From: Nitrosarchaeum sp.
Lineage (GTDB): Archaea > Thermoproteota > Nitrososphaeria > Nitrososphaerales > Nitrosopumilaceae
Length of the DNA stretch: 64,000 nucleotides
Assembly: GCA_965223865.1 (NCBI GenBank)
Contig: OZ245020.1
Span: 1,632,001 to 1,696,000 of the forward strand
Direction of reading: 5' to 3'
Part shown: piece by piece, positions 1 through 64,000 of the stretch
Layout of the letters: every line of letters starts with the position of its first letter
Numbering within the stretch: the first letter of the stretch is position 1
The notes under the pieces: model-generated
The model's database searches: none
Told to the model about the DNA's origin: nothing
What the model saw: the letters and a program-made list of their open reading frames with translations, nothing else
Made by a program: the position numbers and the translations under genes

Positions 1-773
1 CCATGTAAAACTCCTTTAGGTTTTCCAGTTGTTCCAGATGTGTATAAGATGTAAAGAGGGTGTAAGCTATCTAGTTGCTCAGCGTTACATTTTTCTGATG
101 CATTTTGCATTAAATCATTCCAAAGTTTATCTTTTTCATTAATTTTGATTTTAGTTTTAGTTCTTTCAAAAATAATAACGTTATTTACAAAATCAAAATC
201 TTGTATTGCTTCATCTACAACTTCTTTTAGTTTAACAACAGAACCACGTCTATATCCACCATCAGCAGTGATAACTATTTTAGATTTTGAATCATCAATT
301 CTATCTCTAATTGATGATGCACTGAATCCGGAGAAAATAACAGTATGTGTTGCTCCAATTCTAGAACATGCTAGCATAGAGATTGGCAGTTCGGGAATCA
401 TCGGGAGATAAATTGTAACTCTATCACCTTTTTCTACACCTAGAGATTTTAAAACATTGGCAAGTTTTTGAACTTGAATCCACATATCCTTGTATGTTAA
501 GATTTTAGAATCTCCGTTTTCTCCTTCCCATAGAATTGCAGGTTTGTCAAATTTTGTTTTTTGATGAACATCCAATGCATTGTAAGAAGCATTAATTTTC
601 CCGCCTTCAAACCATTTTGCAAAAGGAGGATTCCAGTCAAGCGTTTTATCCCATTTAGAAAACCAATAGAGATTTTTAGCCTGATCATCCCAAAAACTCA
701 CAAAATCAGACTCTGCAGATTTTCTAGTTTTAGTGTCATAGTTTCCAAGGCCAATTTCATAAGGTTTGGACAT
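1..773 (-). CDS. acs: Acetate--CoA ligase (AMP-forming acyl-CoA synthetase), N-terminal part; runs off the window edge
   Basis: Not in the ORF track. Manual minus-strand translation from ATG 773 (MSKPYEIGLG...) gives KWFEGGKINASYNALD, GVEKGDRVTIYLPMIPE and the AMP-binding motif PLYILYTSGTTGKPKGV. Confidence 0.9.
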   Translation of the reverse strand, partial: MSKPYEIGLGNYDTKTRKSAESDFVSFWDDQAKNLYWFSKWDKTLDWNPPFAKWFEGGKINASYNALDVHQKTKFDKPAILWEGENGDSKILTYKDMWIQVQKLANVLKSLGVEKGDRVTIYLPMIPELPISMLACSRIGATHTVIFSGFSASSIRDRIDDSKSKIVITADGGYRRGSVVKLKEVVDEAIQDFDFVNNVIIFERTKTKIKINEKDKLWNDLMQNASEKCNAEQLDSLHPLYILYTSGTTGKPKGVLH

Positions 774-1022
774 CAAAGATCTTAAGATTTTGAACTTTCT
801 AAATTTAACTAGAGAAGAAAAAAGTGCAATTTTGAGGCTAAAATCAGTCATTTATTCAAATTAACAGATTCCAATAGGTAAAATTCTCAAAAACATTATT
901 GAAAATTTTTCAAAATAATCTTGATAATGAGATTAAACCATTCATAAAAATTGACATTTACAAAAATTGCCTGAAGATCGAGCTTGACCCCATCTTTCTT
1001 AATTTAATAAAAATGAAAAAAA

Positions 1023-1898
1023 TTATTGTGCTTCCATTCTAGCAAGCCAGTCGTTATCATTTTTGTCATCAGATGTTTCTGTTTTCACCTGTTGGGATGG
1101 TTCTGGGATTGTTGGTAGTGCTTCAGTCTCAATTGGAGGTTCTGGGATTGATTGTTGAGCCTCAACTGTAAAAGGTACTGAAGGTTCTGGTACTGGTTCT
1201 GTTGGTGCCTCTGGAAGGCTGGTCCGAACTACTTGTTCAGAATTGTCCAGATATGATACGGCTGATTCTTGTAGATGTACTTGTGGAGGTGCAATAGTAC
1301 TTTGAACTTCCATATCAAGATCTGCAATTCTTCTCTGAACATTTGAGATTTCTGCCGTTTCGTGAGTTACATGCTCAATTAATTCTGTTGTGCATGACTT
1401 CACGGTCTCAAATGTTGATTCTGAGATTTCATTGCTCTTGTATTGTACTTTTGCATCAAATAGCAACATCTTTGCAGACTTTCTTTGCTCTTCTAACTCT
1501 GTCAATCTTGCCTCAAGTTTGGCTTTGATTTCATGTTCTGTTTCATCTAATGATACAAGTTTTGACTTGTATTTTTCATGAATTATTTCTGCATCTGATT
1601 TCATGTCATCATTTTCAGAAACAATATCTATCAAGGCCTTTAGACGACGTAGGGTTAGTTGTTTCTCGCGTAGAAGTCTTTGTGAGTCAAGTCTCCATTT
1701 TGGAATAAAAATAACAACATCGCCTTGGACTACTAATTGCTCATATTGGATTTGCTGTAAACCCTGAGAACCGCAGTCAATCCCTACTGATTGGATGCTT
1801 CCATCAATGTCAGTTATTGTTCCAACTACTTTACCCATGAATGTACCGTACATGTCTTTGACGTTTTTACCGATAATATCGATATCGTCGTGGGTCAT
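1023..1898 (-). CDS. cdvA: Cell division protein CdvA
   Basis: N-terminal PRC-barrel-like region (IGKNVKDMYGTFMGKVVG), long coiled coil and Pro/Glu-rich tail typical of thaumarchaeal CdvA. Confidence 0.85.
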   Translation of the reverse strand: MTHDDIDIIGKNVKDMYGTFMGKVVGTITDIDGSIQSVGIDCGSQGLQQIQYEQLVVQGDVVIFIPKWRLDSQRLLREKQLTLRRLKALIDIVSENDDMKSDAEIIHEKYKSKLVSLDETEHEIKAKLEARLTELEEQRKSAKMLLFDAKVQYKSNEISESTFETVKSCTTELIEHVTHETAEISNVQRRIADLDMEVQSTIAPPQVHLQESAVSYLDNSEQVVRTSLPEAPTEPVPEPSVPFTVEAQQSIPEPPIETEALPTIPEPSQQVKTETSDDKNDNDWLARMEAQ

Positions 1899-2031
1899 GA
1901 GTACTGGTTAAGAGATTTGTATAACCCACAAAGTGTTAGAAAGGTTTCTAGTTTTGGTAAGATTATTTTTACTAACTCAAAATCACGATTTTTTGAGAAA
2001 TTTTAAAATTCAATGACAATCAGGAAACATT

Positions 2032-2316
2032 ATGATTCAACGTGAAGAATTAGAACAAATTTTGTATTTTGTCTCAAAGAGATGGATCGATATCACCAAA
2101 GAACCGAACAATAAAGCAATGGAAACTCTTCCAAGTAACTTTTGGATGAATTCAGTTGGCGGAAAAGCAGGTAAAGGAAGATGGATTACAGCATTAATGT
2201 ATACAGAAAACGAAATGGATGCAAATGCATTCAAAGAAGTTCTATTAAGATGGCAGACAAAAGGAATGGAGAAAACACAAGCTCCAGATCTAATTCAAAT
2301 TGGAAAAAAGAAATAG
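2032..2316 (+). CDS. Hypothetical protein
   Basis: 94-aa ATG ORF filling the gap before thyX; no recognised motif. Confidence 0.6.
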   Translation: MIQREELEQILYFVSKRWIDITKEPNNKAMETLPSNFWMNSVGGKAGKGRWITALMYTENEMDANAFKEVLLRWQTKGMEKTQAPDLIQIGKKK

Positions 2317-2348
2317 ACTATTAATAATTGATAAACTTTTGAAATTTA

Positions 2349-3968
2349 TTGTCAGAGTTTACAATTAATGAAAAGAAGATTCTGTCAGATCACTTTTCAA
2401 ATACAGATGATAATGTCTTTGCAATAACAACTCCACAACAAGTAGATCGTGGAGCTCTAATGTCAAGGTATAGTAGAACCGATAAGAGCATGCGAAGAAT
2501 ATTCTTAGATGAATTTTTAAAAAATAAAAACAGAGGAGAAGAATTCTACAACAGAGTTCTATTAGAATACGGAGATGATTCTGTAGCAGAATTGGGTGAA
2601 GCACAAATTGCAATTGAAGGGTTATCAAATATTGCAGTAAAAAAAATTGAAGATAGAAGAATAGGTTTATCCTATTTAGAAAAATCATCAAGATATGTTG
2701 CATGGAATAAGAAAACAAATGGACAGTATAGATTCTATCGAGATCCAGAAATAATGAAATCAAAATTTGCGGATTTGTATTTAGATACGTGTAATTTTTC
2801 GTTTGATGTCTATTCAAAAAATATTGAACCTATGATAAATTATGTAAGAGAAAAATATCCAATTGAAAAATATTCTTTCAAAGACTCTAAAGAAAATAAG
2901 GAAAGATCATTTTCAAAATTAAGAGATGAAAAAGATATCAAATCGGCAACTATGATTTATAGAGGATCCACAAAAGCAAAAGCACTAGATATTCTCAGGG
3001 GTCTTTTACCAGCATCAACTCTAACTAATGTAGGACTTACTGGAAATGGTAGGGCATTTGAATATATGTTAACAGTTTTAGGCTCATCTGACCTATATGA
3101 AGAGAGAAATTTAGCCTCAAAAATTAAAAAAGAGTTGGATACAACAATCAAATCTTTTGTGCGAAGAGCTGATGACAAATACGGAAAAGCCCTGCAAGAA
3201 TATCTTAGAGACTTGAGAAAAACTACAAGGAAAATAACACAAAAAGAAATCAAACCAAAAAAAGTTGTGGGAGTTCACACTAAACTTGTAGATTATGAAT
3301 CAGAGAAGGATGCCATTAACAAAATAATTACAAGTATAATGTATGAGCAATCACCGAGTACATCATATCAAAATATTTTACAACAAGTGAAAAAAATGCC
3401 AAAGGAAGATAAAAGTAAAATAATCAATTCATTTACAAAATTAAGAAAAAACAGAAGACATAGACCGCCAAGAGCTTTTGAAAATACATACTATACTTTT
3501 GATCTTCTTAATAATTTTGGAATGTTTAGAGATTTACATAGGCATAGAGCTTTAACATTGCAAAGACAATTGTTAACCACAGAACATGGATATAACATAC
3601 CAGAAGAAATCAAAATTTTAGGAATTAAAAAAGAGTTTAAGGAGTGTATGGATAGGACTAAACAAACATTTGATAAAATTAGAAAAAAATTTCCAGAACA
3701 AGCCCAATATGTTGTAAATTTTGCATACAATTATCCATACTTTATGAAATTCAATTTACGTGAAGCTTGTCATCTTATAGAATTACGAACTGTGCCACAA
3801 GGACATAAAGATTACAGAAGAGTTGCCCAACAAATGTATAATGAGATCAATAGAGTTCATCCGAATCTTTGTAAAATAATTAAATTTGCAGATTTAAAAG
3901 AATATGATTTAGAAAGATTTGAATCAGAAAAAAGAACTGCTGAAAAGAAAAAAAAGCTAAACAGATAA
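2349..3968 (+). CDS. thyX: Flavin-dependent thymidylate synthase, tandem-domain type
   Basis: Two ThyX-like halves with motifs [10 protein letters not shown] and FRDLHRHR...IELRT; TTG start. Confidence 0.88.
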
Positions 3969-3999
3969 TATTCTAATATTATTAAAAATAAAATATATC

Positions 4000-4401
4000 A
4001 TGTCAGAAAAGATTTCAAAAACTCCTGAAGAATGGAAATCAGAGCTGACTCCAGAGCAGTATGAGATATGTATCAATAAAGGAACAGAGCCGCCATTTAG
4101 TGGGAAATATTGTTACATCAAAGAAAAAGGAATCTACAAGTGTGTTTGTTGTGATGAACCATTATTCAAATCAGATACAAAATTTGATTCAGGCTCAGGA
4201 TGGCCAAGTTTTTGGGAGCCAATTTCAGATGAAAAAATAGAATATCTATCAGACACATCATATGGAATGGCTCGAACAGAGGTAAATTGTATGAAATGTG
4301 GTGCTCATTTAGGACATGTATTTGATGATGGGCCAAAACCCACCAATCTCAGATATTGCATAAACTCTATTTCATTAGATCTGAGTAAAAGTGAGGAATA
4401 A
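4000..4401 (+). CDS. msrB: Peptide-methionine (R)-S-oxide reductase
   Basis: [35 protein letters not shown] and two CxxC motifs. Confidence 0.97.
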
Positions 4402-4533
4402 GTTGGTTTGAAAATTCTCATTTGAAAAAATTTCAATTTCATTCAAAAATTATTAATAAAACTCCACTAATGGTAAGAAAATCAGAGTGAGTTAAATGAG
4501 CAAAGATCACAAATCAAAAAGGAAAGAAGTAAT

Positions 4534-5544
4534 TTGAGAATAATACTTTGCGGATTTGGTGTGGTTGGCCAAAGTTTAGTCAAACTATTTGTTTCAAGAT
4601 CAGAGGACCTCTATGCAAAATATGGACTAAAGCCAAGAGTAGTAGGAGTATTTGACAGCAAAGGCAGTGCTGTTGATTCATCAGGACTAGACTTGGAAAA
4701 ATTAATTGAAGTAAAGAAAAAATTTCAAACTGTAAAAGACTATGCAAAAACAAAAAACCAGATGTCAGGAATAGACATGATAAAAAATCTGGATGCAGAT
4801 GTACTAATTGAAACTACGGCAAGTAACTACAATGATGCAGAACCTGGAATGACACACATTACAAATGCAATGAAGCATAAAATGCATGTAATATCTGTAA
4901 ACAAAGGTCCGTTAGCATTAGCATTTCCTTCCCTTATGGAACTAGCCACATATAATCAAGTTATGTTCAAATTCAGTGGAACGGTTGGTGGAGGCACTCC
5001 AATTTTAGATTATGCAAAAAATAGCCTCAAAGGTGAAAGAATCACATCATTTGCAGGCATTCTAAACGGCACTACAAATTACATTTTAACAAATATGGCA
5101 AATGGACTATCATTTGATGCTGCGCTAAAGGATGCCAAAGATAAAGGATATGTTGAAGCAGATGAAACTTTGGATTTAGATGGTCTTGATGCTGCTGCAA
5201 AATTAGTGATTCTGGCAAATTGGGTGATGGATATGAAAGTTACAATGCCGGATATCAAGTGCATAGGTATTCGCAAAGTTACCACAGATGATATCAAAAA
5301 AGCAGCCAAGAACAAGTGCGCAGTCAAACTAATAGCATCATGCAATAAAGAACTTGAGGTAACTCCTAAAGAAATTTCAATTGAAGATCCTTTATGTGTT
5401 AATGGAACCCTTAATGCAATTGCATTTACATCAGAGCATTCAGGTACTCAGACAATAATTGGAAGAGGAGCTGGAGGAATAGAGACAGCAAGTTCTATAC
5501 TCAGAGATTTGTTAGACATAAGACAAGAGATATCTAGAACTTGA
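4534..5544 (+). CDS. hom: Homoserine dehydrogenase
   Basis: GFGVVG Rossmann motif, VISVNKGPLA, GILNGTTNYIL, DAAAKLVILAN, GRGAGGIETA. Confidence 0.95.
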   Translation: MRIILCGFGVVGQSLVKLFVSRSEDLYAKYGLKPRVVGVFDSKGSAVDSSGLDLEKLIEVKKKFQTVKDYAKTKNQMSGIDMIKNLDADVLIETTASNYNDAEPGMTHITNAMKHKMHVISVNKGPLALAFPSLMELATYNQVMFKFSGTVGGGTPILDYAKNSLKGERITSFAGILNGTTNYILTNMANGLSFDAALKDAKDKGYVEADETLDLDGLDAAAKLVILANWVMDMKVTMPDIKCIGIRKVTTDDIKKAAKNKCAVKLIASCNKELEVTPKEISIEDPLCVNGTLNAIAFTSEHSGTQTIIGRGAGGIETASSILRDLLDIRQEISRT

Positions 5545-6017
5545 AGTCAAACTTAATTTCAAAAAGTGAGACATCTGCACTTTTAAAAAAACTATCAGAA
5601 AAATGGGCAATTGATGTTCCTAAAATAAAAAATCTTAAAGTACACCAAATTTCAAATGAAGCTCAGATTATTACAGGACAAGGAATCAAAATTCTGAAAA
5701 TAGATGAAGAATACATGCCATTCTTATCAGAAACTAGTACTCTTGAAAAATTCCCCTATGTTATGGTAGACATGGGAGCTGTAAAGTTTATGTGTAAAGG
5801 TGCCAATGTAATGAGACCAGGAATAAAAAATTATTCTGATTTTGAAAAAGACAATATAGTATGCATTATAGAAGAGTCACAACACAAATTTTTAGCAGTT
5901 GGAAAATCAATTGTTTCAAGTCAAGAGCTTGATAATATGGAAAAAGGAGAGGTTGTAAAAAACATGCATTATATTTCTGATAAATTCTGGGAAATTGGAA
6001 AAACTCTTTACGATTAA
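5541..6017 (+). CDS. PUA-domain RNA-binding protein (MCT-1/Tma20-like)
   Basis: VMVDMGAVKFMCKGANVMRPGI PUA motif and C-terminal HYISDKFW. Confidence 0.88.
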   Translation: MKSNLISKSETSALLKKLSEKWAIDVPKIKNLKVHQISNEAQIITGQGIKILKIDEEYMPFLSETSTLEKFPYVMVDMGAVKFMCKGANVMRPGIKNYSDFEKDNIVCIIEESQHKFLAVGKSIVSSQELDNMEKGEVVKNMHYISDKFWEIGKTLYD

Positions 6018-6610
6018 TTTATTTTTTCAGTAAACTCTTCAGTTCCTTCATTTGTAATAATAAGAATATCTAACCCATCACCACTTGCAGAGTCTCTAAG
6101 TGCTGCTGAACGAACTGCCTTTTTGGCCAAATCGATTGCATCATCCTTTGTCATGTTTGGTTTGAATTGTGGATCCAAAACTCCCAATGCCATTTCAGCT
6201 CCTGTTCCTACTGCAGCGTATTCGTCTGGAAGGACAGAACCTAAGGGATCAAGTGTATACAGTATTGGTTTGTCAACATTACCAGCAACAATTACTTGAG
6301 TTAAAAGTGGAAAGAATCTTCTTTCATACATCATATTTGACATCATCTTTGCGATGGTGTTTGGAGGAATATCTCTTTTTAATTCCATTTTTCTAATTTT
6401 TGCAAGTGCAGCAATTTGTAAAGTAAGAATTTGCATGTCAGCCACAAGACCAGCACACGTAGCACCTACTTTGGGAGTAATAGGAAAAGTTTTCTTTGAT
6501 GACTTGCTAACCAAGAAATTTCCAAAGGCTATTCTTTTTTCGCTGGCAAGAACAATGCCGCCATCAAATGTTATTCCCACTGCAGTTGCCCCTGGCATGT
6601 ACATTGACAT
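6014..6610 (-). CDS. psmB: Proteasome beta subunit
   Basis: GATAVGI...ASEKR, AGLVAD, LDPLGS, RDSASGDG (Ntn-hydrolase beta-type motifs). Confidence 0.93.
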   Translation of the reverse strand: MSMYMPGATAVGITFDGGIVLASEKRIAFGNFLVSKSSKKTFPITPKVGATCAGLVADMQILTLQIAALAKIRKMELKRDIPPNTIAKMMSNMMYERRFFPLLTQVIVAGNVDKPILYTLDPLGSVLPDEYAAVGTGAEMALGVLDPQFKPNMTKDDAIDLAKKAVRSAALRDSASGDGLDILIITNEGTEEFTEKIN

Positions 6611-6703
6611 ATTTCAAATGATTTTAGAGCATAATAAAGGGCTTTCTCCTTTTTCGTATAATTTACGAATAATTAATTTATAGAGTGAAAAAGGTCTTGC
6701 TGT

Positions 6704-7123
6704 ATGGTAGGAGCAAGCATCCATGAAACAAAATTAAATGACATTACAAACTTTGGCCTCAGAGCAGCCATAGGAGTAATTTTCATAGTTCATGGATCTG
6801 GGAAATTTAATCCAGGATTTGCAGGATTTCTAACAGGACCTTTAGGTTTGCCTCCAGAGATGCAGATTCCCATAGCATTAGCAGAATTGATACCAGGAAT
6901 TCTTTTGATCGTTGGAGTATTAACTAGAATTTCTGCTTCTATGATTTCAATAATTATGATTGGGGCAATTTTCTACGTCAAAAAAGCAGCTAGTTTGACA
7001 GGAGATGGGGCATATGAATTAGATCTCATATTACTTGCAGGATCTTTAGTGGTGATTGCTGCAGGTCCCGGAAGAGCATCATTGGCCCATATTATCAAAA
7101 AACTGCCAAGATACCTACACTAA
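6704..7123 (+). CDS. DoxX family membrane protein
   Basis: LRAAIGVIFIVHGSGK, AELIPGILLIVGVLTR and GPGRASL; four hydrophobic segments. Confidence 0.88.
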   Translation: MVGASIHETKLNDITNFGLRAAIGVIFIVHGSGKFNPGFAGFLTGPLGLPPEMQIPIALAELIPGILLIVGVLTRISASMISIIMIGAIFYVKKAASLTGDGAYELDLILLAGSLVVIAAGPGRASLAHIIKKLPRYLH

Positions 7124-8472
7124 TTTTTTCCAAATTTTTCCATTATTAAGCAGATGCATTTTGTAGTTTTTTGAAGTAAATCAATTCGGGCAAATTCGTT
7201 TGGAGAATGTATTCGAGAAAATATGTATGTACTACCAATTGAGATGCAAGGAGATTTTAGGATATTAGTAAAAGAGAACATCGGTCCAGTTCCAGCATTT
7301 GAAACATTAAGAATAGAGTTTCCAAAAGACTCATCGGCAGCATCCTTTACTGTAGTGACAAATGGGTCAGAAGGATTTGTTCTTACAGCAGCCTCGCCGT
7401 GAAAAACTTTGATGTTAATATCAGAAAATCCTTTTGATTTTAAATGATTTTTGAGTCTTGAAATTTGTTTTTTAGGATCCATTTGAGGAACAAGTCTAAA
7501 ATCAATTTTCACTAGAGCCTTTCCTGGTAGAACAGTTTTTGCACCTTCCCCAGTATAACCTGAAACAAATCCGGCAATATTACATGTTGCACCAGATACC
7601 AATGCTTTTTTTGCATCCATACCACGCATATTATCAACAAATGAATCAATGTCAAATTCTTTTTTGAAGGATTTTTCATCAAACGGTTCTTTGGAAATAA
7701 GTTCTAAATCAGTTTTTGATAAAGGCTTTACATCTTTGTACCAATCTTTAATGAGAATTTTTCCATTCTTATCTCGAATTGTTTTTAGTGCTTCAATTAA
7801 TCTCCATGCAGGGTTTTTGATTAATACTGCCAAACTTGAATGAGCATCACGAATAGATTCCACAACAGACAATTCAACAAAAAGAAGCCCTTTCATTCCC
7901 AAACTAATAATTGGTTTATTTTTAGGATCAACATATCCGAATTCCCATATTACACCATCACAAGAAAATTTCTTTTTGTGTTTTTTTAAATAATCTTCAA
8001 TATGTGCACTTCCAGTTTCTTCTTCGCCTTCTATTACAAATTTAATATTACATGGTACATCTCCAGTAGTTTTTAAAAATGCCTCAACTGCTTTGATTCT
8101 TGTAATTAATTCGCCCTTATCATCAGTAGAACCACGACCGAAGATCTTGTTTCCCTTTATTTTACCACTAAATGGTGGAAAATCCCACTGATCAAAGGGT
8201 TCTGCAGGTTGAACATCATAATGATTGTAAAACAGTAATGTTTTTGATGGATTTGATTTTGATTTGATTTCCCCATAAACTATTGGCGCAACATTTTTTT
8301 TCAATCTCAGAATTTCAGATTTTATTCCGGATTTTATCAATAATTTTTTGACAAGTTTTGCACATTCTTCAATTCCTTCATTTTTGGCAGAAACACTAGG
8401 TTGTCTAATTAAAATTTGTAAATCTGAAACAAGATTTTTCATGTGGGAATTTACATACTTGAGAGTATTCAT
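7120..8472 (-). CDS. M20/M25/M40 family metallo-hydrolase
   Basis: YNHYDVQP, GRGSTDDKG, EGEEETGS, IHSPNE. Start placed at ATG 8472 to avoid overlap. Confidence 0.93.
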   Translation of the reverse strand: MNTLKYVNSHMKNLVSDLQILIRQPSVSAKNEGIEECAKLVKKLLIKSGIKSEILRLKKNVAPIVYGEIKSKSNPSKTLLFYNHYDVQPAEPFDQWDFPPFSGKIKGNKIFGRGSTDDKGELITRIKAVEAFLKTTGDVPCNIKFVIEGEEETGSAHIEDYLKKHKKKFSCDGVIWEFGYVDPKNKPIISLGMKGLLFVELSVVESIRDAHSSLAVLIKNPAWRLIEALKTIRDKNGKILIKDWYKDVKPLSKTDLELISKEPFDEKSFKKEFDIDSFVDNMRGMDAKKALVSGATCNIAGFVSGYTGEGAKTVLPGKALVKIDFRLVPQMDPKKQISRLKNHLKSKGFSDINIKVFHGEAAVRTNPSDPFVTTVKDAADESFGNSILNVSNAGTGPMFSFTNILKSPCISIGSTYIFSRIHSPNEFARIDLLQKTTKCICLIMEKFGKN

Positions 8473-8476
8473 ATCA

Positions 8477-9340
8477 CTATACAATTTTATCAAAAGGTTT
8501 CATTACACTGGCAAGTTCTTCTAATAGATCCATAGAAGTCATGTGCAATCCTAGCTTTTTTTGAGCAGACTTTCCAGCAAGTCCATTGATAAATGTGGCT
8601 GCTGCACAAGATTCCAAAGTATTACGATTTTTTGAAAGCATACCTGCCACTAATCCAGACAACACATCACCAGTACCACCAACGGTCATTCCAGGAGTTT
8701 TCTTCTCAATAAGAAAAGTGGTATTTCCATCAGATATGATATCAGTAGAACCTTTTAACAAAACAGTAATTCCATTCTCTTTAGCATTTTTTTCAACAAG
8801 AGAGATTCTTTCTTTTTTAGAATCTGGAGGTAAAATCCCAAATAATCTCTTAAACTCTCCTGCATGAGGAGTCACTACAACATTTTTGTCAGGTAAAAAC
8901 GGTAAAACTTCTGGAATCAATGCACTTGCATCCAAAGAAAGACGAACATCTCTATCAAGTAGTGATTTTATCAGATTTATCAATGCAGTTTTTTCTTGAA
9001 TTGCAAGTCCCATACCAATAGTTGCAGAATCAAGATTTCGTGGTAATGCACCAAGCAGTTTATTCACAGCACCCCGCGTTAATTTTTGATCAACTAAGGG
9101 AATTACAATAAGATTTGGAGAGATTGCTCTTGTTGGTGTAACGTTGATCTTTGGAATAGCAGTGTACACCAAGTCTGTTCCGCAGCGTAATGAAGCAATT
9201 GATGATAAAATAGGCGCTCCATGATAGATGTAGCTTCCTCCTACTACCAAAACTACTCCATTGTCTCCCTTTCTAGAGTTTGATTTACGTGGCGGAATGA
9301 ATTTCTTAATATCTGAAAGTTGAAGAGATTTTCTTATCAC
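8477..9340 (-). CDS. nnrD: ADP/ATP-dependent NAD(P)H-hydrate dehydratase (YjeF C-terminal)
   Basis: SRKGDNGVVLVVGGS, LDASAL, VVTPHAGEF, GGTGDVLSG. Start uncertain (GTG 9340 or TTG 9358). Confidence 0.92.
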   Translation of the reverse strand: MIRKSLQLSDIKKFIPPRKSNSRKGDNGVVLVVGGSYIYHGAPILSSIASLRCGTDLVYTAIPKINVTPTRAISPNLIVIPLVDQKLTRGAVNKLLGALPRNLDSATIGMGLAIQEKTALINLIKSLLDRDVRLSLDASALIPEVLPFLPDKNVVVTPHAGEFKRLFGILPPDSKKERISLVEKNAKENGITVLLKGSTDIISDGNTTFLIEKKTPGMTVGGTGDVLSGLVAGMLSKNRNTLESCAAATFINGLAGKSAQKKLGLHMTSMDLLEELASVMKPFDKIV

Positions 9341-9382
9341 AATATGACTGTCAAACAAAGAGGAATAAATCTTGTTTTGGTA

Positions 9383-10216
9383 TTACCTTGAGGACAATGT
9401 ACGAGATTTTTTGGTAGGTTTCGATTTTTTAGAACCTCGCTCAAAGAAGGCTTTTCGAGCATAGCATAAGTAAGTAGTATGACCAATGCCTTGAAATGAA
9501 TGTCTTGTTTTTCCTTCTCTTGCCTCAATGGTTCGCAAAATATGCTCAGTGGACTCAATATCTGTGAATTCGTTTTCTACCAATGCAAGAGTCAATTTTT
9601 CTAATTGATTCATTGTAGGACAGATGGCAAAAATTGCTCCACTTCCCTTCAGCATTTTTCGAATCTGAGGGATTACAGTCCACGGATCACCTAAATCGAT
9701 TAGTGCAATATCAGCATCATCAAATGGTAATTTCTTGGCAGTTTTCAAATCTAACTTTTCTTGTGTAACATATTTTGAGACTCCTGCTTTATGGATATTT
9801 TTTTCTGCAATCTTCATAAAATTTTCATCTACATCATAAGTGTAAACATGTCCACGAGGTTTTACAACACTTGCAACAAATGAAGTTAGAGAACCACTAC
9901 CAGTTCCAATTTCGATAATTTTTTGACCACTGGTAATTCCGGCTCGTGCAATTATGTATCCAATGTCTTTTGGATAAACAATCTGAGTACCATGTTGAAT
10001 TTTCATAATATAATCATAGATAGTAGGTTTTAGAAGATAGACATACTTGTCCTTGTTTGTTATTAGACGAGAACCATATTCTTTTCCTATTGCATCAGTA
10101 TGTTTAATCACACCAATATGAGTATGAAGAGATTCTTTTTTTGAGATTTTTACAAGCCATTTTTTTGAATGATTAAAGTAAAATAAAACAGGAGAATTTT
10201 GCTTAATCTTATCCAT
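9383..10216 (-). CDS. trmI: tRNA (adenine-N1)-methyltransferase, GCD14/TrmI family
   Basis: TQIVYPKD, IEIGTGSGSLT, DLGDPW, IGHTTYL. Confidence 0.93.
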   Translation of the reverse strand: MDKIKQNSPVLFYFNHSKKWLVKISKKESLHTHIGVIKHTDAIGKEYGSRLITNKDKYVYLLKPTIYDYIMKIQHGTQIVYPKDIGYIIARAGITSGQKIIEIGTGSGSLTSFVASVVKPRGHVYTYDVDENFMKIAEKNIHKAGVSKYVTQEKLDLKTAKKLPFDDADIALIDLGDPWTVIPQIRKMLKGSGAIFAICPTMNQLEKLTLALVENEFTDIESTEHILRTIEAREGKTRHSFQGIGHTTYLCYARKAFFERGSKKSKPTKKSRTLSSR

Positions 10217-10465
10217 GAAAATACCCAAGAAAAATTAGATAAGAACCTACTGATTCTTTGTATATCATATAAGATATAGAAATCAAGGGATCAAACAGAA
10301 TAAAGATTTGACTTGACAATTGTAATCTTGTATGGCGACTTTAACATGAGATTATAACCATACATATTGGCTAAATATTCCAAATTTTAGATTGATTGAT
10401 TTGCAAGTCAATACTGTTTAGAGATTATTGGTCATGTATGAGATAATTAATTTTGAGAGGTATTG

Positions 10466-10996
10466 TTAACTTCCCCAGGCCAAAGGCAACAAAAATACCA
10501 TCATTACTGTAACAATTGGAATGCAGATGAGATCAAACGGAAGTCCATATCGAATCATCTGTCTTATCGATACATACCCACTGCCAATTGCAATGGCATT
10601 TGGAGGAGTTCCAACGGGCATCATGAATCCATAGCTTGTCGCAAATGCAACAGGTGCCATGAATAAAATAGGATCTAATTCTGCTGTAGAACCTAAAACT
10701 GCCATAATTGGGAGTAATAAAGCAGCTACAGCAGTATTGCTCATGAGTTCACTTGTTAGGATTGTAATGGTGACGATAATTAGAACAATCAAGAAAAAGT
10801 CAAGATCACCAATAAACAACATCTTGTCTGCTATCCAAGCACCTAATCCTAAAACAAGCTTGGCCTCAAAAACCAGTCCTTCTATTGGATATGAAAGAAT
10901 TATTGTAAATAAAATGGGAGCTATTACAAATCCTGTAAATCGTAGTCTGTTGTGTAATGGAATCCACTTGTTAAAATTATTCATTAAATTATTCAT
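10466..10996 (-). pseudogene. Internally deleted SLC13/DASS (Na+:sulfate/dicarboxylate) symporter
   Basis: C-terminal DASS motifs (SELMSNTAVAALLLPI, FMMPVGTPPNAIA) directly follow an N-terminus-like segment; only 176 aa, whereas the family is typically well over 400 aa. Confidence 0.75.
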
Positions 10997-11090
10997 GTGA
11001 GATTTTATTTAAGATTGATTCACAGAACAACATGTGTTTTTCAAATAATCCAAATCCTTATTGGTCAAAATGGTTCTTAAAATAGTGATT

Positions 11091-11150
11091 GGTTTGCACG
11101 CCAACACCCAGAGAGACAGCCAAGCGGGATATTGTGCACTCTCTGGGACA
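11091..11150. ncRNA. Candidate small structured RNA or cis element (GC-rich hairpin/pseudoknot)
   Basis: 34/60 G+C in an AT-rich intergenic region; perfect 9-bp stem CCCAGAGAG (11107-11115) / CTCTCTGGG (11139-11147), followed by ACA. Confidence 0.35.
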
Positions 11151-13037
11151 TTACATTTTACCTGGTGCATCAATTCCTAACAAATCAAGGGATTTTTCAA
11201 TTGTTGATTTGAATGAATTGACTAGACAGAGTCTAGCATCTTCCAGTTTTTCATCACTTAAATCTAAAACTTTGACATGTTCGTAAAAAGAATTGAAAAA
11301 CACTGCCAAATCATGACAATATCTGGCAATTACTTTGGGAGACAAATTCATTGAGGCATCACGAACCTGAATGTCAAACAAACCAATGATTTTAATCAAT
11401 TCTAGTTCTGATTTGTCATTTAACAAACCAAAGTCAACATTAATTGAAGATCTCTTTTTAGATTTTTCTAAGATTCTTGACGCTCTTGCATGAGTATATT
11501 GTATGTAAGATGCAGTATCACCTTCTAAACTAAGAGATTTTGTCAAATCAAATGCTATTACTTTATCAAGATCTTGTTTTATCATTTCATAACGCAATGT
11601 TCCAACGGCGACTTTGTGTGCAATTGTATCAATTTCAACTTCTTCCATTTCTGGATGTCGTTTTTTTGTTTCTTCAATGGTTTTGTTTTTTAGTAAATCA
11701 TAAACTGCATCAGCATTAACGTATAATCCCTTACGGCCAGACATCTGAGCTTGTTTTCCATTAGTATCAAGACCCAATGTCTTTGCAGTATCTGCACTTA
11801 GCGTTACTGATTCATAACCGAGATGTACATATGCATCATCTATTGATTTGAATTTTGCCATAAGAGAAGTAATTATTTTTTGTAGTCTTGTTTGCCTCGA
11901 ATCAATTACAGTTATTACTTTTTGTCCAGAAAAATTTTGTTTTGACTCTGAAGAATCTTCCAAAGTAGTTTGCCACAAAATTTGATTGCCAGGTTGGGTT
12001 TTTTCAAATTTTTGATAATTAAATGGATCATCTAACAAACCTAGTTTCCAAGCTGCGTAAGGAATATCTTTTGCAATGTAAGTTGCAGTACCATTACTTC
12101 TAACAATTACCTTATCTTCTTCGTTTTTATCCCCACGGATTACCCAACAGCCAATATTTTTTCCTTCTTTTTCAAATTCAACAAGTCCCATTTCCTTGAG
12201 TTTTTCAAATATTTTGGCCCATAATCCTGAGCGAATTATCTGAGATTCGAAATTAAGGCAATCATAGAAAATTCCAAAATTCCAGCAGGTTTCAAGTTGG
12301 CTTGATAAAACACGTTTAGTAATTTTATCAGCAAACTTTGCAGTTTCGGAATTTGGCTCTTCTAATTCTTTGAGAGTATTTTTTCGAATTTCTTCTAAAC
12401 TGGGGTCTGTTTCATATTTTTCAGTAGTTTTTACATAAACGTCATCACCGCAATAATGATCAAATTTTTTTTCTGAAGGAGGTTCTAGAGCAAATCCAAA
12501 ATGTTTGAATCCTACAATGATGTCTGCAACTTGTAATCCTGAATCATCTATATAGTTTAGAATATTTACTTTATAATTTGATTTTTTTAGAATTCTAGAT
12601 ACAGTGTCGCCAATAATGATATTTCGGATATGACCGATATGAAGAGCTTTGTTTGGATTTACACTGGTATGCTCAACAACTATTGTTGAATTTTTTCCAA
12701 GATTAATTGTGCCAAATTCATCTAAAATAGATTCAGATAGTATGAGTTGAGTTAATTTTTTCCAATCAGCAAAAAAATTCAAGTACCCAGACGGATGAGG
12801 TTCTGCTTTTAACACTAATGTGCTTTGGTATTTTGCATACTTTTCAGATAACATAGATGCAATATCTCTTGGGTTTTTTTTGAGTTTCTTTGAAAGCAAA
12901 AATGAGATGTTAGAACTTGCATCACCAAATCCATGTTTTGCTGGTTCAACTGAAAATGAAAGATCATATACAGAAAGTTCATCCAGTATTTTTTTTAGGT
13001 TATTTTCAATTTCATCAGTTATTGATTTGAAGGACAA
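11151..13037 (-). CDS. argS: Arginine--tRNA ligase
   Basis: VEHTSVNPNKALHIGHIRN (HIGH), MSGRKG, GDTASYIQYTHAR, DALR-type C-terminus. Confidence 0.97.
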   Translation of the reverse strand: MSFKSITDEIENNLKKILDELSVYDLSFSVEPAKHGFGDASSNISFLLSKKLKKNPRDIASMLSEKYAKYQSTLVLKAEPHPSGYLNFFADWKKLTQLILSESILDEFGTINLGKNSTIVVEHTSVNPNKALHIGHIRNIIIGDTVSRILKKSNYKVNILNYIDDSGLQVADIIVGFKHFGFALEPPSEKKFDHYCGDDVYVKTTEKYETDPSLEEIRKNTLKELEEPNSETAKFADKITKRVLSSQLETCWNFGIFYDCLNFESQIIRSGLWAKIFEKLKEMGLVEFEKEGKNIGCWVIRGDKNEEDKVIVRSNGTATYIAKDIPYAAWKLGLLDDPFNYQKFEKTQPGNQILWQTTLEDSSESKQNFSGQKVITVIDSRQTRLQKIITSLMAKFKSIDDAYVHLGYESVTLSADTAKTLGLDTNGKQAQMSGRKGLYVNADAVYDLLKNKTIEETKKRHPEMEEVEIDTIAHKVAVGTLRYEMIKQDLDKVIAFDLTKSLSLEGDTASYIQYTHARASRILEKSKKRSSINVDFGLLNDKSELELIKIIGLFDIQVRDASMNLSPKVIARYCHDLAVFFNSFYEHVKVLDLSDEKLEDARLCLVNSFKSTIEKSLDLLGIDAPGKM

Positions 13038-13039
13038 TT

Positions 13040-13735
13040 CTACATCTCCAATAATCTTGGTGCTAATTTATCTAAAGCCTCAATTACACCGTCACCTGCT
13101 TTGCCAGTAACGGTCATTGTAGCCTCAGATTTTACATCTTCTGCAGCATTTCCCAATGCAATACTAGTTTTGGCTACTTTAAATAATGGGATATCAGTTG
13201 CGCTATCCCCTATTGCAATTACATCATAAGGGGAAATGTTCAATCTTCTCATAATTTCTTTGAATCCAAATCCCTTATCAATTCCAGATGAATTAATATG
13301 AAAAGCATATTGGCTATCAGACAATAAAACATCAAGATTTTTTTCAGATACAATCTTTTTTGCCAGATTTAAATCAAAGGTTCTCTCTAAAACAACTTCA
13401 GTCATTCTTGGAAAGACAGATTTTTCTCGAACATTTTCAATTTCATTTTTAATTACATCAAAGGCCTTTTTGCATATTTCAATATCCCCTAGCTTAATGT
13501 GCTCATTTGCATCCATAGTGATACATCCGCCATTTTCTCCAACTGCAATTTTTGTTGTCCCTCCAAAGACAGATAACAAAAAACCTTCAATTGAAGAACG
13601 GCCAGTTACAAAAATAACATTATGTCCCATGGTTTTCATATGCCTTAAGGCAGCTAGAGCATCCAAGTTTATTCTACCCCCTCCATTTTCAGTTATTGTA
13701 CCATCAATGTCAACTGCAAATGTTTTAGGTTTCAT
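13040..13735 (-). CDS. HAD-superfamily phosphatase (archaeal phosphoglycolate phosphatase / SPP-like)
   Basis: DIDGTIT, VTGR, ENGG, IAIGDSATD. Confidence 0.9.
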   Translation of the reverse strand: MKPKTFAVDIDGTITENGGGRINLDALAALRHMKTMGHNVIFVTGRSSIEGFLLSVFGGTTKIAVGENGGCITMDANEHIKLGDIEICKKAFDVIKNEIENVREKSVFPRMTEVVLERTFDLNLAKKIVSEKNLDVLLSDSQYAFHINSSGIDKGFGFKEIMRRLNISPYDVIAIGDSATDIPLFKVAKTSIALGNAAEDVKSEATMTVTGKAGDGVIEALDKLAPRLLEM

Positions 13736-13931
13736 AGGAACCCTTTTTTCAACCGAATAATATTTGCTACTAACTCAAGCTCCGATCAATTCCAAAATTT
13801 CTGTTTGCCATTAATTATAATCATTGAAAAAGGAGTTTTGGGATCTATTGGCATTACATCTTTGCACAATTGCTAATCCACAAAAATAATTTTATTTAAT
13901 AATATTAGAAAATTTCCCTGTACTAACAGAA

Positions 13932-14201
13932 TTAGGATTCATACTCTTTTTTGAATAGTTCTAGTGAGAGATTAATTCTATTTTCAACATATTTTTGTTG
14001 GTTAGGAGGTAAATTGTCAAATTCAACACCTTTTTCAGAAAGCAAGGTAGACAAACGAGCCTCAAATTGAACTCGTAATTTTTCCTCCATTCCTTCTTCA
14101 AAGAAATGACCTCTAAACTGAATTACAATTCCCTCCAAAGTATTTTCTACATTGTCACAAAGTTTTGAAAGTAAATCATCAGATATTGGATTGGAGACCA
14201 T
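13932..14201 (-). CDS. Hypothetical protein
   Basis: ORF with protein-like composition; likely start MVSNPISDD at 14201. Confidence 0.55.
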   Translation of the reverse strand: MVSNPISDDLLSKLCDNVENTLEGIVIQFRGHFFEEGMEEKLRVQFEARLSTLLSEKGVEFDNLPPNQQKYVENRINLSLELFKKEYES

Positions 14202-14293
14202 CAACAGATCAACAAATACTATAGAAATTATATTTTTAATAGTTAATGAGAAGATACGCCAAAATTGATTAATGCAATAAATCAAGATTTTTT

Positions 14294-14518
14294 GTGAAGA
14301 AAGGTACCATTGAAGAGATTTTTAGTAAAGCTAAATTTGCAGATAATCCCAATGAATACAAAATTTTTTACAGAGATTTTGAGAGAATAGTAGAAAAACC
14401 ACTACCAGAATTTATTAAAGAATCAAATAATTTTCAAACAATTCCCGTCTCAAGAATAGAGAGGATAGAAACAAGAAATACCATTTTATTTGAAAAGAGA
14501 AAACCAGAGGTAGAGTAA
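14294..14518 (+). CDS. DUF504-like small protein
   Basis: YKIFYRDF...IPVSRIERI...LFEK pattern; 2 nt upstream of the DRG GTPase. Confidence 0.7.
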   Translation: MKKGTIEEIFSKAKFADNPNEYKIFYRDFERIVEKPLPEFIKESNNFQTIPVSRIERIETRNTILFEKRKPEVE

Positions 14519-14520
14519 GT

Positions 14521-15630
14521 TTGGGAATTCCAGAAAAAATTAAAGCCATTCAAGATGAAATGGCAAGAACCCAAATTAACAAAGCAACAGAACACCATTT
14601 AGGTTTACTAAAAGCAAAAATTGCAAAACTTAAACGAGAACAAGAAGATAAAGATACAAAAAAGAGTGGAGCAAAAACAGATGGCTTTGATGTTAGACGG
14701 ACAGGAGATGCAACTGTCGTTTTCATCGGATTGCCAAGTGTTGGAAAATCAACTCTTCTTAACAAATTAACAGGAGCAAAATCTACAGTAGGAGCATTTC
14801 AATTTACTACCTTAACTGTTGTGCCAGGAATGATGGAATATCGTGGTGCAAAAATCCAAATTTTAGATCTGCCAGGCATCATCAAGGGCGCCTCAAGTGG
14901 CAAGGGATTAGGAAAAAGAATTTTGTCTGTTGCAAGAAGCGCAGATTTAGTGTTACTTGTTTTAGATGTTTTTCAACCATACCATGAAAATGTACTAGTA
15001 AATGAATTAGGAAATATTGGAATCAGATTAAATCAATTACCTCCAAACATAACTATAGAAAAAGCATCTACTGGAGGAATTGCAATTGCACAGCAAGTAA
15101 AACTAACTAAAATCTCAGAACAACATCTTAAAGATATTCTTCATCTTTATGGAATAGTAAGTGCACGTGTTGTAATCAGAGAAGATATTTCTTCTGAACA
15201 ATTAGCTGATCACATTGCAGGAAATATTAGTTATTCAAAAGCATTGACAATACTAAATAAAATAGATTTAGTAGATAAAGAATTTCTAAAAGACTTTAAA
15301 ACAAAAATTAAAACAAATGTTATAGAGGTTTCAGCAAACTCTGACATCAACATTGAATTACTAAAAGAGAAAATTTATGAAAAATTAAGTTTCATTAGAA
15401 TTTACATGAGGCCAAAAGGTGGAGAGACAGACTTTAAAGAACCACTAATTGCAAGAGAAGGAGACACCGTAGAGGACATTTGCAACAAATTACATCGTAG
15501 AATGAAAAGAGAATTTAGATATGGAATGGTTTGGGGGAAAAGTGCAAAGTTTGGTGGACAAAGAGTAGGATTGAATCATATTTTGCAAGATGAAGACGTA
15601 TTAACAATAATTAAAACTCGCGGTACATAA
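14521..15630 (+). CDS. drg: DRG/OBG-family GTPase with TGS domain
   Basis: NKATEHHLGLLKAK, GLPSVGKST, FTTL, DLPG, NKID, C-terminal TGS (VWGKSAKFGGQRVG). Confidence 0.95.
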   Translation: MGIPEKIKAIQDEMARTQINKATEHHLGLLKAKIAKLKREQEDKDTKKSGAKTDGFDVRRTGDATVVFIGLPSVGKSTLLNKLTGAKSTVGAFQFTTLTVVPGMMEYRGAKIQILDLPGIIKGASSGKGLGKRILSVARSADLVLLVLDVFQPYHENVLVNELGNIGIRLNQLPPNITIEKASTGGIAIAQQVKLTKISEQHLKDILHLYGIVSARVVIREDISSEQLADHIAGNISYSKALTILNKIDLVDKEFLKDFKTKIKTNVIEVSANSDINIELLKEKIYEKLSFIRIYMRPKGGETDFKEPLIAREGDTVEDICNKLHRRMKREFRYGMVWGKSAKFGGQRVGLNHILQDEDVLTIIKTRGT

Positions 15631-15651
15631 TTTTAGATCAAAAGAAACGAG

Positions 15652-15828
15652 ATGGAACAGGAAAAAGAACAACGATGGTGTAAATTTTGTATGACAAAAA
15701 CAAAACAACTTGTAGTTTTTCTTCCCGAAATGGCAACATACAAGCGTAGAAGACAATACAAATGCACGATTTGTGGGAAAAAAAGTTGGTTGCAAGGAAG
15801 AAGACCATCAGCTGAAAGTGTTTACTGA
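15652..15828 (+). CDS. 58-aa basic zinc-ribbon microprotein (not in ORF track)
   Basis: Manual translation MEQEKEQRWCKFCMTKTKQLVVFLPEMATYKRRRQYKCTICGKKSWLQGRRPSAESVY; two CxxC pairs. Confidence 0.75.
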   Translation: MEQEKEQRWCKFCMTKTKQLVVFLPEMATYKRRRQYKCTICGKKSWLQGRRPSAESVY

Positions 15829-15943
15829 AAAAATTTCGATCAAAAAAAATTTTTTTGAAAAAATTTCGTTGATAAATTGTTATCAAATTGTGTAACTTTC
15901 TTTAGTTTAACTATAGAATAACAATGAAAATCTCGTTTTTTTA

Positions 15944-16327
15944 ATGGCTATAAAAAGAAAAGCTGCAGCTAAACGTAGTTCAACACGAAAAGCTCCTGCA
16001 AGAAAAGCAGCTCCTAAGAGAAGAACTGCCGCAAAGAAAGCAGCTCCTAAGAGAAAAGCTCCTGCAAGAAAAGCAGCTCCTAAGAGAAGAACTGCCGCAA
16101 AGAAAGCAGCTCCTAAGAGAAAAGCTCCTGCAAGAAAAGCAGCTCCTAAGAGAAAAGCTCCTGCAAGAAAAGCAGCTCCTAAGAGAAGAACTGCCGCAAA
16201 GAAAGCAGCTCCTAAGAGAAAAGCTCCTGCAAGAAAAGCAGCTCCTAAGAGAAGAACTGCCGCAAAGAAAGCAGCTCCTAAGAGAAAAGCTCCTGCAAGA
16301 AAAGCAGCAGCAAAAAGAAGACGATAA
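15944..16327 (+). CDS. Histone H1-like / HC2-like Lys-Arg-Ala-Pro repeat protein (putative DNA-condensing)
   Basis: 127 aa with no acidic residue; ten 11-aa units RKAPARKAAPK / RRTAAKKAAPK. Confidence 0.8.
   Translation: MAIKRKAAAKRSSTRKAPARKAAPKRRTAAKKAAPKRKAPARKAAPKRRTAAKKAAPKRKAPARKAAPKRKAPARKAAPKRRTAAKKAAPKRKAPARKAAPKRRTAAKKAAPKRKAPARKAAAKRRR
15986..16315 (+). repeat. Coding tandem repeat, 10 x 33 nt, two unit types in the order ABABA-ABABA
   Basis: A = agaaaagctcctgcaagaaaagcagctcctaag, B = agaagaactgccgcaaagaaagcagctcctaag; first and last units are slightly variant. Confidence 0.95.
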
Positions 16328-16341
16328 ACTCGTCAAAAATT

Positions 16342-16380
16342 AACAATCGTCATGTAGTGACGGTTTGTTTTCCTTTTTCT
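16342..16380 (+). terminator. Hairpin plus T-tract after the H1-like gene
   Basis: aacaatcgtca-tgtag-tgacggtttgtt imperfect stem followed by ttccttttt. Confidence 0.45.
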
Positions 16381-16619
16381 AATTTCATTTTCAGTAAATG
16401 ATTATTTTCCGTGATTTCTATTATAATTTCAGCATATTAGTTTCAAAAATTATAAAATTCAAATTTTGTTACAACAATTTTTAAAAACTAGAATAGCAAA
16501 GACAAAAAAATTCTAAATAACCTTATTCTAATTGAAGGAAAGGTACAAGACAACCTCAGATAAAACAAATACAAAATACAAGTCATACTAAGGTATGAGA
16601 GATAAAATAAAATTCGATA

Positions 16620-16660
16620 TTTGTTAACTTAGTTAACAAAGTTAACAGAAAGACTATAAG
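16620..16660 (+). promoter_or_regulatory. Palindromic operator-like site (three GTTAAC) next to a TATA-like box
   Basis: TTTGTTAACT-T-AGTTAACAAA perfect inverted repeat (16620-16640), third GTTAAC at 16641, CTATAAG at ~16654. Confidence 0.55.
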
Positions 16661-16681
16661 CAATAAATCGGAAATTTAATC

Positions 16682-16756
16682 ATGAAAAGAACAAGAAAAG
16701 AAAATTTTGACAGAGAAACACTGTTAATGGGAATCATAGAAACAACAACAAACTAG
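16682..16756 (+). CDS. Candidate 24-aa leaderless peptide
   Basis: MKRTRKENFDRETLLMGIIETTTN; ATG ~25 nt after the TATA-like box; T-tract just after the stop. Confidence 0.35.
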   Translation: MKRTRKENFDRETLLMGIIETTTN

Positions 16757-16934
16757 TTGTCTTTTTTATTTAATTAATACCATTTACATTTCACAAATTT
16801 TACAAACAGTTTTTTCAAATCATACAAAGAGAACTTTTGACGATAGTAATTTGAAAATTAATTTTCTACAAAACCAATTAAACGTTATAAATGATTTGCC
16901 AAAAAATAAGCGGAATTTTATTTATTATTAAAAG

Positions 16935-17240
16935 CTAGCTGAACATTTGTTCTGGAGGCTTGGAATTTTTTTCCTTAAGTGATTTTTTCTGTACTGTAAA
17001 TTTTTTATCAGGAGGCGTGATTGATAACTTTACAGCAGTGTTTATTGCATAATGTGGAGTTCCATCAGGATTTACATAGTTGATAGCTTTTCCTGCTCTG
17101 TCTAAATCTACTTTAACTTTAACAATGGTCCCATCTTCTAATTCAAATGAAACAAATTCATTTTCCAGACGTTTGTAATCTAACATTTTAAATTCTATTT
17201 TTTCTTTTTCACTCATATTGTTTTCATCTTTTAATTCCAA
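16935..17240 (-). CDS. Hypothetical protein immediately downstream of the collagen-like gene
   Basis: 101-aa ORF abutting the collagen stop codon; beta-rich (FELEDGTIVKVKVDL). Confidence 0.75.
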   Translation of the reverse strand: MELKDENNMSEKEKIEFKMLDYKRLENEFVSFELEDGTIVKVKVDLDRAGKAINYVNPDGTPHYAINTAVKLSITPPDKKFTVQKKSLKEKNSKPPEQMFS

Positions 17241-18998
17241 TTAGTAAAGATAACTCATTAGTTTAATTTGCTCTTCAGTGGTGATGATGTTTTTGTTAGT
17301 TAAAATTTCAAGTAGTTCTTTGAATATTGCTTTTTGTTCAGATGACATACCTCCCGAAGGGCCTTTTTCACCAGGAGGGCCAGGAGGTCCTCGGGGACCA
17401 GCAGGACCAACTGGACCTTGTTCACCTGTTGGGCCTTGTTCTCCTAATGGACCTAGTGGACCTGTTGGGCCTCTTTCACCTTGTGGACCTTGAATTCCTT
17501 GTGGACCTTGTGGACCTTTTTCACCTGGAGGACCTGCAGCACCTCTTTCACCCTGCGGACCTTGTGGGCCTTGGGGACCTTTGTCACCAGCAGGACCAGG
17601 TAAACCTGTTGGGCCTTTTTCACCTGTTGGGCCTTGAGAACCTTTTTCACCTTTTTCCCCTTGAGGTCCAGGAACACCAGTTAGTCCTTTAGCTCCGGCA
17701 GGGCCTTGTGGACCTTGTGGACCTTTTTCTCCAAGCGGACCTTCAGGGCCTTTTGGGCCTTTGTCACCTACAGGACCAGGAGAGCCTACAGGACCCTTAT
17801 CCCCTACAGGGCCAGTGGGACCTGTTAATCCTTTATCGCCAGGTGGACCAAGCGGACCTACAGGGCCAGTGGGACCTGTTAATCCTTTGCCACCAGGAGG
17901 TCCAATTGGACCTTGTGGACCTTTTTCTCCGGCTGGTCCTACAGGACCTTTTTCACCAGCTGGTCCAGGAGGGCCTTGAATCCCCTTATCTCCCTGAATA
18001 CCAGTTTGACCAGTAGGGCCTTTTTCACCTGTTGGACCTTGGGTACCTGTTAATCCTTTATCGCCAGGTGGGCCTTGGGGACCTTTTTCACCTTTGTCGC
18101 CAGTTAAACCACGTGATCCAGTAAGACCTTTGTCTCCTGTTGGACCAGTTAATCCTTTTTCTCCCTTTTCTCCCACTGGTCCCTTTAGACCTTGTGGGCC
18201 TTTGTCACCAGGAGGACCAGTTGGGCCTTTTTCACCTTTGTCACCAACTGGACCTGTTGGGCCTTTTTCACCTTTGTCACCTTTATCTCCAGTAATTCCT
18301 TTATCCCCTGAAATACCCTTTTCACCAGGCAGACCTTTGTCACCAGGAGGTCCTTTGTCTCCAGTAGGTCCTTTGTCTCCTTTTTCGCCTACTGGCCCGG
18401 TTAGACCTTTGTCACCCTTGTCACCCTTGTCACCAGGAGGGCCAGTTGGACCTTTGTCACCTATGGGGCCTTGGGGGCCTATAGGACCAGATGGACCTTT
18501 GTCACCAGGTACACCAACAGGCCCAGTTGGACCTTTGTCACCTATGGGGCCTGGAGAGCCTTTGTCACCAGGAGGACCAGTTGGACCTTTGTCACCAGGA
18601 GGACCAGAAGTACCAATAGATCTAGTTTTTGGAATAGTTTTTTGTTTTGGTTCAGGTTTTGGTTCAGGTTTTGGTTTTCCACCTAAAGAAATATCAAAAA
18701 CAGAATATAATGTAGAAAAGAGATCAGTTACAACAATCCAAATTCTTTCTTGATTGTAAACAGAAGAAGGGATAGGATTTTCATTGGAACCTAGTGTTTC
18801 AGAAAAAACCCCATCTTTAACTCTAAGATGAAAATTTCCTCGCCATAATGATGAAAATTTCTTGGATCTAATACTCTCTTCAGATGGTTTTGATTCAGTT
18901 ATTGAGATTTGAACTTCAAATACGCCTGTTTGCCTAAATGGAGCCTGACCTTGAATTTGAATCCTTGGAGAAGACACAATCGTTTGTTTAAATTCCAA
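17241..18998 (-). CDS. Collagen triple-helix repeat protein
   Basis: About 140 consecutive Gly-X-Y triplets ([12 protein letters not shown]) from residue ~129 to ~549, with non-collagen N- and C-terminal domains. Confidence 0.93.
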
Positions 18999-19053
18999 GT
19001 ATTTCTATATTTAGATCGATTTTATTGACTTGACCATACTTTGAATTTTATTA

Positions 19054-19197
19054 CTATTTTGTAGTCCTACGAAGTATCTCATTTATGACATGTGAGAAAC
19101 TTACACTTTTGTCTGATTTTTTAATCTGTTCTGCCTGAATTTTTCTTAACTTAGATGCCAAATCTTCATCTAACATTATGGTTATTCTTTTTGCCAT
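19054..19197 (-). CDS. 47-aa ribbon-helix-helix-like microprotein, copy 1 (not in ORF track)
   Basis: MAKRITIMLDEDLASKLRKIQAEQIKKSDKSVSFSHVINEILRRTTK; beta-strand then helix, with an SFS-V-N-L second helix; paralog at 31243-31386. Confidence 0.8.
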   Translation of the reverse strand: MAKRITIMLDEDLASKLRKIQAEQIKKSDKSVSFSHVINEILRRTTK

Positions 19198-19617
19198 ATT
19201 CTATGAAAAAACTGAGTTCATATAATTATGAATGATATTTTCCGATGTTGGTTATCAAACTTAAAAATGGTTTTTCTAGGTCCATCACCCACCACCATGC
19301 TTAATCAACATATGCTTAGCTATCCATCAGGTAAAAAGCCTCTAGATTGTAAGAGTAAAATGATTTATGAATGAATAACCACAGTCAATAATTCTTAGAG
19401 ATCTTAGTGTCTGATTGAGTGTAATTGTGCCTGTTTTTCCAACATTTTTTTTGTAATTTTATCCGGTTTAATTTCCATGCTGGATTATATTCAAAGCACC
19501 ATTGAGGAGCAGCATTATTGCAATAATTTCTATATTTTCAAAGATTTTTTCGTAAATTTTAGAATTAGGCTCAATTCAGGATAGTATTTATCTAGATAAA
19601 ATGACAATCATGAGCTA

Positions 19618-20754
19618 GTGAAGAAACCATTTCAAAGAAAATCCAAAGAAAAGAAGAGCGAGGAACTCACGACAGAGTCCGAAGCGGAGAAGAAAGTAGA
19701 AGAGACTAGTCTTGTTGATTCAGATTATAATCGTAAAAAATTATTCAAAAAAGGTGTCAACCTCATGGCAGATGAAAAGCTTGAGGAGGCAGCAGTTGTT
19801 TTTGAACAAGCATTAAGAATAGATCCAAAAAATGTTGAAACTTTAATGAAATTAGGATATGCGAGATTCCATCTAGATGATCATGGAGAGGCACTCAAAA
19901 TTTATGATAAAATTTTAGATATTGATGTAACAAATCCGGAAGCTTGGAATCTTAAAGCTTTGGTGCATTATGAACAACAAAATTATGCTAAAGCACTGGA
20001 TTCAGTGGAGAAGGCCATTGAGTCTGATCCGACTTACGGGATGGCATGGTATAACAAAGCATGTTATTTGTCATTACTAAATCAAGTTCCAGAATCTCTA
20101 GAAGCATTAAAACGTTCAATTGAAATCGATGTAAAAAATGCTAGAAAGTCAGTAAGAGATAAAGATTTTGTAAATGTAAGAAGAGAAGAAGCATACAAGA
20201 GAATTAATGAAGTGGTAGTTTTAGAATCAGTCAGACAAGGATACCACACATTAGGAGCAATTGTATGGACTACATTTCTTGATAAAGCAGATGCAGACAA
20301 TGCAATTAAAAAATTACTAGAAAAAGGATTAATCATTCAAAATGAAAAACGTGATGGTCTGAGTAAAATTCCAGTATATGATCTTGCAGCAGACGTTGCA
20401 AAAAAAATTGGCAAAGAGAAGAAAGGATTATTTGGAATTACGAGAAAAACATTACCAACTCCTGTAAAGAATCTCAAAGAACTGAGTCATGCAATTCAAT
20501 CAGTTAAAGAATCAATAGAAAATGAAGACGTAGAAAAAACAATGGATACCTTTGAAGAATTCATTGATCCAACAAAATCAGGAGAGCAGATGATTGAACA
20601 ATTCTTTGATGAGCACAGGGAAATAAGATTATGGAAAATTAGACTCAAAGACAAAGGAGAAGATTATTTGATTGAAAATAAAGGCAAAATGTTAAGTTTG
20701 TTTGAAAATATTGAAGTCACCATTACTAAAAAACTAAGAAGTGAGATTTCATAA
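19618..20754 (+). CDS. Tetratricopeptide-repeat protein
   Basis: Several TPRs (ALRIDPKN, EAWNLKAL, AWYNKACY) followed by a possible winged-helix segment. Confidence 0.88.
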   Translation: MKKPFQRKSKEKKSEELTTESEAEKKVEETSLVDSDYNRKKLFKKGVNLMADEKLEEAAVVFEQALRIDPKNVETLMKLGYARFHLDDHGEALKIYDKILDIDVTNPEAWNLKALVHYEQQNYAKALDSVEKAIESDPTYGMAWYNKACYLSLLNQVPESLEALKRSIEIDVKNARKSVRDKDFVNVRREEAYKRINEVVVLESVRQGYHTLGAIVWTTFLDKADADNAIKKLLEKGLIIQNEKRDGLSKIPVYDLAADVAKKIGKEKKGLFGITRKTLPTPVKNLKELSHAIQSVKESIENEDVEKTMDTFEEFIDPTKSGEQMIEQFFDEHREIRLWKIRLKDKGEDYLIENKGKMLSLFENIEVTITKKLRSEIS

Positions 20755-21558
20755 TTATTCAGCAGACAAATCCCAATAACTTGCATCCTCTTGTTTTTCT
20801 GTAGGTTTTTTCAAATTTTTCCATTCTTTAAAAGAACGAACATATAATTTGACATTGGGTAAGCCTACAGATTTTAGTGCATAATAAGCCAAACCTGAAA
20901 GAGTTCCTACACTTCCACAATATGTGATGATTTCAGAATCTCCAGAAACACCTCGATTTTCCAGCAATCTCTTCATGTCTTCTTTGGATCGTAAAATTTT
21001 ATCATTTGTTGAAAGAGTTCTATATGGAAGACTAACTGCACCTGGAATATGTTGTTCTAGATAGTTCAATCTCTCTCTATTGTCAATGAGTAAAACATCT
21101 TCTTTTTCTTTTGATTTTTCTAAATAATCAGACGTTGCAAGAATTTCCGGATTGAGGTTTAACGAATGCTGTTTGCTTTGAATTTCTGGATTTTTAGCAT
21201 CATTTTCTAATCCAAGTGATTTCCACTTGCTGTAGGTGGTTTCAAGTAAAGAAACATCAGAATGGCCAATGTATTCTAATGTCCACGCAACACGAGATGC
21301 AAGGGCTCCAAAGGTGTCATCATAAACTACAACAGATGTTTCATCATCAATACCTAAAGAGTTGAATAATTTTAAAACGCGTTCTGGGCGGTCATCAGAC
21401 AGAAGATTTGCTAAAGGAAGATTGACAGCTGTTGGTATATGATTTTGTTTATAATCGTCTTCACGTCTTACATCAATTACACGTACGCTCTTATCTCGAA
21501 TTTCTGATCTTAGTGAATCAATATCAACAGTAGTTTTGATACTTTTTCCTTGACTCAA
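20755..21558 (-). CDS. Tandem rhodanese-domain sulfurtransferase
   Basis: Two rhodanese repeats (HIPTAV / HIPGAV), catalytic IITYCGS, YVRSFKEW; TTG start overlaps the upstream stop. Confidence 0.92.
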   Translation of the reverse strand: MSQGKSIKTTVDIDSLRSEIRDKSVRVIDVRREDDYKQNHIPTAVNLPLANLLSDDRPERVLKLFNSLGIDDETSVVVYDDTFGALASRVAWTLEYIGHSDVSLLETTYSKWKSLGLENDAKNPEIQSKQHSLNLNPEILATSDYLEKSKEKEDVLLIDNRERLNYLEQHIPGAVSLPYRTLSTNDKILRSKEDMKRLLENRGVSGDSEIITYCGSVGTLSGLAYYALKSVGLPNVKLYVRSFKEWKNLKKPTEKQEDASYWDLSAE

Positions 21559-23363
21559 GCTGCACATTCACCTTTACCAGTCTTTGTATGATAGCTAGTA
21601 TCACTTCCATAATCAGAGTAAAAGTCTGGATCGTCTTCTTTGGTAGGAGGAATTGTGAGAGGTTCTAATATTTTTCTCAAATCATTAACAGATTTAATTT
21701 CAGAGTCTTCTTTGTCATTTACAATTCTATGAATCCACTCCTTGAGGGTATCGTCAGGTTTTTTATTCTCTTTAAAGAGCTCAATAATTTTCAAAATTGT
21801 AGGAATGACTCTTTTTGCAGGAACTCTAGTACAAGTTATTCCAAGCATTGTTTCCCCGTCTGAGCGTCCTCCTAAGGACATTTGGTAGTTTGGATACATC
21901 TCCCTGCCAACTCGTGCTCCACCACCAAAGAATCCGATAGTAGCAATACCATGTTGACCACAAGAGTTTGGACATCCACTAATCTTAATTGAGGAATCAT
22001 GTAGGTCATCATCCTCATCTAGTTTAAGTTCCAAGAATTTTCTCTGAATTTCCTTTGCTAATCTATGAGAATTAGTCAAGGCTAGATTACAAGATGTAGT
22101 GCCCGAACAACCAATAGGCGCAGTCATAGTTAAAGCACCAGATTTTGCAAGACCGATTTCAAGTAATTTAGAATACAATTTTGGTAAATCATCTTCATGA
22201 ACATATCTCAAGGCAATATTTTGGTTAAAGCCAGATCTTGCCTTTCCTTCAGATGAAAAATCTCTAATAAATTCTGCTAATGTGGAAAGCTGATTTGCAG
22301 TAATATCTCCAGCTTCCAATGTAATAAACACTGAACGATAGTCAGATTGTTTTTGTTTTACGGTATTTGTTTTAAGCCATCTTGCATAACCATCAGGTGT
22401 TGGATTTCCTCTCTCATCAGTAATTCGTATTGGTCTTTTGATTTCAGAAAGAGAATCATCAAGATCAAGATGAGTAATTACAGACTGGGTTGCTCTAACA
22501 ATTGCTCGTTCTTTGAGAACAAGATTTTTGAATTTTTCCCATCCCATGTCATTAACAAGATAACGCATTCTGTTTCTTGCAAGATTTTTTCTGTCACCAA
22601 GTCTATCAAAAATTCTCATAACAGCAATTGAAGTATACAGGAGGTCTTCTTCAGGAGTAAATTCTTCTAGTTGATGACCAACAAAGGAACGATTACCCAA
22701 ACCTCCACCTAAGAAAATTTTGAATCCTTTTTGTTTAGAACCATCAATTTCTTTTATCTGTGGAATCAATCCCACATCCACCATTCTTACCATTCCATGT
22801 TTTTCACAACAGGTAAAATTGAATTTGAATTTTCTTGGAAGGCTTTGAGCCATAGGGTTTCGCAAAAAGAATTTTGCAGTTGCAAGTGCATAAGGAGTTG
22901 AATCAAACTCTTCATCAGGACAAACTCCAGACAAAGGACTGCACATCACATTTCTAACAGAATTTCCACATGCTTCTCTAGAGGTAAGGCCAACTTCGGC
23001 AAGACCTCTAAAAATTTCCGAAACGTCTTCTAAAATGACCCAATGTAATTGGATATTTTCTCTTGTTGAAAAATGAGCACTGCCAATAGAAAATTGTTCA
23101 CTGAGTTGAGAAATCTTTTCAAGTTGATGAGGATAAACCTCTCCTGCAGGCAACTTGATTCGAACCATTGCATAATCACTAGTCATTCTTGTACCATATG
23201 CACCATGTTGAAGTCTATACCTCCGAAAACTATCATCATCATATTTTCCTTGACGATATAGTTTTACGGTTTTTGCAAAGTCTTCTGCTTCTTCGGTTTT
23301 AGCCCAATTGATTTTTGGTTTTACAGAATCAGGACGTGACTGCTTAAGATCAGATACTGTCAA
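21555..23363 (-). CDS. Ferredoxin-dependent nitrite/sulfite reductase (siroheme, 4Fe-4S), likely assimilatory sulfite reductase
   Basis: STRENIQLH, LPRKFK, RNRMRYL, CSGTTSC and SGCPNSCG; coupled to a rhodanese gene. Confidence 0.92.
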   Translation of the reverse strand: MTVSDLKQSRPDSVKPKINWAKTEEAEDFAKTVKLYRQGKYDDDSFRRYRLQHGAYGTRMTSDYAMVRIKLPAGEVYPHQLEKISQLSEQFSIGSAHFSTRENIQLHWVILEDVSEIFRGLAEVGLTSREACGNSVRNVMCSPLSGVCPDEEFDSTPYALATAKFFLRNPMAQSLPRKFKFNFTCCEKHGMVRMVDVGLIPQIKEIDGSKQKGFKIFLGGGLGNRSFVGHQLEEFTPEEDLLYTSIAVMRIFDRLGDRKNLARNRMRYLVNDMGWEKFKNLVLKERAIVRATQSVITHLDLDDSLSEIKRPIRITDERGNPTPDGYARWLKTNTVKQKQSDYRSVFITLEAGDITANQLSTLAEFIRDFSSEGKARSGFNQNIALRYVHEDDLPKLYSKLLEIGLAKSGALTMTAPIGCSGTTSCNLALTNSHRLAKEIQRKFLELKLDEDDDLHDSSIKISGCPNSCGQHGIATIGFFGGGARVGREMYPNYQMSLGGRSDGETMLGITCTRVPAKRVIPTILKIIELFKENKKPDDTLKEWIHRIVNDKEDSEIKSVNDLRKILEPLTIPPTKEDDPDFYSDYGSDTSYHTKTGKGECAA

Positions 23364-23546
23364 TACAAGAAAGGTCCTTTGAGTTGTGATATAAATTTTT
23401 GATAAAGGGAGGTTTTAGGATGTAAATTTTCAAGAGAGGGCTTAATTTTCCTATATACAGATTCCCAGGTTATCCTTTTTGAGAATTATTAGTTTATCCT
23501 AATTTATTGAGGGAAAGTATTAATGGGTTCTAAGCAAAAATTTGCC

Positions 23547-24365
23547 ATGCAAAAAGCTACAGTTGCAGAACAATCATCAAAGATATTTACCGAAGTTCGT
23601 GAAGTTGAAATCACACGCGCTATAGCTAATGAATTTCATTCAGTTTTGGTAGACAGAGCTGAATCAGATGTAATTATTATTGGTGCAGGACCTGCAGGAT
23701 TAACTGCAAGTCGTGAATTATCCAACAGAGGATTCAAAGTGTTAGTAATTGAACAGAACAATTACCTAGGCGGAGGATATTGGCTTGGAGGATACATGAT
23801 GAATCCTGTAACAGTTAGAGAACCAGCTCAAAAAATATGGGATGAGTTAGGAGTACCATACAAAAAAGTTGGTGAAGGGCTATACCTCACACCAGGCCCA
23901 CACGCAGTTTCAAAATTAATTGCAGGAGCCTGTGATGCAGGAGTAAAATTCCTAAACCTTACAAAATTTGACGATCTTGTTTTGAAAAGAGGCAGAGTAG
24001 CAGGAATTGTTGTCAATTGGATGCCAGTTTCAGCTTTGCCAAGGAATATCACCTGTGTAGATCCTGTAGCATTTGAAGCAAAAATGATTATCGATGCATC
24101 AGGGCACGATTCAGTTGCAGTAAAAAGACTTGTGGATAGAGGACTAGTAGAATGGAAAGGAATGAATCCAATGTATGTAGATGAAGGAGAAGAGCACGTA
24201 GTTGAAAAAACAGGTGAAATTTACCCAGGATTAATTGCTGCAGGAATGTCAGTTACCGAAACACATGGATTGGCAAGAATGGGACCAACATTTGGCTCTA
24301 TGCTGTATTCAGGAAAAAGAGCAGCAGAAATTGCAGCAGAAAAAATCAAAGAGTTAGAAAGATAA
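23547..24365 (+). CDS. thi4: Thiazole synthase Thi4
   Basis: DVIIIGAGPAGL, GGGYWLGG, TCVDP, DASGHD, RMGPTFGSM. Confidence 0.95.
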   Translation: MQKATVAEQSSKIFTEVREVEITRAIANEFHSVLVDRAESDVIIIGAGPAGLTASRELSNRGFKVLVIEQNNYLGGGYWLGGYMMNPVTVREPAQKIWDELGVPYKKVGEGLYLTPGPHAVSKLIAGACDAGVKFLNLTKFDDLVLKRGRVAGIVVNWMPVSALPRNITCVDPVAFEAKMIIDASGHDSVAVKRLVDRGLVEWKGMNPMYVDEGEEHVVEKTGEIYPGLIAAGMSVTETHGLARMGPTFGSMLYSGKRAAEIAAEKIKELER

Positions 24366-24388
24366 AGAATCAATTTTATTTTGATTCA

Positions 24389-25159
24389 TTGAAAATATCT
24401 AGAATTATTTTCTACGACGAACCATCAGTTCCACAAATTAATCTAGACAATTTGATAGAGTTTACATTTAATACAACAGGGATCATGCCAGAAAAAAGAA
24501 AGTCCATACTCACCTATGGCAATGATAAAACTCCTGAAGAGATTGCAGCTACTAGAATCTTCAAGTTGAGTATTCCATATAGGAAACACATACCAACCAT
24601 TGAAGAAATAGAATTTGAAAAAAAGAACATCATAGATACTTCTTCAAATCAAAACATCACATACTATGATGGATTTGAGTTACAAAATGTTCTAGGAAAA
24701 ATAATTTCAAAAGAAGAATTAAGAGAAGAGATATTTCATGTGATTTTTACAAATAAATTAACATGCACCTACGATTATAGTGATTATCGTTATCACGGAA
24801 GAGCACTGATTGCAACAAATCCTTCAATAATTTCCACAACAGGGATCATTGAGGCTCCAGCAAAACCTCGAGAATATTATATGGAATTAATCACAAAATC
24901 AAGACAAGGAGTAAATTTAGATATACTTAAAGAAAAATACAAAGGAAGATTCTTAGAATATCATGATTCTAGATTATCAAAAATTATTGAAGGGTATTTT
25001 TTACAAGCATTATTTTATTATGAAACAACAGAACCATTTTGCTCAAACAAAGAATGTCGATTGTTTAATGCACATTGGCAAAAAGATCTTTTGCACTCAC
25101 AATTAGAAATAGGTAGGCTTTGTCAAGATCATCAAATGTTATTAGAAAAATTGATATGA
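24389..25159 (+). CDS. Conserved archaeal putative metallopeptidase-like protein (DUF6775-like)
   Basis: DYRYHGRA, GIIEAPAKPREYY, FCSNKECRLFNAHWQ, LCQDH. Confidence 0.65.
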   Translation: MKISRIIFYDEPSVPQINLDNLIEFTFNTTGIMPEKRKSILTYGNDKTPEEIAATRIFKLSIPYRKHIPTIEEIEFEKKNIIDTSSNQNITYYDGFELQNVLGKIISKEELREEIFHVIFTNKLTCTYDYSDYRYHGRALIATNPSIISTTGIIEAPAKPREYYMELITKSRQGVNLDILKEKYKGRFLEYHDSRLSKIIEGYFLQALFYYETTEPFCSNKECRLFNAHWQKDLLHSQLEIGRLCQDHQMLLEKLI

Positions 25160-25180
25160 AATTTGATCAAATGGATTAAA

Positions 25181-25417
25181 CTAGCGTTTTTTATGAGTAC
25201 TTTTTACTTCATCTAAATCTTTGATCATCCATATGAGCAATTCAACTTCGTGTTTATCTAGATTTTCAATCTCATTAATTTTTTTAATTATTAGCGAATT
25301 TGTAGGAGATAATTGGTGGTTATCAATTATTTGAAAATCAGAATGATAAAATCTAGTATTATTTACTACCAATTTTCTAATATTATGACTTAAATTATTG
25401 AAATTAAGAGAAAACAT
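25181..25417 (-). CDS. Small hypothetical protein (start uncertain)
   Basis: The C-terminal half looks protein-like (IIKKINEIENLDKHEVELLIWMIKDL); the N-terminus overlaps the trxB upstream region. Confidence 0.35.
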   Translation of the reverse strand: MFSLNFNNLSHNIRKLVVNNTRFYHSDFQIIDNHQLSPTNSLIIKKINEIENLDKHEVELLIWMIKDLDEVKSTHKKR

Positions 25418-25420
25418 GAC

Positions 25421-26413
25421 ATGATGGCAGCAGATGCAGGTGCAACGGTTCTGGAAAACAAAGATGAAGACATAAAGATGCCAGACAAAAAAAAGACAAA
25501 ATTTGATGTCATAATTATTGGTGCAGGTCCTTCTGGATACACTGCAGGAATTTATTGTTCAAGGGCAGGATATGACACTCTAATTCTTTCAGGCATTTTA
25601 CCTGGAGGACAGTTAGTAAATACAACAGAGGTTGAAAACTATCCAGGATTTGAAAATGGGATTATGGGTCCAGATTTAATGATTGAGATGAGAAAACAGA
25701 CCCAAAGAATGGGCACTACAATTGTAGATGATGAGGCAGTAAATGTAGATTTTAGACGTCAACCATTCAAAGTTTTAACAGCATCCGAAGAATACGAAGG
25801 TAGAGCAGTAATCATTGCAACTGGTGCAAATCCAAAAAAAATAGGTTTAGAAGGAGAACAGACATTTGGAGGAAAGGGGGTATCATATTGTGCAACTTGT
25901 GATGGGCCCTTCTTTAGAAATCAAGAACTAATTGTGGTAGGAGGTGGAGACTCTGCAATAGAGGAGGCAACTTTTCTCACTAAATTTGCAACCACAGTAC
26001 ATCTGATTCATAGAAGAGACGAATTACGTGCCAGTAAAGTAATGCAGGATAGAGCATTTAACAATGAAAAGATCAAGTTTCATTGGGATTCTGCAGTAAT
26101 TGATATCAAAGGAGATCAAAAAATGCAACAAGCAGTGATAAAGAACCTCAAAACAGGAGAGAGAAAAACACTTGATGCAGGAGGACTCTTTGTAGCTATA
26201 GGACATGAGCCTAATACAAAGCTCTTTGTAAATCAAATTGATTTAGATGAGGAAGGATACATCATTTTGAAGAATAAAACAAAGACAAACATTGAGGGTG
26301 TTTTTGCTGCAGGAGATGTACATGATCGAAGTTATAGACAAGCAATTACTGCAGCAGGATTCGGATGTATGGCAGCAATAGATGTCGACAAATATCTCAC
26401 TGGAAGTTCTTAA
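25421..26413 (+). CDS. trxB: Thioredoxin-disulfide reductase
   Basis: GAGPSG, VENYPG, GVSYCATCDG, GGGDSA, FAAGDV, RQAITAAG. Confidence 0.97.
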   Translation: MMAADAGATVLENKDEDIKMPDKKKTKFDVIIIGAGPSGYTAGIYCSRAGYDTLILSGILPGGQLVNTTEVENYPGFENGIMGPDLMIEMRKQTQRMGTTIVDDEAVNVDFRRQPFKVLTASEEYEGRAVIIATGANPKKIGLEGEQTFGGKGVSYCATCDGPFFRNQELIVVGGGDSAIEEATFLTKFATTVHLIHRRDELRASKVMQDRAFNNEKIKFHWDSAVIDIKGDQKMQQAVIKNLKTGERKTLDAGGLFVAIGHEPNTKLFVNQIDLDEEGYIILKNKTKTNIEGVFAAGDVHDRSYRQAITAAGFGCMAAIDVDKYLTGSS

Positions 26414-26680
26414 TCACAACTTGATTGTATAAATGAATAAAAATGTTCAATGCATCATAGATTACAAAAGATTTCAAGAAAAGAAAATTCACACTATACA
26501 ACAATTTCAATAGAAAGGAACCAAATTATCAATTGACTAGGAAATTTCTACACACATTAAAGATTGGATAGTACTCACTAGGAAGGATTCATAAAGTATT
26601 ATGCAGAAATTCCAGATAACACTTGAAAAGATTACGAAAAATAATTATAAACTTTTTTGTTGTCAAAAAGATGAAAATTT

Positions 26681-27154
26681 ATGAGAGATAATACTGATGA
26701 TTTAAAAAAATCTGTAAAAATACATAGTAAAAATTTAGCAAAACTAGGAAAGGAGTTTTCAGAAATCAAGTTTAATTATAAGGTATTAAATGAAACCAAG
26801 GGAAAATATTGGGAAACTCGGATTCACAATTTTAAAAGATATCAACAAAAAGGAATTGAGTATTATACTCAAGTTCATGCTTTGATGGATTTGACAGATA
26901 AAGAAAAAGCAGGAATTTTTTTACTTAGCCTAAGTAAACTGCATCAATTAGGAACAAAATTACTAGAATTATTTGAAGAGATAAAACAAAATCCGTCCAT
27001 AATGTCCTCAAAAGACAAACAACAAAGTAAGTGGAGTAAAGAAATCAAAGATCAGGTAATTGATTATAGCAACAAAGCATTACAACAAGAAACAGACATG
27101 AATGCAAATTTTCGTCAGTTTTACGAAAAGTATCTAAAGAATATTACAGAATAA
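26681..27154 (+). CDS. Hypothetical helical protein
   Basis: 157-aa ATG ORF with a TATA-like ttataaa upstream. Confidence 0.7.
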   Translation: MRDNTDDLKKSVKIHSKNLAKLGKEFSEIKFNYKVLNETKGKYWETRIHNFKRYQQKGIEYYTQVHALMDLTDKEKAGIFLLSLSKLHQLGTKLLELFEEIKQNPSIMSSKDKQQSKWSKEIKDQVIDYSNKALQQETDMNANFRQFYEKYLKNITE

Positions 27155-27162
27155 ATCACACA

Positions 27163-28155
27163 TCAATACGCCAATTCAGACATGTACTTTGCATCTTTTA
27201 AAGATGCTTCAAATTCATCTTCGGTCATAATGTTTTGTTTTGCATATACACTCTTGAATTTTCTTCCATCATCTGCAAATATTCCAACAACACAAGATTT
27301 ACCTTCAATTGGATATTTTTTCATACTTGCATAGACTGCAGCTGAGGAAGGACTAATCAACAATTTATCTTTAGTATAGACTTCTTTTACAACTGAAAAT
27401 GCTTCTTCATTGTCTACTAAAATCCAGTCATCAACCACACTTTCTCGTTTCAAAAACAGGTCAGGTTTTGCAGATTCCTCAAAGTTTCTCCAACCCTGAA
27501 TCAAGTGGTTTTGTTGCGGTTGGCATCCAATGATCTTGATATTTGGGTTTTTTTCTTTAAGATAGGTTCCAATGCCAGTTATTGTGCCCCCAGTTCCAAC
27601 TCCTGTAAAGAAATGAGTTACTTTACCATCAGTCTGCTTCCAGATTTCAGGACCTGTTCCAACATAATGTCCTTTGAAATTAGCCTCATTTGCATATTGG
27701 TTAGGAGAATAATAGGTGTCGGGTCTAGAAGATGCTATTGAGGTTGCAAGTGCAATGCTTTGATCAGTACCTGCACCTACTTTTGGACATAAATCATCGC
27801 TTGTTTCAAAAACTTTGGCGCCAAGACTTCGTATGATATCTTTTGTTTCATTACTTGCCTTTTCAGGTATTACAATCTCAACTTTGTATCCAAGTAAATT
27901 TGCTATTCCAGTTAATGCTATTCCAGTGTTTCCAGAGGTAGGTTCTATTATGATACTTTTTCCTTTAGTCAAGATTCCTTTTTCTTCGCCATCTTTAATC
28001 ATCCAAAATGCAGCCCTATCCTTAACAGATCCAAATGGATTATGACCCTCTAACTTTGCATAGTATTCAGTATTCTCATTAGACAATGATTCTAATTTAA
28101 CAAGAGGAGTATTTCCTACTTTACTTAAAACATCAGTATCAGTAACAGTTGTCAT
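27163..28155 (-). CDS. cysM: PLP-dependent cysteine synthase family protein
   Basis: VGNTPLV, KLEGHNPFGSVKDR, PTSGNTG, GVGTGGT; directly downstream of tusA. Confidence 0.88.
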   Translation of the reverse strand: MTTVTDTDVLSKVGNTPLVKLESLSNENTEYYAKLEGHNPFGSVKDRAAFWMIKDGEEKGILTKGKSIIIEPTSGNTGIALTGIANLLGYKVEIVIPEKASNETKDIIRSLGAKVFETSDDLCPKVGAGTDQSIALATSIASSRPDTYYSPNQYANEANFKGHYVGTGPEIWKQTDGKVTHFFTGVGTGGTITGIGTYLKEKNPNIKIIGCQPQQNHLIQGWRNFEESAKPDLFLKRESVVDDWILVDNEEAFSVVKEVYTKDKLLISPSSAAVYASMKKYPIEGKSCVVGIFADDGRKFKSVYAKQNIMTEDEFEASLKDAKYMSELAY

Positions 28156-28163
28156 GATTTGAC

Positions 28164-28394
28164 TTATTTCACCTTTTTAATTTGAAATGTAATTACATCG
28201 CCATCTTTAGATAGGTCCAATAGTTCATGGCCATTTCGTGTAACCCATCTTGAAATATCATCTTCTGCAGCAGGATCGTCTGCCGAAACGGTTAGAATTT
28301 CACCAACTTGCATTTTTTCAATTTCAATTTTTGTTCGAAAAACAGGTTCAGGACAAAATAATCCTGTTGCATCTAATTTTTTTTCAGCAGACAT
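28164..28394 (-). CDS. tusA: TusA/SirA family sulfur carrier
   Basis: LDATGLFCPEP, ADDPAAEDDI. Confidence 0.92.
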   Translation of the reverse strand: MSAEKKLDATGLFCPEPVFRTKIEIEKMQVGEILTVSADDPAAEDDISRWVTRNGHELLDLSKDGDVITFQIKKVK

Positions 28395-28771
28395 TTCTAT
28401 AATTCATCATGGCCCCTGTGTCATATTAAAAGCTATTCGGGTTTATTCAATAGTCTAAGCTAACAAAAGTATAAATTTTTTCTTGTGGAAATATGCATAT
28501 GTTTTTTCATTTATTTTATTAAAAATATTTTTTATATTCTATTCAAATCACATACATTTTTTCAAAAAAGAAAAAGATATGAATTTCAGTATCTTAAATG
28601 AAATAAATCTTAACAAAAAATATGAAGCTTTAACCACATCATAATTGCGGTAGAGAATTATGGGAAGATCAGAGTTTGTCCAAGATGTAAAAGATACAGA
28701 GGAATAAGATTAGATTACAACATACAGTTTACAACAGATAGATCGTTATTTTTGTATAGAAAAAATAATCC

Positions 28772-29686
28772 CTACAATGCCATCTTAAACATTGTTCCAA
28801 GATTACGCTCCTTCATAAAGCTAGGATCGTAGTTTTGAAAATTAATTTTTTGAGAAATTCTTTTCATCAAATAGATAGCAATTTTATAAAATAAAGACCA
28901 AAGATGGCTGTTTTGATTTGTATTATAAATTCTCAACATTAAAGTTAAAAGCCATTTTGCATTTGGGTAATGCTCAGCAATATATTCAAATAAATATTCT
29001 TTTGAATTGTTGATTTTGTATTTTAGATGGTCTAGTGTTTCATTTTGTAATGCATAACCTGTTTGAGAAATTTCAATTTCCCCCTTTTTCATAGACTGTA
29101 AGATATCATCCAAATTGTTTTCAGAATTTATCACGTTGACACAACGACCTAATGTTGATAATACATGGGAATCACTTCCAGAAACTTGAGTCATGTTATT
29201 ATCTAAAGCAAATTTGGTTGCTTTAGCGTTTGATAAGATATCAACATTATTGCTGTTAAAGACTTCAACCATATCACATTTTTTTGCATCATCACGTAAC
29301 GCATCAAGTAAACTAAATGGATGAGGTGCAGAAGATATTCCATCCTGTTTTCTAACTTCATCAATTAATTCATCTAGTGTAATGCCAGGTTGAATTTCAT
29401 CATGAATTCCATAGGCTAAAACATGAGCACCAGTATCAATTGTTATTTCTTCGGCTGGAAAAACTTTGATATTTTGGAATTTAGAATGATTTTTTTTGTA
29501 TTCTAAAAGTTGGTTATAACCATCAAGAGTGTTATGATTGGTAACAAAAATAGCATCTAATCCTAAACCATATGATCTTTCAAGCTGGTCTCTAATCGAA
29601 ATATTACAATCATAGGGAGGTTCTTTAGTTCCAACATGAAAGTTTGAAAAAGAATTGTGGCAATGTAGTTCAGTTTTTACAGACAA
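28772..29686 (-). CDS. PHP-domain metal-dependent phosphoesterase
   Basis: ELHCH, VTNHN, PHPF, EVFNS, GSDSH. Confidence 0.9.
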   Translation of the reverse strand: MSVKTELHCHNSFSNFHVGTKEPPYDCNISIRDQLERSYGLGLDAIFVTNHNTLDGYNQLLEYKKNHSKFQNIKVFPAEEITIDTGAHVLAYGIHDEIQPGITLDELIDEVRKQDGISSAPHPFSLLDALRDDAKKCDMVEVFNSNNVDILSNAKATKFALDNNMTQVSGSDSHVLSTLGRCVNVINSENNLDDILQSMKKGEIEISQTGYALQNETLDHLKYKINNSKEYLFEYIAEHYPNAKWLLTLMLRIYNTNQNSHLWSLFYKIAIYLMKRISQKINFQNYDPSFMKERNLGTMFKMAL

Positions 29687-29741
29687 TTTTAAGTAGAATA
29701 TTCAGGTTTAGATTATAATCCTATTGCAAGAGATTTGCCAA

Positions 29742-30467
29742 TCAGCGAAAGAGGTCTTCATTTTCAGGTCGAATTAGATCATCAATTGAAGAAGGTTCAT
29801 TTGAAAATTCATAATTTCTAATAATTGCAACTGGAGATTTCTTTGTTTTTTTCATAACTAATTCAGAGGCACTACAAAGTTCATCGGCAACGGCAATTGC
29901 GGTAACTCTCAAAGTCTTATCAAAAGAATCCAGAGTTCCTGCATAATCAAGAATAGGATTCATTCCTGATATCCCTATAGCAAAATCAGTCTGTCCCAAT
30001 CTAAACGGACGACCAAAGGTATCTGCAATAATTATGGCAACAGAATTTTTTGTTTTATCAAAAATTTTCTTTCTGATTAATTCAGCAGAGACATCAGAAT
30101 TAATTGGTAAAAGGGTGGCATAGCCATTTTGCACGTTGCTTTCATCAATTCCAGCATTTGCACAAATAAATCCGTTATTTGTCTCTACGATAATAATTCC
30201 GTTTTTCATTCTTACAATCTTTTTTGACTCTCTTAGAATTAATTCTACAATCCTAGGGTCCTTTTGATATTGAGAACTGATTCCTTCGGCAAGTAAGGAA
30301 GGAGTAACAGAAGACAGATCTACCAGTCTACCTTCTTGTTTTGAGATAATTTTTTGCGCAATAACTAGTATATCCCCTTCAGAAATATCCTCAGATTTTA
30401 AAATTAGTTCAACAATGTCGTCATCTGGTTCAATATCTTTTTTTATGTATACAGGTATAATTTCCAA
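29742..30467 (-). CDS. cofE: Coenzyme F420-0:L-glutamate ligase
   Basis: KIISKQEG, CANAGIDESN, DTFGRPFRLG, ADELCS, C-terminal DLFR. Confidence 0.95.
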   Translation of the reverse strand: MEIIPVYIKKDIEPDDDIVELILKSEDISEGDILVIAQKIISKQEGRLVDLSSVTPSLLAEGISSQYQKDPRIVELILRESKKIVRMKNGIIIVETNNGFICANAGIDESNVQNGYATLLPINSDVSAELIRKKIFDKTKNSVAIIIADTFGRPFRLGQTDFAIGISGMNPILDYAGTLDSFDKTLRVTAIAVADELCSASELVMKKTKKSPVAIIRNYEFSNEPSSIDDLIRPENEDLFR

Positions 30468-30500
30468 TTATCAAATATTTGAAACAACGGTAAATTATTG

Positions 30501-31151
30501 TTATGCAGTAGTGGTGGTTTTAAGTTCTGATTTGTAGTGTCTATTAATAATATCAAGTATTTTTGAAAGATCCTTTTCTTCTAATGTGGTAGTTGCTAAA
30601 TCTTTTACCAAATCTTGAGCTCTATAGGCAATGCCTAGTCCACAAATATCAAATAATTTAACATCATTTGCACCATCTACGACACATGCAATGTCTTCTT
30701 TCTTTTCATTCCATTCATCTATTTTTATTTTAGCAGATTTTGCTTTATCAGAATCTACATTAATTTTTACACCATCTAGTTTTCCATCTTGAAAAATCAA
30801 TTCATTTGAGAAAACATGATCTAGACCAAGTTCGTCTTTTAACCTGTCAGTCATTATTGTAAATCCACCAGAAACTGCCATTAATTTCCATCCTGCAGAC
30901 TTCAAAACTCTACAAGCTTCTTTGGCCCCAGTCATAATCGGCAATTCGTCTGCAACTTCTTTACAAGTTTCATAATCCAATCCTTTTAGAGCATTAACTC
31001 GGGTTCGAAGACCTTCTTCCCAATTAATTACACCTTGTATTCCTTTTTTTGTTATTTCCCAAATTTCATCTTCTTTGTTTAATTTTTCAGCAAGAATTGG
31101 CAAATATTCAGCATCATAAAGAACTCCTTCAACATCAAAAATTACAAGCAA
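30501..31151 (-). CDS. serB: Phosphoserine phosphatase (HAD)
   Basis: FDVEGVL, LRTRVNALKG, VSGGF, DGAND. Confidence 0.88.
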   Translation of the reverse strand: MLVIFDVEGVLYDAEYLPILAEKLNKEDEIWEITKKGIQGVINWEEGLRTRVNALKGLDYETCKEVADELPIMTGAKEACRVLKSAGWKLMAVSGGFTIMTDRLKDELGLDHVFSNELIFQDGKLDGVKINVDSDKAKSAKIKIDEWNEKKEDIACVVDGANDVKLFDICGLGIAYRAQDLVKDLATTTLEEKDLSKILDIINRHYKSELKTTTTA

Positions 31152-31242
31152 GTGTTATCTGATTTGCAGAAAAATGTTAATTATATTAAAGTTGATACTA
31201 TATTTTTTAATTATATATTTTCATGAATTTTGATCGCAGTTA

Positions 31243-31386
31243 TTATTTTGTAGCTTTTCGAAGTATCTCATTTATGACATGTGAAAAACTCACATTTTTG
31301 TCTGATTTTCTAATCTGTTCTGACTGAGTTTTCCTTAACTTAGATACCAAGCCATCATCTAACATTATAGTTACTCTTTTTGCCAT
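31243..31386 (-). CDS. 47-aa ribbon-helix-helix-like microprotein, copy 2 (not in ORF track)
   Basis: MAKRVTIMLDDGLVSKLRKTQSEQIRKSDKNVSFSHVINEILRKATK; 37/47 identical to 19054-19197. Confidence 0.8.
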   Translation of the reverse strand: MAKRVTIMLDDGLVSKLRKTQSEQIRKSDKNVSFSHVINEILRKATK

Positions 31387-31631
31387 ATGTGTTAAATGAG
31401 TTATTTATTGTATTAATATGATCTGACTATTAGAAGGCTAGAAACTATTTCTTCATATGTTGTACAAAAGGATACAGTTCATCCTTGTGTGGTGTTTGGC
31501 AAAGAAAATTAATTATTGGGAATTAGAATAATACTGAAGGTAATTTGTCTTTTAATTCTTTAAATAGATTTTAAACTATTTTGGAAGTAAGAAACGTTAG
31601 CAATAAATCAAAGATAGTAATTGTATTTTAC

Positions 31632-31922
31632 ATGGATGAGTTAGAACACAAATATGAAGTTGACATAAATGAAACTGAAAAAAGACAAAGATTACCAGAC
31701 GCAGTAAAAACAGAATTAAAAGAAACAGGCATGATGGATGACAAGGGTAAATTAAAACTAAAAGGAGTCAGTCCAAAGATGCTAAAAAGAATGAAACAAG
31801 AATATGTAGATTGTCCTGTTCTTAAAGAAGATATTCAATTTATTCAGTGTTTTATATGTCCGAATTTCCAAAGCAGAGTAACAGGCAAAGTTCTCTGTAA
31901 AGGTGATGACTTAAAGTTATAG
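31632..31922 (+). CDS. Hypothetical Cys-rich protein
   Basis: VDCP...CFICPNF...VLC, a possible metal site; likely start MDELE. Confidence 0.75.
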   Translation: MDELEHKYEVDINETEKRQRLPDAVKTELKETGMMDDKGKLKLKGVSPKMLKRMKQEYVDCPVLKEDIQFIQCFICPNFQSRVTGKVLCKGDDLKL

Positions 31923-31975
31923 TTGAAAATTGTCCACGAAAGGCTCATTAGTAAAATATTTCTTGGAATTCTAGT

Positions 31976-33418
31976 TTGAGTAAGCAAGACATAGGAATAA
32001 CTGTTTCAAAAGATGATGATTTTAGTGATTGGTATACACAAGTTGTACTAAAGGCAGAGCTTGCTGATTATGCGCCGGTAAAGGGATTAATTGTTCTAAG
32101 ACCAGATGGATATTCCATATGGGAATCATTACGAAATACCTTTGATCAAAAGTTTTCACAAAATGGAATAAGAAATGGATTTCTTCCTGTATTAATTCCA
32201 GAGTCATTATTAGGTAAAGAACAAAAACATTTTGCAGGATTCAACCCCGAAGTATTTTGGGTTACTCATTCAGGAGAAAATGAAGTGGGGGATAAACTTG
32301 CATTAAGGCCCACATCTGAGACTTTGGCATATACGTTATATTCAAAATGGATTCAAAGTTGGAGAGATCTTCCATTAAAAATTAATTTTTGGAATACAGC
32401 TTTAAGAGCTGAAATTAAAGCCACCAAACCATTTCTTAGGACATCAGAATTCTTGTGGCAAGAAGGGCACACAGTACACACTACACAAGAAGAAGCAGAA
32501 GAAGAAGTAATGAAAATTTTAGAAATTTACAAAAATACCGTAGAGGGTGAACTGGCAATTCCAGTCATAACAGGTAAAAAAAGTGAGAAAGAAAAATTTG
32601 TTGGTGCAGTATACACTACTACAATGGAGTCTATCATGCCAGATGGAAAAGCGCTACAAATGGGAACATCACATTTTCTTGGACAAAACTTTTCGATTCC
32701 ATTTGAAGTAAAATTTGCAGATAAAGACAATGTGGAACATTTTGCATGGCAAACATCATGGGGAGTTTCATGGAGATTAATTGGAGCCATGATAATGATT
32801 CATGGAGATGATAAAGGTCTTGTATTGCCACCTAAAGTGGCACCAATTCAAGTAGTAGTTGTACCTATTTACAAATCTGAAGAAACAAAGGAGCAAGTAA
32901 CTCAAAAAGCAAAGGAAATTCAAGAAGAATTAAAATCAACGAATATCCGTGCTCATGTGGATCAAAGAAGTGAATTAACCCCAGGATACAAATTCAATGA
33001 TTGGGAATTAAAAGGAGTACCAATTAGAATTGAAATTGGACCTAAAGATATTGAAAAACAAAGTGTCGTGGTAGCAAAAAGACACAATAAGGAAAAAATT
33101 AGCCTTCCGTTTGTTGAAATTAAAAACATCAGCACAATGCTAGATGAAATTCAAATAGACATGTTTACTACAGCAAGAGAACAGAGTAGGAAAAATTCAA
33201 TTGAAATTTCTGACTATTCAGAATTTAAATCAAAAATTGAAGAAGGTGGATTTTTCAAATCTCATTGGTGTGGCAAGCAAGAATGTGAGGAAAAGATCAA
33301 AGAAGAAACAAGTGCAGACATTAGAGTCATACCATTTGAGTCAGAGGATACATCTGGTAAATGCATCTATTGCCAAGAACAGAGTATATCCAAGCCAATT
33401 TTTGCTAGAGGGTACTAA
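31976..33418 (+). CDS. proS: Proline--tRNA ligase (archaeal/eukaryotic type)
   Basis: FSDWY, LRPTSET, FLRTSEFLWQEGHT, QTSWGVSWR, C-terminal FARGY. Confidence 0.97.
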   Translation: MSKQDIGITVSKDDDFSDWYTQVVLKAELADYAPVKGLIVLRPDGYSIWESLRNTFDQKFSQNGIRNGFLPVLIPESLLGKEQKHFAGFNPEVFWVTHSGENEVGDKLALRPTSETLAYTLYSKWIQSWRDLPLKINFWNTALRAEIKATKPFLRTSEFLWQEGHTVHTTQEEAEEEVMKILEIYKNTVEGELAIPVITGKKSEKEKFVGAVYTTTMESIMPDGKALQMGTSHFLGQNFSIPFEVKFADKDNVEHFAWQTSWGVSWRLIGAMIMIHGDDKGLVLPPKVAPIQVVVVPIYKSEETKEQVTQKAKEIQEELKSTNIRAHVDQRSELTPGYKFNDWELKGVPIRIEIGPKDIEKQSVVVAKRHNKEKISLPFVEIKNISTMLDEIQIDMFTTAREQSRKNSIEISDYSEFKSKIEEGGFFKSHWCGKQECEEKIKEETSADIRVIPFESEDTSGKCIYCQEQSISKPIFARGY

Positions 33419-33420
33419 TT

Positions 33421-33783
33421 TTAAGTGATTGAACAGATTTCCTGAATTTTTTTGGCCGTATCATCAATATTGACATCAGGATTAGCCGAAACAAAGAGTA
33501 CCTTGTCATCTACCAGAAAGGTCATCATTACTACATTTTTTCTTCTAGCAGCAGCATAGCTGACAGGTCCCAGATTTTCATCAAATTCTTGTCTTGTTCT
33601 TATTCTCAATACAGCTTCCATGAACATTTTTCTTCTTTCATTTTCATTTTTTAGTGGAATAATTCCATCTTTGAATTTACCTTCAACAAGATTCCCCATC
33701 ATGTCTAAAAAGCCAGCAAACCGAATTTCAGGTTCTTTTATTAGAGATTCACATTTTTGAACATACTTCTCATTTTCATTCAT
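33421..33783 (-). CDS. Thaumarchaeal roadblock-like protein (DUF6659-like)
   Basis: IRFAGFLDMMGNLVEG...EFDENLGPVSYAAARR pattern of a multicopy thaumarchaeal family. Confidence 0.7.
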   Translation of the reverse strand: MNENEKYVQKCESLIKEPEIRFAGFLDMMGNLVEGKFKDGIIPLKNENERRKMFMEAVLRIRTRQEFDENLGPVSYAAARRKNVVMMTFLVDDKVLFVSANPDVNIDDTAKKIQEICSIT

Positions 33784-33883
33784 ATTTCGAATATGATGAA
33801 TCATGATAAATACAATATATTGATTCCCAATCATGAGAGGATAAGGGTCAGATATAATAATGAAGAAAAGTGCAATTTTCTAA

Positions 33884-35194
33884 TTGACTAGCAATCCTGA
33901 GCTTGAAAACAAAAAACCATTGTTAGACCAGTTTAGAGAAACAAGAAAAAGAACATCTGAACTAGTAAAAACTTTAGAGAAAGATGATTTTGTAGTTCAG
34001 ACAGCGTTTTTTATGAGCCCACCAAAATGGCATGTTGGTCATGTGAGTTGGATTTATGAGGCAATCATGAGCAAGATTGACAAAAATTATGAATTTTACT
34101 CTAAAGAATTTTCGGAGTATCTAAATTCGTATTATCAGCAATTCGGAGTACCACATGATAAAGGATTACGAGGAATTATTTCAAGACCAACAGTAGATCA
34201 AATTTTTCAATATTTTAATACCATCAATCAAAGGGTAGAGAAATTCATTGAATCACAAATTCTGAGTGAAGATGAAAAAAGGTTAATCACGATGGGCTTT
34301 CATCATGAATGTCAACATCAAGAACTTTTAGTTTATGATTTACAACACTTACTTGCTGAACAATACAGACCAACTAGGAAAAACAAAATGCCAAATTCCT
34401 CAGCTATAGAACAAAAGTCAGTTAAAGTGAAAGGAGGTCTATTCACAGTAGGATATAATGGAAAAGACTATTGTTATGATATTGAATTACCAGAACATAA
34501 AGTATACTTGAATGATTTCAAAATAGATATTTTTCCAATTACAAATGAACAATATATTGAATTTATCAATGATGGTGGGTATGAAACCTACAAGTACTGG
34601 CTTTCAGACGGTTGGGAAAAAGTAAAGAAAAACAAATGGAGAGCCCCAATGTATTGGGAGAAATCAGATGGAAGGTGGAAAAAGAGAGATTTTCTAGGAA
34701 TTAGAGAAATTAATCTAAAAGAACCAGTTTGCCATGTAAGCTATTATGAAGCAGATGCATATTGCAAATGGGCAGGAAAGAGACTTCCAACAGAAGCAGA
34801 ATGGGAAAAAGCAGCATGCTGGAATGAAGAAAAACAAGTAAAAACAATTTTTCCGTGGGGAAATGAAAATCCAACAGAACAAAAATGCAATCTTTTAGAA
34901 TCATATCTTTGGGGATGCACTGAGATTGGAGCATATTCAACAGGTAAAAGTCAATCAGGATGTTATAATATGATAGGAGATGTATGGGAGTGGACATCAT
35001 CAGAATTTACTGGGTATCCTGGATTCAAAACAGGCTTTGATGAGTATAATGACAAGTGGTTTACAAATCAAAAAGTATTACGTGGTGGATCCTTTGGAAC
35101 GCCTCAAATGTCTATTCGAGGAAGTTATAGAAACTTTTTCAGACTAGATGAAAGATGGTTATTTTCGGGATTTAGATGTGCCCAAGACATATAG
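33884..35194 (+). CDS. egtB: Ergothioneine biosynthesis sulfoxide synthase
   Basis: DinB-like N-domain (SPPKWHVGH, HECQHQELL) plus FGE-sulfatase domain (RLPTEAEWEKA, GDVWEWT, VLRGGS, FSGFRC); adjacent to egtD. Confidence 0.92.
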   Translation: MTSNPELENKKPLLDQFRETRKRTSELVKTLEKDDFVVQTAFFMSPPKWHVGHVSWIYEAIMSKIDKNYEFYSKEFSEYLNSYYQQFGVPHDKGLRGIISRPTVDQIFQYFNTINQRVEKFIESQILSEDEKRLITMGFHHECQHQELLVYDLQHLLAEQYRPTRKNKMPNSSAIEQKSVKVKGGLFTVGYNGKDYCYDIELPEHKVYLNDFKIDIFPITNEQYIEFINDGGYETYKYWLSDGWEKVKKNKWRAPMYWEKSDGRWKKRDFLGIREINLKEPVCHVSYYEADAYCKWAGKRLPTEAEWEKAACWNEEKQVKTIFPWGNENPTEQKCNLLESYLWGCTEIGAYSTGKSQSGCYNMIGDVWEWTSSEFTGYPGFKTGFDEYNDKWFTNQKVLRGGSFGTPQMSIRGSYRNFFRLDERWLFSGFRCAQDI

Positions 35195-35197
35195 AGA

Positions 35198-36220
35198 TTA
35201 TTTTTTTGAACCTAATGTCAAAGCAAAAAGATTGTTTTGATCAAGCCAAATATTTCTAATATCAAAACCAGATGTTCTTAGTAATTCTTTAATTTGAACT
35301 AGTTGGTATTTGTAAGAATACTCTGTATGAATTAATTCATTTTTTTGTAATTGTATTGTAAGATTTAATTTTGAAATTATTATTGATTGCTTTACAAGAG
35401 ATTTCAAATACATTTCGATTCTTTGTTCTTTTTCATTATAAACTACATAATGATTAAAATTTGTCAAATCAAAATCGGCATCTAGCTCATCATTAATTCT
35501 AGATAACACATTTAGATTAAACTCAGCTGTGATGCCTTCTGAATCATCATATGCTTTTTCTAAAATGGATTTTCTTTTAACTAAATCAAGCCCAATTAAA
35601 AAAAGATCACCATGTTTCATAGTAGAATTAATTTTTTCCAAGAATTTTTTTCCTTCTGCAGGTGAGAAATTACCAAAACTAGATCCTAAAAAGAGAATAA
35701 GATTTTTTTTATTATCAAAGTTTTCAATAAACTCCAATCCTTCCTCGTATGTATCAACAATACCAGTAATTGAGAGATTCTCATAATCTTTTAAGAGAAT
35801 TTCAGAACTTTCAGTCAGGATTTCAGAGATATCTATTGGAAAATATTCTATCTTATCAAAAATTTTATCAAAGATATCCAAAATTAGCCTCGTTTTAACT
35901 GAAGAGCCACTACCTAACTCTACAATTCTAAAAGAATCATCGATAAAAAGCGATAATTCCTCATGTAATGTTTTTAGAATAGAAATTTCTGTTCTAGTAG
36001 GATAATATTCATCTAATGAACAAATTCTTTCAAATAAATCAGAACCTTTCTTGTCATAGAAAAATTTTGGACTAATAAATTTAGGGTTTTGTGTTAAACT
36101 ATAAGAGATTTCTTCGGCAAAACTTTTTTCAATTTTTGTAGCATGGGGTTTAAAATATTGTAATCTAGAATCGATGACATATTTTTTATAATTTAGATTA
36201 TTTTGAATAGCTCCGCTCAA
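35198..36220 (-). CDS. egtD: L-histidine N-alpha-trimethyltransferase
   Basis: PKFFYDKKGSDLFE, EYYPTRTE, ELGSGS, FLGSSFGN, AYDDSEGITAEFNLN, IHTEYSYKY. Confidence 0.95.
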   Translation of the reverse strand: MSGAIQNNLNYKKYVIDSRLQYFKPHATKIEKSFAEEISYSLTQNPKFISPKFFYDKKGSDLFERICSLDEYYPTRTEISILKTLHEELSLFIDDSFRIVELGSGSSVKTRLILDIFDKIFDKIEYFPIDISEILTESSEILLKDYENLSITGIVDTYEEGLEFIENFDNKKNLILFLGSSFGNFSPAEGKKFLEKINSTMKHGDLFLIGLDLVKRKSILEKAYDDSEGITAEFNLNVLSRINDELDADFDLTNFNHYVVYNEKEQRIEMYLKSLVKQSIIISKLNLTIQLQKNELIHTEYSYKYQLVQIKELLRTSGFDIRNIWLDQNNLFALTLGSKK

Positions 36221-36316
36221 GTATTCAAATAAAATACGCTGAGCTTAAATGTCTTATCCCAAATTTTCTAACGATTCACATATTTCTTGATATAGTCGAA
36301 TGTTGTTGTCAACACA

Positions 36317-37282
36317 TTGAGTGAAATATTAAAAGTTAAACATTTACGCAAATTTTTTGTTAAAAAAGGAATTTTTAGTTCACAAGTAGTAACTGTAAAA
36401 GCTACAGATGATGTTACATTTTCATTAAAAAAAGGTGAAGTGTTTGTTTTAGCAGGAGAGTCAGGATCTGGAAAATCAACAATTGCTAAACTAATTTTAA
36501 AATCAATAGATGCAGATTCAGGAGACATTATTTTTGATAATCAAAAAATCAGAAATGATAAAGAAAGTTTAGAGAAAATTAGAATGGACTGTCAAATGAT
36601 TCATCAAGATCCATATGATTCTATCAATCCACGAATGAAAGTTGGAGATATTATTTTAGAGCCTTTGGAGATTCATAATGTTGGCACCAAACAAGAAAGA
36701 CAAAATAGAGTTACAGAGGTTCTACATGAAGTAAAGCTAGAACCAGCTGAAGAAATTGTAAAAAAATTTCCCCACATGTTATCTGGCGGGCAAAGACAAA
36801 GAGTGGTTTTAGCAAGAGCCTTGGCAATAAAGCCTAAGATTATTTTAGCTGACGAGCCTGTGTCAATGCTTGACGTATCGATTAGAGCAGAGATGTTAGA
36901 ATTGATGAAAGAATTACAAAAGAAATATGAAATTTCATTTATCTACATCACACATGATTTAGCTACTGCCAGATATTTTGGTCAAAGAATAGGAATTCTA
37001 TATCTAGGAAAAATTGTAGAGATTGGGCCCATTGATGAGGTACTGCTAAACCCGAGACACCCATACACGCAGGCATTAATTGATGCCATTTCAGAACCAG
37101 ATCCTGAAAATCTTCACAAAGAAATGAAAATTAGAATTAAGGATCCTCCAGATGCAAAAATTACGAAAGGATGTAGATTCCAGCCAAGATGCCCATATGC
37201 ATTTGACAAGTGTAATACAGAGCCAGAACTAGAAGAAAATAATGCAGAGCATTTTGTTGCATGTTATGTAGATTTGGATTAA
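36317..37282 (+). CDS. Oligopeptide/dipeptide ABC transporter ATP-binding subunit
   Basis: GESGSGKST, LSGGQRQR, ADEP, ITHD, HPYTQAL, GCRFQPRCP. Confidence 0.93.
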   Translation: MSEILKVKHLRKFFVKKGIFSSQVVTVKATDDVTFSLKKGEVFVLAGESGSGKSTIAKLILKSIDADSGDIIFDNQKIRNDKESLEKIRMDCQMIHQDPYDSINPRMKVGDIILEPLEIHNVGTKQERQNRVTEVLHEVKLEPAEEIVKKFPHMLSGGQRQRVVLARALAIKPKIILADEPVSMLDVSIRAEMLELMKELQKKYEISFIYITHDLATARYFGQRIGILYLGKIVEIGPIDEVLLNPRHPYTQALIDAISEPDPENLHKEMKIRIKDPPDAKITKGCRFQPRCPYAFDKCNTEPELEENNAEHFVACYVDLD

Positions 37283-40200
37283 GATGTCTTTACTGATGGA
37301 ACCCGCTTGTCATTGTACGTTACTACATGGGAAACTCCATTTTTTGGATATACACCATAAATCAGTTTAGCTTTTTGTACAACAGAGTCTTTTAGTGACA
37401 CCATAATGAATTGGCTTTCCTTTGCTCTTTCTTCTAATATAGTGGATAATTTTTCAGAGTTTGGTGCATCAAGATGTGCATCAACTTCATCAAATAGATA
37501 GAATGGAGATGGTTTTAGTTTTTGAAGTGCAAGAACAAACACAATTGCAGCCAAAGTCTTTTCACCACCGCTAATCGATGTCGATTCTCGTTTTGGTTTG
37601 TTTGGGAATTGAATTAAATAAGATATTCCAGAATTAAAAATATCGTCTTCGTTTTGCAGTTCAAGCCAAGCATTTCCTCCAGTCATCTTATTGAAGATTA
37701 AACGAATTTCTTTGTCAACCTTATCAAATGCATCTAGAAATGTTTGGCGTTTGTCTTTTTCTATGTTTTCAATGAATTTTACAATAGAATTTCGTTCCTC
37801 TTCTAGTGAATTTTTACGCGTGGACATTGAGCGATATCCATAAGAAATCTCAAGATAGGTTTCAGGAGCTTTGGCATTGAGTGCATTCAAAGAATTAAGA
37901 TCAGTTGTCAGCCCTTGTACAATTGGTTCAACATCAAATGTTTCCATGTTTTTAGCAAATCCAAATGCAGATAAGATCTGACGTAATTTTGATTCGCTCT
38001 CATTTAGATCATGTAAATCACGATTTAAAGAATCAGAGTGTCGTTCTAGAGAATTGACCCGTTTTGTGAACTCTTTATCTTTATCAGTAAGAACCTTGAG
38101 TTTTTCATCGTATTCTTTTAATTTTCCTATAGAAGAGCCAGAAGTAGAAATCAATTCTTGTTCTTTTTCTCTTAGTTTCACTAATGTTTGACTTTTGAGC
38201 TCTTTTTCTTTTTCAAGAGTATTGATTTTGGTTTGTAGTTCTTCACGTTGTGAAATAAGAGAAGATTCTTCTTCATGAAGACTGTTGGCATGTGATTTTT
38301 CCCTATTTTCTTCAGTGTGTAAAGAGGTCAAATTAGAGGATTTGTCTCGATACTCGTTCATTATTACAGTATACTGTTTTTCAATTTCGGATTTTTTTTC
38401 ATTAATTTTAGATAGTTGATTTGCAATACGGGTTTGTTCCCCACTTGCATAATTTTCTTCAACTATTGCAATTCTTTCATTCAGAGATTCGATATGAGAC
38501 TCGTAAGTAGTTATTTCAACTGGAAGGTTACTATTTTTTTTATTTAATTCAGAAATTCTTTTAGAAAGTTGTTCCTTCATTTTAATGGCAGAGGAGATTC
38601 TTGATTTTAGATTAGAATAATTCTCATCAGTTGAAGCAAATCCCTTTTCTGATATTGAAAGCCTTTCCACATAGCTATGAATTGAACCTTCTATTTTCTT
38701 CAAAGAGTGTTTTTTCTTTAACACATATTTTTTCAGTAGGCTAATTGAATGAAGGAGTCCTTCAATATCTGTACTCATTGAGATGATTTTTGTTAATTTT
38801 GAGATTTTTGAGTTAATATCAATGATAATTGCACCGCCTTTAGCCTCAAAATACTCTCCATTTATGGTCACTGCCTTGTAGCCAAGTTTTGATATTCTAT
38901 GTGCTGCCTCTTGAGTTTCAGTTAAGATCACATTACCAAACAAAAATGTCTTTAGTGCAGAATATTTTTCGTTACATTTTACATAATCAGATAAAACTCC
39001 TAAAACGGCAGGATCTTTTGGGAGGTTCAATTTGAATTTAGGAATTGCATCAAAAGGGATAATTTTCAGTTTAGGCAAATTTTTAGAGCGAACAACTTCA
39101 GCGATACTAAGCAAAGTTGCAAAGTCTTGAACAACAATTGATTTAATCCAATCAGAACTTGCTGCAAGTATAGGACGTTCATACTTTTTGTCCCAAGAAA
39201 TCATCTCATAGACTAGTCCAACGATTCCAAGTTTTTCAGCATCTTCTTTTAATTTAGCAATTGTATAATCTTCATGCATAATTCCTTTGACAGTTTTAAT
39301 TTTTGTTTCATATTGTGCTGCAGCTTTGCTAGATTTTTCTAAAATTAAATCGAGTTCTTCAATATCATGAAGAGTTTTAGATTTTTTATGATTTAATTTT
39401 GTAATTCTTGTTTTGAGTTCCTTAATAGTTGCATTATGATTATTGAGAATAGATTCTAATCTTATTTTTAGGTTTGATAGTTTCTCGATGTCTAATTCTA
39501 ATTCAGTTAATTTTGAGGCGTTAAATTTTACTTTGGCATCTAACTCTTCTTTTTCGTGTTCGGCCTTCGATAATTTTAATTTTACATCATTTATCTGGTT
39601 TGATAGCAATTTTATTTTATCATCTATTTCAGATTTTTTTGATGCAATAGCAGATTGTTCATTTAAAATTTTACTTCTTTCAGAATCGATTAATTCCAAG
39701 TCATCGTTGATTTTTTTCTTTTTAGAATCTGTTTGATCCAAGGTATTTTGGATTTGTTGAATTTTTGATTCAAGCTCCTTGCGAGAGTGCTCAATAGATT
39801 CTAGTTCTGTTTTAATTTCGGGTATTCTTTTATCTATTTGTTGGACCCTTTTAGTTGATGCAACTATTGAGCTATTATCAATTTCATATTGCTCCATTGC
39901 TGCACTTAATTCAGAGTCAATGGCTGCCTTTGCTTGGCTATAATCATCTGCTTGAGCCATAAGTTTTGATTTTTCTGATTCTAACTGAGAGATTTCATTT
40001 CTAATTATGCTTCTTTCTTCCTCAGATTTCTTAATTTCAGAGGAAATATTTGTCAATGTTTCCTCTTTTGTGCATTTTTTACTTGTAACACCCTTGAGTT
40101 TGTTTGCTGCAGCAATTGCTTTGTAACGATTTAATTCACGCTCAAGTAGATCATACCTGAGTTTTTGGTTTCTTTCCTCTTCAAGCTCATCAATTCTTTT

Positions 40201-40803
40201 CTTAATTTCACCCATCTTTGCAAGAGCGATTTCTAATCTTCTATCAGCTTCATCAAGTTGCTTAATAGACTGGGCCTTTTTTTCATCAAAATAGGATAGT
40301 CCAATCAGATCCTCTATTGTTTTTCTTTTTTCTTCAGATGTAAATTCAGAAATTCGAGTAACAGTTCCTTGTTGAACTGCATTTAATTGTCCCAAACCTG
40401 CATTGGCCATATCAAGAAGATCAAGTATGTGACTTCGATTTGTTTTCTTTTTATTTAGATAGTAAGTATTTTCTCCATTTTCATCCATCTCCCTTGTTAT
40501 TTCTACAACATCAGAATCTACTGGAATTTTTCTATCAGAATTATCAAAATGAACACTCGATCTTGCCATTTTTGGACCACGTCTATTTCCTTCTATATCA
40601 TGAATCAGAGAACGTAGTTTGTCTACTCTCATTATTTTTGGTTTATTTTCTCCCATTGCAAAGATGATTGCATCTAAGATGTTACTTTTCCCAGACCCGT
40701 TGGGTCCTGAGATGGAGATCAATCCAGGTTCAAAGTTGACTATAGTATTTTTAAATCCAAATGACTTGAAACCAAAGATCTCAACTTTTTTTACATGAAC
40801 CAA
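37279..40803 (-). CDS. smc: Chromosome segregation protein SMC
   Basis: FKSF, GPNGSGKSN, long coiled coils with central hinge, SGGEKT, FDEVDAHLD. Confidence 0.96.
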   Translation of the reverse strand: MVHVKKVEIFGFKSFGFKNTIVNFEPGLISISGPNGSGKSNILDAIIFAMGENKPKIMRVDKLRSLIHDIEGNRRGPKMARSSVHFDNSDRKIPVDSDVVEITREMDENGENTYYLNKKKTNRSHILDLLDMANAGLGQLNAVQQGTVTRISEFTSEEKRKTIEDLIGLSYFDEKKAQSIKQLDEADRRLEIALAKMGEIKKRIDELEEERNQKLRYDLLERELNRYKAIAAANKLKGVTSKKCTKEETLTNISSEIKKSEEERSIIRNEISQLESEKSKLMAQADDYSQAKAAIDSELSAAMEQYEIDNSSIVASTKRVQQIDKRIPEIKTELESIEHSRKELESKIQQIQNTLDQTDSKKKKINDDLELIDSERSKILNEQSAIASKKSEIDDKIKLLSNQINDVKLKLSKAEHEKEELDAKVKFNASKLTELELDIEKLSNLKIRLESILNNHNATIKELKTRITKLNHKKSKTLHDIEELDLILEKSSKAAAQYETKIKTVKGIMHEDYTIAKLKEDAEKLGIVGLVYEMISWDKKYERPILAASSDWIKSIVVQDFATLLSIAEVVRSKNLPKLKIIPFDAIPKFKLNLPKDPAVLGVLSDYVKCNEKYSALKTFLFGNVILTETQEAAHRISKLGYKAVTINGEYFEAKGGAIIIDINSKISKLTKIISMSTDIEGLLHSISLLKKYVLKKKHSLKKIEGSIHSYVERLSISEKGFASTDENYSNLKSRISSAIKMKEQLSKRISELNKKNSNLPVEITTYESHIESLNERIAIVEENYASGEQTRIANQLSKINEKKSEIEKQYTVIMNEYRDKSSNLTSLHTEENREKSHANSLHEEESSLISQREELQTKINTLEKEKELKSQTLVKLREKEQELISTSGSSIGKLKEYDEKLKVLTDKDKEFTKRVNSLERHSDSLNRDLHDLNESESKLRQILSAFGFAKNMETFDVEPIVQGLTTDLNSLNALNAKAPETYLEISYGYRSMSTRKNSLEEERNSIVKFIENIEKDKRQTFLDAFDKVDKEIRLIFNKMTGGNAWLELQNEDDIFNSGISYLIQFPNKPKRESTSISGGEKTLAAIVFVLALQKLKPSPFYLFDEVDAHLDAPNSEKLSTILEERAKESQFIMVSLKDSVVQKAKLIYGVYPKNGVSHVVTYNDKRVPSVKTS

Positions 40804-40978
40804 TGATAATATTTGCCAAATTGGTCGGATAATCGATGGTTAACAAGTTTAGTTGACACAATTGCATAATTTTTCTTGTTACACTATCAAATTTTTCGTA
40901 ATGCACAATTAGAAAGATAAACCTGGTCAATCCAAAAAAATCTCTACCTATAATTATCAAGGATCTCATAAATCATCA

Positions 40979-41716
40979 TTGGTAAAGATAGGCATAATTC
41001 AAACAGGAGCATATAGAACCAACCAAGAAGGCATTAACTCAGTATCAAAATTTTTAAGAAATCTTGGAAAAAAGAAGGCTGAAATTGTTTGTTTACCTGA
41101 GCAATGGCTTAAAGATAACCGAATTTCAGATTTTGATGAAGAATTTTCGGAATTCAAGGATATTGCAAGAAAGTTTTCAATGACCATAATTCCAGGCGCA
41201 TTTTATATGAGAACCAAAAGAAGAATAGCAATTTCAGCTCCAGTTATTGGACCAAAAGGAAAAATCATAGGAATTCAGGATAAAATTCATCCATTTGATT
41301 ACGAGCGAAATTTAGTAGAGCCTGGAAAAGAGGCCAAAATCTTTGATACCTCTTGTAAATTCGGGGTGATAATTTGCTATGACATGGTATTTCCCAGAGT
41401 TGCAAATACACTAGTAAAAAAAGGAGCCCAAGTTTTAGTATCTCCAAGCAGAATTGTCAAGAGAGGCATCAATCCCTGGCAAATGTATGTTCAAGTAAGG
41501 GCTCTGGAGAATCGCGTCCCAATTATTGCAGCAAATGTCAATAATCATAGATTTGGTGGGAATAGTCTCATAATTGATCTTATAGAAAATAACAAAGTAG
41601 TGACACCAAAAATAACTCAATTAAGGGGAGAGAGTGCAACAGCAAAAGAATTCAAGCTATCAAAATACAATCAAATAAGAAAAAAGAGATTCTCAGACAC
41701 TAGAAGTTTCAAATAG
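40979..41716 (+). CDS. Carbon-nitrogen hydrolase (nitrilase superfamily)
   Basis: Catalytic triad motifs LPE, KIH and ICYD; RALEN. Confidence 0.9.
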   Translation: MVKIGIIQTGAYRTNQEGINSVSKFLRNLGKKKAEIVCLPEQWLKDNRISDFDEEFSEFKDIARKFSMTIIPGAFYMRTKRRIAISAPVIGPKGKIIGIQDKIHPFDYERNLVEPGKEAKIFDTSCKFGVIICYDMVFPRVANTLVKKGAQVLVSPSRIVKRGINPWQMYVQVRALENRVPIIAANVNNHRFGGNSLIIDLIENNKVVTPKITQLRGESATAKEFKLSKYNQIRKKRFSDTRSFK

Positions 41717-41719
41717 AAG

Positions 41720-42814
41720 TTAATCACCAGTGACGAATTTTTCACAGGCTGCCTTTGCTGCTACATCAGAGGTTTGCTCAATTGGATGTTTCATCAAATA
41801 TGCGCTAGCTGGTTTTATTGGACCTCCAACTCCCCTATCAAGCGCAATCTTTGCAAGCCTTACAGCATCAATAACAATTCCTGCAGAATTTGCCTTGTCA
41901 TCAACCTCAAGACGAACTTCCATATTGTATGGAATGTTTGCCCATTGTCTTCCTTCAATTCTCATGAACATGAGTTTTGTGTTACCCAAAAAGGGAATAA
42001 AGTCAGAAGGACCAACATAAATTTGGTCATCATCTAATCTTTCATCTAATTGGCTTTGAACACTCTCAGTTTTAGAAATTTTCTTTGAAACAAGTCTTTC
42101 TTGTTCTTTCATATTTAGAAAATCAGTGTTTCCTCCAACGTTAATTTGGTATGTTTTTTCAATTTTTGTTCCACGATCATTGCATAATTTTGCTAAGGTT
42201 CTATGAACAATTGTAGCTCCAACTTGACCTTTGATATCATCACCAATACAAGGAATGTTTTTTTCTTCGAATTTTTTTGCCCATTTTTCATCAGAAGCAA
42301 TGAAGGACGGGATACAATTTACGAATGCTGTGTTTGTATCAAGACAAATCTGTGCCCAAAACTCTGTTACTTTATCAGAGCCCACAGGTAAATAAGATAC
42401 GATGATTTCAGCACCAGTGTCTTTTATCACCTTTTTTACATCCTCTGCTATTTGTTCAGTTGTTTTGTCACTTTTGATTGGGTTGACTCGATTCTCTACC
42501 CATAATCCTACACCATCCAAAACAGGGCTTTCATAGACTTTGCCATCTGTTTTTGGCATTGACTCTTTTGGAACCCAGTTTACCATGTTTGGGTATTCAT
42601 AAATTGCTTCATTGATTGGTTTGCCAACCTTGTTTTCACCAACATCAAATCCACACACAAAATCAATATCATGAATACCATATCCTGCTAACTTGTCATG
42701 AATAATACCAATTACTTGTTGTGAAGGATTTTGTCTATAGTATTCTATTCCTTGAATTAATCCTGAAAAACAATTTCCTATACCTACTAAACCAACTTTA
42801 ATTCTGTCTGACAT
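41720..42814 (-). CDS. ino1: myo-Inositol-1-phosphate synthase
   Basis: Start MSDRIKVGLVGIGNC at 42814; YLPVGS, GDDIKGQVGAT, NVGGNTDFLN, DKANSAG. Confidence 0.95.
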   Translation of the reverse strand: MSDRIKVGLVGIGNCFSGLIQGIEYYRQNPSQQVIGIIHDKLAGYGIHDIDFVCGFDVGENKVGKPINEAIYEYPNMVNWVPKESMPKTDGKVYESPVLDGVGLWVENRVNPIKSDKTTEQIAEDVKKVIKDTGAEIIVSYLPVGSDKVTEFWAQICLDTNTAFVNCIPSFIASDEKWAKKFEEKNIPCIGDDIKGQVGATIVHRTLAKLCNDRGTKIEKTYQINVGGNTDFLNMKEQERLVSKKISKTESVQSQLDERLDDDQIYVGPSDFIPFLGNTKLMFMRIEGRQWANIPYNMEVRLEVDDKANSAGIVIDAVRLAKIALDRGVGGPIKPASAYLMKHPIEQTSDVAAKAACEKFVTGD

Positions 42815-42916
42815 TCGAAGTTTGGTGTTATTTGGCGGGTTTAAAGTTTTCTTAAAAAATTGAGTAACGGAATTTGAACAAGGCAGGATTTTATAATCGA
42901 CAAATAAAATCACATC

Positions 42917-43858
42917 ATGATAGAGCCAGGTAGGCCAGTAAAAGACATACAAATTGATTCATATGCATCAATAGAAAATATTTTTGATGAATTATCACAG
43001 TCAGGTGGATTTGAATCTGTAAATCTATCTGATGGTTTGAATATCTTAACATCAATGATTTCAGATGAAAAATGTCTAAGATTTGTTTCATTTGTGGGAG
43101 CAGTCGTATCAACTGGTCTGAGAGGAATTATCAAAGACATGATCAAAAACAAGTGGTTTGATGTAGCAATTACAACTTGTGGTGCACTTGATCATGACAT
43201 TGCAAGACATTTTTCAAATTATAAAGAAGGATCATTTACAATGGATGATAGAGAGTTAGCTGACCAGAATATTCACAGATTAGGAAATGTATTGGTTCCT
43301 ATGGATAGTTATGGTCCACTAATTGAAGAAAAGATGCAGTTATTTTTAGAAGAAGAGTACCAGAAAGGGGCCAAAGAATTGTCAACTGCGCAAATTTGTA
43401 AAATAATTGGAAAGAACTTGGGAGAAGACTCTTTTCTATATTGGGCATATAAAAATGGCGTAGATGTGATAGTACCTGGAATAATGGATGGTGCAGTAGG
43501 AAGTCAAATTTGGCTATTTACACAAAAACACAGTGATTTTAAACTAAATTTGGCAGAAGATGCAAATTTACTGTCAGGCCAAATTTTCAAAGCAGAAAAA
43601 TCAGGAGCAATGATGATCGGAGGAGGGATTTCAAAGCATCATACTTTATGGTGGAACCAATACAGAGAGGGACTAGACTATGCATTTTACATCACCACGG
43701 CTCAAGAATTTGATGGTAGTTTGAGTGGAGCACTGGTAAGAGAAGCAATTTCGTGGGGCAAGGTTACACAAAAAGCAAGGCAAGCAACTCTGCATGCAGA
43801 AGCTACAACAATTTTGCCTTTCATTTATGCGGCATTACTTTCAAAATTGAAAAAATAA
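42917..43858 (+). CDS. dys: Deoxyhypusine synthase
   Basis: STGLRG, IHRLGN, GGGISKHH, DGSLSGA...EAISWGK. Confidence 0.95.
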   Translation: MIEPGRPVKDIQIDSYASIENIFDELSQSGGFESVNLSDGLNILTSMISDEKCLRFVSFVGAVVSTGLRGIIKDMIKNKWFDVAITTCGALDHDIARHFSNYKEGSFTMDDRELADQNIHRLGNVLVPMDSYGPLIEEKMQLFLEEEYQKGAKELSTAQICKIIGKNLGEDSFLYWAYKNGVDVIVPGIMDGAVGSQIWLFTQKHSDFKLNLAEDANLLSGQIFKAEKSGAMMIGGGISKHHTLWWNQYREGLDYAFYITTAQEFDGSLSGALVREAISWGKVTQKARQATLHAEATTILPFIYAALLSKLKK

Positions 43859-43907
43859 TTTTTCAGATGGATAAAAACTATTATTCAATAATTGACAAAA
43901 AATAGTA

Positions 43908-44618
43908 TTGGATCCTAAAATGAAGATAAGAGAATTCAAAGAATTGAATTTGGAAGGAGGGTATCTCATTGATGGTTTTCCTTCAGTGGGATTTAGTAGC
44001 GCAATATCAACTGAATCAATGATTCATACCTCAAAATTTTTCTTGGCAGGAGTAATATCATCAGATAATTTTCCGCCTATTAGTTTAATTAAAGAGGGAA
44101 AACCAAATTTCCCTACAAGAATTTTTGTAAATGAAGAAACCAAAGTATCTATGTTCTTATCTTATCTCACTCTTCATGAATCACTACATAGATCAGCTGC
44201 AAAATTAATGCTCAATTGGGCAAAAAAGCAGAAAATAGATTTAGTGGTCAGTAGTGTTGCAGTAAAAACACCAGGACTGGAAAGATTGGTTGCTGTTGGA
44301 AGTACAGACTCGGCAAGACAGAAAATCAAAGAGGCAGGATTCAGAGTTTTAGAAAATGGAATTGTTCCAGGAATTCCAGGAATATTACTTAATGAAGGAA
44401 GTTTGGAGAATCAAGATGTAATTGTAATTCTTTTTCATTCAGATGGAACAGGTCCAGATTTCAGATCTAGTGCAAAACTTTGTGAAGCAATTTCAAGACT
44501 AGTTCCTGGCACGGCATGCAATATGCCACAATTACAAAGAGAAGCCGAGAAAGCAGAGACTTTGATCAAAGAAACACAAGAAGAATCAAAACATCTCAAA
44601 GATTCAATGTACAGATAA
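43908..44618 (+). CDS. PAC2 family proteasome assembly chaperone-like protein
   Basis: LIDGFPSVG, FPP...FPTRIF, GIPGILL, PDFRSSA, C-terminal MYR. Confidence 0.85.
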   Translation: MDPKMKIREFKELNLEGGYLIDGFPSVGFSSAISTESMIHTSKFFLAGVISSDNFPPISLIKEGKPNFPTRIFVNEETKVSMFLSYLTLHESLHRSAAKLMLNWAKKQKIDLVVSSVAVKTPGLERLVAVGSTDSARQKIKEAGFRVLENGIVPGIPGILLNEGSLENQDVIVILFHSDGTGPDFRSSAKLCEAISRLVPGTACNMPQLQREAEKAETLIKETQEESKHLKDSMYR

Positions 44619-44662
44619 TCAACAGGTTAATTTCACAAACAGGTTCTGAAATTATTGATAAA

Positions 44663-45280
44663 ATGAATCAAATCTTGGATTTTGCAGTAATGGTAATTGT
44701 AATTTCAGCATCAGGAGTAATGGCTCCAGGTCCGTTATTTACAGCAAATGTGGTTTACGGTCTAAAGCAAGGAACTTGTGCAGGAATAAAAATGGCAGTA
44801 GGCCACACAATTGTTGAATTTCCACTTGTGGTTCTTTTAGGGATTGGAGTTTTTTCATTAGAAATTTTTCCGGAATTTAGAACAATAATTTCTATTTTGG
44901 GTGCATTAACTCTATTTGTTTTTGCAGGAATTCAAATCAGAGCAACATTGCTAAAAAAGCAAGAAAAAGGAATACACCAAAAACATGGGGCGGTTATTGC
45001 AGGAATTACACTTAGTGCATTAAATCCATTTTTTATTATTTGGTGGCTAAGCGTTGGATTCAAACTTATTTCAGATGCGATGATAATCTGGGCATTTGCA
45101 GGAATAATTGTTTTGTTTGCACTCCACATATGGATGGACTTTGCTTGGTTGGGAGCAGTAGCATACCTTGCAAAGAAAAGCGCCAAAATTCTTTCAAACA
45201 GAAATTACAAAATCATGATGATAGTTCTTAGTGCTAGTTTAGTATATTTTGGCATCACATTTCTTGGTGAGGTTATTTAA
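44663..45280 (+). CDS. LysE family transporter
   Basis: SGVMAPGP, GHTIVE, LNPFFIIWW; six hydrophobic segments. Confidence 0.88.
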   Translation: MNQILDFAVMVIVISASGVMAPGPLFTANVVYGLKQGTCAGIKMAVGHTIVEFPLVVLLGIGVFSLEIFPEFRTIISILGALTLFVFAGIQIRATLLKKQEKGIHQKHGAVIAGITLSALNPFFIIWWLSVGFKLISDAMIIWAFAGIIVLFALHIWMDFAWLGAVAYLAKKSAKILSNRNYKIMMIVLSASLVYFGITFLGEVI

Positions 45281-45516
45281 CCACAATCTAGAATCTCGAT
45301 TTGTGGTTCACATTGTTCATTGAACAAATCAATTCTTTCAACTAAAACTTCACAATATTCAGCATCAAGGGATTGCTCATAAGTTTTCAAATCATTTAGA
45401 AGTGACATGTGCTGTATACCACAGAAATTTCCAGACACAGATAAAACAACTACAGCCGCAAAAATTACTGAAAAGACTAAGATTAAATTTTTAATTTTAT
45501 TTTTTTGAAATGTCAA
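45277..45516 (-). CDS. Small membrane-anchored Cys-containing hypothetical protein
   Basis: Basic N-terminus and one TM helix, then FC...YC...QC...LDCG; start uncertain. Confidence 0.6.
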   Translation of the reverse strand: MTFQKNKIKNLILVFSVIFAAVVVLSVSGNFCGIQHMSLLNDLKTYEQSLDAEYCEVLVERIDLFNEQCEPQIEILDCG

Positions 45517-46225
45517 TTTCCATAGTGGATACATTACGCTGTTTTCCATCTTGAGAAGTAAGTGAATCAGATGAAATTCTAACATCACTAATTGTATAGC
45601 CTACTGTATCCATTCTTTTTACAATCATTTGAGAGACATCAACTGCCTGAGTAATTCTTTTTCCCCTTGCTTTTATTGTGACAGTATCTCTTGATGCAAG
45701 TTGTGTCAAAGTAGCTGAAACATATGTCATAATAGGTTTAGTACCAACAAAAATCACATCTCTTTCTTGAGGTTTGGTTTCTGATTTGGTTCCTATTGCA
45801 GCCTCAGGAGCTGGTTCTGGTGTCGTTTGTGTTGGTTCAGGAGCTGGTTCTGGTGTCGTTTGTGTTGGTTCAGGAGCTGGTTCTGGTGTCGTTTGTGTTG
45901 GTTCAGGAGCTGGTTCTGGTGTCGTTTGTGTTGGTTCAGGAGCTGGTTCTGGTGTCGTTTGTGTTGGTTCAGGAGCTGGTTCTGGTGTCGTTTGTGTTGG
46001 TTCAGGAGCTGGTTCTGGTGTCGTTTGTGTTGGTTCAGGAGCTGGTTCTGGTGTCGTTTGTGTTGGTTCAGGAGCTTCTAGTTTTGGTTCTGGTTCAGGA
46101 GCTTCTAGTTTTGGTTCTGGTTCAGGAGCTTCTAGTTTTGGTTCTGGTTCAGGTTTTGATTTAACTGAATCTTGAAATTCTGATAAAATATCTTCTGCAT
46201 CTTTTGATTTTTTTTGACTACTCAA
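45497..46225 (-). CDS. alba: Alba DNA/RNA-binding protein with long acidic Pro-rich N-terminal extension
   Basis: C-terminal Alba domain ([34 protein letters not shown]); N-terminal PEPEPKLEA and [11 protein letters not shown] repeats. Confidence 0.9.
45804..46148. repeat. Coding VNTR: 8 x 33 nt plus 3 x 27 nt perfect tandem repeats
   Basis: tcaggagctggttctggtgtcgtttgtgttggt x8 (45804-46067), then tcaggagcttctagttttggttctggt x3 (46068-46148). Confidence 0.95.
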
Positions 46226-46263
46226 TTTTTGTTCCTTACCCCAAAATCTTCTTTCGGTTTTAT

Positions 46264-46512
46264 TTAATGATTAAGTTTCTGTTCTTTGACATAATCTTCA
46301 AAAATTTTTTCTACTTCATCATCATTTTTTGAATCTCTAACCTTGTTTACCAAAGATTCTTCTTCAATTTCATAACAATTCAAGACATCTTGTGAATCCT
46401 TGAAAACCAACAAAATCTTGTCTTTGAAAATACAGTGATAGAGCTTTTCTTTTTGCATCTTTTCGGGCTTGATATTGATGCCATCATCGCCTGCAGAGAC
46501 AGGGTAATCCAT
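46264..46512 (-). CDS. Hypothetical protein
   Basis: ORF MDYPVSAGDDGINIKPEKM...; protein-like; no recognised motif. Confidence 0.7.
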   Translation of the reverse strand: MDYPVSAGDDGINIKPEKMQKEKLYHCIFKDKILLVFKDSQDVLNCYEIEEESLVNKVRDSKNDDEVEKIFEDYVKEQKLNH

Positions 46513-46584
46513 AACCAACATGAGATTTCTCACTATTTAGATGAATTCAAAATATAGTAATAACAAAGAATTACATCAGAAATA

Positions 46585-47679
46585 TTGGAAAATAGAGTAG
46601 TTTTCCACATTGATTTTGATTACTTTTTTGCACAGTGCGAAGAGATTAGAAAACCTGAACTAAAATCAAAGCCAGTATGCGTTTGTATCTTTTCTGATAG
46701 GGGAGGAGATAGTGGGGCTATTGCAACTGCAAACTATACAGCAAGAAAATTTGGGGTGAATTCTGGGCTTCCTATTATCTTTGCAAAAAAGAGACTAGAA
46801 GGAAGACCAGATGCCGTATTTTTGCCTGCAGATTTTGATTACTATATTGAAATTTCTGAAAAAGCCATGCAAATAATGAATGACTTTGCAGATGTTTTTG
46901 AATACGTAGGAAAAGATGAAGCCTACCTTGATGTGACAAATAGACTAGAAGGAGATTTTCAAAAGGCAAGCCATTTAGCCCAGCAGATAAAAAATGCAAT
47001 TAGAGACAAAGTAAAGATGAGTTGCTCCATAGGAGTTTCTCCAAATAAACTAATCTCAAAGATGGCATCAGATTTTCAAAAACCTGATGGGCTGACAGTT
47101 GTTCCACCACAAAAGGTTGAAGAATTTTTAGAGTCATTAAAAATTAGAGACATTCCAGGTATTGGCAAAAAGACGGAACAAAAATTATCTCAAATGAATC
47201 TAGAAACAATTGGAGATTTAAAAAAACTAGACGTCTTTACGTTAAACAAAGAATTTGGAAGAAAAAGTGGCACATACATCTTTAATTCTGTAAGAGGCGT
47301 AGATGACGAACCAGTCAAGAAAAGAGAAGCTACAATTCAATTTAGTAAAATTGTCACTCTGAAAAAAGATTCCAAAGAATTAGAGTTTTTATCTCAAAAC
47401 TTGGAGGAGATTTGCAAAGAGTTGCACCAAGTAGTACAAAAAAACAATAAGATGTTCAAGTCAGTTGGAATTCAATTCATACAGTCAGATTTATCAAACA
47501 AGACAAAATCAAGGATGCTCAAAAACCCAACTGAAGGCTTTGAAGAATTGAATAAAAATGCTCAGCAACTATTGAGAGAAGCACTAGTTGATCAGCAAAA
47601 CACCATCAGAAGGTTAGGAGTGAAGGTATCAGAACTTTCAGATGTAAAGGGTCAAAGTAGTATTACTAGTTATTTTTAG
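46585..47679 (+). CDS. dinB: Y-family DNA polymerase IV (Dpo4/DinB)
   Basis: FHIDFDYFFAQCE, ATANYTARKFG, DEAYLD, KPDG, IPGIGKK; C-terminal PIP box QSSITSYF. Confidence 0.95.
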   Translation: MENRVVFHIDFDYFFAQCEEIRKPELKSKPVCVCIFSDRGGDSGAIATANYTARKFGVNSGLPIIFAKKRLEGRPDAVFLPADFDYYIEISEKAMQIMNDFADVFEYVGKDEAYLDVTNRLEGDFQKASHLAQQIKNAIRDKVKMSCSIGVSPNKLISKMASDFQKPDGLTVVPPQKVEEFLESLKIRDIPGIGKKTEQKLSQMNLETIGDLKKLDVFTLNKEFGRKSGTYIFNSVRGVDDEPVKKREATIQFSKIVTLKKDSKELEFLSQNLEEICKELHQVVQKNNKMFKSVGIQFIQSDLSNKTKSRMLKNPTEGFEELNKNAQQLLREALVDQQNTIRRLGVKVSELSDVKGQSSITSYF

Positions 47680-48610
47680 CAACGGATTTTTGCTCAGCTT
47701 CCTTTTTTTTAAATCGCCTTGATTCAATCAGAATAACGATTAGCAGAAATACGAAAAGCCAAGGTAAGAACAGAATTTCCCCTGCAACTGAATGGAATTC
47801 TTCCCACTGTTCGGCATCAGTTGTAACTTTGAGGGCATACCACGAAAGAGAAAAGATTCGAATTACATTAACACCAATAGTTCCGCATATTCCTATTGCA
47901 AAGTAGATAGACTTTCTTCCTCTTGCAATGTTCATCTTTAGTAAAAATGCTCCCATCACTAAGGAATAGATGATAATGCTGTGCACACCAGCTGATGGCC
48001 AAAAGACCTGAAGTACCATTGGGCCATAATCTCCTCTGAGGAACATGATATTATCCCTAGCTGTTGCAACACCAAGATCAAATACAGTCACTAACCAAAC
48101 ATTTGTTTGCACAAGATATGGAACCACATACTGCAATGGACCTAGTGAATCATACGGGAAGAATGCATCAAGGGATAAAATTATTGCACTACCTCCCAAA
48201 AAGATAGGACCGGCAGGAGCTATACGAATCCATCTAGAACCAAAGAAGATACTAAGCGCTGTCATGATAAACAGAGTCATTACAACAAAATCCCATAACC
48301 ATGTCCAAGAATAGATTAATTGAACGCTGTAAGATTCTGCTGATTCTAAAATGTAATCTCGAAGACCAAACTCCAACCCAACAAGATATGCAATTACACC
48401 TGCTGCAATTGGAATAACAGATAACAATCTCTTTTTGGATATAACAATCTTTAATCCTACTAGTTCTGCTACAACAAAAACAAGGGCAAAAAGAAAACCA
48501 CCCCTTCCCTGGTTCCAGCTTAGACTAAAGGTGTCAGGAAATACAATCAATGCAAACAAAATAGGGCTGGAGATGATTCCGATTCCTGCCATTAGATTCC
48601 AATTTTGCAT
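47666..48610 (-). CDS. Thaumarchaeosortase (archaeosortase/exosortase family)
   Basis: Multi-TM protein with WNQGRGG, VFWPSAGVHS (Ser at the nucleophile position), NVIRI and FH. Confidence 0.85.
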   Translation of the reverse strand: MQNWNLMAGIGIISSPILFALIVFPDTFSLSWNQGRGGFLFALVFVVAELVGLKIVISKKRLLSVIPIAAGVIAYLVGLEFGLRDYILESAESYSVQLIYSWTWLWDFVVMTLFIMTALSIFFGSRWIRIAPAGPIFLGGSAIILSLDAFFPYDSLGPLQYVVPYLVQTNVWLVTVFDLGVATARDNIMFLRGDYGPMVLQVFWPSAGVHSIIIYSLVMGAFLLKMNIARGRKSIYFAIGICGTIGVNVIRIFSLSWYALKVTTDAEQWEEFHSVAGEILFLPWLFVFLLIVILIESRRFKKKEAEQKSVAKNN

Positions 48611-48671
48611 TATGATAAAGCTAAGAATTGTCCCATAAATAGTTCAACGTCTGGATTTAGTATAAGACATG

Positions 48672-49829
48672 CTAGAAAAAATCAGCAATGGTCTTTTGTT
48701 TTAATAGTTTGATCATATTTCCCTGAGAAAGCCACTCGTTTTTGCTGACGCTCATCTTTTTTGTTGCAATATCAAGGGCATTTTCAAAACTATCAGCTGT
48801 AAGATAATTTTGATTCATTGCAGAGCGTATACCTTCCCGGACCTGCCAGACGCCTACTGGAATAGCATATTCGGGCCTAATTTCTCTTAGAATCAGCACC
48901 CCTGATTGTATTTCGTGTTTGGCTAGGTATTCAGCAACTGCTAGCTTTGCAGCAAAGTAAGCTCCTGCAATTGCTGGTGGGTGATCAATTCCTCTTGCAT
49001 CCTCATGGTCTGAGCCAAATCCCAAGATTCCATTTGAATACCACGCCTCTATCATCTCATATATCCACCTATGAGGAAACAATATTATCGAAAATATATT
49101 GCCTAGATGCTCAAAACTAAAAACTCTGCAAGAGTCAATCAAAGAATAGCCCAGTATTTCATCTGTAATGGATTTTGAAATGATGTCATCAGTTGCAGTA
49201 ATGCTCCATCTTGTTGGAACAAGCTTTCTGTCTTTTCCCAGCATTCCAATGCTAAAGCATTTTTGAATCTTTGAGATTTGGATTCCTGAATTGTACAAAT
49301 TTAAAACTGCGTCTTGTGCTTTGAGATCCTTGTCGTAGAATATTTTTTCAATTGACTTTTCAGCTGAAGAAATTGAAAACTTTGCAGACTTTATCTTTCT
49401 AACAGGACCAAAAGGTGCACTTTCTCCATCAAGTGAAATGTTTGATGATGTAGAGTTGTGAAACTCTAGATCAGAATCAGCAGGTTTTGTTGACATTGCA
49501 AGCTCTTGCAGGTTTTCAATGTATCTTCCCTCAGTTTGATCAACTGAAATTTTTTTTATTCCCCTAACAAGGTTGAGTCTAAAGTTTACAATCTCTTCTA
49601 GAGATTTTCCGCTCCACTCTTCTGGACTGTCTAATAATTCAGTATCGCCATGAACTGGTGGAACCATAGGTCCAACAAATACAGAAGGATAACTGTAAGA
49701 GCCAACAAATACTGAAGGTGGGCTAGAACCGCTAACAGAATCTGAAGATATGAAATTTCCATACTTTGATAAATTCTCATGCCATTTTGCAAGAATTGAT
49801 CTCCTAATATCCTGAGAATTTGCATGCAA
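48672..49829 (-). CDS. nreA: Nre family DNA repair protein
   Basis: GSSPPSVFVG, RKLVPTRWSITATD, PVGVWQVRE; C-terminal PIP box QKTIADFF. Confidence 0.9.
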   Translation of the reverse strand: MHANSQDIRRSILAKWHENLSKYGNFISSDSVSGSSPPSVFVGSYSYPSVFVGPMVPPVHGDTELLDSPEEWSGKSLEEIVNFRLNLVRGIKKISVDQTEGRYIENLQELAMSTKPADSDLEFHNSTSSNISLDGESAPFGPVRKIKSAKFSISSAEKSIEKIFYDKDLKAQDAVLNLYNSGIQISKIQKCFSIGMLGKDRKLVPTRWSITATDDIISKSITDEILGYSLIDSCRVFSFEHLGNIFSIILFPHRWIYEMIEAWYSNGILGFGSDHEDARGIDHPPAIAGAYFAAKLAVAEYLAKHEIQSGVLILREIRPEYAIPVGVWQVREGIRSAMNQNYLTADSFENALDIATKKMSVSKNEWLSQGNMIKLLKQKTIADFF

Positions 49830-49924
49830 TGAAAAATTACTGTTAAAATGAGCCTATTAACTTGCCTAATTAGTCAATTTGACACATAGTTAACATAACA
49901 TGTTTGAGAAACAAAAGGGGAAGT

Positions 49925-50860
49925 ATGACAATTAACAGAATAGTCTCTTTTTTGCCTAGCGCCACAGAATTACTGTACGAGCTAGAAGAACAAGACAAAA
50001 TTTATGGTGTCACACATGAGTGTCATTACCCAACAGATGCAAAATCAAAACCTCAAGTCATTTCTTCAGTTATTGATTCTGAAAATTTATCCAGTAAAGA
50101 AATTGATCAAAAAACATGTGAGCTGTTAAACCAAGGAAAAGACATTTTTGTTTTAGATGAAGAAAATCTCAAAAAAGCAGATCCGGATCTAATAATCTCT
50201 CAAAAGACATGCGAAGTTTGTGCTGCATATACAAATCAGGTTAACAAAGCAGTTCAAATTTTACAAAAAAGACCATTACTTTATTCAATGGACCCACACA
50301 ATCTACAAGAAATACTATCCTCTGTAAATGAGCTAGGAAAGATATTGCAAAAAGAAGACAAGGCAAGAGAGATTGTAGAATCTTTGGAAAAAAGAATAAA
50401 GAGAGTCTCAGAAACCAAGAGAGATGTCAAACCCAAAATATTGGCAATAGAATAGATAGAGCCGTTTTTTACTGCAGGTCATTGGATTCCTGAAATTATA
50501 GAGTTAGCTGGGGGTCAAAATATGATTAGCAAAATAGGTGAACATTCTAGAAGATTAAACATGCAAGAAATTATAGAATCAGATCCAGACATCATATTAT
50601 TGATGCCATGTGGTTTTGATACGCAAAGAACCATATCTGAATATAATATTTTAAAAAACAACCAGGAATGGAATTCCTTAAGAGCAGTAAAAGACGGAAA
50701 TGTTTTTGCAGTTGATGCAAATTCTTTTTTTAGTAAGCCTAGCATTAGGACAGTTACTGGCTTGGAGATAATAACAAAAATAATTCATCCAGAAAACATA
50801 GAACTAAAAGTTCCCGAGGAGTCATTTTTACAGATTAGGACAAAATCATTGTCTGAGTAG
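49925..50860 (+). pseudogene. Cobalamin/Fe-chelate ABC substrate-binding protein (BtuF-like) interrupted by an in-frame TAG
   Basis: RIVSFLPSATE, GVTHECHYP, then LAIE-TAG(50453-50455)-IEPFFTAGHW continuing in frame to MPCGF and FFSKPSIR. Confidence 0.85.
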
Positions 50861-51112
50861 ATAAATTTTAAACAAATCTTTGGTTCAAATTTGAATGGGG
50901 TACAACATGTAGGGGAATATAGATAGAGACATACATTTTACACTAAATTTTGTGCCTAAAACAATCAGAAATTGCAACAGGTTTTACTGATTTTTTGGAT
51001 GGAAGATTTTGCACTAAGATTTATTATTGAATTTTTTAGATCTGATGATTGGTTAAAATCCACAGGTACTTGATAATACTTTAGAGATAAATTTCGGTTC
51101 AAGTAGATTTGA

Positions 51113-51619
51113 TTATTTTAAAACTTTGTAGTATAAATCGACTAATTGATCATACTTTACAGTTTTAACAAATTCAAGTTTTGTCTCGTTTTCTATGTTC
51201 TTGAAGAGAGGTTTTCCTTTGCCTAAAATAATTGGAATGACAGATATTATTATCTCATCTATAGCTCCTTGATTAAGAAAAGATGCAATAATTTGTGCTC
51301 CACCAACCAACCAAATGTTTTCTCCTGCATCTGGAAAACCATCTTTTACAAATTTTTCAACATCCAATAAAAATTCAATATTTTCATCTTTATTTTGAGT
51401 AGAACTAGTAAAAACAAATGATTTTTTGTCTTTGTATGGATATTCTCCAAAAGTTAGTACTTGATCATAGGTGGTTTTACCCATAATCACAGTATCTATT
51501 GAGTCATAAAATGCACCATATCCAGATTCAGTAGCGTTTGGTAACCAATCAATTCCATCATTTTCCCTCGCTATGTATCCATCCAAGCTTGATGCGATAT
51601 ACACTAGAACTGTTGTCAC
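51113..51619 (-). CDS. Dihydrofolate reductase / RibD C-terminal family protein
   Basis: YIASSLDGYIA, DWL, IMGKTTY, IWLVGG, IDEIIISVIPIILGKGKPLF. Confidence 0.92.
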   Translation of the reverse strand: MTTVLVYIASSLDGYIARENDGIDWLPNATESGYGAFYDSIDTVIMGKTTYDQVLTFGEYPYKDKKSFVFTSSTQNKDENIEFLLDVEKFVKDGFPDAGENIWLVGGAQIIASFLNQGAIDEIIISVIPIILGKGKPLFKNIENETKLEFVKTVKYDQLVDLYYKVLK

Positions 51620-51723
51620 AAGAGTTGTAATTGTTTCAGAGTTATAATGTTATATTCAACTCAAGATTTTGTACTAAATTTCAATAGGAAAATTAAATCA
51701 TTCTTTATTCTAAAAACTAAAAA

Positions 51724-52371
51724 TTAATTCCAATCATGATCCCACACTTCATCTGGAAAAGATCTATTGCTAATATCAATATCCATATCAATATCCAAAC
51801 TATATTCAATCAAGTCTGGAAATTTACAGTCTGTATCTTTGGGAATAACAATTGACTCATGATGGAACATGTAGTATTGAACACCCTCTTTTTCTGTGAT
51901 TCCTTGGTATTTTAGAACCCCTAACACTTTTGATGAATCAGATTCATAAAAAGACAGATTAGAAAATCTGTCCGACAAATGTATCAAACCACAGTTAACT
52001 ACAAAAGTTTGATTTTTTTCTATTGGTGTAACATACGTAAGATTATCTTGTATTTTTGATTCCATGTTCAGTTTTCCATCTGTTACAAAATAATTAGAAT
52101 TGAAGGTGACCTGAATTGTCCCATCATTGTTTTGCATGATGTGAGTCATTGACGCATAGTATTTTCCATCTCTATCCACTCGATCATAATGAGTGTCCCC
52201 TCCATTTCTAAATCCATCATTTTCTATCATGTATTCAGCATCTTTTAGTACATTTTTGATACTGCGAACATCTAGTGAATCAGTTGAATCATTATCTGAA
52301 TAAATTAAGAAAAATATTCCAGATACTAAACTTCCAATGAGTACAATCAACCCTATTGCAAACTTGTCCAA
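51724..52371 (-). CDS. Membrane-anchored/secreted hypothetical protein
   Basis: N-terminal TM helix (FAIGLIVLIGSLVSGIFFLIY), soluble domain with two Cys. Confidence 0.75.
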   Translation of the reverse strand: MDKFAIGLIVLIGSLVSGIFFLIYSDNDSTDSLDVRSIKNVLKDAEYMIENDGFRNGGDTHYDRVDRDGKYYASMTHIMQNNDGTIQVTFNSNYFVTDGKLNMESKIQDNLTYVTPIEKNQTFVVNCGLIHLSDRFSNLSFYESDSSKVLGVLKYQGITEKEGVQYYMFHHESIVIPKDTDCKFPDLIEYSLDIDMDIDISNRSFPDEVWDHDWN

Positions 52372-52458
52372 ATCTTATCTTCAAAATTTTAAGTGAAGTT
52401 AAATGTGAATCTATAACGGTGCAAATGAGGCTCAAATTTTGCATCAAATCCTAAATTG

Positions 52459-52480
52459 AAGACCAACTAGAGTTGGTCTT
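52459..52480. repeat. Perfect 10-bp inverted repeat
   Basis: AAGACCAACT-AG-AGTTGGTCTT. Confidence 0.8.
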
Positions 52481-52496
52481 ATCAATGAGACAACTA

Positions 52497-52535
52497 CACT
52501 AGGAATCAGCTACAATCTTGGGTATGAAAATGGAC
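52497..52535 (+). repeat. 39-nt intergenic element, copy 1
   Basis: CACTAGGAATCAGCTACAATCTTGGGTATGAAAATGGAC; 33/39 positions match 55174-55211. Confidence 0.8.
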
Positions 52536-52543
52536 GCAATTAA

Positions 52544-52642
52544 TCAAAACAAAATACTTTGATAGAATGCAATAGTGAATGTTGTAATCGCCACACTAAA
52601 CACAAAAATTCCATATGCAGAATATTTGATTATTTTATTCAC
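52544..52642 (-). CDS. Candidate 32-aa single-TM microprotein (not in ORF track)
   Basis: GTG start, MNKIIKYSAYGIFVFSVAITTFTIAFYQSILF; TATA-like CTTAAATA ~25 nt upstream. Confidence 0.5.
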   Translation of the reverse strand: MNKIIKYSAYGIFVFSVAITTFTIAFYQSILF

Positions 52643-52777
52643 AGTATTAATTCACATTCAGAATATTTAAGGGCAATTTTGTAGAGACTAATCTTTTTTA
52701 GAGAATATGTTGGTTCACTGTAAAAATTGAGAGATTATCAATTTAAAAAATAATAATATCAATTACAATAAAAAATT

Positions 52778-53095
52778 GTGACAATATATTCAGTTAAAGC
52801 TAGATACATTGAAGAAAAGATGAAGGAATTTTATCAGAAACTAACTGATGGTACAATTCAGAACCAGAAACCTGATGGGCAGGAGATAATTAATTCAATG
52901 AAACGTGCTAAAATAACTGAACATGATGTAATTCAATGGTCTGAGATGTGTTTTTGTTCCCCTCCATTAAAACATGAACGTGAAACTGTGTACAATCAAT
53001 TTCTAACAGACATGGAAATTACAGTCATTGATGATTATGTAGAGTATGAGGGAGAATTGTTTATGGATTTTTTAGCAAAACAAAGTAAAGAATAA
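52778..53095 (+). CDS. Hypothetical protein
   Basis: 105 aa; LTDGTIQNQKPDG and WSEMCFCSPPLKHER look like conserved-type motifs. Confidence 0.75.
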   Translation: MTIYSVKARYIEEKMKEFYQKLTDGTIQNQKPDGQEIINSMKRAKITEHDVIQWSEMCFCSPPLKHERETVYNQFLTDMEITVIDDYVEYEGELFMDFLAKQSKE

Positions 53096-53101
53096 TTCAA
53101 A

Positions 53102-53337
53102 TCATGGGAATCTGTTCTTTATCCACTTACATGAATTTTCGTCAATGGTATGAGTACCATTATCATAGATATACAATGACAAAGAACCACTTCGCTCAAA
53201 GCCCATTGCACAGTTGTACAAAATTATTCCCAAATGATCTGCTGTCTGTGCAACGTAAAAGGAATAATTATTGTGATTAGAACAATTGTAGTTATCAGAA
53301 CTATCGCAATCAAAATAACAAAATTTCTAGTTTTCAT
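53102..53337 (-). pseudogene. Frameshifted MKTR-leader secreted protein
   Basis: MKTRNFVILIAIVLITTIVLITIIIPFTLHRQQIIWE* (stop 53224-53226). Another frame continues YNCAMGFERSGSLSLYIYDNGTHTIDENSCKWIKNRFP* to 53102. Confidence 0.6.
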
Positions 53338-53975
53338 TTTCTTCTCCAGTATAATGTCAAACCAATTCCTGAACCTGCATCTATTACTATTGCACTAATT
53401 ATTATCGGCAAAGTAAAGCTATACTCGTTAAAAATTCCAATACCTGAACCAAAACCCATGCTTTCTTCTGCTAGAAACCTTTTCTCAGATGCTAGTCTCA
53501 ATGATTCGTCATCAGAATACGGATCATGTGGAACAATGATTTTTTCTTCTTGAGGATCTTCATCTAGTAATGTTTGACTTCCAATTACTCTGGTAGAACA
53601 CATGTTAGTTTGACCTACAGAATTTTGTTCAGTAATGCCCCAGCCAAACACTTGATAGGTATTTCCTTTACTATAATTAGGATCACAAGAATTAAGCATT
53701 CTAGTTTCATTTTCACTAAAGTAGAGATTTACATTTGTCATAACAAAATATCCTTCTTTCAAATCTCCTTTCTGAACAGAATGTATCATAAAATGCACTT
53801 TTTGAAAATCTGAACCATCTTCTGTTTTGATCACGGTTCCTTGAAATGCCGTATCTGCATTTGCTAATGTCTCAAAGTAATCAGGATTTGCAGCACAAGA
53901 ACATGCAAAAGATTCTTGATATACTAAAGTCGATATAAGTAAAACAGATACAAATATGAATAATCTAGTTTTCAT
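53334..53975 (-). CDS. Secreted surface protein with CSC N-terminus (TIMP/NTR-like) and C-terminal membrane anchor
   Basis: MKTR signal peptide ending ESFA, mature CSCA...ADTAFQGTV...SC...YQVF...MCS; hydrophobic tail ending WRRK. Confidence 0.75.
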   Translation of the reverse strand: MKTRLFIFVSVLLISTLVYQESFACSCAANPDYFETLANADTAFQGTVIKTEDGSDFQKVHFMIHSVQKGDLKEGYFVMTNVNLYFSENETRMLNSCDPNYSKGNTYQVFGWGITEQNSVGQTNMCSTRVIGSQTLLDEDPQEEKIIVPHDPYSDDESLRLASEKRFLAEESMGFGSGIGIFNEYSFTLPIIISAIVIDAGSGIGLTLYWRRK

Positions 53976-54925
53976 TTTCTCTTCTCAATTAATTCTAATA
54001 ATTCCTCAGGCAGACTGTCATACTGTTTTTCATATTGTTTAATCATGTCTTGGGTACTTTGATCATCAAAGTAACCATGAACCATTTTCCCAACAATATT
54101 TCCCAAGTCTCCTTGTTTGTTCATCTCTGAGAAAAACTTCCATTGGGATTCTGGATCGACAATACCAGTCATTGATTCTCTTTCTAACTGTCTGCGTTTT
54201 TCATTCAATGTTTGAGAGTAATCATAAATAGATTGACGCCATGGATCTAGTACTATCTTGCAAAATTCCCCATTGGAATAGTTGGATATAATATCGTCAT
54301 AGTTGTGTGTTGCAAATCTATAGTCGGTATCACCATCAAAACAATGTAAAAATAATGATTCTTTGTCTGTTATTTCATGGGTGCATGAACTTAGATGAAA
54401 GTATGTTGATGCACTCTGATTTTTACTATTTATTGCAAACAATCCATAATGGATATTGGATTGATGACTTCTTTCATCTTGAATGGATAATTCAAGATTG
54501 TATGGAGCATATTTTTTTGTAAATATTTTATAATTTTCAGTCTGTGAGAGTTTTTTCATGTGCAGAGGGATCATCCTCTCAAAATCACATACGGATGATG
54601 GTTCTAAATCAAATCGTTCTGCCCAATGAGTGCTATTTTGGAATGGATAGTACCCTTCAAGTAACTTTACATGTTCAATTTCTAATCCCAGATAATCTGA
54701 AGAAATTTCTTTTAATTTTTCTTGCATTTGTTTTTTTGATTCATCAAATTTTTGTTCATTTCCTATCAATTGGTATTTTTTTGATAATTCATTAATTTGA
54801 ACTAGTTCGTTAGAATGCTTTTCAAATGATATTGATTTTGGAGAATCAGGATTTTGATAAATAAGAAATAAAGTAGAAGATACAAGGAACGTCATTATGA
54901 CAATTATTTTAAATTCAATTTTCAT
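53972..54925 (-). CDS. Membrane-anchored/secreted hypothetical protein
   Basis: Likely start MKIEFKIIVIMTFLVSSTLFLIY at 54925; four Cys; ends EKRK overlapping the next ATG. Confidence 0.75.
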   Translation of the reverse strand: MKIEFKIIVIMTFLVSSTLFLIYQNPDSPKSISFEKHSNELVQINELSKKYQLIGNEQKFDESKKQMQEKLKEISSDYLGLEIEHVKLLEGYYPFQNSTHWAERFDLEPSSVCDFERMIPLHMKKLSQTENYKIFTKKYAPYNLELSIQDERSHQSNIHYGLFAINSKNQSASTYFHLSSCTHEITDKESLFLHCFDGDTDYRFATHNYDDIISNYSNGEFCKIVLDPWRQSIYDYSQTLNEKRRQLERESMTGIVDPESQWKFFSEMNKQGDLGNIVGKMVHGYFDDQSTQDMIKQYEKQYDSLPEELLELIEKRK

Positions 54926-55082
54926 TTCCATGTTTTCCATAACAATCATCTGGCGACGCAACCTTTGTTACAATCTCCAAGTCATATTGAGGAATATCAA
55001 TAATTATTGAATCAACATATGCATAAGCAACTCCAGTAGAGAAAACTGAAGAAAAAAGTACAAGGAGCAGAGGAATTTTCAA
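54915..55082 (-). CDS. 55-aa signal-peptide ORF, probably truncated (not in ORF track)
   Basis: TTG start, MKIPLLLVLFSSVFSTGVAYA-YVDSIIIDIPQYDLEIVTKVASPDDCYGKHGNEN*; AxA cleavage motif; TTTATGAA TATA-like box upstream. Confidence 0.55.
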   Translation of the reverse strand: MKIPLLLVLFSSVFSTGVAYAYVDSIIIDIPQYDLEIVTKVASPDDCYGKHGNEN

Positions 55083-55173
55083 ACAATGTGACTCAATTTA
55101 GGATATTCATAAAGTGTTCTGATGTTTGTTCTGTTAAAAAGACGGTTAGTTCAAGACTCTACAAGTTAAACCC

Positions 55174-55211
55174 CACTAGGAATCAACTACAATTCGAGTA
55201 TCAAAAGGGAC
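55174..55211 (+). repeat. 38-nt intergenic element, copy 2
   Basis: CACTAGGAATCAACTACAATTCGAGTATCAAAAGGGAC, same orientation as 52497-52535. Confidence 0.8.
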
Positions 55212-55291
55212 AGAAATAAGATAAAAATCAATTTTGATAAAAATAAGAATATGTTAAAAGAGTAAAAGATATAATTTTGTCAATGGTTTTG

Positions 55292-55748
55292 ATGAAAACT
55301 TTCCTTATCGGACTGTCTGTTTGTTTGCCTATTGCAGTAACATCAGAAGTTTTTGCAGAGACCATCATTCCATATAGAGGAATATTTGAGTGTGGGAGAT
55401 TCCAGATATTTTACTGATATTGGAAGGTTTTTAGTTTTTGAGGATATTGTGACTGGTAATGGAGAAGTAATTTGGGTTCCAGATTAAGGTGATGGCACAG
55501 GAGGTTATGAAATTAGTCGTTATACAATTTCTGACGATATTGGAAACAGTATTTCTTTTGAAGCTAAAGAAATATTTTATCAGGAATATGCTAATCATAA
55601 ATTTACCGTTGGACAATATGAGTGGAAAATTCTTAATGGTACAGGCAAGTTTGTAGGAGCTACCGGTCAAGGAATGGATCGTGTATGGTACAAATTATCT
55701 GATATGTCATATAGAGGAATTTCGTCAGGAAGTATTATTCTTGAATAA
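55292..55748 (+). pseudogene. Decayed secreted beta-barrel protein (allene-oxide-cyclase/dirigent-like motif)
   Basis: MKTFLIGLSVCLPIAVTSEVFA signal peptide, frameshift near 55400, in-frame TAA near 55485, then ...WKILNGTGKFVGATGQG...GSIILE*. Confidence 0.65.
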
Positions 55749-56018
55749 TTCTCTTAGCAATCCAAGATTTACTTAAAGACGATCCGAATCTTTAAATTCA
55801 AACTTTTTCTGGGAAATAATTTTTGCTCGATCCGCTTTAGGGACTTACCATATTATTCATATAATGAAATCTTGTCAATACTTTATTGTAGATTTTAGTT
55901 TTCTTGTTTTGTTGCAAATTCTTTTTGAGATACCAATGTATACTTATTAATTCCCAATCTCTTTCTTTCCCCCTAATAATCATGTTCATGATTTTTCTTG
56001 ATTTCGTCTAAGGTTCAC

Positions 56019-56456
56019 TTACTCTATTCCCTTGGTAATGAGGACAGGGCATTTTGCATGTCCTATTACATTACTTGCAACACTTCCCAAGACAATCTTT
56101 CTAAAACCTGTTCTGCCATGAGACCCCATAACTATCAAATCAACATTGTTGTTGTCTGCATAAGATACAATACCATCAGCCGATGATGGATTGTGGATTA
56201 CTTTTATTGACAATTGAATATTTTTGGACTTTGCCTTTTCTTCTAGATTTTTAAGCATTGCAGTAGCATCTTCAATCTGTTCATCTTGCATTTCTCCAAG
56301 TCGTTCAATGGAAACTCCAGAAGAATCTCCTAATTTTGCCTGCAAGACAGTTAACGCTGTCAGTTTTGAATCGAATTTCGAGGTTATCTCCAATGCCTTT
56401 TCAAATGCCTTTTCTGAGTATTTAGAACCATCAAACGGGACTAGAATATTTTTCAA
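56019..56456 (-). CDS. Universal stress protein (UspA family)
   Basis: ILVPFDGSKYS, DLIVMGSHGRTG, LGSVA, AKCPVLI. Confidence 0.95.
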   Translation of the reverse strand: MKNILVPFDGSKYSEKAFEKALEITSKFDSKLTALTVLQAKLGDSSGVSIERLGEMQDEQIEDATAMLKNLEEKAKSKNIQLSIKVIHNPSSADGIVSYADNNNVDLIVMGSHGRTGFRKIVLGSVASNVIGHAKCPVLITKGIE

Positions 56457-56726
56457 TACGTGGTTGTTTATTTTTTTGAATTTATATCCTTTGAATAATT
56501 TTTTCCTACCTATCTGATTTTTTTTGTTAAAATTTCACCATGATTTTTTTAAAATACTAATACTTTACTCATGAGAGACCAAATTCTACATTTTTTTAAA
56601 ATTATCAAATAGATTTTTTTATTTTGATGAGACATGGCCTGTCATTGCCGAGGATTTTAGAATTAAAATCATTATACAACTACAATGTTCAGGTCTAGTT
56701 GCTCTAGATTTTGGGAATAAGAGAGT

Positions 56727-57191
56727 TTATGCAGATTCTGAGATGTCATCTTGTAAGTTGACTACCTTGAATATTTTGACAACGTAATCCCCTTCAAAAA
56801 AGTTTGTTACTTCTCCAGTGTCCATATTCACATCTCTTACCCGGAACTTGTATTCGTAAGAACCGTTATCTTCCACATCAACTTGGGCAACATGTATTGG
56901 GTCATCCCCATTTTCTTCATTGAAGAATTGTATAATGACAGGATAGTCTTGTGCATGATTATCTATTTTGCCTTCAACATACGCCCAAGGCAGAGTATTG
57001 TCCTTTGGAATGTTTAGCAGCATGGTTGTCTTTTCAATACTAGTATCATCACTGTGTGGAATAACTGTGGTTTCTGCAGTTTGAGATTGTGGTTCTGCAA
57101 GAGAGTTTGGCATTACTGCGACTGTAAAGAGCACTCCAACTGAAAACAATCCCATAATTAGAACTGTGTTTCTTGAAATTCCACTTTTCAT
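56727..57191 (-). CDS. Secreted hypothetical protein (Ig-like beta domain)
   Basis: Signal peptide, then YVEGKI, PVIIQF, HVAQVDV...GSYEYKFRV, EGDYVVKIFK. Confidence 0.75.
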   Translation of the reverse strand: MKSGISRNTVLIMGLFSVGVLFTVAVMPNSLAEPQSQTAETTVIPHSDDTSIEKTTMLLNIPKDNTLPWAYVEGKIDNHAQDYPVIIQFFNEENGDDPIHVAQVDVEDNGSYEYKFRVRDVNMDTGEVTNFFEGDYVVKIFKVVNLQDDISESA

Positions 57192-57517
57192 GAGGTTTTT
57201 CCTTTTTTGTGTTTTAAAAGAATTGCTCCAAATTTACACCTAATAGAAGGATAATTTCCAGAAACTAAGAGAGCATTCCAAGTGTGTTCATATAAGATAT
57301 TAAAAGAATCGTTTGTCCCAATAAAGCCACCGGGGCGCTCATCAAGTTTTATCGAACCTAGATTATTTTGAATATCTAAAATAGTATTTGGGATATTTGA
57401 CATGTAATTTCCAAGCAGAATAAATGGAGCAAATACTAGACCTGTTCCTGCTGCGCCAATCATCTTCAAAAAATCGCGTCTAGAGAGTTCATTATTTCTC
57501 TCTTGTTTTTTAGTCTA
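57188..57517 (-). pseudogene. Remnant of a twin-arginine (Tat) exported protein
   Basis: In-frame upstream of the tracked ORF reads TAG-TKKQERNNELSRRDFLKMIGAAGTGLVFAPF. This is a canonical SRRxFLK with no start codon ahead of it, and the product is short. Confidence 0.6.
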
Positions 57518-57522
57518 CAGAG

Positions 57523-57540
57523 AACAGCTTTTATGCTGTT
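57523..57540. promoter_or_regulatory. Palindromic operator-like site upstream of the Tat remnant
   Basis: AACAGC-TTTTAT-GCTGTT, between a TATA-like tract (~57552) and the presumed start. Confidence 0.4.
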
Positions 57541-57635
57541 CCGACATGGTCTATAATATGTATTTCATATCTAAACTATGAGAAACAATTTTTTGAATTG
57601 ATGTTATGATTGGAAAAATTCATTAATCAATAGTT

Positions 57636-58121
57636 TTAGGATTGTGGGTTTATTTTGCATTCTACTTTGAGTGATTTAACAGTTGTATAGTACGTAAGCA
57701 CAAGTACTCCAATTGCAGCTATTCTTATTGGAATCTCAAAATTTGTCAGAAAAGAGGATGCTGTAGCTCCTACAGTTCCAAAAGTAGAGATTACTGCAAA
57801 TCCAATAGGACCACAGCTACATGCACCTGCAGCAGCACCAATTATTGAGCCAAATACTCCTCCACCCATTTTCTTTTTTGAGCTTTTCAGAATATTGATT
57901 CGATAGACATTCATTGGAATTACCAATGCAGACAATCCAGACAAAATAACAATTAATGAAAATCCAATTTCTGTTCCCTTTGGAATATGACTGACTACAT
58001 AGGGTTCAAGAAAAACATACTCAGAGATTATCAACAACCCCATAAGCATGGGTAAAAAAATTGCAGTTGCCAGTGCAATGTATCGGTGATTGGAAAATAC
58101 GAGTTTGAGTGTGTTTGTCAT
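57636..58121 (-). CDS. Membrane protein with CxC motif, coupled to DsbA-like gene
   Basis: About four hydrophobic segments, AAGACSCGP; starts 1 nt after the dsbA stop. Confidence 0.75.
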   Translation of the reverse strand: MTNTLKLVFSNHRYIALATAIFLPMLMGLLIISEYVFLEPYVVSHIPKGTEIGFSLIVILSGLSALVIPMNVYRINILKSSKKKMGGGVFGSIIGAAAGACSCGPIGFAVISTFGTVGATASSFLTNFEIPIRIAAIGVLVLTYYTTVKSLKVECKINPQS

Positions 58122-58122
58122 T

Positions 58123-58785
58123 TTATATCATAGAATCTAGTACTTGCTTAAAAACCGAATAAGGTTGAGCTCCTCCTATTTGTTGCTGACCATCAGGGCC
58201 TACAATGAAGAATCCAGGAGTGCCTCGTACCCCATGTTTTTTTGCCTCATCAATATTATGTTGAACTCTTTTAGAGTATTTTCCAGAATCAAGACAGTTT
58301 TCAAACAATTCCATATCAAGGCCTAAACTAAATGCAAATGCTTTTAGGCGTTCAGAATTTGCCCAACCATTATCAATTTTTGATTCTTGGGAATTGTACA
58401 GTATATCATGATACTCCCAGTATTTTCCTTGGTCTTCTGCGCAGTATGATGCCTGAGCAGCTCTAGGTGAATCTCTACCAAGAAAAGCAAGATCAACAAA
58501 AACAAAGTTTGCCTTACCAGTATCTACATAATTCTCAAATATAGCAGGTTTTGTGTTATGATACCAATTATAACATTGATGGCATTGATAATCACCAAAT
58601 TCCACAATAGTAATTGGCGCAGAAGGGTTTCCCAGAATTGAAGAACCCATTGCAGTTGAAATGGTGCCATGTGTTCGGCTCATATCTAAATTAACAGTTT
58701 CAGATTGGGACGATACAGAATAAGATGCAACGATTGCAATGATTACTGCAGTAACCACTGCACCTATTACAAGCCCCTTTCTCAT
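58123..58785 (-). CDS. DsbA/thioredoxin-fold protein, membrane-anchored
   Basis: LGNPSAPITIVEFGDYQCHQC, CAEDQGKYWEYHD, GVRGTPGF, GAQPY. Confidence 0.93.
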   Translation of the reverse strand: MRKGLVIGAVVTAVIIAIVASYSVSSQSETVNLDMSRTHGTISTAMGSSILGNPSAPITIVEFGDYQCHQCYNWYHNTKPAIFENYVDTGKANFVFVDLAFLGRDSPRAAQASYCAEDQGKYWEYHDILYNSQESKIDNGWANSERLKAFAFSLGLDMELFENCLDSGKYSKRVQHNIDEAKKHGVRGTPGFFIVGPDGQQQIGGAQPYSVFKQVLDSMI

Positions 58786-58816
58786 ATCAAAAAACACTGA
58801 AATTTGTTTAAAAAAC

Positions 58817-59029
58817 TTATTCCAAATTATGAGAGGATTTTCTTTTGAATAAACCAGTTATTTTTGAAATTGCAGTGTCTATAGGACATTCTTCACATGA
58901 GATACCAGAATTGTGTTTATCAAGATGTTTTTCAAATTTTTTTCTAGATTCAAAAACAGAGTCACATCTAGAACAGTAAACTTTGGTGGTGTTATTTTTG
59001 GGTAATTTTTCCACAAACAATTTTTGCAA
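58817..59029 (-). CDS. Small C2H2-type zinc-finger protein
   Basis: CSRC...F....F..HLDKH plus CEEC. Confidence 0.7.
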   Translation of the reverse strand: MQKLFVEKLPKNNTTKVYCSRCDSVFESRKKFEKHLDKHNSGISCEECPIDTAISKITGLFKRKSSHNLE

Positions 59030-59064
59030 CTAGGCCTTATAAAGATCCTGTTAAAAACCATCTT

Positions 59065-59367
59065 ATGAAGAAAATAGCAAACAGGATTGTAACAGATTTT
59101 TTTGTTTTTGTCTTTGGAGTTTTATGGTTTTTTAGCATAAGATATCAAGTAAAGCCAGATCAATACAACATTATTGTTTATGATGTGTTAGGAAAACAAG
59201 TAAAACTTGATGGAATTAGAACAAGTTTCAAAACAAAGGAAGTTGCGACAAGTTTTCTAAAAGAATACAAGAATCGTTTTACACATTATGAGTTTTCAAT
59301 AGCAGAGACTATTCCTGAATTTAGGAGAAGATTAGTATTCTCAAAAATTTTAAGAAATCAAAGATAG
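59065..59367 (+). CDS. Hypothetical protein
   Basis: 100-aa ATG ORF with an N-terminal hydrophobic stretch. Confidence 0.65.
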   Translation: MKKIANRIVTDFFVFVFGVLWFFSIRYQVKPDQYNIIVYDVLGKQVKLDGIRTSFKTKEVATSFLKEYKNRFTHYEFSIAETIPEFRRRLVFSKILRNQR

Positions 59368-59747
59368 TGTATTTTCATGTGGTTTTGATGTTCTACCTCA
59401 TATTGTGTAACAAACCCGCAATGAGAACACGAGAACATTTCAGGTGGGGGTGGAGATGGCTCTCGTTCAATAGACTTGCCAGAAATGGATTTAATTGTGA
59501 TTATATCATTACTAGAAATTACCGCAAAATTACGTCCCTCTCCTATTGAATCTAGAAATTCTCTAATTGATGAAATAACTACATTTGTGTCTACAGGTTC
59601 GTCATCGAACATGGATAATGTAAATTGGTGGTGTTTTATGGTAGGGATGGCTGCAACCTGATCAGATACATAGACTAGCAACTCATTTTTGATTGATGCA
59701 ACATCCTTACAATCAACTGTTAACATAGTCACCTTTTGCAGACTCAA
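59358..59747 (-). CDS. Hypothetical protein with C-terminal C2H2 zinc finger
   Basis: FSCSHCGF...HQNHMKIHYL. Confidence 0.8.
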   Translation of the reverse strand: MSLQKVTMLTVDCKDVASIKNELLVYVSDQVAAIPTIKHHQFTLSMFDDEPVDTNVVISSIREFLDSIGEGRNFAVISSNDIITIKSISGKSIEREPSPPPPEMFSCSHCGFVTQYEVEHQNHMKIHYL

Positions 59748-59807
59748 TATTTTAGTTTAACACATATTTTGAAAATAATTATTATGGTTTGAAAGTATTC
59801 AAAAGAG

Positions 59808-60194
59808 ATGAGGGACTCTGAGACATTTGGAATAGAAAAAGGACACGGAGAAGAAGTAGTGACCTGGCTCAATGAACAATCAAAGACTCAAAAAACAAAA
59901 TTAGAAGCAAGATTATACAATCACATACTAAGCACAAAAAATTTTGGAGATTTTGAAATGTTTTCTTGGATTGGGGATGTGCAAATAGCAAGAAAGATGA
60001 TAATAAAAGCTAGCAAAAGATTCAAGATCAAAGTGATAGAAGGAGGATACAAACCAAAAGAAAGAGTTTTCAGAATGAAAAAATTTGATTATGCCAAAAT
60101 TAGAAAAGGAGACAAGACCTTAGGCCACTTAGAATTAGAAGCATCAAGATTTGGAAGTAATCACTGGGAAGTAAAAGATGAAGAAAGAAGATAA
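59808..60194 (+). CDS. Hypothetical protein
   Basis: 128-aa ATG ORF heading a co-directional run. Confidence 0.75.
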   Translation: MRDSETFGIEKGHGEEVVTWLNEQSKTQKTKLEARLYNHILSTKNFGDFEMFSWIGDVQIARKMIIKASKRFKIKVIEGGYKPKERVFRMKKFDYAKIRKGDKTLGHLELEASRFGSNHWEVKDEERR

Positions 60195-60218
60195 ACAAAA
60201 TCAACATGAGGAAATAAA

Positions 60219-61088
60219 ATGAGAATAGGAATTATTGGAACTGGGATGTTAGGAAATGCAGTAGGCCTGCATTTGTTAGATTCAGGGTTTGAATTAACAG
60301 TATACAACAGAACAACTGAAAAGACAAAAGAACTAGAAAGTAATGGTGCCATAGTAGTTGATTCACCAAAAAAAGTAGCCGAGAATTCAGAACTGGTAAT
60401 AACTATTGTTAAAGATGCAAATGCAGTTAGGCAGGTGTCTTTTGAAGAAAAAGGAATCATTGAGGGAAAACATGAAGGTTTAACAGTTGCAGATATGAGT
60501 ACCATCAACCCTTCAGAATCAAAAAATATTTCAGAACAATATGAAAAAAATGGAATTACTAAATTAGACATCCCAGTCATGGGAGGACCAAATGTAGCAA
60601 TTTCTGGAGATTTAGTAGTAATGGCCTCCGGAAATAAGACAACATTTGAGAAATTCAAAAAAGTATTTGAAAAAATTGGAACCAAAGTTTTCTTTTTGGG
60701 CGAGAGTGGTACTGCGCATTCAGTAAAATTAGCTATGAATCTTCAAATAGCAATGCTTGCACTTTCTCTATCTGAAGGAATAATACTGGTAAGAGGAGCT
60801 AAGGTAGATCCCAAAGTATTTCTTGAAATTCTCAATTCAACTTATTTTAAAACGGGCATGAGCGAGAATAAAGCATACAAGATGATCAAAGATAAATTTC
60901 AAGCCACATTCACATTAGAAAATTTGAATAAAGACATCAAAACTATTGTTGAAACTTCAGATTCCTATGGACTAGATCTTCCAATGATCAAAAAAGCCCT
61001 AGAAATTTACCAAAATGCAACAAAACAAGGGTTTGGACAAATAGACTACACAGGAATTTTAGCATATCTCAAAAAAATAAATGAATAA
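60219..61088 (+). CDS. NAD(P)-dependent beta-hydroxyacid dehydrogenase (3-hydroxyisobutyrate/GarR family)
   Basis: IGTGMLG, VYNRT, DMSTINP, DIPVMGG, KLAMN. Confidence 0.92.
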   Translation: MRIGIIGTGMLGNAVGLHLLDSGFELTVYNRTTEKTKELESNGAIVVDSPKKVAENSELVITIVKDANAVRQVSFEEKGIIEGKHEGLTVADMSTINPSESKNISEQYEKNGITKLDIPVMGGPNVAISGDLVVMASGNKTTFEKFKKVFEKIGTKVFFLGESGTAHSVKLAMNLQIAMLALSLSEGIILVRGAKVDPKVFLEILNSTYFKTGMSENKAYKMIKDKFQATFTLENLNKDIKTIVETSDSYGLDLPMIKKALEIYQNATKQGFGQIDYTGILAYLKKINE

Positions 61089-61157
61089 TATTTTTTGATC
61101 AAAATTAAGACTGATAACTACCAAAAATTCTATAAGTTACTCCAATAAACGAATATT

Positions 61158-61919
61158 ATGCGAATGAAAGATAAAGTTGCAATTGTAACTGGTGCTTCAA
61201 GCGATATCGGAAAAGAGGTAGCAAAGAAATTTGTTGAAGAAGGTGCCAAAGTCATTCTTGTTGCAAGAAATCTAGAAAAATTAGAAGTGGTCAGAAAAGA
61301 GATAGGAAACGAAGAAGCAACTGCATCAGTTCCATGTGATTTAACAGACGAATCACAGGTCATGCAAGCAATTAATCAAATTATTAACAATTATGGAAAA
61401 ATAGACATTCTAGTTAATAATGCAGGAGCAATTAATGATCCTGTCCATTTTCACGAGATGGCAGATTCAGAGATAAAAAAATTAATTGATGTAAATCTTT
61501 TTGGAGTTTTTCATATTACAAAAGCAGTTTTAGGAAAAATGTATGATGTTAAAAACGGAGTGATTATCAATATTGGTTCCATTTCAGGTGACAGAGCAGT
61601 TCCAAGAGTGCATTTGGCTGCATATTCAGCAACCAAAGCTGCAATCTCAATGTTCACAAAGGCAATAGCAGTAGAATATGCACGAAGTAACATCAGATGT
61701 AATTGTGTGAGTCCTGGAATAATAAAGTCAGGAATGATAAAGGTATTTTTGGACGATCCTGATGCAAGAAAAGTGTTAGAAGATAGGTTACCATTAGCAA
61801 GAATAGGAGAACCAGAAGATGTTGCAAACTCGGTATTATTCTTAGCTTCAGATGAAGCTAACTGGATTACAGGTGCTATTCTAAACGTAGATGGCGGAAA
61901 GACAGCTTCAGAAGCTTAA
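61158..61919 (+). CDS. Short-chain dehydrogenase/reductase (FabG-like)
   Basis: [37 protein letters not shown]. Confidence 0.95.
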
Positions 61920-62489
61920 ACCCTTTTGAAGTAAAGTTTTTGCAAGTAATTGAGAAACTCTCAAGGGTTCAGGGTATGAACCTTGTAAGGTTAAATCATC
62001 GAGTATCTTTTGCACATCATTGGTTGTGCATCCCTCTTTTCTAACAAAAACAACATGGTTTGTTTTTAATGTAATCTTTTTCCGACTACCTAGTTTATTA
62101 TATTGAGATAATTTTGATTCAAAGGAATTTGGAAAATGATGTTTTAGTGCAGATTCTATTCCAGATGAATCATGGTAAGTAACTCCGATGATTGGAATTT
62201 TCAGATGTTCATATAATTTTTTTACATCTATTATATTATACAAAGATACGATCAATCCTGAAATTAAGACATAGTTAATGTCAGGTCTTTCTAATTCATC
62301 ATACATTTTTAGAATTACATCAGTTGCATCATCTCCTTCCAAAGTAGCGCTGCCAAAAACAAATCCATCTATAAGAAAATTTCTTCTCATTACTAATCCA
62401 GATAAGATTGATTTTTTTGAATTTTGTCGGAAACTTTCAGCAATAGCAAGGCAACGCAATCCCTTTTTTTCAAGATGAAGAGATCGCAT
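61908..62489 (-). CDS. DUF99 family (endonuclease V-like) protein
   Basis: Start MRSLHLEKKG; LAIAESF, GDDAT, YNIID, PEPLRVS. Confidence 0.8.
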   Translation of the reverse strand: MRSLHLEKKGLRCLAIAESFRQNSKKSILSGLVMRRNFLIDGFVFGSATLEGDDATDVILKMYDELERPDINYVLISGLIVSLYNIIDVKKLYEHLKIPIIGVTYHDSSGIESALKHHFPNSFESKLSQYNKLGSRKKITLKTNHVVFVRKEGCTTNDVQKILDDLTLQGSYPEPLRVSQLLAKTLLQKGLSF

Positions 62490-62592
62490 TTTTTCTCCTA
62501 AGATATACCCTATAGCTAATGCCGGCAACACCCATAATAATACCAGTAATAACAGACCACAAAGCAAAAGAGGATATTTCAAACTCAGCCAA
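62470..62592 (-). CDS. 40-aa single-TM microprotein (not in ORF track)
   Basis: TTG start, MAEFEISSFALWSVITGIIMGVAGISYRVYLRRKNAISSS; TM helix plus basic tail; overlaps the DUF99 start. Confidence 0.55.
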   Translation of the reverse strand: MAEFEISSFALWSVITGIIMGVAGISYRVYLRRKNAISSS

Positions 62593-62691
62593 TTAACAAA
62601 GCATAGCAAAATAACGCATCTAAAGTTTCGGTTTAAAAAAACAAGATCCAGTATCTGAAACATCTAAATAGATTTGATATAAAGAAAATTC

Positions 62692-62901
62692 ATGCCTGAT
62701 AGCACATGTCCTGAGTGTGGAAAAAGACTATTTCATGAAAATGAGACCACACTAAAAATTCAAGAAACAATTCATTCAAAATTCTGTAGAAAGAAGATAG
62801 GCGAAACTCACAGTTATATGCACAGAGATCCAGCACATATGAGTACATTTGATCCAGAAAGAGAAAATGATTCAACAGGATCACCAGTTTTGAAAAAATA
62901 G
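62692..62901 (+). CDS. Small CPxCG zinc-finger protein
   Basis: TCPECGK...IHSKFC. Confidence 0.7.
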   Translation: MPDSTCPECGKRLFHENETTLKIQETIHSKFCRKKIGETHSYMHRDPAHMSTFDPERENDSTGSPVLKK

Positions 62902-62953
62902 CGGTCATACATAATACTCAAAATTATATCCAAGCATTTAGAAATCAAATTAA

Positions 62954-64000
62954 ATGGTACCAAAGTTGAATTTTGATTTAGTTATAGTAGGTGGCGGTCC
63001 AGCTGGATCTTCAGCTGCTTTTGAGGCAGCAAAAAAAGGAGTTAGTGTGGCCCTTTTAGAAAAAGAAGAATCAATTGCCCAAACAGTAAGGACAAGTGGT
63101 GTTACATGGATACAAAATATTAAAGAATTTGGAATTCCAGATGATTGTTTTAATCCCATTACAAACTACTCGTTTTGTTCACCAAATAATGAAGTGACAA
63201 TTAGCGATGTAGTGCCAAGGGCAGCAGTTTTAGATGTTAGAAAAACATATCGATGGTTGGTAGAACAAGCAGAAAAAGAAGGTACTGAAATCTTTGTAAA
63301 AACAAACATCAACAATGTTAAAAAAAATGACAATGGTGACATTATTGGAGTTACCGGTACAAACCCTCAAGGTGAAATTGAATTTAACTCCAAAGTTGTT
63401 ATTGATGCAAGTGGTTTTCCATCTACGGTTTGCAAGGCAATGAATTTTGCTACACAATGGAAGAGATTTGGAGCAGGTGCAGAATATGAAGTAAGAGCTC
63501 AGAATGTAGACAAAAATACATGGTGGTTAATGGTGGGCCAAAAGTATTCGCCAGCAGGATATGCATGGATATTTCCTGTTTCAAAAGATATCGTAAGAAT
63601 TGGAGTCGGAATTGGAAAGCCTGAATCACCAATTGATCCAACTGAAAGACTCAAAGAACTAATGGAGAACAAAGTGGGACCTATCGGCAGATTAGGAAAA
63701 ATCACACCAATAGAATTCCACTATGGATTAATTCCAAATGATGGGTTATCAAGAAAAACAGTTTACAACAATTTAATACTAGTCGGAGATTCAGCAGGAC
63801 AAGCAAATCCATTGGTTTTAGAAGGAATTCGATATGCAATCAAATTTGGAAGAGTAGCAGGTAAAGTGGCAGCTAAAGCTATCAAAGAGGGTAAGACAGA
63901 TAAAAAAGCACTAGAGCCATACGAGGAGAATTGGAGAAAAGAGATCCAATCAAAAATAAATTCTGCAGGAAAAGTACAAGATAGATGGATTGGACTATCT
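62954..64000 (+). CDS. Geranylgeranyl reductase family FAD oxidoreductase; runs off the window edge
   Basis: Manual translation MVPKLNFDLVIVGGGPAGSSAA, VIDASG, PAGYAWIFP, LVGDSAGQANPLVLEGI. Confidence 0.9.
   Translation, partial: MVPKLNFDLVIVGGGPAGSSAAFEAAKKGVSVALLEKEESIAQTVRTSGVTWIQNIKEFGIPDDCFNPITNYSFCSPNNEVTISDVVPRAAVLDVRKTYRWLVEQAEKEGTEIFVKTNINNVKKNDNGDIIGVTGTNPQGEIEFNSKVVIDASGFPSTVCKAMNFATQWKRFGAGAEYEVRAQNVDKNTWWLMVGQKYSPAGYAWIFPVSKDIVRIGVGIGKPESPIDPTERLKELMENKVGPIGRLGKITPIEFHYGLIPNDGLSRKTVYNNLILVGDSAGQANPLVLEGIRYAIKFGRVAGKVAAKAIKEGKTDKKALEPYEENWRKEIQSKINSAGKVQDRWIGLS

Follow-up and report, generated by a model that had tools for sequence, protein, structure and literature searches.

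Integrons are recognised by an adjacent integrase gene (IntI), by attC sites that fold as imperfect palindromes with GTTRRRY/RYYYAAC, and by co-oriented, mostly promoterless cassettes served by one promoter. Casposons occur in Nitrosopumilus, where some target tRNA ends; their duplications measure 14–15 bp. Within the Thaumarchaeota, cryptic integrated elements (CIE) are a class defined by a tyrosine integrase and inserted in tRNA genes, casposons with inverted repeats and duplications have been described, and attachment (att) sites have a median length of 17 bp, with 39 of 68 in tRNA genes and site re-use making arrays (article text of Krupovic et al. 2019, PMC6563490). No mention of a module of the A-L type described below was found in passages of that article.

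A first-pass annotation of a 64,000-nucleotide stretch of a Nitrosarchaeum genome (the window) had read one accessory island as an integron-like gene-capture array. We find that this reading is partly borne out as to the pattern and is not supported as to the mechanism. The repeats termed L form the final conserved box of a junction element, derived from tRNA ends, that marks accessory-gene swap sites in ammonia-oxidising archaea. Below, G000 denotes this genome, C1 its 1.99-Mb main contig and G004 its closest relative.

The accessory island and its gene-sized indels

All L and R copies lie on the plus strand at the positions first assigned to them (Table 1), and the gene content is as first described: Pfam gives RibD_C/DHFR_1, Peripla_BP_2 and Usp, and no family for the seven other ORFs submitted. 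The island genes occupy both strands; relative to the L boxes, the DHFR-like gene and the 215-aa gene are antisense. The BtuF-like gene is broken by an in-frame stop after 50455, its pieces matching in one frame in 8 relatives, and the 215-aa gene has a partial paralogue at C1 1030839–1031030.

Table 1. Features of the island and its flanks, in window coordinates.
Feature	Position	Strand	Description
BtuF-like periplasmic binding protein gene	49904–50860	+	conserved left flank; Pfam PF01497 on both pieces
Junction element copy	50882–50946	+	decayed tRNA 3' end GGTTCAAATTTGAATGGGG from 50882; box A GGGAATATAGATAG 50913–50926; box L1 50935–50946; left island border
L1 ATTTTACACTAA	50935–50946	+	final box of the element copy 50882–50946
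Strain-variable island	50947–56014		from the element to the usp stop codon
L2 AAGATTTTGCACTAA	51003–51017	+	solo L box, not preceded by a box A; lies 3' of the DHFR-like gene
RibD_C/DHFR-like gene	51113–51619	-	Pfam PF01872 7.7e-16, PF00186 2.4e-6; bracketed by L2 and L3; absent from G004 locus L014
L3 AAGATTTTGTACTAA	51663–51677	+	preceded by an AT-rich TATA-like stretch; junction where the DHFR-like module meets the 215-aa gene's 3' flank
215-aa gene, no known family	51724–52371	-	between L3 and L4; 3' end and flank common to G004 locus L014
L4 CTCAAATTTTGCATCAAA	52431–52448	+	degenerate, 2 mismatches to the 11-mer consensus; weakest, chance-level alone
Repeat copy R1	52492–52564, core 52497–52536	+	local repeat
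Repeat copy R2	55169–55239, core 55174–55212	+	second and only other copy in the genome
Universal stress protein gene (usp)	56019–56456	-	conserved right flank; Pfam PF00582 3.4e-34; 92% identity to G004

The island had been proposed to vary between strains, and it does. G004 shares 49900–50922 (91%) and 56014–56500 (92%) with the window; its homology ends at 50922–50944 and picks up again at 56014, and in G004 the gap is filled by 10.8 kb of different DNA. At the corresponding site after its BtuF-like gene, G004 carries the element with a CCACGTGG tail, and homology to the window ends inside that tail. In four DNA runs, a more abundant, G004-like strain follows the window up to 50894 and again from 56017.

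The L boxes, 11–15 nt long and not palindromic, are more frequent than expected. Allowing at most one mismatch, ATTTTGYACTAA has 10 matches in the window, where 2.2 are expected, a count of 10 being reached by 0 of 100 shuffles, and the exact 15-mer AAGATTTTGYACTAA has two copies in the main contig, both flanking the DHFR-like gene. A test with the 11-mer consensus AGATTTTGCAC is independent of the window, because this consensus was read from copies in other genera. It gave 2 matches with at most one mismatch on the plus strand of the island (0.14 expected; Poisson P 0.009), 4 with at most two mismatches in island non-coding DNA (0.73 expected; P 0.007), and 5 with at most two mismatches on the whole plus strand of the island (2.1 expected; P 0.06); L2 is among the 5 exact sites in the contig. 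As lone 11-mers, L1 and L4 are within chance; L1 draws its support from its position inside the junction element.

The L boxes also lie at the edges of gene-sized indels, as the annotation had supposed. L1 and L3 enclose the DHFR-like gene in the window, and at G004 locus L014 the element and its L box are joined straight to the flank of the 215-aa gene; homology to this locus (element, L and 215-aa gene flank, 87%) begins at 51663. Homology to locus L015 of genome G006 (a DHFR fragment and its upstream region, 91%) ends at 51671, the DHFR module there being joined at L to a third partner. A second indel, 480 kb away, follows the same plan: G000 has element-L, a PNPOx gene and another L, and G004 locus L054 has a single L. 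Both single-gene indels are thus flanked by direct L boxes, with empty sites in G004. Across the genome, 0 of 20 G004 element loci have colinear flanks in G000, versus 26 of 40 random G004 loci (~3e-7 by a hypergeometric hand calculation that treats non-independent loci as independent); colinearity is scored here by our own criterion, and variable regions may simply collect repeats.

The junction element and the units it bounds

L had been taken for a free-standing site, and in that respect the annotation was wrong: L closes a longer element, about 75 nt in length. This element starts with a tRNA 3' end, either real or decayed, followed by a spacer of 10–14 nt, then box A GGGGATATAGTTAG, a further 7 nt and finally box L AGATTTTGCAC-TA. 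The copy in the window is matched by nhmmer at 50875–50975 (E 3.7e-18) and by the element-model R1 at C1 1682882–1682943. The nhmmer search gave 17 element matches in this genome at E < 0.001; element-model R1 gave 19 in G000, 26 in G004, 11 in G006 and 6 in G001, and has a match in 17 of 151 family genomes. The suggested motif scan of the Nitrosopumilaceae was productive for L: 60 of 401 genomes (57 of 398 when three unpublished genomes are set aside) contain the strict A-N(5-8)-L pattern. They represent 8 of 27 genera, across which box L is invariant, and the reversed control matched 0 of 401 genomes.

Conservation stops directly after GATTTTGCAC-TA, that is, at CACTA, in 25 aligned copies (the window copy and 24 from other genomes), and this much of the proposed CACTA core stands. 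The tRNA connection is direct in 5 of 30 copies (29 loci), which sit 11–14 nt past real tRNA genes (Glu-CTC twice, Leu-GAG, and Ser twice); a T-loop-like GGTTCRAAT lies at most 50 nt upstream in 20 of 30. Read by eye, the tRNA-like part resembles the end of tRNA-Glu(CTC), the GGGAGCA acceptor strand included. Scattered decayed copies lie at non-tRNA sites, 19 of them in G000. No consensus structure was found in 17 aligned element copies, and Rfam 15 gave 0 matches at E up to 1 over nine loci (20,861 bases).

Elsewhere, the module formed by boxes A and L occurs in inverted pairs around genes. A 2.5-kb insert in tRNA-Leu(GAG) of genome G003 is flanked by a 17-nt exact direct repeat copying the tRNA 3' end, its inverted modules match at ~40 of 44 aligned positions, and the corresponding empty site is present in G000 at C1 39362–39373. 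In G270, a ~1-kb unit with inverted modules lies between exact direct repeats of 31 nt, which include 22 nt of the tRNA-Ser end and trailer. Further inverted pairs surround a serpin gene in G128, three small genes in G137, a five-gene pirin/HxlR/Rieske/cupin set in G270 and a TrkH-CBS gene in G389. Judged from sequence, inverted modules together with tRNA-end direct repeats have the architecture expected of an integrated mobile element with attachment sites. The window island has neither an inverted module nor a direct repeat at its right end; a lone box-A-like match at 56018 lies inside the usp coding sequence, and 3 such matches are expected by chance.

Set against CIE as the article text of PMC6563490 presents them, these units are alike in their position at tRNA 3' ends, their direct repeats of 17–22 nt (CIE median 17 bp), their site re-use arrays and their accessory cargo. 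They differ in having no integrase, in being as small as 1–3.7 kb, and in having as ends conserved inverted A-L modules common to 8 genera, with several tRNA targets and dispersed decayed copies. Two classical CIE-type examples are present in this same genome, at tRNA-Glu and tRNA-Ser.

Proposed mechanism and competing explanations

The DNA past the CACTA of the element differs among this genome, its closest relative and the co-occurring strain, and the island is therefore read as an insertion and replacement hot spot. On balance we hold it probable, with considerable room for doubt, that this hot spot lies on a decayed attachment site and that its L boxes recombine. Small recombinase-free gene units with inverted A-L modules as ends would insert at tRNA 3' ends, and the island would start at such a site, in decayed form, directly after the BtuF-like gene. 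L2–L4 would be solo L boxes that remain where successive gene-sized pieces meet. Since these boxes are direct and not inverted, unlike the ends of the units, a second process is needed, namely recombination at L. Such recombination would add or remove single genes (the DHFR-like gene here, PNPOx elsewhere), L itself would be the crossover point and not merely a conserved arm, and the direction assigned to each event, gain or loss, is presumptive.

A recombinase acting in trans would carry out these steps, the likeliest candidate being a tyrosine integrase like those beside tRNA-Glu and tRNA-Ser in this genome. The window holds no member of the recombinase families searched for, as first noted. 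PF00589 has 4 matches in the genome, the nearest 4 kb before the window start and ~55 kb from the island; two tyrosine integrases lie directly 3' of tRNA genes, one of tRNA-Glu(CTC), for which a 20-nt att repeat is found 47 kb away, and the other of tRNA-Ser(CGA). No integrase adjoins any module, and PF00589 was absent from all ORFs of the seven unit loci scanned and from the island ORFs scanned. The proposed correlation between motif and recombinase is loose: integrases were found in G000 and G004, were not found in G001 and were weak in G006, and this genome yielded no Y1 or TnpB genes.

Several observations count against this account. None of the examined units carries a recombinase; deletion between pre-existing direct L boxes would give the same occupied and empty sites with no enzyme; the window island is open on its right side; and the module has promoter-like geometry too. 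No circular or excised form was seen in the contigs of four DNA runs. More tentatively, we propose as a possibility a gene-swapping system that spans the Nitrosopumilaceae and has no resident recombinase, in which tRNA-end junction elements would serve as docking and exchange points for an enzyme in trans, and decayed copies would have spread in some species to mark most chromosomal rearrangement points. Its cargo may be single accessory genes or small operons (nucleases, a serpin, transporters, redox enzymes) that are inserted, replaced and shuffled.

The promoter-like geometry underlies the strongest alternative, which we regard as doubtful: that the A-L module is primarily a promoter, portable among accessory genes, with box A as TATA and box L as the promoter-proximal or initiator region, transcription starting at about the CAC/TA step of CACTA. 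On this view, breakpoints would coincide with L for no other reason than that conservation stops where the transcript begins and that repeated promoters recombine passively. As in archaeal TATA/initiator "mobile promoters", the ~25 nt from box A to the CAC/TA step fit the TATA-to-start distance of this genome, where TATA-like 6-mers are most frequent at -32 to -29 relative to ORF starts, and some copies do lie just before genes. The ATG of a NERD gene in G003 is 1–2 nt past the GCACT of a module-like copy, two G137 genes start ~22 and ~38 nt past L boxes, the PNPOx ORF starts 62 nt past L, L lies ~50 nt before a co-oriented gene in two metagenome contigs, and the first gene of the bracketed units starts ~70–145 nt past one module; head-to-head module pairs also resemble divergent promoters. 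Among 30 strict-pattern copies, however, none has a co-oriented ORF start within 40 nt; 4 have one within 100 nt, against 1 in the mirrored control, and within 250 nt the copies show no excess, at 11 in both sets. About half of 16 G000 copies classified by eye from the ORF table point into convergent gene 3' ends (7 co-oriented, 8 convergent), as do L1 and L3 in the window. The fixed distance of 11–14 nt from four different tRNA genes and the tRNA-end direct repeats are non-promoter properties that a promoter leaves unexplained. The promoter reading and the hot-spot account are compatible and not exclusive, because the ends of mobile elements often carry promoters.

It is unlikely, in our judgement, that the units are instead non-autonomous transposons, with terminal inverted repeats and target-site duplications, with a casposase or DDE transposase, and not a tyrosine integrase, as the enzyme that moves them. 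Like MITEs and non-autonomous casposon-like elements, they have inverted terminal modules, flanking direct repeats and no enzyme inside, and are multi-copy and patchy within a genus; their cargo is small, and Cas1 homologues occur in G270, G128 and G003. Unlike such elements, they carry whole genes and target tRNA ends, and their repeats, at 17–22 nt, are longer than the casposon duplications. These repeats overlap a tRNA end, which suits att sites as well. Cas1 (PF01867) is absent from G000 (19 element copies) and G401 (5 modules), and where present it does not adjoin the modules, the Cas1 genes of G128 lying on different contigs from them. A DDE fragment was found once, in G085, away from the unit end, and in this genome neither a transposase nor a casposase that would match was found.

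The two-arm model of the annotation, in which L and R share a CACTA core and are split by cassette insertions as in an integron, is largely refuted as regards R and very improbable. Single genes bracketed by L boxes would suit it, as would the end of element conservation at CACTA, the CACTAGG with which R begins, and a G403 module that runs on as CACTAAGAATCC, agreeing with R at 10 of 12 positions by hand count. R is a local duplication in its own right, and nothing connects it with the element system. Its 20-mer gives 2 matches at up to three mismatches (0.02 expected), the genome has only these two copies, and similarity spans ~70 nt (local score 79; mean of 200 shuffles 33.5, sd 5.6, max 55). 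R had no match in 40 relatives, and one R 19-mer was matched among 185,579 species genomes, in a Nitrosotalea genome. The joined L-CACTA-R site that the model predicts was found in none of 30 element copies; A/T-rich unrelated sequence follows CACTA instead. Nor is CACTAGG enriched in non-coding DNA, which holds 20 of 119 sites and makes up 22% of the contig. The CACTA common to L and R is itself weak evidence, because CACTA occurs once per ~1.5 kb per strand and both R copies are copies of each other. Like integron arrays and CALINs, the island has single genes split by a repeated boundary sequence, varies among close relatives and would be served in trans by its enzyme, if there is one; unlike them, it has no adjacent IntI, its boundary box has no attC-like fold, its genes lie in both orientations with their own upstream regions, and its platform derives from a tRNA end.

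Finally, AT-rich chance similarity with ordinary deletions at random microhomologies would account for L1 and L4 alone and for the whole-strand count, but is highly unlikely given that two independent indels use the same 11–13-nt box beside the same element family, that the exact 15-mer is unique to this locus, and that the box is invariant in 8 genera with an empty reversed control.

Significance for ammonia-oxidising archaea

The genomes of marine ammonia-oxidising archaea are small and poor in classical mobile elements, but their accessory genes vary greatly. A conserved element found in 8 of 27 sampled genera, located at tRNA ends, bounding recombinase-free units and coinciding with every synteny break examined between two species, would give a sequence-defined handle on gene gain and loss in these organisms. 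Any genome or metagenome can be screened for this element, which would predict where strain-variable genes are located and makes the mechanism of exchange testable. If the module is mainly a promoter, it would be a strikingly conserved and portable one that tags horizontally moved genes.

The L box as the end of a repeated element

The first-pass annotation had described a string of short unrelated genes whose gaps hold two repeats, L (four boxes, L1 to L4) and R (38-39 nt), and had proposed that both are arms of one recombination or insertion site sharing a CACTA core. The observation itself was confirmed: every motif copy was present where it had been placed, and the gene content of the island agreed with the description. 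The 12-mer ATTTTGYACTAA occurred 10 times in the window at no more than one mismatch, against 2.2 expected, and the exact 15-mer AAGATTTTGYACTAA had only two copies in C1, the 1.99-Mb main contig, one on each side of the RibD_C/DHFR-like gene.

The pairing with R did not hold, as R has exactly two copies in the genome, 2.7 kb apart, L and R were never seen joined, and non-coding DNA showed no enrichment of CACTAGG. Similarity between the R copies spans about 70 nt (score 79, against 33.5 ± 5.6 in 200 shuffles), and R was unmatched among 40 relatives, one of its 19-mers being found in intergenic DNA of a Nitrosotalea genome. We interpret R as an upstream region that was duplicated locally; its first 20 nt seem to bear a weak resemblance to the CACTAGGCATCNTAGAC-form sites, which we treat as a lead only.

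BLAST of the region against the 40 relatives returned short matches to window positions 50871-50940 in several contigs of the relatives G006 and G001, by which a repeated element was recognised: a junction element of about 75 nt comprising a real or decayed tRNA 3' end, box A, 7 nt and box L, of which the A-L part is here termed the module. Its expanded form is GGTTCAAATTTGAWTGGGAGCACAACRTGYATGGGGATATAGTTAG-N14-ACCCACGTGGAA, and the L box, AAGATTTTGCAC, terminates the window copy, three other copies in this genome and several in G004, the closest relative. We obtained 17 nhmmer matches in this genome (E < 0.001) and 26 BLAST matches in G004 (E up to 1); a sequence-only covariance model gave 19 and 26, respectively, with 11 in G006 and 6 in G001, and 13 of the other 147 family genomes searched each had one weak match. 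An alignment of 25 copies, including the window's, demonstrated invariant columns GG.ATATAG ... ATTTT.CAC, with conservation ending after CAC-TA, indicating that the CACTA noted in the first pass is the true end of the conserved unit. Of 401 family genomes, 60 carried the strict pattern ATATAGTYRR-N5-8-GATTTTRCAC, spread over 8 of 27 genera (57 of 398 genomes when three unpublished ones, none of whose sequence was used, are excluded), and its reversed control matched nothing in any of the 401. Folding of 17 copies gave no consensus fold, and Rfam returned no match for the island and eight related loci.

A degenerate L pattern, run against metagenomes, produced 117 stretches; among 80 retrieved, only two had a BLAST match to this genome, the sole evidence that they are thaumarchaeal, and the other 78 were regarded as random matches in unrelated samples. 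In viral contigs, the A-N7-L pattern matched three times, each time in the same coding sequence of a single virus type, and this was judged chance. A repeated 415-aa gene near several element copies, considered as a transposase, is a Na+/H+ exchanger.

Features of the window and of main contig C1
Feature	Position	Remarks
L1, L2, L3, L4	window 50935, 51003, 51663, 52431	
R copies	window 52497, 55174	
Element copy	window 50882-50946	
Island	window 50947-56014	strain-variable; BtuF-like gene and element to the left, usp gene to the right
BtuF-like periplasmic binding protein gene	window 49904-50860	split by an in-frame stop after 50455 (50453-50524)
RibD_C/DHFR-like gene	window 51113-51619	
215-aa gene	window 51724-52371	partial paralogue
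329-aa gene	window 53972-54961	full paralogue, 71% DNA identity
Paralogues of the 329-aa and 215-aa genes	C1 1030263-1031990	side by side, ~650 kb off; cluster also in G004
Hairpin, perfect, 8 bp	window 52460-52479	AGACCAAC TAGA GTTGGTCT; between L4 and R1; diverged version in a related strain within the sequencing runs
105-aa ORF	window 52778-53095	no Pfam family; 75-85% DNA identity in G006, G016, G008, G001
Secreted-protein gene	window 55277-55748	several broken frames
Its intact-looking paralogue	C1 117546-117884	
CACTAGGCATCNTAGAC-form sites (two)	C1 152682, 478548	immediately before TATA-like boxes; may be promoter boxes
CACTAG box	C1 1441720	precedes a TATA box; geometry unlike L
Head-to-head module pair	C1 1066999-1067100	CCACGTGG tails, 14-nt spacer
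Solo tail	C1 1068579	TATA-like box and ACCCACGTGGAA; 1.5 kb from the pair, beyond a 441-aa gene
PNPOx locus	C1 1200641	element L, PNPOx gene, second L (TTTAGATTTTACAC/TAG)
Na+/H+ exchanger paralogues (four)	C1 775818-777065, 486222-487460, ~849481-850804, 129549-130756	three of four within ~3 kb of element copies
Integrated element, classical, ~47 kb	C1 1856140-1903350	outside the window; tRNA-Glu(CTC), then directly a 373-aa tyrosine integrase; last 20 nt of the tRNA repeated exactly at 1903331, 47 kb away
442-aa tyrosine integrase locus	C1 1627160-1628580	gene begins 9 nt after tRNA-Ser(CGA); locus 3.5 kb before the window start

Island variants and gene-sized differences

G004 and the window share the BtuF side up to 50922 (91%) and the usp side from 56014 (92%), and between these G004 carries 10.8 kb of other genes. 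The element is present at the same place in G004, and the divergence point lies inside its tail: ACAC is followed by CCACGTGG in G004 and by TAAATTTTG in the window. Across window 49900-57400, contigs from four DNA sequencing runs (X1-X4) revealed another strain, more abundant and resembling G004 at both borders of the island; it diverges from the window at 50894 and matches it again from 56017. One habitat therefore holds both island variants. None of 20 G004 element loci had colinear flanks in this genome, against 26 of 40 random G004 loci. The two flanks of one G004 element locus often adjoin different copies here, and the breaks fall in the element tail, at its 5' edge or in its interior. 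When an inverted module was looked for at the island's usp border, the sole match lay within the usp coding sequence and was judged chance. As for individual genes, the two BtuF-like parts match in one frame in eight relatives, and this gene may be a pseudogene in the present genome; the 105-aa ORF is likely a real gene moving between contexts.

Single genes differ between genomes at the L box itself. The PNPOx gene, bounded by two L boxes on C1, is missing at G004 locus L054, which has a single L. The DHFR-like gene of the window lies between L1/L2 and L3, and at G004 locus L014 the element L is joined directly to the flank of the 215-aa gene; in G006, homology of a DHFR-module remnant ends inside L, where a third partner is joined. 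Taken together, these cases indicate that the same 11-13-nt box was the junction in independent events. No L boxes were found in the flanks of other DHFR-like homologues (G004 locus L022 and the paralogue in this genome). The same occupied and empty sites would result if a gene were deleted between two direct L boxes; the events may therefore have run in either direction, with or without an enzyme.

tRNA ends and units bounded by modules

Covariance-model matches in other genera overlie the 3' ends of real tRNA genes (tRNA-Glu(CTC), three genomes; tRNA-Leu(GAG), one genome), and the first part of the element is a decayed T-loop and acceptor strand. By eye, the closest tRNA appears to be tRNA-Glu(CTC), with the acceptor strand GGGAGCA in common. 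Among 30 copies examined in detail (29 loci), five lay 11-14 nt downstream of tRNA-Glu, tRNA-Leu or tRNA-Ser genes, 20 had a T-loop-like motif within 50 nt upstream, and about six more, read by eye, formed head-to-head pairs (reverse module, spacer, module).

The 3' end of tRNA-Leu(GAG) in G003 contains a 2.5-kb segment that carries a NERD-domain gene plus two unknown genes. An exact direct repeat of 17 nt stands on both sides of this segment, whose bounds are inverted A-L modules that agree at about 40 of 44 aligned positions; the empty site is found in the window's genome, where the translin gene adjoins the tRNA. A unit of about 1 kb in G270 has inverted modules and is flanked by a 31-nt exact repeat, 22 nt of which are the tRNA-Ser end and trailer; another module follows. 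Inverted pairs also surround a serpin gene (G128), three small genes with a solo L inside (G137), a pirin-HxlR-Rieske/FMN reductase-cupin set (G270) and a TrkH-CBS gene (G389). Integrated elements and their attachment sites have this layout. According to the accessible part of PMC6563490, thaumarchaeal attachment sites are short (median 17 bp), lie mostly in tRNA genes and give rise to arrays when re-used. The integrated elements treated in that part have an integrase as their defining feature, whereas every A-L unit examined was free of a recombinase.

Possible promoter role, candidate enzymes and significance

The A-L module may also be a promoter, a role that could coexist with that of a junction. 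Box A stands about 25 nt from the CAC/TA end, and TATA-like hexamers in this genome are most frequent at -32 to -29 relative to ORF starts; the NERD gene of G003 has its ATG directly after GCACT, and two G137 genes begin about 22 and 38 nt past L boxes. However, none of 30 strict copies had a co-oriented ORF start within 40 nt; four had one within 100 nt, against 1 in the mirrored control, and 11 had one within 250 nt, as many as in that control (11). Moreover, about half of the 16 copies classified in this genome (7 co-oriented, 8 convergent) were read by eye as facing the 3' ends of convergent genes.

Four PF00589 matches occur in the genome, all of them outside the window; two are full-size integrases, at C1 1856363-1857484 immediately after tRNA-Glu(CTC) and at C1 1627160-1628488 after tRNA-Ser(CGA). 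The 442-aa integrase probably marks one end of a further integrated element, which may reach towards the window. Integrase paralogues were present in G004, only weakly matched in G006 and not found in G001, G003 and G005; across genomes, integrase presence and element number co-occurred loosely, which is not decisive. Because no Y1 HUH transposase, TnpB or Cas1 was found in the genome, no integrase adjoins a module, and the Cas1 genes of other genomes are on contigs other than those with modules, an enzyme of the exchange can only be inferred.

The accessible parts of the literature on Nitrosopumilus islands, attachment sites and promoters, including PMC6563490 and PMC2958812, contained no description of the element, although supplementary attachment-site tables may bear on it; nor did those parts describe the conserved inverted A-L module, the recombinase-less units or the dispersed decayed copies at rearrangement points. 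The cassette reading of the first pass thus stands in part: it erred on R and missed the tRNA-end element, but L does mark cassette-like boundaries in a variable island, and integration at tRNA ends is a known kind of system.

Follow-up and report, generated by a model that had tools for sequence, protein, structure and literature searches.

Why should genes for proteins with nothing recognizable in common meet, one after another, at almost the same 14 letters? The question is raised by a small operon in the window, the 64,000-nucleotide stretch of archaeal DNA analyzed here. The original prediction saw in this operon a standardized joint at which any upstream module is terminated and translationally coupled to the next gene, or fused to it in frame, and suggested that surface-protein genes could be shuffled there.

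The locus

The three joints lie on the minus strand at 54914-54927, 53964-53977 and 53326-53339, exactly as first reported, and the translations confirm that the ORFs upstream of them end ...GNEN*, ...EKRK* and ...WRRK*. The first gene, ORF1 (54915..55082, minus), encodes 55 aa with a signal-peptide-like N-terminus and ends ...GKHGNEN*; its reading frame is open only from a TTG (55082), and its start is putative. Junction 1 (54914..54930, minus) is a weaker variant, tggaa-ATG-AAA-ATT-GAA, with the 14-mer AAATGAAAATTGAA. It carries the ORF2 start together with TGA codons at +2 and +9, and the TGA at +9 ends ORF1 in an 11-nt overlap (the frame-2 class).

ORF2 (53972..54925, minus) encodes a 317-aa protein with a predicted N-terminal membrane anchor; it belongs to an orphan family and ends ...EKRK*. 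Its start at ATG 54925 (MKIEF) is supported by all six of six aligned homologues, which begin at the same Met, and a paralogue that is 60% identical lies at C1:1031034-1031990 of the same 2.0-Mb genome (G000). At junction 2 (53964..53981, minus; gAGAAA-ATG-AAA-ACT-AGA) the ORF2 stop falls within the ORF3 start as an ATGA overlap. ORF3 (53334..53975, minus; 213 aa) has a signal peptide (MKTR...SFA/CSC), a predicted NTR/TIMP-like beta-barrel domain and, in its C-terminal part, a conserved module (PHDPYSDDESLRLASEKRF...GSGIG...) followed by a membrane helix that ends WRRK*. Junction 3 (53326..53343, minus; aAGAAA-ATG-AAA-ACT-AGA) is again an ATGA overlap. Junctions 2 and 3 have the same 14-mer, AAATGAAAACTAGA, and a common 16-mer, GAAAATGAAAACTAGA.

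The last cassette (53102..53337, minus) is broken. The 37-aa 'ORF4' (53224-53337) corresponds to residues 1-33 of a 139-aa family, and a 43-aa ORF in another frame (53102-53233) corresponds to residues about 28-75 and is truncated after ...WIKN. Judged by these tblastn matches, the fourth ORF is what remains of a gene that has suffered a frameshift and lost its C-terminal part. The original description of four consecutive minus-strand ORFs thus stands for the strand and not for the fourth ORF as an intact gene. ORF1-ORF4 overlap by 11, 4 and 4 nt, all on that one strand, with no room for promoters between them.

By synteny comparison, the operon lies in a strain-specific segment (50923..56013, no strand assigned), which has no syntenic counterpart in the same-genus genome G004; in G003, about 0.2 kb stands in place of window positions ~50797-57650. 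No tRNA gene is present between 48 and 59 kb of the window that could mark an island edge. DNA contigs from four runs of one study, mapped to 50500-57500, display a single arrangement, and both the junctions and the ORF4 frameshift are free of variants. The one exception is a low-depth joint 53346>53964 that links the two identical 16-mers (depth 8 vs. about 122, side 23 nt); it may reflect cross-mapping of a paralogue and was set aside as too weak.

The encoded proteins

As originally noted, the locus proteins are otherwise unrelated: BLASTP finds no mutual similarity (E<=1e-3), and the seven locus proteins match no Pfam or NCBIfam family. Among 20 proteins of paralogous clusters elsewhere, there are two BNR_2 matches (E 3e-8 and 1e-5) and one CDC48_N match (E 3e-8), and the remaining proteins have weak sub-threshold family matches or none. 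ORF2 has no usable match in the ESM Atlas. Its AlphaFold model (pLDDT 75.8), built after two alignment rows of unconvincing homology had been removed (L011:5493, 23% identity, and L013:12324, 20%), resembles no fold in the PDB (best E 0.14). A metagenome scan with the ORF2 alignment gave three loci; two were used and the third (1,024 bases, a partial gene) was left out. The best Foldseek matches of ORF3 are the C3 C345C domain, TIMP-1/2 and the NTR domains of PCOLCE and meteorin, with E values of 7e-4 to 8e-3 and TM scores of up to 0.55 for a model whose pLDDT is 62 (core 77-88); the module has no Pfam match.

The C-terminal arrangement of ORF3 is shared more widely. GSGIG..., a hydrophobic helix and WRKRK are common to proteins with unrelated N-terminal domains. 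The sorting signals of archaeosortases and exosortases have the same order of motif, membrane helix and basic cluster at the extreme C-terminus, and no curated NCBIfam CTERM model matches ORF3 at E<=1.

Occurrence of the motif

Within the window by itself, the motif does not reach significance. The pattern AAATGAAAAYT has 4 matches vs. 1.40 expected, a number reached in 7 of 100 shuffles, and the 16-mer with up to two mismatches has 2 vs. 0.37 expected (reached in 6 of 100). It becomes significant once the whole genome and related genomes are considered. The 16-mer is present five times in G000, each time at an MKTR+hydrophobic gene start. When 121 Nitrosopumilaceae genomes were scanned, GAAAATGAARACTAGR was found in 13 of them, in clusters (nine copies in G000, seven in G004, six in G121 and five in G108), and the reversed motif used as a control was found in none of the 121. 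A scan of 185,579 species genomes finds the 18-mer TAGAAAATGAAAACTAGA in 75 stretches; 51 of these are labeled as ammonia-oxidizing archaea, including all four with at least two matches. Since records of Nitrosopumilus, Nitrosarchaeum and Nitrosotenuis all contain the 18-mer, its range exceeds the single genus named in the original prediction. Avoidance of CTAG is absent from the genome (observed/expected 1.05).

These arrays of orphan exported or membrane-anchored proteins are patchy and multi-copy in the Nitrosopumilaceae. They sit in flexible islands, and their proteins are fast-evolving.

The 16-mer is also present in 54 IMG/VR contigs. Because each contig has it only once, there are no arrays in this collection; a viral origin was rejected and these matches were taken as background.

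Conservation of the joint

The core of the joint is (T)AGAAA-ATG-AAR-ACT-AGR, a nearly fixed 17-letter sequence at internal gene boundaries. We compared 81 non-redundant MK+hydrophobic starts from cluster loci of eight genomes with 67 such starts of G000 outside the clusters. The cluster starts carry 0.5-1.1 bit of information at -5..-1 and between 0.6 and 1.1 bit at +7..+11, compared with 0.13 bit or less at both in the controls. Positions -5..-1 and +7..+11 are conserved beyond coding needs, and the joint is standardized, as had been proposed, beyond any general signal-peptide effect. Twelve cluster starts without an upstream gene have conservation at the control level. By this comparison, the motif belongs to the internal junctions of the arrays and not to signal peptides generally.

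The 81 starts are related paralogues and orthologues, so binomial P values overstate their independence, and some loci were picked via the motif itself. This choice was controlled, with the bias not removed, by dropping the 25 starts equal to the search pattern; the motif persists in the remaining 56, with ACT as the third codon in 23 of 28 cases. The conservation was seen again in 51 ammonia-oxidizer loci from the 18-mer scan, a set that may overlap the first eight genomes.

Stops in every frame

The upstream genes make use of all three frames. Their stop is at -6 in 14 of the 81 starts (TAG in 13), takes the form ATGA in 21 and lies at +9 in 12, where the tails are mostly ...ENEN*. A stop codon at +9..+11 is available at 53 of the 81 starts vs. 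3 of the 67 controls. The original prediction had recognized stops in two frames, which are indeed present; the commonest form of the motif elsewhere has an in-frame TAG at -6, and therefore the full motif has stops in three frames. Termination of the upstream module inside the joint is borne out by these counts. Fusion of cassettes in frame is not, as none of the 81 starts has at least 60 open in-frame codons upstream.

The 11-nt overlap is not peculiar to these arrays. Outside the clusters of G000, where both ORFs have at least 80 codons, there are 17 overlaps of 11 nt vs. 80 of ATGA; set against 12 vs. 21 in the family, the excess is only about threefold.

A proposed stop-restart junction

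We give about an even chance to the explanation that the motif is a lineage-specific, nucleotide-conserved stop-restart junction, placed at the internal boundaries of packed operons of orphan exported or membrane-anchored proteins. A terminating ribosome would restart on the next gene via the conserved sequence, whatever the frame in which it arrived, i.e., by termination-reinitiation coupling. A restart function seems the most likely because the stops lie 3 nt ahead of the next start, or 4 or 11 nt into it, and because the internal genes of the arrays have no constant Shine-Dalgarno sequence. The RK* and ENEN* tails and the MKTR starts would then be, in part, read-outs of one sequence. Since it stands at every boundary, the motif would also double as a direct repeat of 15-17 nt (microhomology), at which whole cassettes might be deleted, duplicated or exchanged without breaking a start or a stop.

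According to Huber et al. 2023 (PMC10666635), -4 is by far the most frequent stop-to-start distance, and distances beyond -8..+6 are at least 10 times rarer. This reinitiation window takes in junctions 2 and 3, both at -4, as well as the TAG-AAA-ATG class at +3. Junction 1 falls outside it, like all members of the +9 class (-11, the 11-nt overlap), and this sits uneasily with coupling. In addition, an unstructured A-rich restart site would leave the fixed G(-4), C(+8) and T(+9) unexplained.

Gene order and breakpoints

The first alternative is that the motif is a dedicated recombination joint, kept so that putative surface-protein cassettes can shuffle, for example against viruses, with the stops in all frames guaranteeing termination of any upstream cassette. 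Gene order bears both on this proposal, which we regard as unlikely, and on the stop-restart reading. The order of modules is not fixed, as the original prediction had anticipated: members of the ORF2 family have differing neighbors in seven contexts, in two of which the motif is followed by no more than a stub of 5-6 codons. Between the close strains G000 and G004, a 3,637-bp four-gene block differs and its flanks are 98.5% identical; G004 matches the left flank of G000 exactly up to ...TAGAAAATGAAAACTA and the right flank from AGAAAATGAAAACTAACC, so that the crossover falls inside the 15-nt core of the motif. In many pairwise comparisons, single-gene homology blocks stop 4-37 nt from the motif ATG. 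From these alignments, the arrays are mosaics, and the motif served as a crossover point of cassette-level rearrangement. The location of the locus in a strain-specific segment and the retention of T(+9) even where its stop is unused (53 of the 81 starts have it and 12 use it) also fit a recombination joint.

However, only one crossover is demonstrated inside the motif. These two strains differ at another breakpoint as well, which is in a region coding for a C-terminal anchor, and one homology-block end sits 65-70 nt into a signal-peptide region; a breakpoint inside the motif, for which the original prediction proposed to look, is seen for the four-gene block and not for these. Free variation at +6 (A 78%, G 22%) interrupts the identity that recombination would use. 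The genome has no serine recombinase, and its tyrosine recombinases are remote from the G000 clusters: of the PF00589 matches, at C1:1856771, 1627454, 866048/865741 and 860764, the one closest to any cluster is still about 57 kb away from the window locus. In principle, moreover, selection for evolvability would be weak.

A more ambitious form of the idea would be a recombinase-free, integron-like cassette system, in which a 17-nt universal adaptor combines the start, the three-frame stops and the restart signal. We consider this improbable. If true, exported-protein genes could be excised, inserted and re-ordered by short-homology recombination and yet be terminated and translated, and populations would gain a combinatorial repertoire of cell-envelope proteins with rapid turnover. 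Such a system would embed an integron-like solution in the translation signals and be a new way to build cassette arrays.

Coding and ancestry

Could the motif simply be a by-product? On this account, the cassettes descend from one ancestral gene, and selection on the protein keeps an MKTR start (the n-region of a signal peptide) and an RK* tail (the basic cluster that follows a membrane helix); the rest would come from a codon bias toward AT-rich AAA and AGA and from ATGA overlaps of the ordinary kind, with no function at the nucleotide level. Several facts agree with it. Bulk codon usage is AAA for 76% of K and AGA for 63% of R, many upstream proteins truly finish with a membrane helix and WRKRK, there is real paralogy among the clusters, and AAA stands at Lys codon 2 as often in the cluster starts (63 of 81) as in the controls (52 of 67).

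The third and fourth codons speak against a by-product. Where the third codon of a cluster start encodes Thr, it is ACT 48 times out of 53, although 37% would be expected (36.6% in bulk usage); other genes use ACT for Thr there in 58 of 147 cases, and MKT genes that lie elsewhere than in the clusters do so in 6 of 20. Arg codon 4 is AGR in 38 of 38 vs. 74% expected. Position +9 has an information content of 0.77, and third codon positions from +15 on, with 0.05-0.38, are free of constraint. The synonymous sites of the MKTR codons, which the original prediction had singled out, are thus constrained at +9. AGAAA is kept whether it codes for R-K, codes for E-N or is non-coding (the 14 cases of the TAG AAA ATG class), and first genes of the same arrays do not have the motif. 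The 16-mer is the same across genera with 97-98% 16S identity, where the proteins are barely alignable. With these patterns, a by-product of coding and ancestry seems quite improbable.

A shared regulatory target, by which a small RNA or an RNA-binding protein at the start codons would switch the cassettes jointly, would account for a short fixed sequence over the starts of many unrelated genes, independent of the upstream frame, but it is very unlikely. The presence of the motif at internal junctions and its absence from first genes fit coupling better. Pairing of the motif with 16S rRNA, whose 3' end reads ...GGATCACCTCCT, was rejected as well: the longest exact complement, in the 16S alone, is 8 nt, which is the chance level.

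Ammonia-oxidizing archaea are very abundant in the oceans and soils, and little is known of how their flexible genes are expressed and exchanged. The joint is a testable candidate for a translation restart element in an archaeal lineage whose internal array genes have no constant Shine-Dalgarno sequence, and its 16-18-mer is a tag for otherwise unannotatable arrays of orphan envelope-protein genes in genomes and metagenomes. Gain and loss of cassettes at a 15-nt repeat, with the genes left intact, would give flexible-island variation without mobile-element machinery. No description of such a junction was found in the literature, judged by titles and abstract openings.

Comparison with known systems

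The nearest parallel is the overlapping or closely spaced co-directional gene pairs of Huber et al. 2019 (PMC6728339) and 2023 (PMC10666635), which are reportedly linked by termination-reinitiation coupling. As in the arrays described here, the genes are co-directional, a stop either precedes the next start by 3 nt or overlaps it by 4 nt, and ATGA is the commonest form. Ordinary coupled pairs, however, share only the 4-nt ATGA, whereas about 16-17 nt are conserved here across non-homologous pairs and genera; upstream genes stop in any of three frames, and overlaps of 11 nt are roughly as frequent as spacers of 3 nt.

The Mycoplasma vsa/vsp/vlp families and gonococcal pilE/pilS have variable bodies behind a conserved 5' end and recombine in the conserved part, with either one expression site plus silent copies or inversion by a nearby recombinase. 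The arrays likewise have variable gene bodies behind a conserved start and signal-peptide region, but all of the cassettes are in one co-directional operon and conservation is limited to -5..+12. An inversion of the shufflon or vsa type does not fit, with no recombinase near the locus and the three motif copies in the window on the same strand, i.e., not inverted.

CDI/Rhs systems join orphan toxin-tip/immunity cassettes at a conserved motif-coding sequence (VENN, PxxxxDPxGL). There, as here, a short conserved coding joint would permit module swaps by homologous recombination, and arrays end in truncated remnants. The CDI/Rhs joint, however, belongs to a single long ORF and serves to exchange the tip of its protein, whereas the present joint is between genes and carries a stop and a start; unlike CDI/Rhs, no toxin or immunity family was detected in Pfam/NCBIfam searches of the locus and cluster proteins.

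Integron arrays consist of unrelated, mostly promoterless cassettes with a standard boundary and an order that varies between strains, and the arrays described here resemble them in the unrelated cassettes, the standard boundary and the strain-variable order. Unlike integrons, they have no IntI-type integrase nearby and their boundary is not an inverted repeat (comparing the motif with its reverse complement indicates no self-complementarity). Because the genes are 3 nt apart or overlap by 4 or 11 nt, there is no room for an attC site.

Finally, marine prokaryotes have flexible genomic islands that reportedly vary by homologous recombination (PMC4033161). The present locus is alike in being a strain-specific segment between conserved flanks, here filled with orphan exported proteins, and differs in that the substrate would be a 15-nt internal repeat at the gene boundaries and not the island flanks only.

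The window operon and its joints

The operon is read on the minus strand from window position 55082 to 53102. It opens with ORF1 (from a TTG at 55082; 55 aa, C-terminus GNEN), followed by ORF2 (from an ATG at 54925; 317 aa, C-terminus EKRK) and ORF3 (53334-53975; 213 aa, C-terminus WRRK), and the three joints lie at the positions originally given. Four consecutive exported-protein ORFs had been proposed; the first three are present, and ORF4 (37 aa, within 53102-53337) is a broken copy rather than an intact gene. Using two 139-aa relatives as tblastn queries, the ORF4 frame matches residues 1-33 of their family and the frame of the next ORF (43 aa) matches residues about 28-75, where the copy stops. 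The last cassette of the operon (53102-53337, minus strand) is thus a frameshifted, truncated member of this 139-aa family, with the frameshift near a T-run around 53250. No variant at the frameshift was found in the contigs of four DNA runs.

Junctions 2 and 3 (ORF2/ORF3 and ORF3/ORF4) have the 16-mer GAAAATGAAAACTAGA in common. Within the window, neither the four matches to AAATGAAAAYT (7 of 100 shuffles reach four) nor the two near-copies of the 16-mer (equalled in 6 of 100 shuffles) are significant. One contig of low depth in one DNA run (8 vs about 122) joins the two identical 16-mers at 53346/53964 and omits ORF3; because one side of the joint has only 23 nt, it may come from cross-mapping of a paralogue rather than from a deletion variant.

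The motif across the source genome

When counted across the whole Nitrosarchaeum genome (2.01 Mb, 34% G+C), in which the window spans C1:1632001-1696000, the 16-mer occurs five times, and each time the gene begins with MKTR and then a hydrophobic stretch. The two window copies alone are ATGA overlaps; at each of the other three a stop lies shortly upstream, either in-frame TAG AAA ATG (two) or a TAG 11 nt upstream (one). Crude gene calls (2,305 genes) rank MKTR second among four-residue N-termini, with 10 genes. Among the 117 ATGAAR starts that precede a hydrophobic stretch, nAGAAA-ATGAARACY is restricted to five clusters: C1:204-209 kb, 1027-1037 kb, 1046-1055.5 kb, the window locus and 1973-1977 kb. 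These are partly paralogous to one another. For example, ORF2 is 60% identical to the product of C1:1031034-1031990, whose direct upstream neighbour resembles the protein at window 51724-52371, and the C-terminal anchors of ORF3 and C1:1048701-1049642 resemble each other.

Two junction-like sites depart from ATG. At about 4215-4240 of locus L020 (C1:207,2xx of the same genome), the junction-like GGAATATAAAAACTAGA has ATA in the ATG position and the open frame runs on as IKTRTQIILLSII; the site is a non-ATG start or else belongs to a dead cassette. A cassette at L007:2273, in the relative G004, has a GTG start (GTGAAAACTAAA).

Conservation at the nucleotide level

All ATGAAR starts with a hydrophobic stretch in the cluster loci of eight genomes were collected irrespective of upstream sequence, and the 90 starts became 81 once 150-mers at least 90% identical were dropped. 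Counting from the A of the ATG as +1, information content is highest at -5 to -1 (AGAAA, 0.5-1.1 bit) and +7 to +11 (ACTAG, 0.6-1.1 bit), while 67 comparable starts outside the clusters of the source genome have at most 0.13 bit at either place. Position +9 holds 0.77 bit, compared with 0.05-0.38 bit at the nearly free third codon positions from +15 on. The expectation that the MKTR codons are constrained at synonymous sites beyond codon usage is borne out for two of them: ACT encodes threonine at codon 3 in 48 of 53 junction starts (36.6% in bulk usage, 58/147 for codon-3 threonine in all other genes of the source genome, 6/20 in MKT genes outside the clusters), and AGR encodes arginine at codon 4 in 38 of 38 (74% expected). 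Lysine at codon 2 is AAA as often as in the control (63/81 and 52/67). The associated P values (3e-16 and 9e-6) overstate independence, because the starts are related to one another.

Since some loci had been fetched with the motif itself, the 25 starts equal to the search pattern were removed; the 56 left keep the motif, with ACT in 23 of 28. A replicate of 51 ammonia-oxidiser loci from an 18-mer scan, which excludes 42 exact-18-mer starts and may overlap with the first eight genomes, gives ACT 56/68 and AGR 45/47, and 24 non-archaeal loci from the scan have no such conservation. These data show that the junction element is conserved as DNA or RNA.

Upstream stops and first genes

Upstream ORFs do stop within the joint, as predicted, and all three frames are in use. 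At the 81 starts, the upstream stop is an in-frame TAG or TAA at -6 with a 3-nt spacer in 14 (13 of them TAG), the TGA of ATGA in 21, at +9 to +11 with an 11-nt overlap in 12, elsewhere within -12 to -3 in 10, further away in 12 and absent in 12. In-frame fusion at the joint, which had also been proposed, occurs at none of them. Upstream proteins of the ATGA class mostly have a membrane helix followed by a [WY]RKRK end, those of the +9 class end in ENEN, YEN or the like (no more than the third-frame reading of the motif), and the tails of the -6 class are unrelated. A stop at +9 to +11 exists in 53 of the 81 junction starts vs 3 of the 67 controls. The three stop classes number 23, 16 and 9 of 110 in the replicate. 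Outside the clusters of the source genome (both ORFs at least 80 codons) there are 17 +9 stops, 80 ATGA and 11 -6 stops; because +9 stops are not rare there, the shift to the two unusual classes is few-fold and not absolute.

The motif is a feature of internal junctions. Starts with a co-directional ORF ending at -12 to +11 (57/81) match it at 3.9-4.7 of 5 positions upstream and 4.0-4.6 of 5 downstream, and the 12 starts that have no upstream ORF are at control level (1.9 and 2.1 vs 1.7 and 1.6). First genes of arrays lack the motif. No constant Shine-Dalgarno sequence is present at the internal genes. First genes in three genomes (L011:1155-1180; L013:14105-14130, minus strand; L009:700-725) start MKY and have in common TTTCATAYWGT immediately before ATGAAGTATTT; the sequence could mark a shared 5' end or a promoter-proximal element.

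Rearrangement of the arrays

Four relatives have 16S identities to the source genome of 100% (G004, of the same genus), 98% (G003 and G121) and 97% (G108). Sequence identity between G004 and the source genome is 98.6% as far as C1:1028381 and 98.5% from C1:1031982 onward, and the 3,637-bp block of four genes at that site (130, 511, 250 and 318 aa) is present only in the source genome. In a three-way alignment, G004 equals the left flank through TAGAAAATGAAAACTA and the right flank from AGAAAATGAAAACTAACC, so the exchange lies within 15 nt common to both junctions of the source genome. Diverged copies of the four genes lie 21-31 kb off in G004 (81% and 93% identity); the left boundary of the 93% block falls on the ATG of the 511-aa gene, with the right boundary 65-70 nt inside the next gene. 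The prediction of breakpoints inside the motif therefore holds for the four-gene exchange and fails for another breakpoint, which falls where a C-terminal anchor (GLVGIV) is encoded and gives a chimeric 73-aa gene.

That one module has different neighbours is confirmed by the ORF2 family, whose seven contexts show six different genes upstream and three different full-length genes downstream. One relative carries an ORF3-like gene on the upstream side of ORF2 instead of the downstream side, and in two metagenome contigs just 5-6 codons come after the motif at the ORF2 end. The window operon itself is inside a segment of about 5.1 kb (50923-56013) that has no syntenic counterpart in G004 or G003. 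At the left edge (50872-50952) is a stretch of about 45-70 nt with several 77-84% identical copies scattered in G004, and no tRNA was found there. Tyrosine recombinases are absent from the surroundings of every cluster out to about 57 kb, and the source genome has no serine recombinase.

The array region L007:5360-7465 of G004 is interrupted by ordinary cytoplasmic genes (from their translations, a TFIIB-like fragment, a zinc-finger ORF, a Yip1-like membrane protein and a NAC-like protein), and so the islands are not pure cassette arrays.

Distribution

The sequence GAAAATGAARACTAGR is present, in clusters, in 13 of 121 sampled family genomes and five of 27 genera; its reversed control is found in none of the 121. 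A scan of 185,579 species genomes finds the 18-mer TAGAAAATGAAAACTAGA in 75 stretches, and 51 of these are titled Nitrosopumilus, Nitrosarchaeum, Nitrosotenuis, Nitrosopumilales or Thaumarchaeota, as are all four stretches with at least two matches. In IMG/VR, 54 contigs match the 16-mer, with one copy per contig. The ORF2 family is rare (4 of 61 relatives, the source genome counted), and ORF3 has 12 relatives in a collection of 5.8 billion clusters.

The cassette proteins

No protein of the window locus has a Pfam or NCBIfam family, and the proteins of neighbouring clusters are orphans, save a few. ORF2 has an N-terminal anchor and a modelled fold with no PDB match. ORF3 has a signal peptide, a predicted mature N-terminus CSC (Cys-Ser-Cys), no Pfam match and a beta-barrel with best PDB fold matches to TIMP-1/2, complement C345C and the NTR domains of PCOLCE/meteorin; the matches are modest (E 7e-4 to 8e-3) and the model is weak (pLDDT 62). 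By this model, it looks like a membrane-anchored NTR/TIMP-type module and may be a protease inhibitor. Its C-terminal module (53337-53540, minus strand; about 65 aa) reads PHDPY[ST]DDESLRLASEKKF, then GSGIG, a membrane helix and WRKRK at the extreme end. The same module is found in the proteins P0006-P0011, on unrelated N-terminal domains; it matches no NCBIfam model and appears built like a sorting or anchoring signal.

What the junction may do

The stops of the motif sit at distances from the start at which, according to PMC10666635, termination-reinitiation works or nearly so. Because of these distances, the first genes that have no motif and the internal genes that have no constant Shine-Dalgarno sequence, we favour the junction as a restart signal, a reading to which we give an even chance; a ribosome terminating on the upstream gene would restart on the next. 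Being present at each boundary, the element also demonstrably serves as microhomology for cassette-level change. The original proposal that such recombination is the selected role of the junction is consistent with the four-gene exchange and the changing neighbours of ORF2; we consider it unlikely, and the suggested part of these proteins in encounters with viruses is conjectural. A pure codon-bias or signal-peptide explanation is rejected by the conservation data. The fixed G at -4, C at +8 and T at +9 are accounted for by none of the readings considered.

Full-text literature searches listed no account of a junction of this kind. The nearest known systems are ATGA-type coupling, surface multigene families with conserved 5' ends, CDI/Rhs orphan cassettes with conserved joints and integron arrays, each of which has one aspect in common with the junction arrays.
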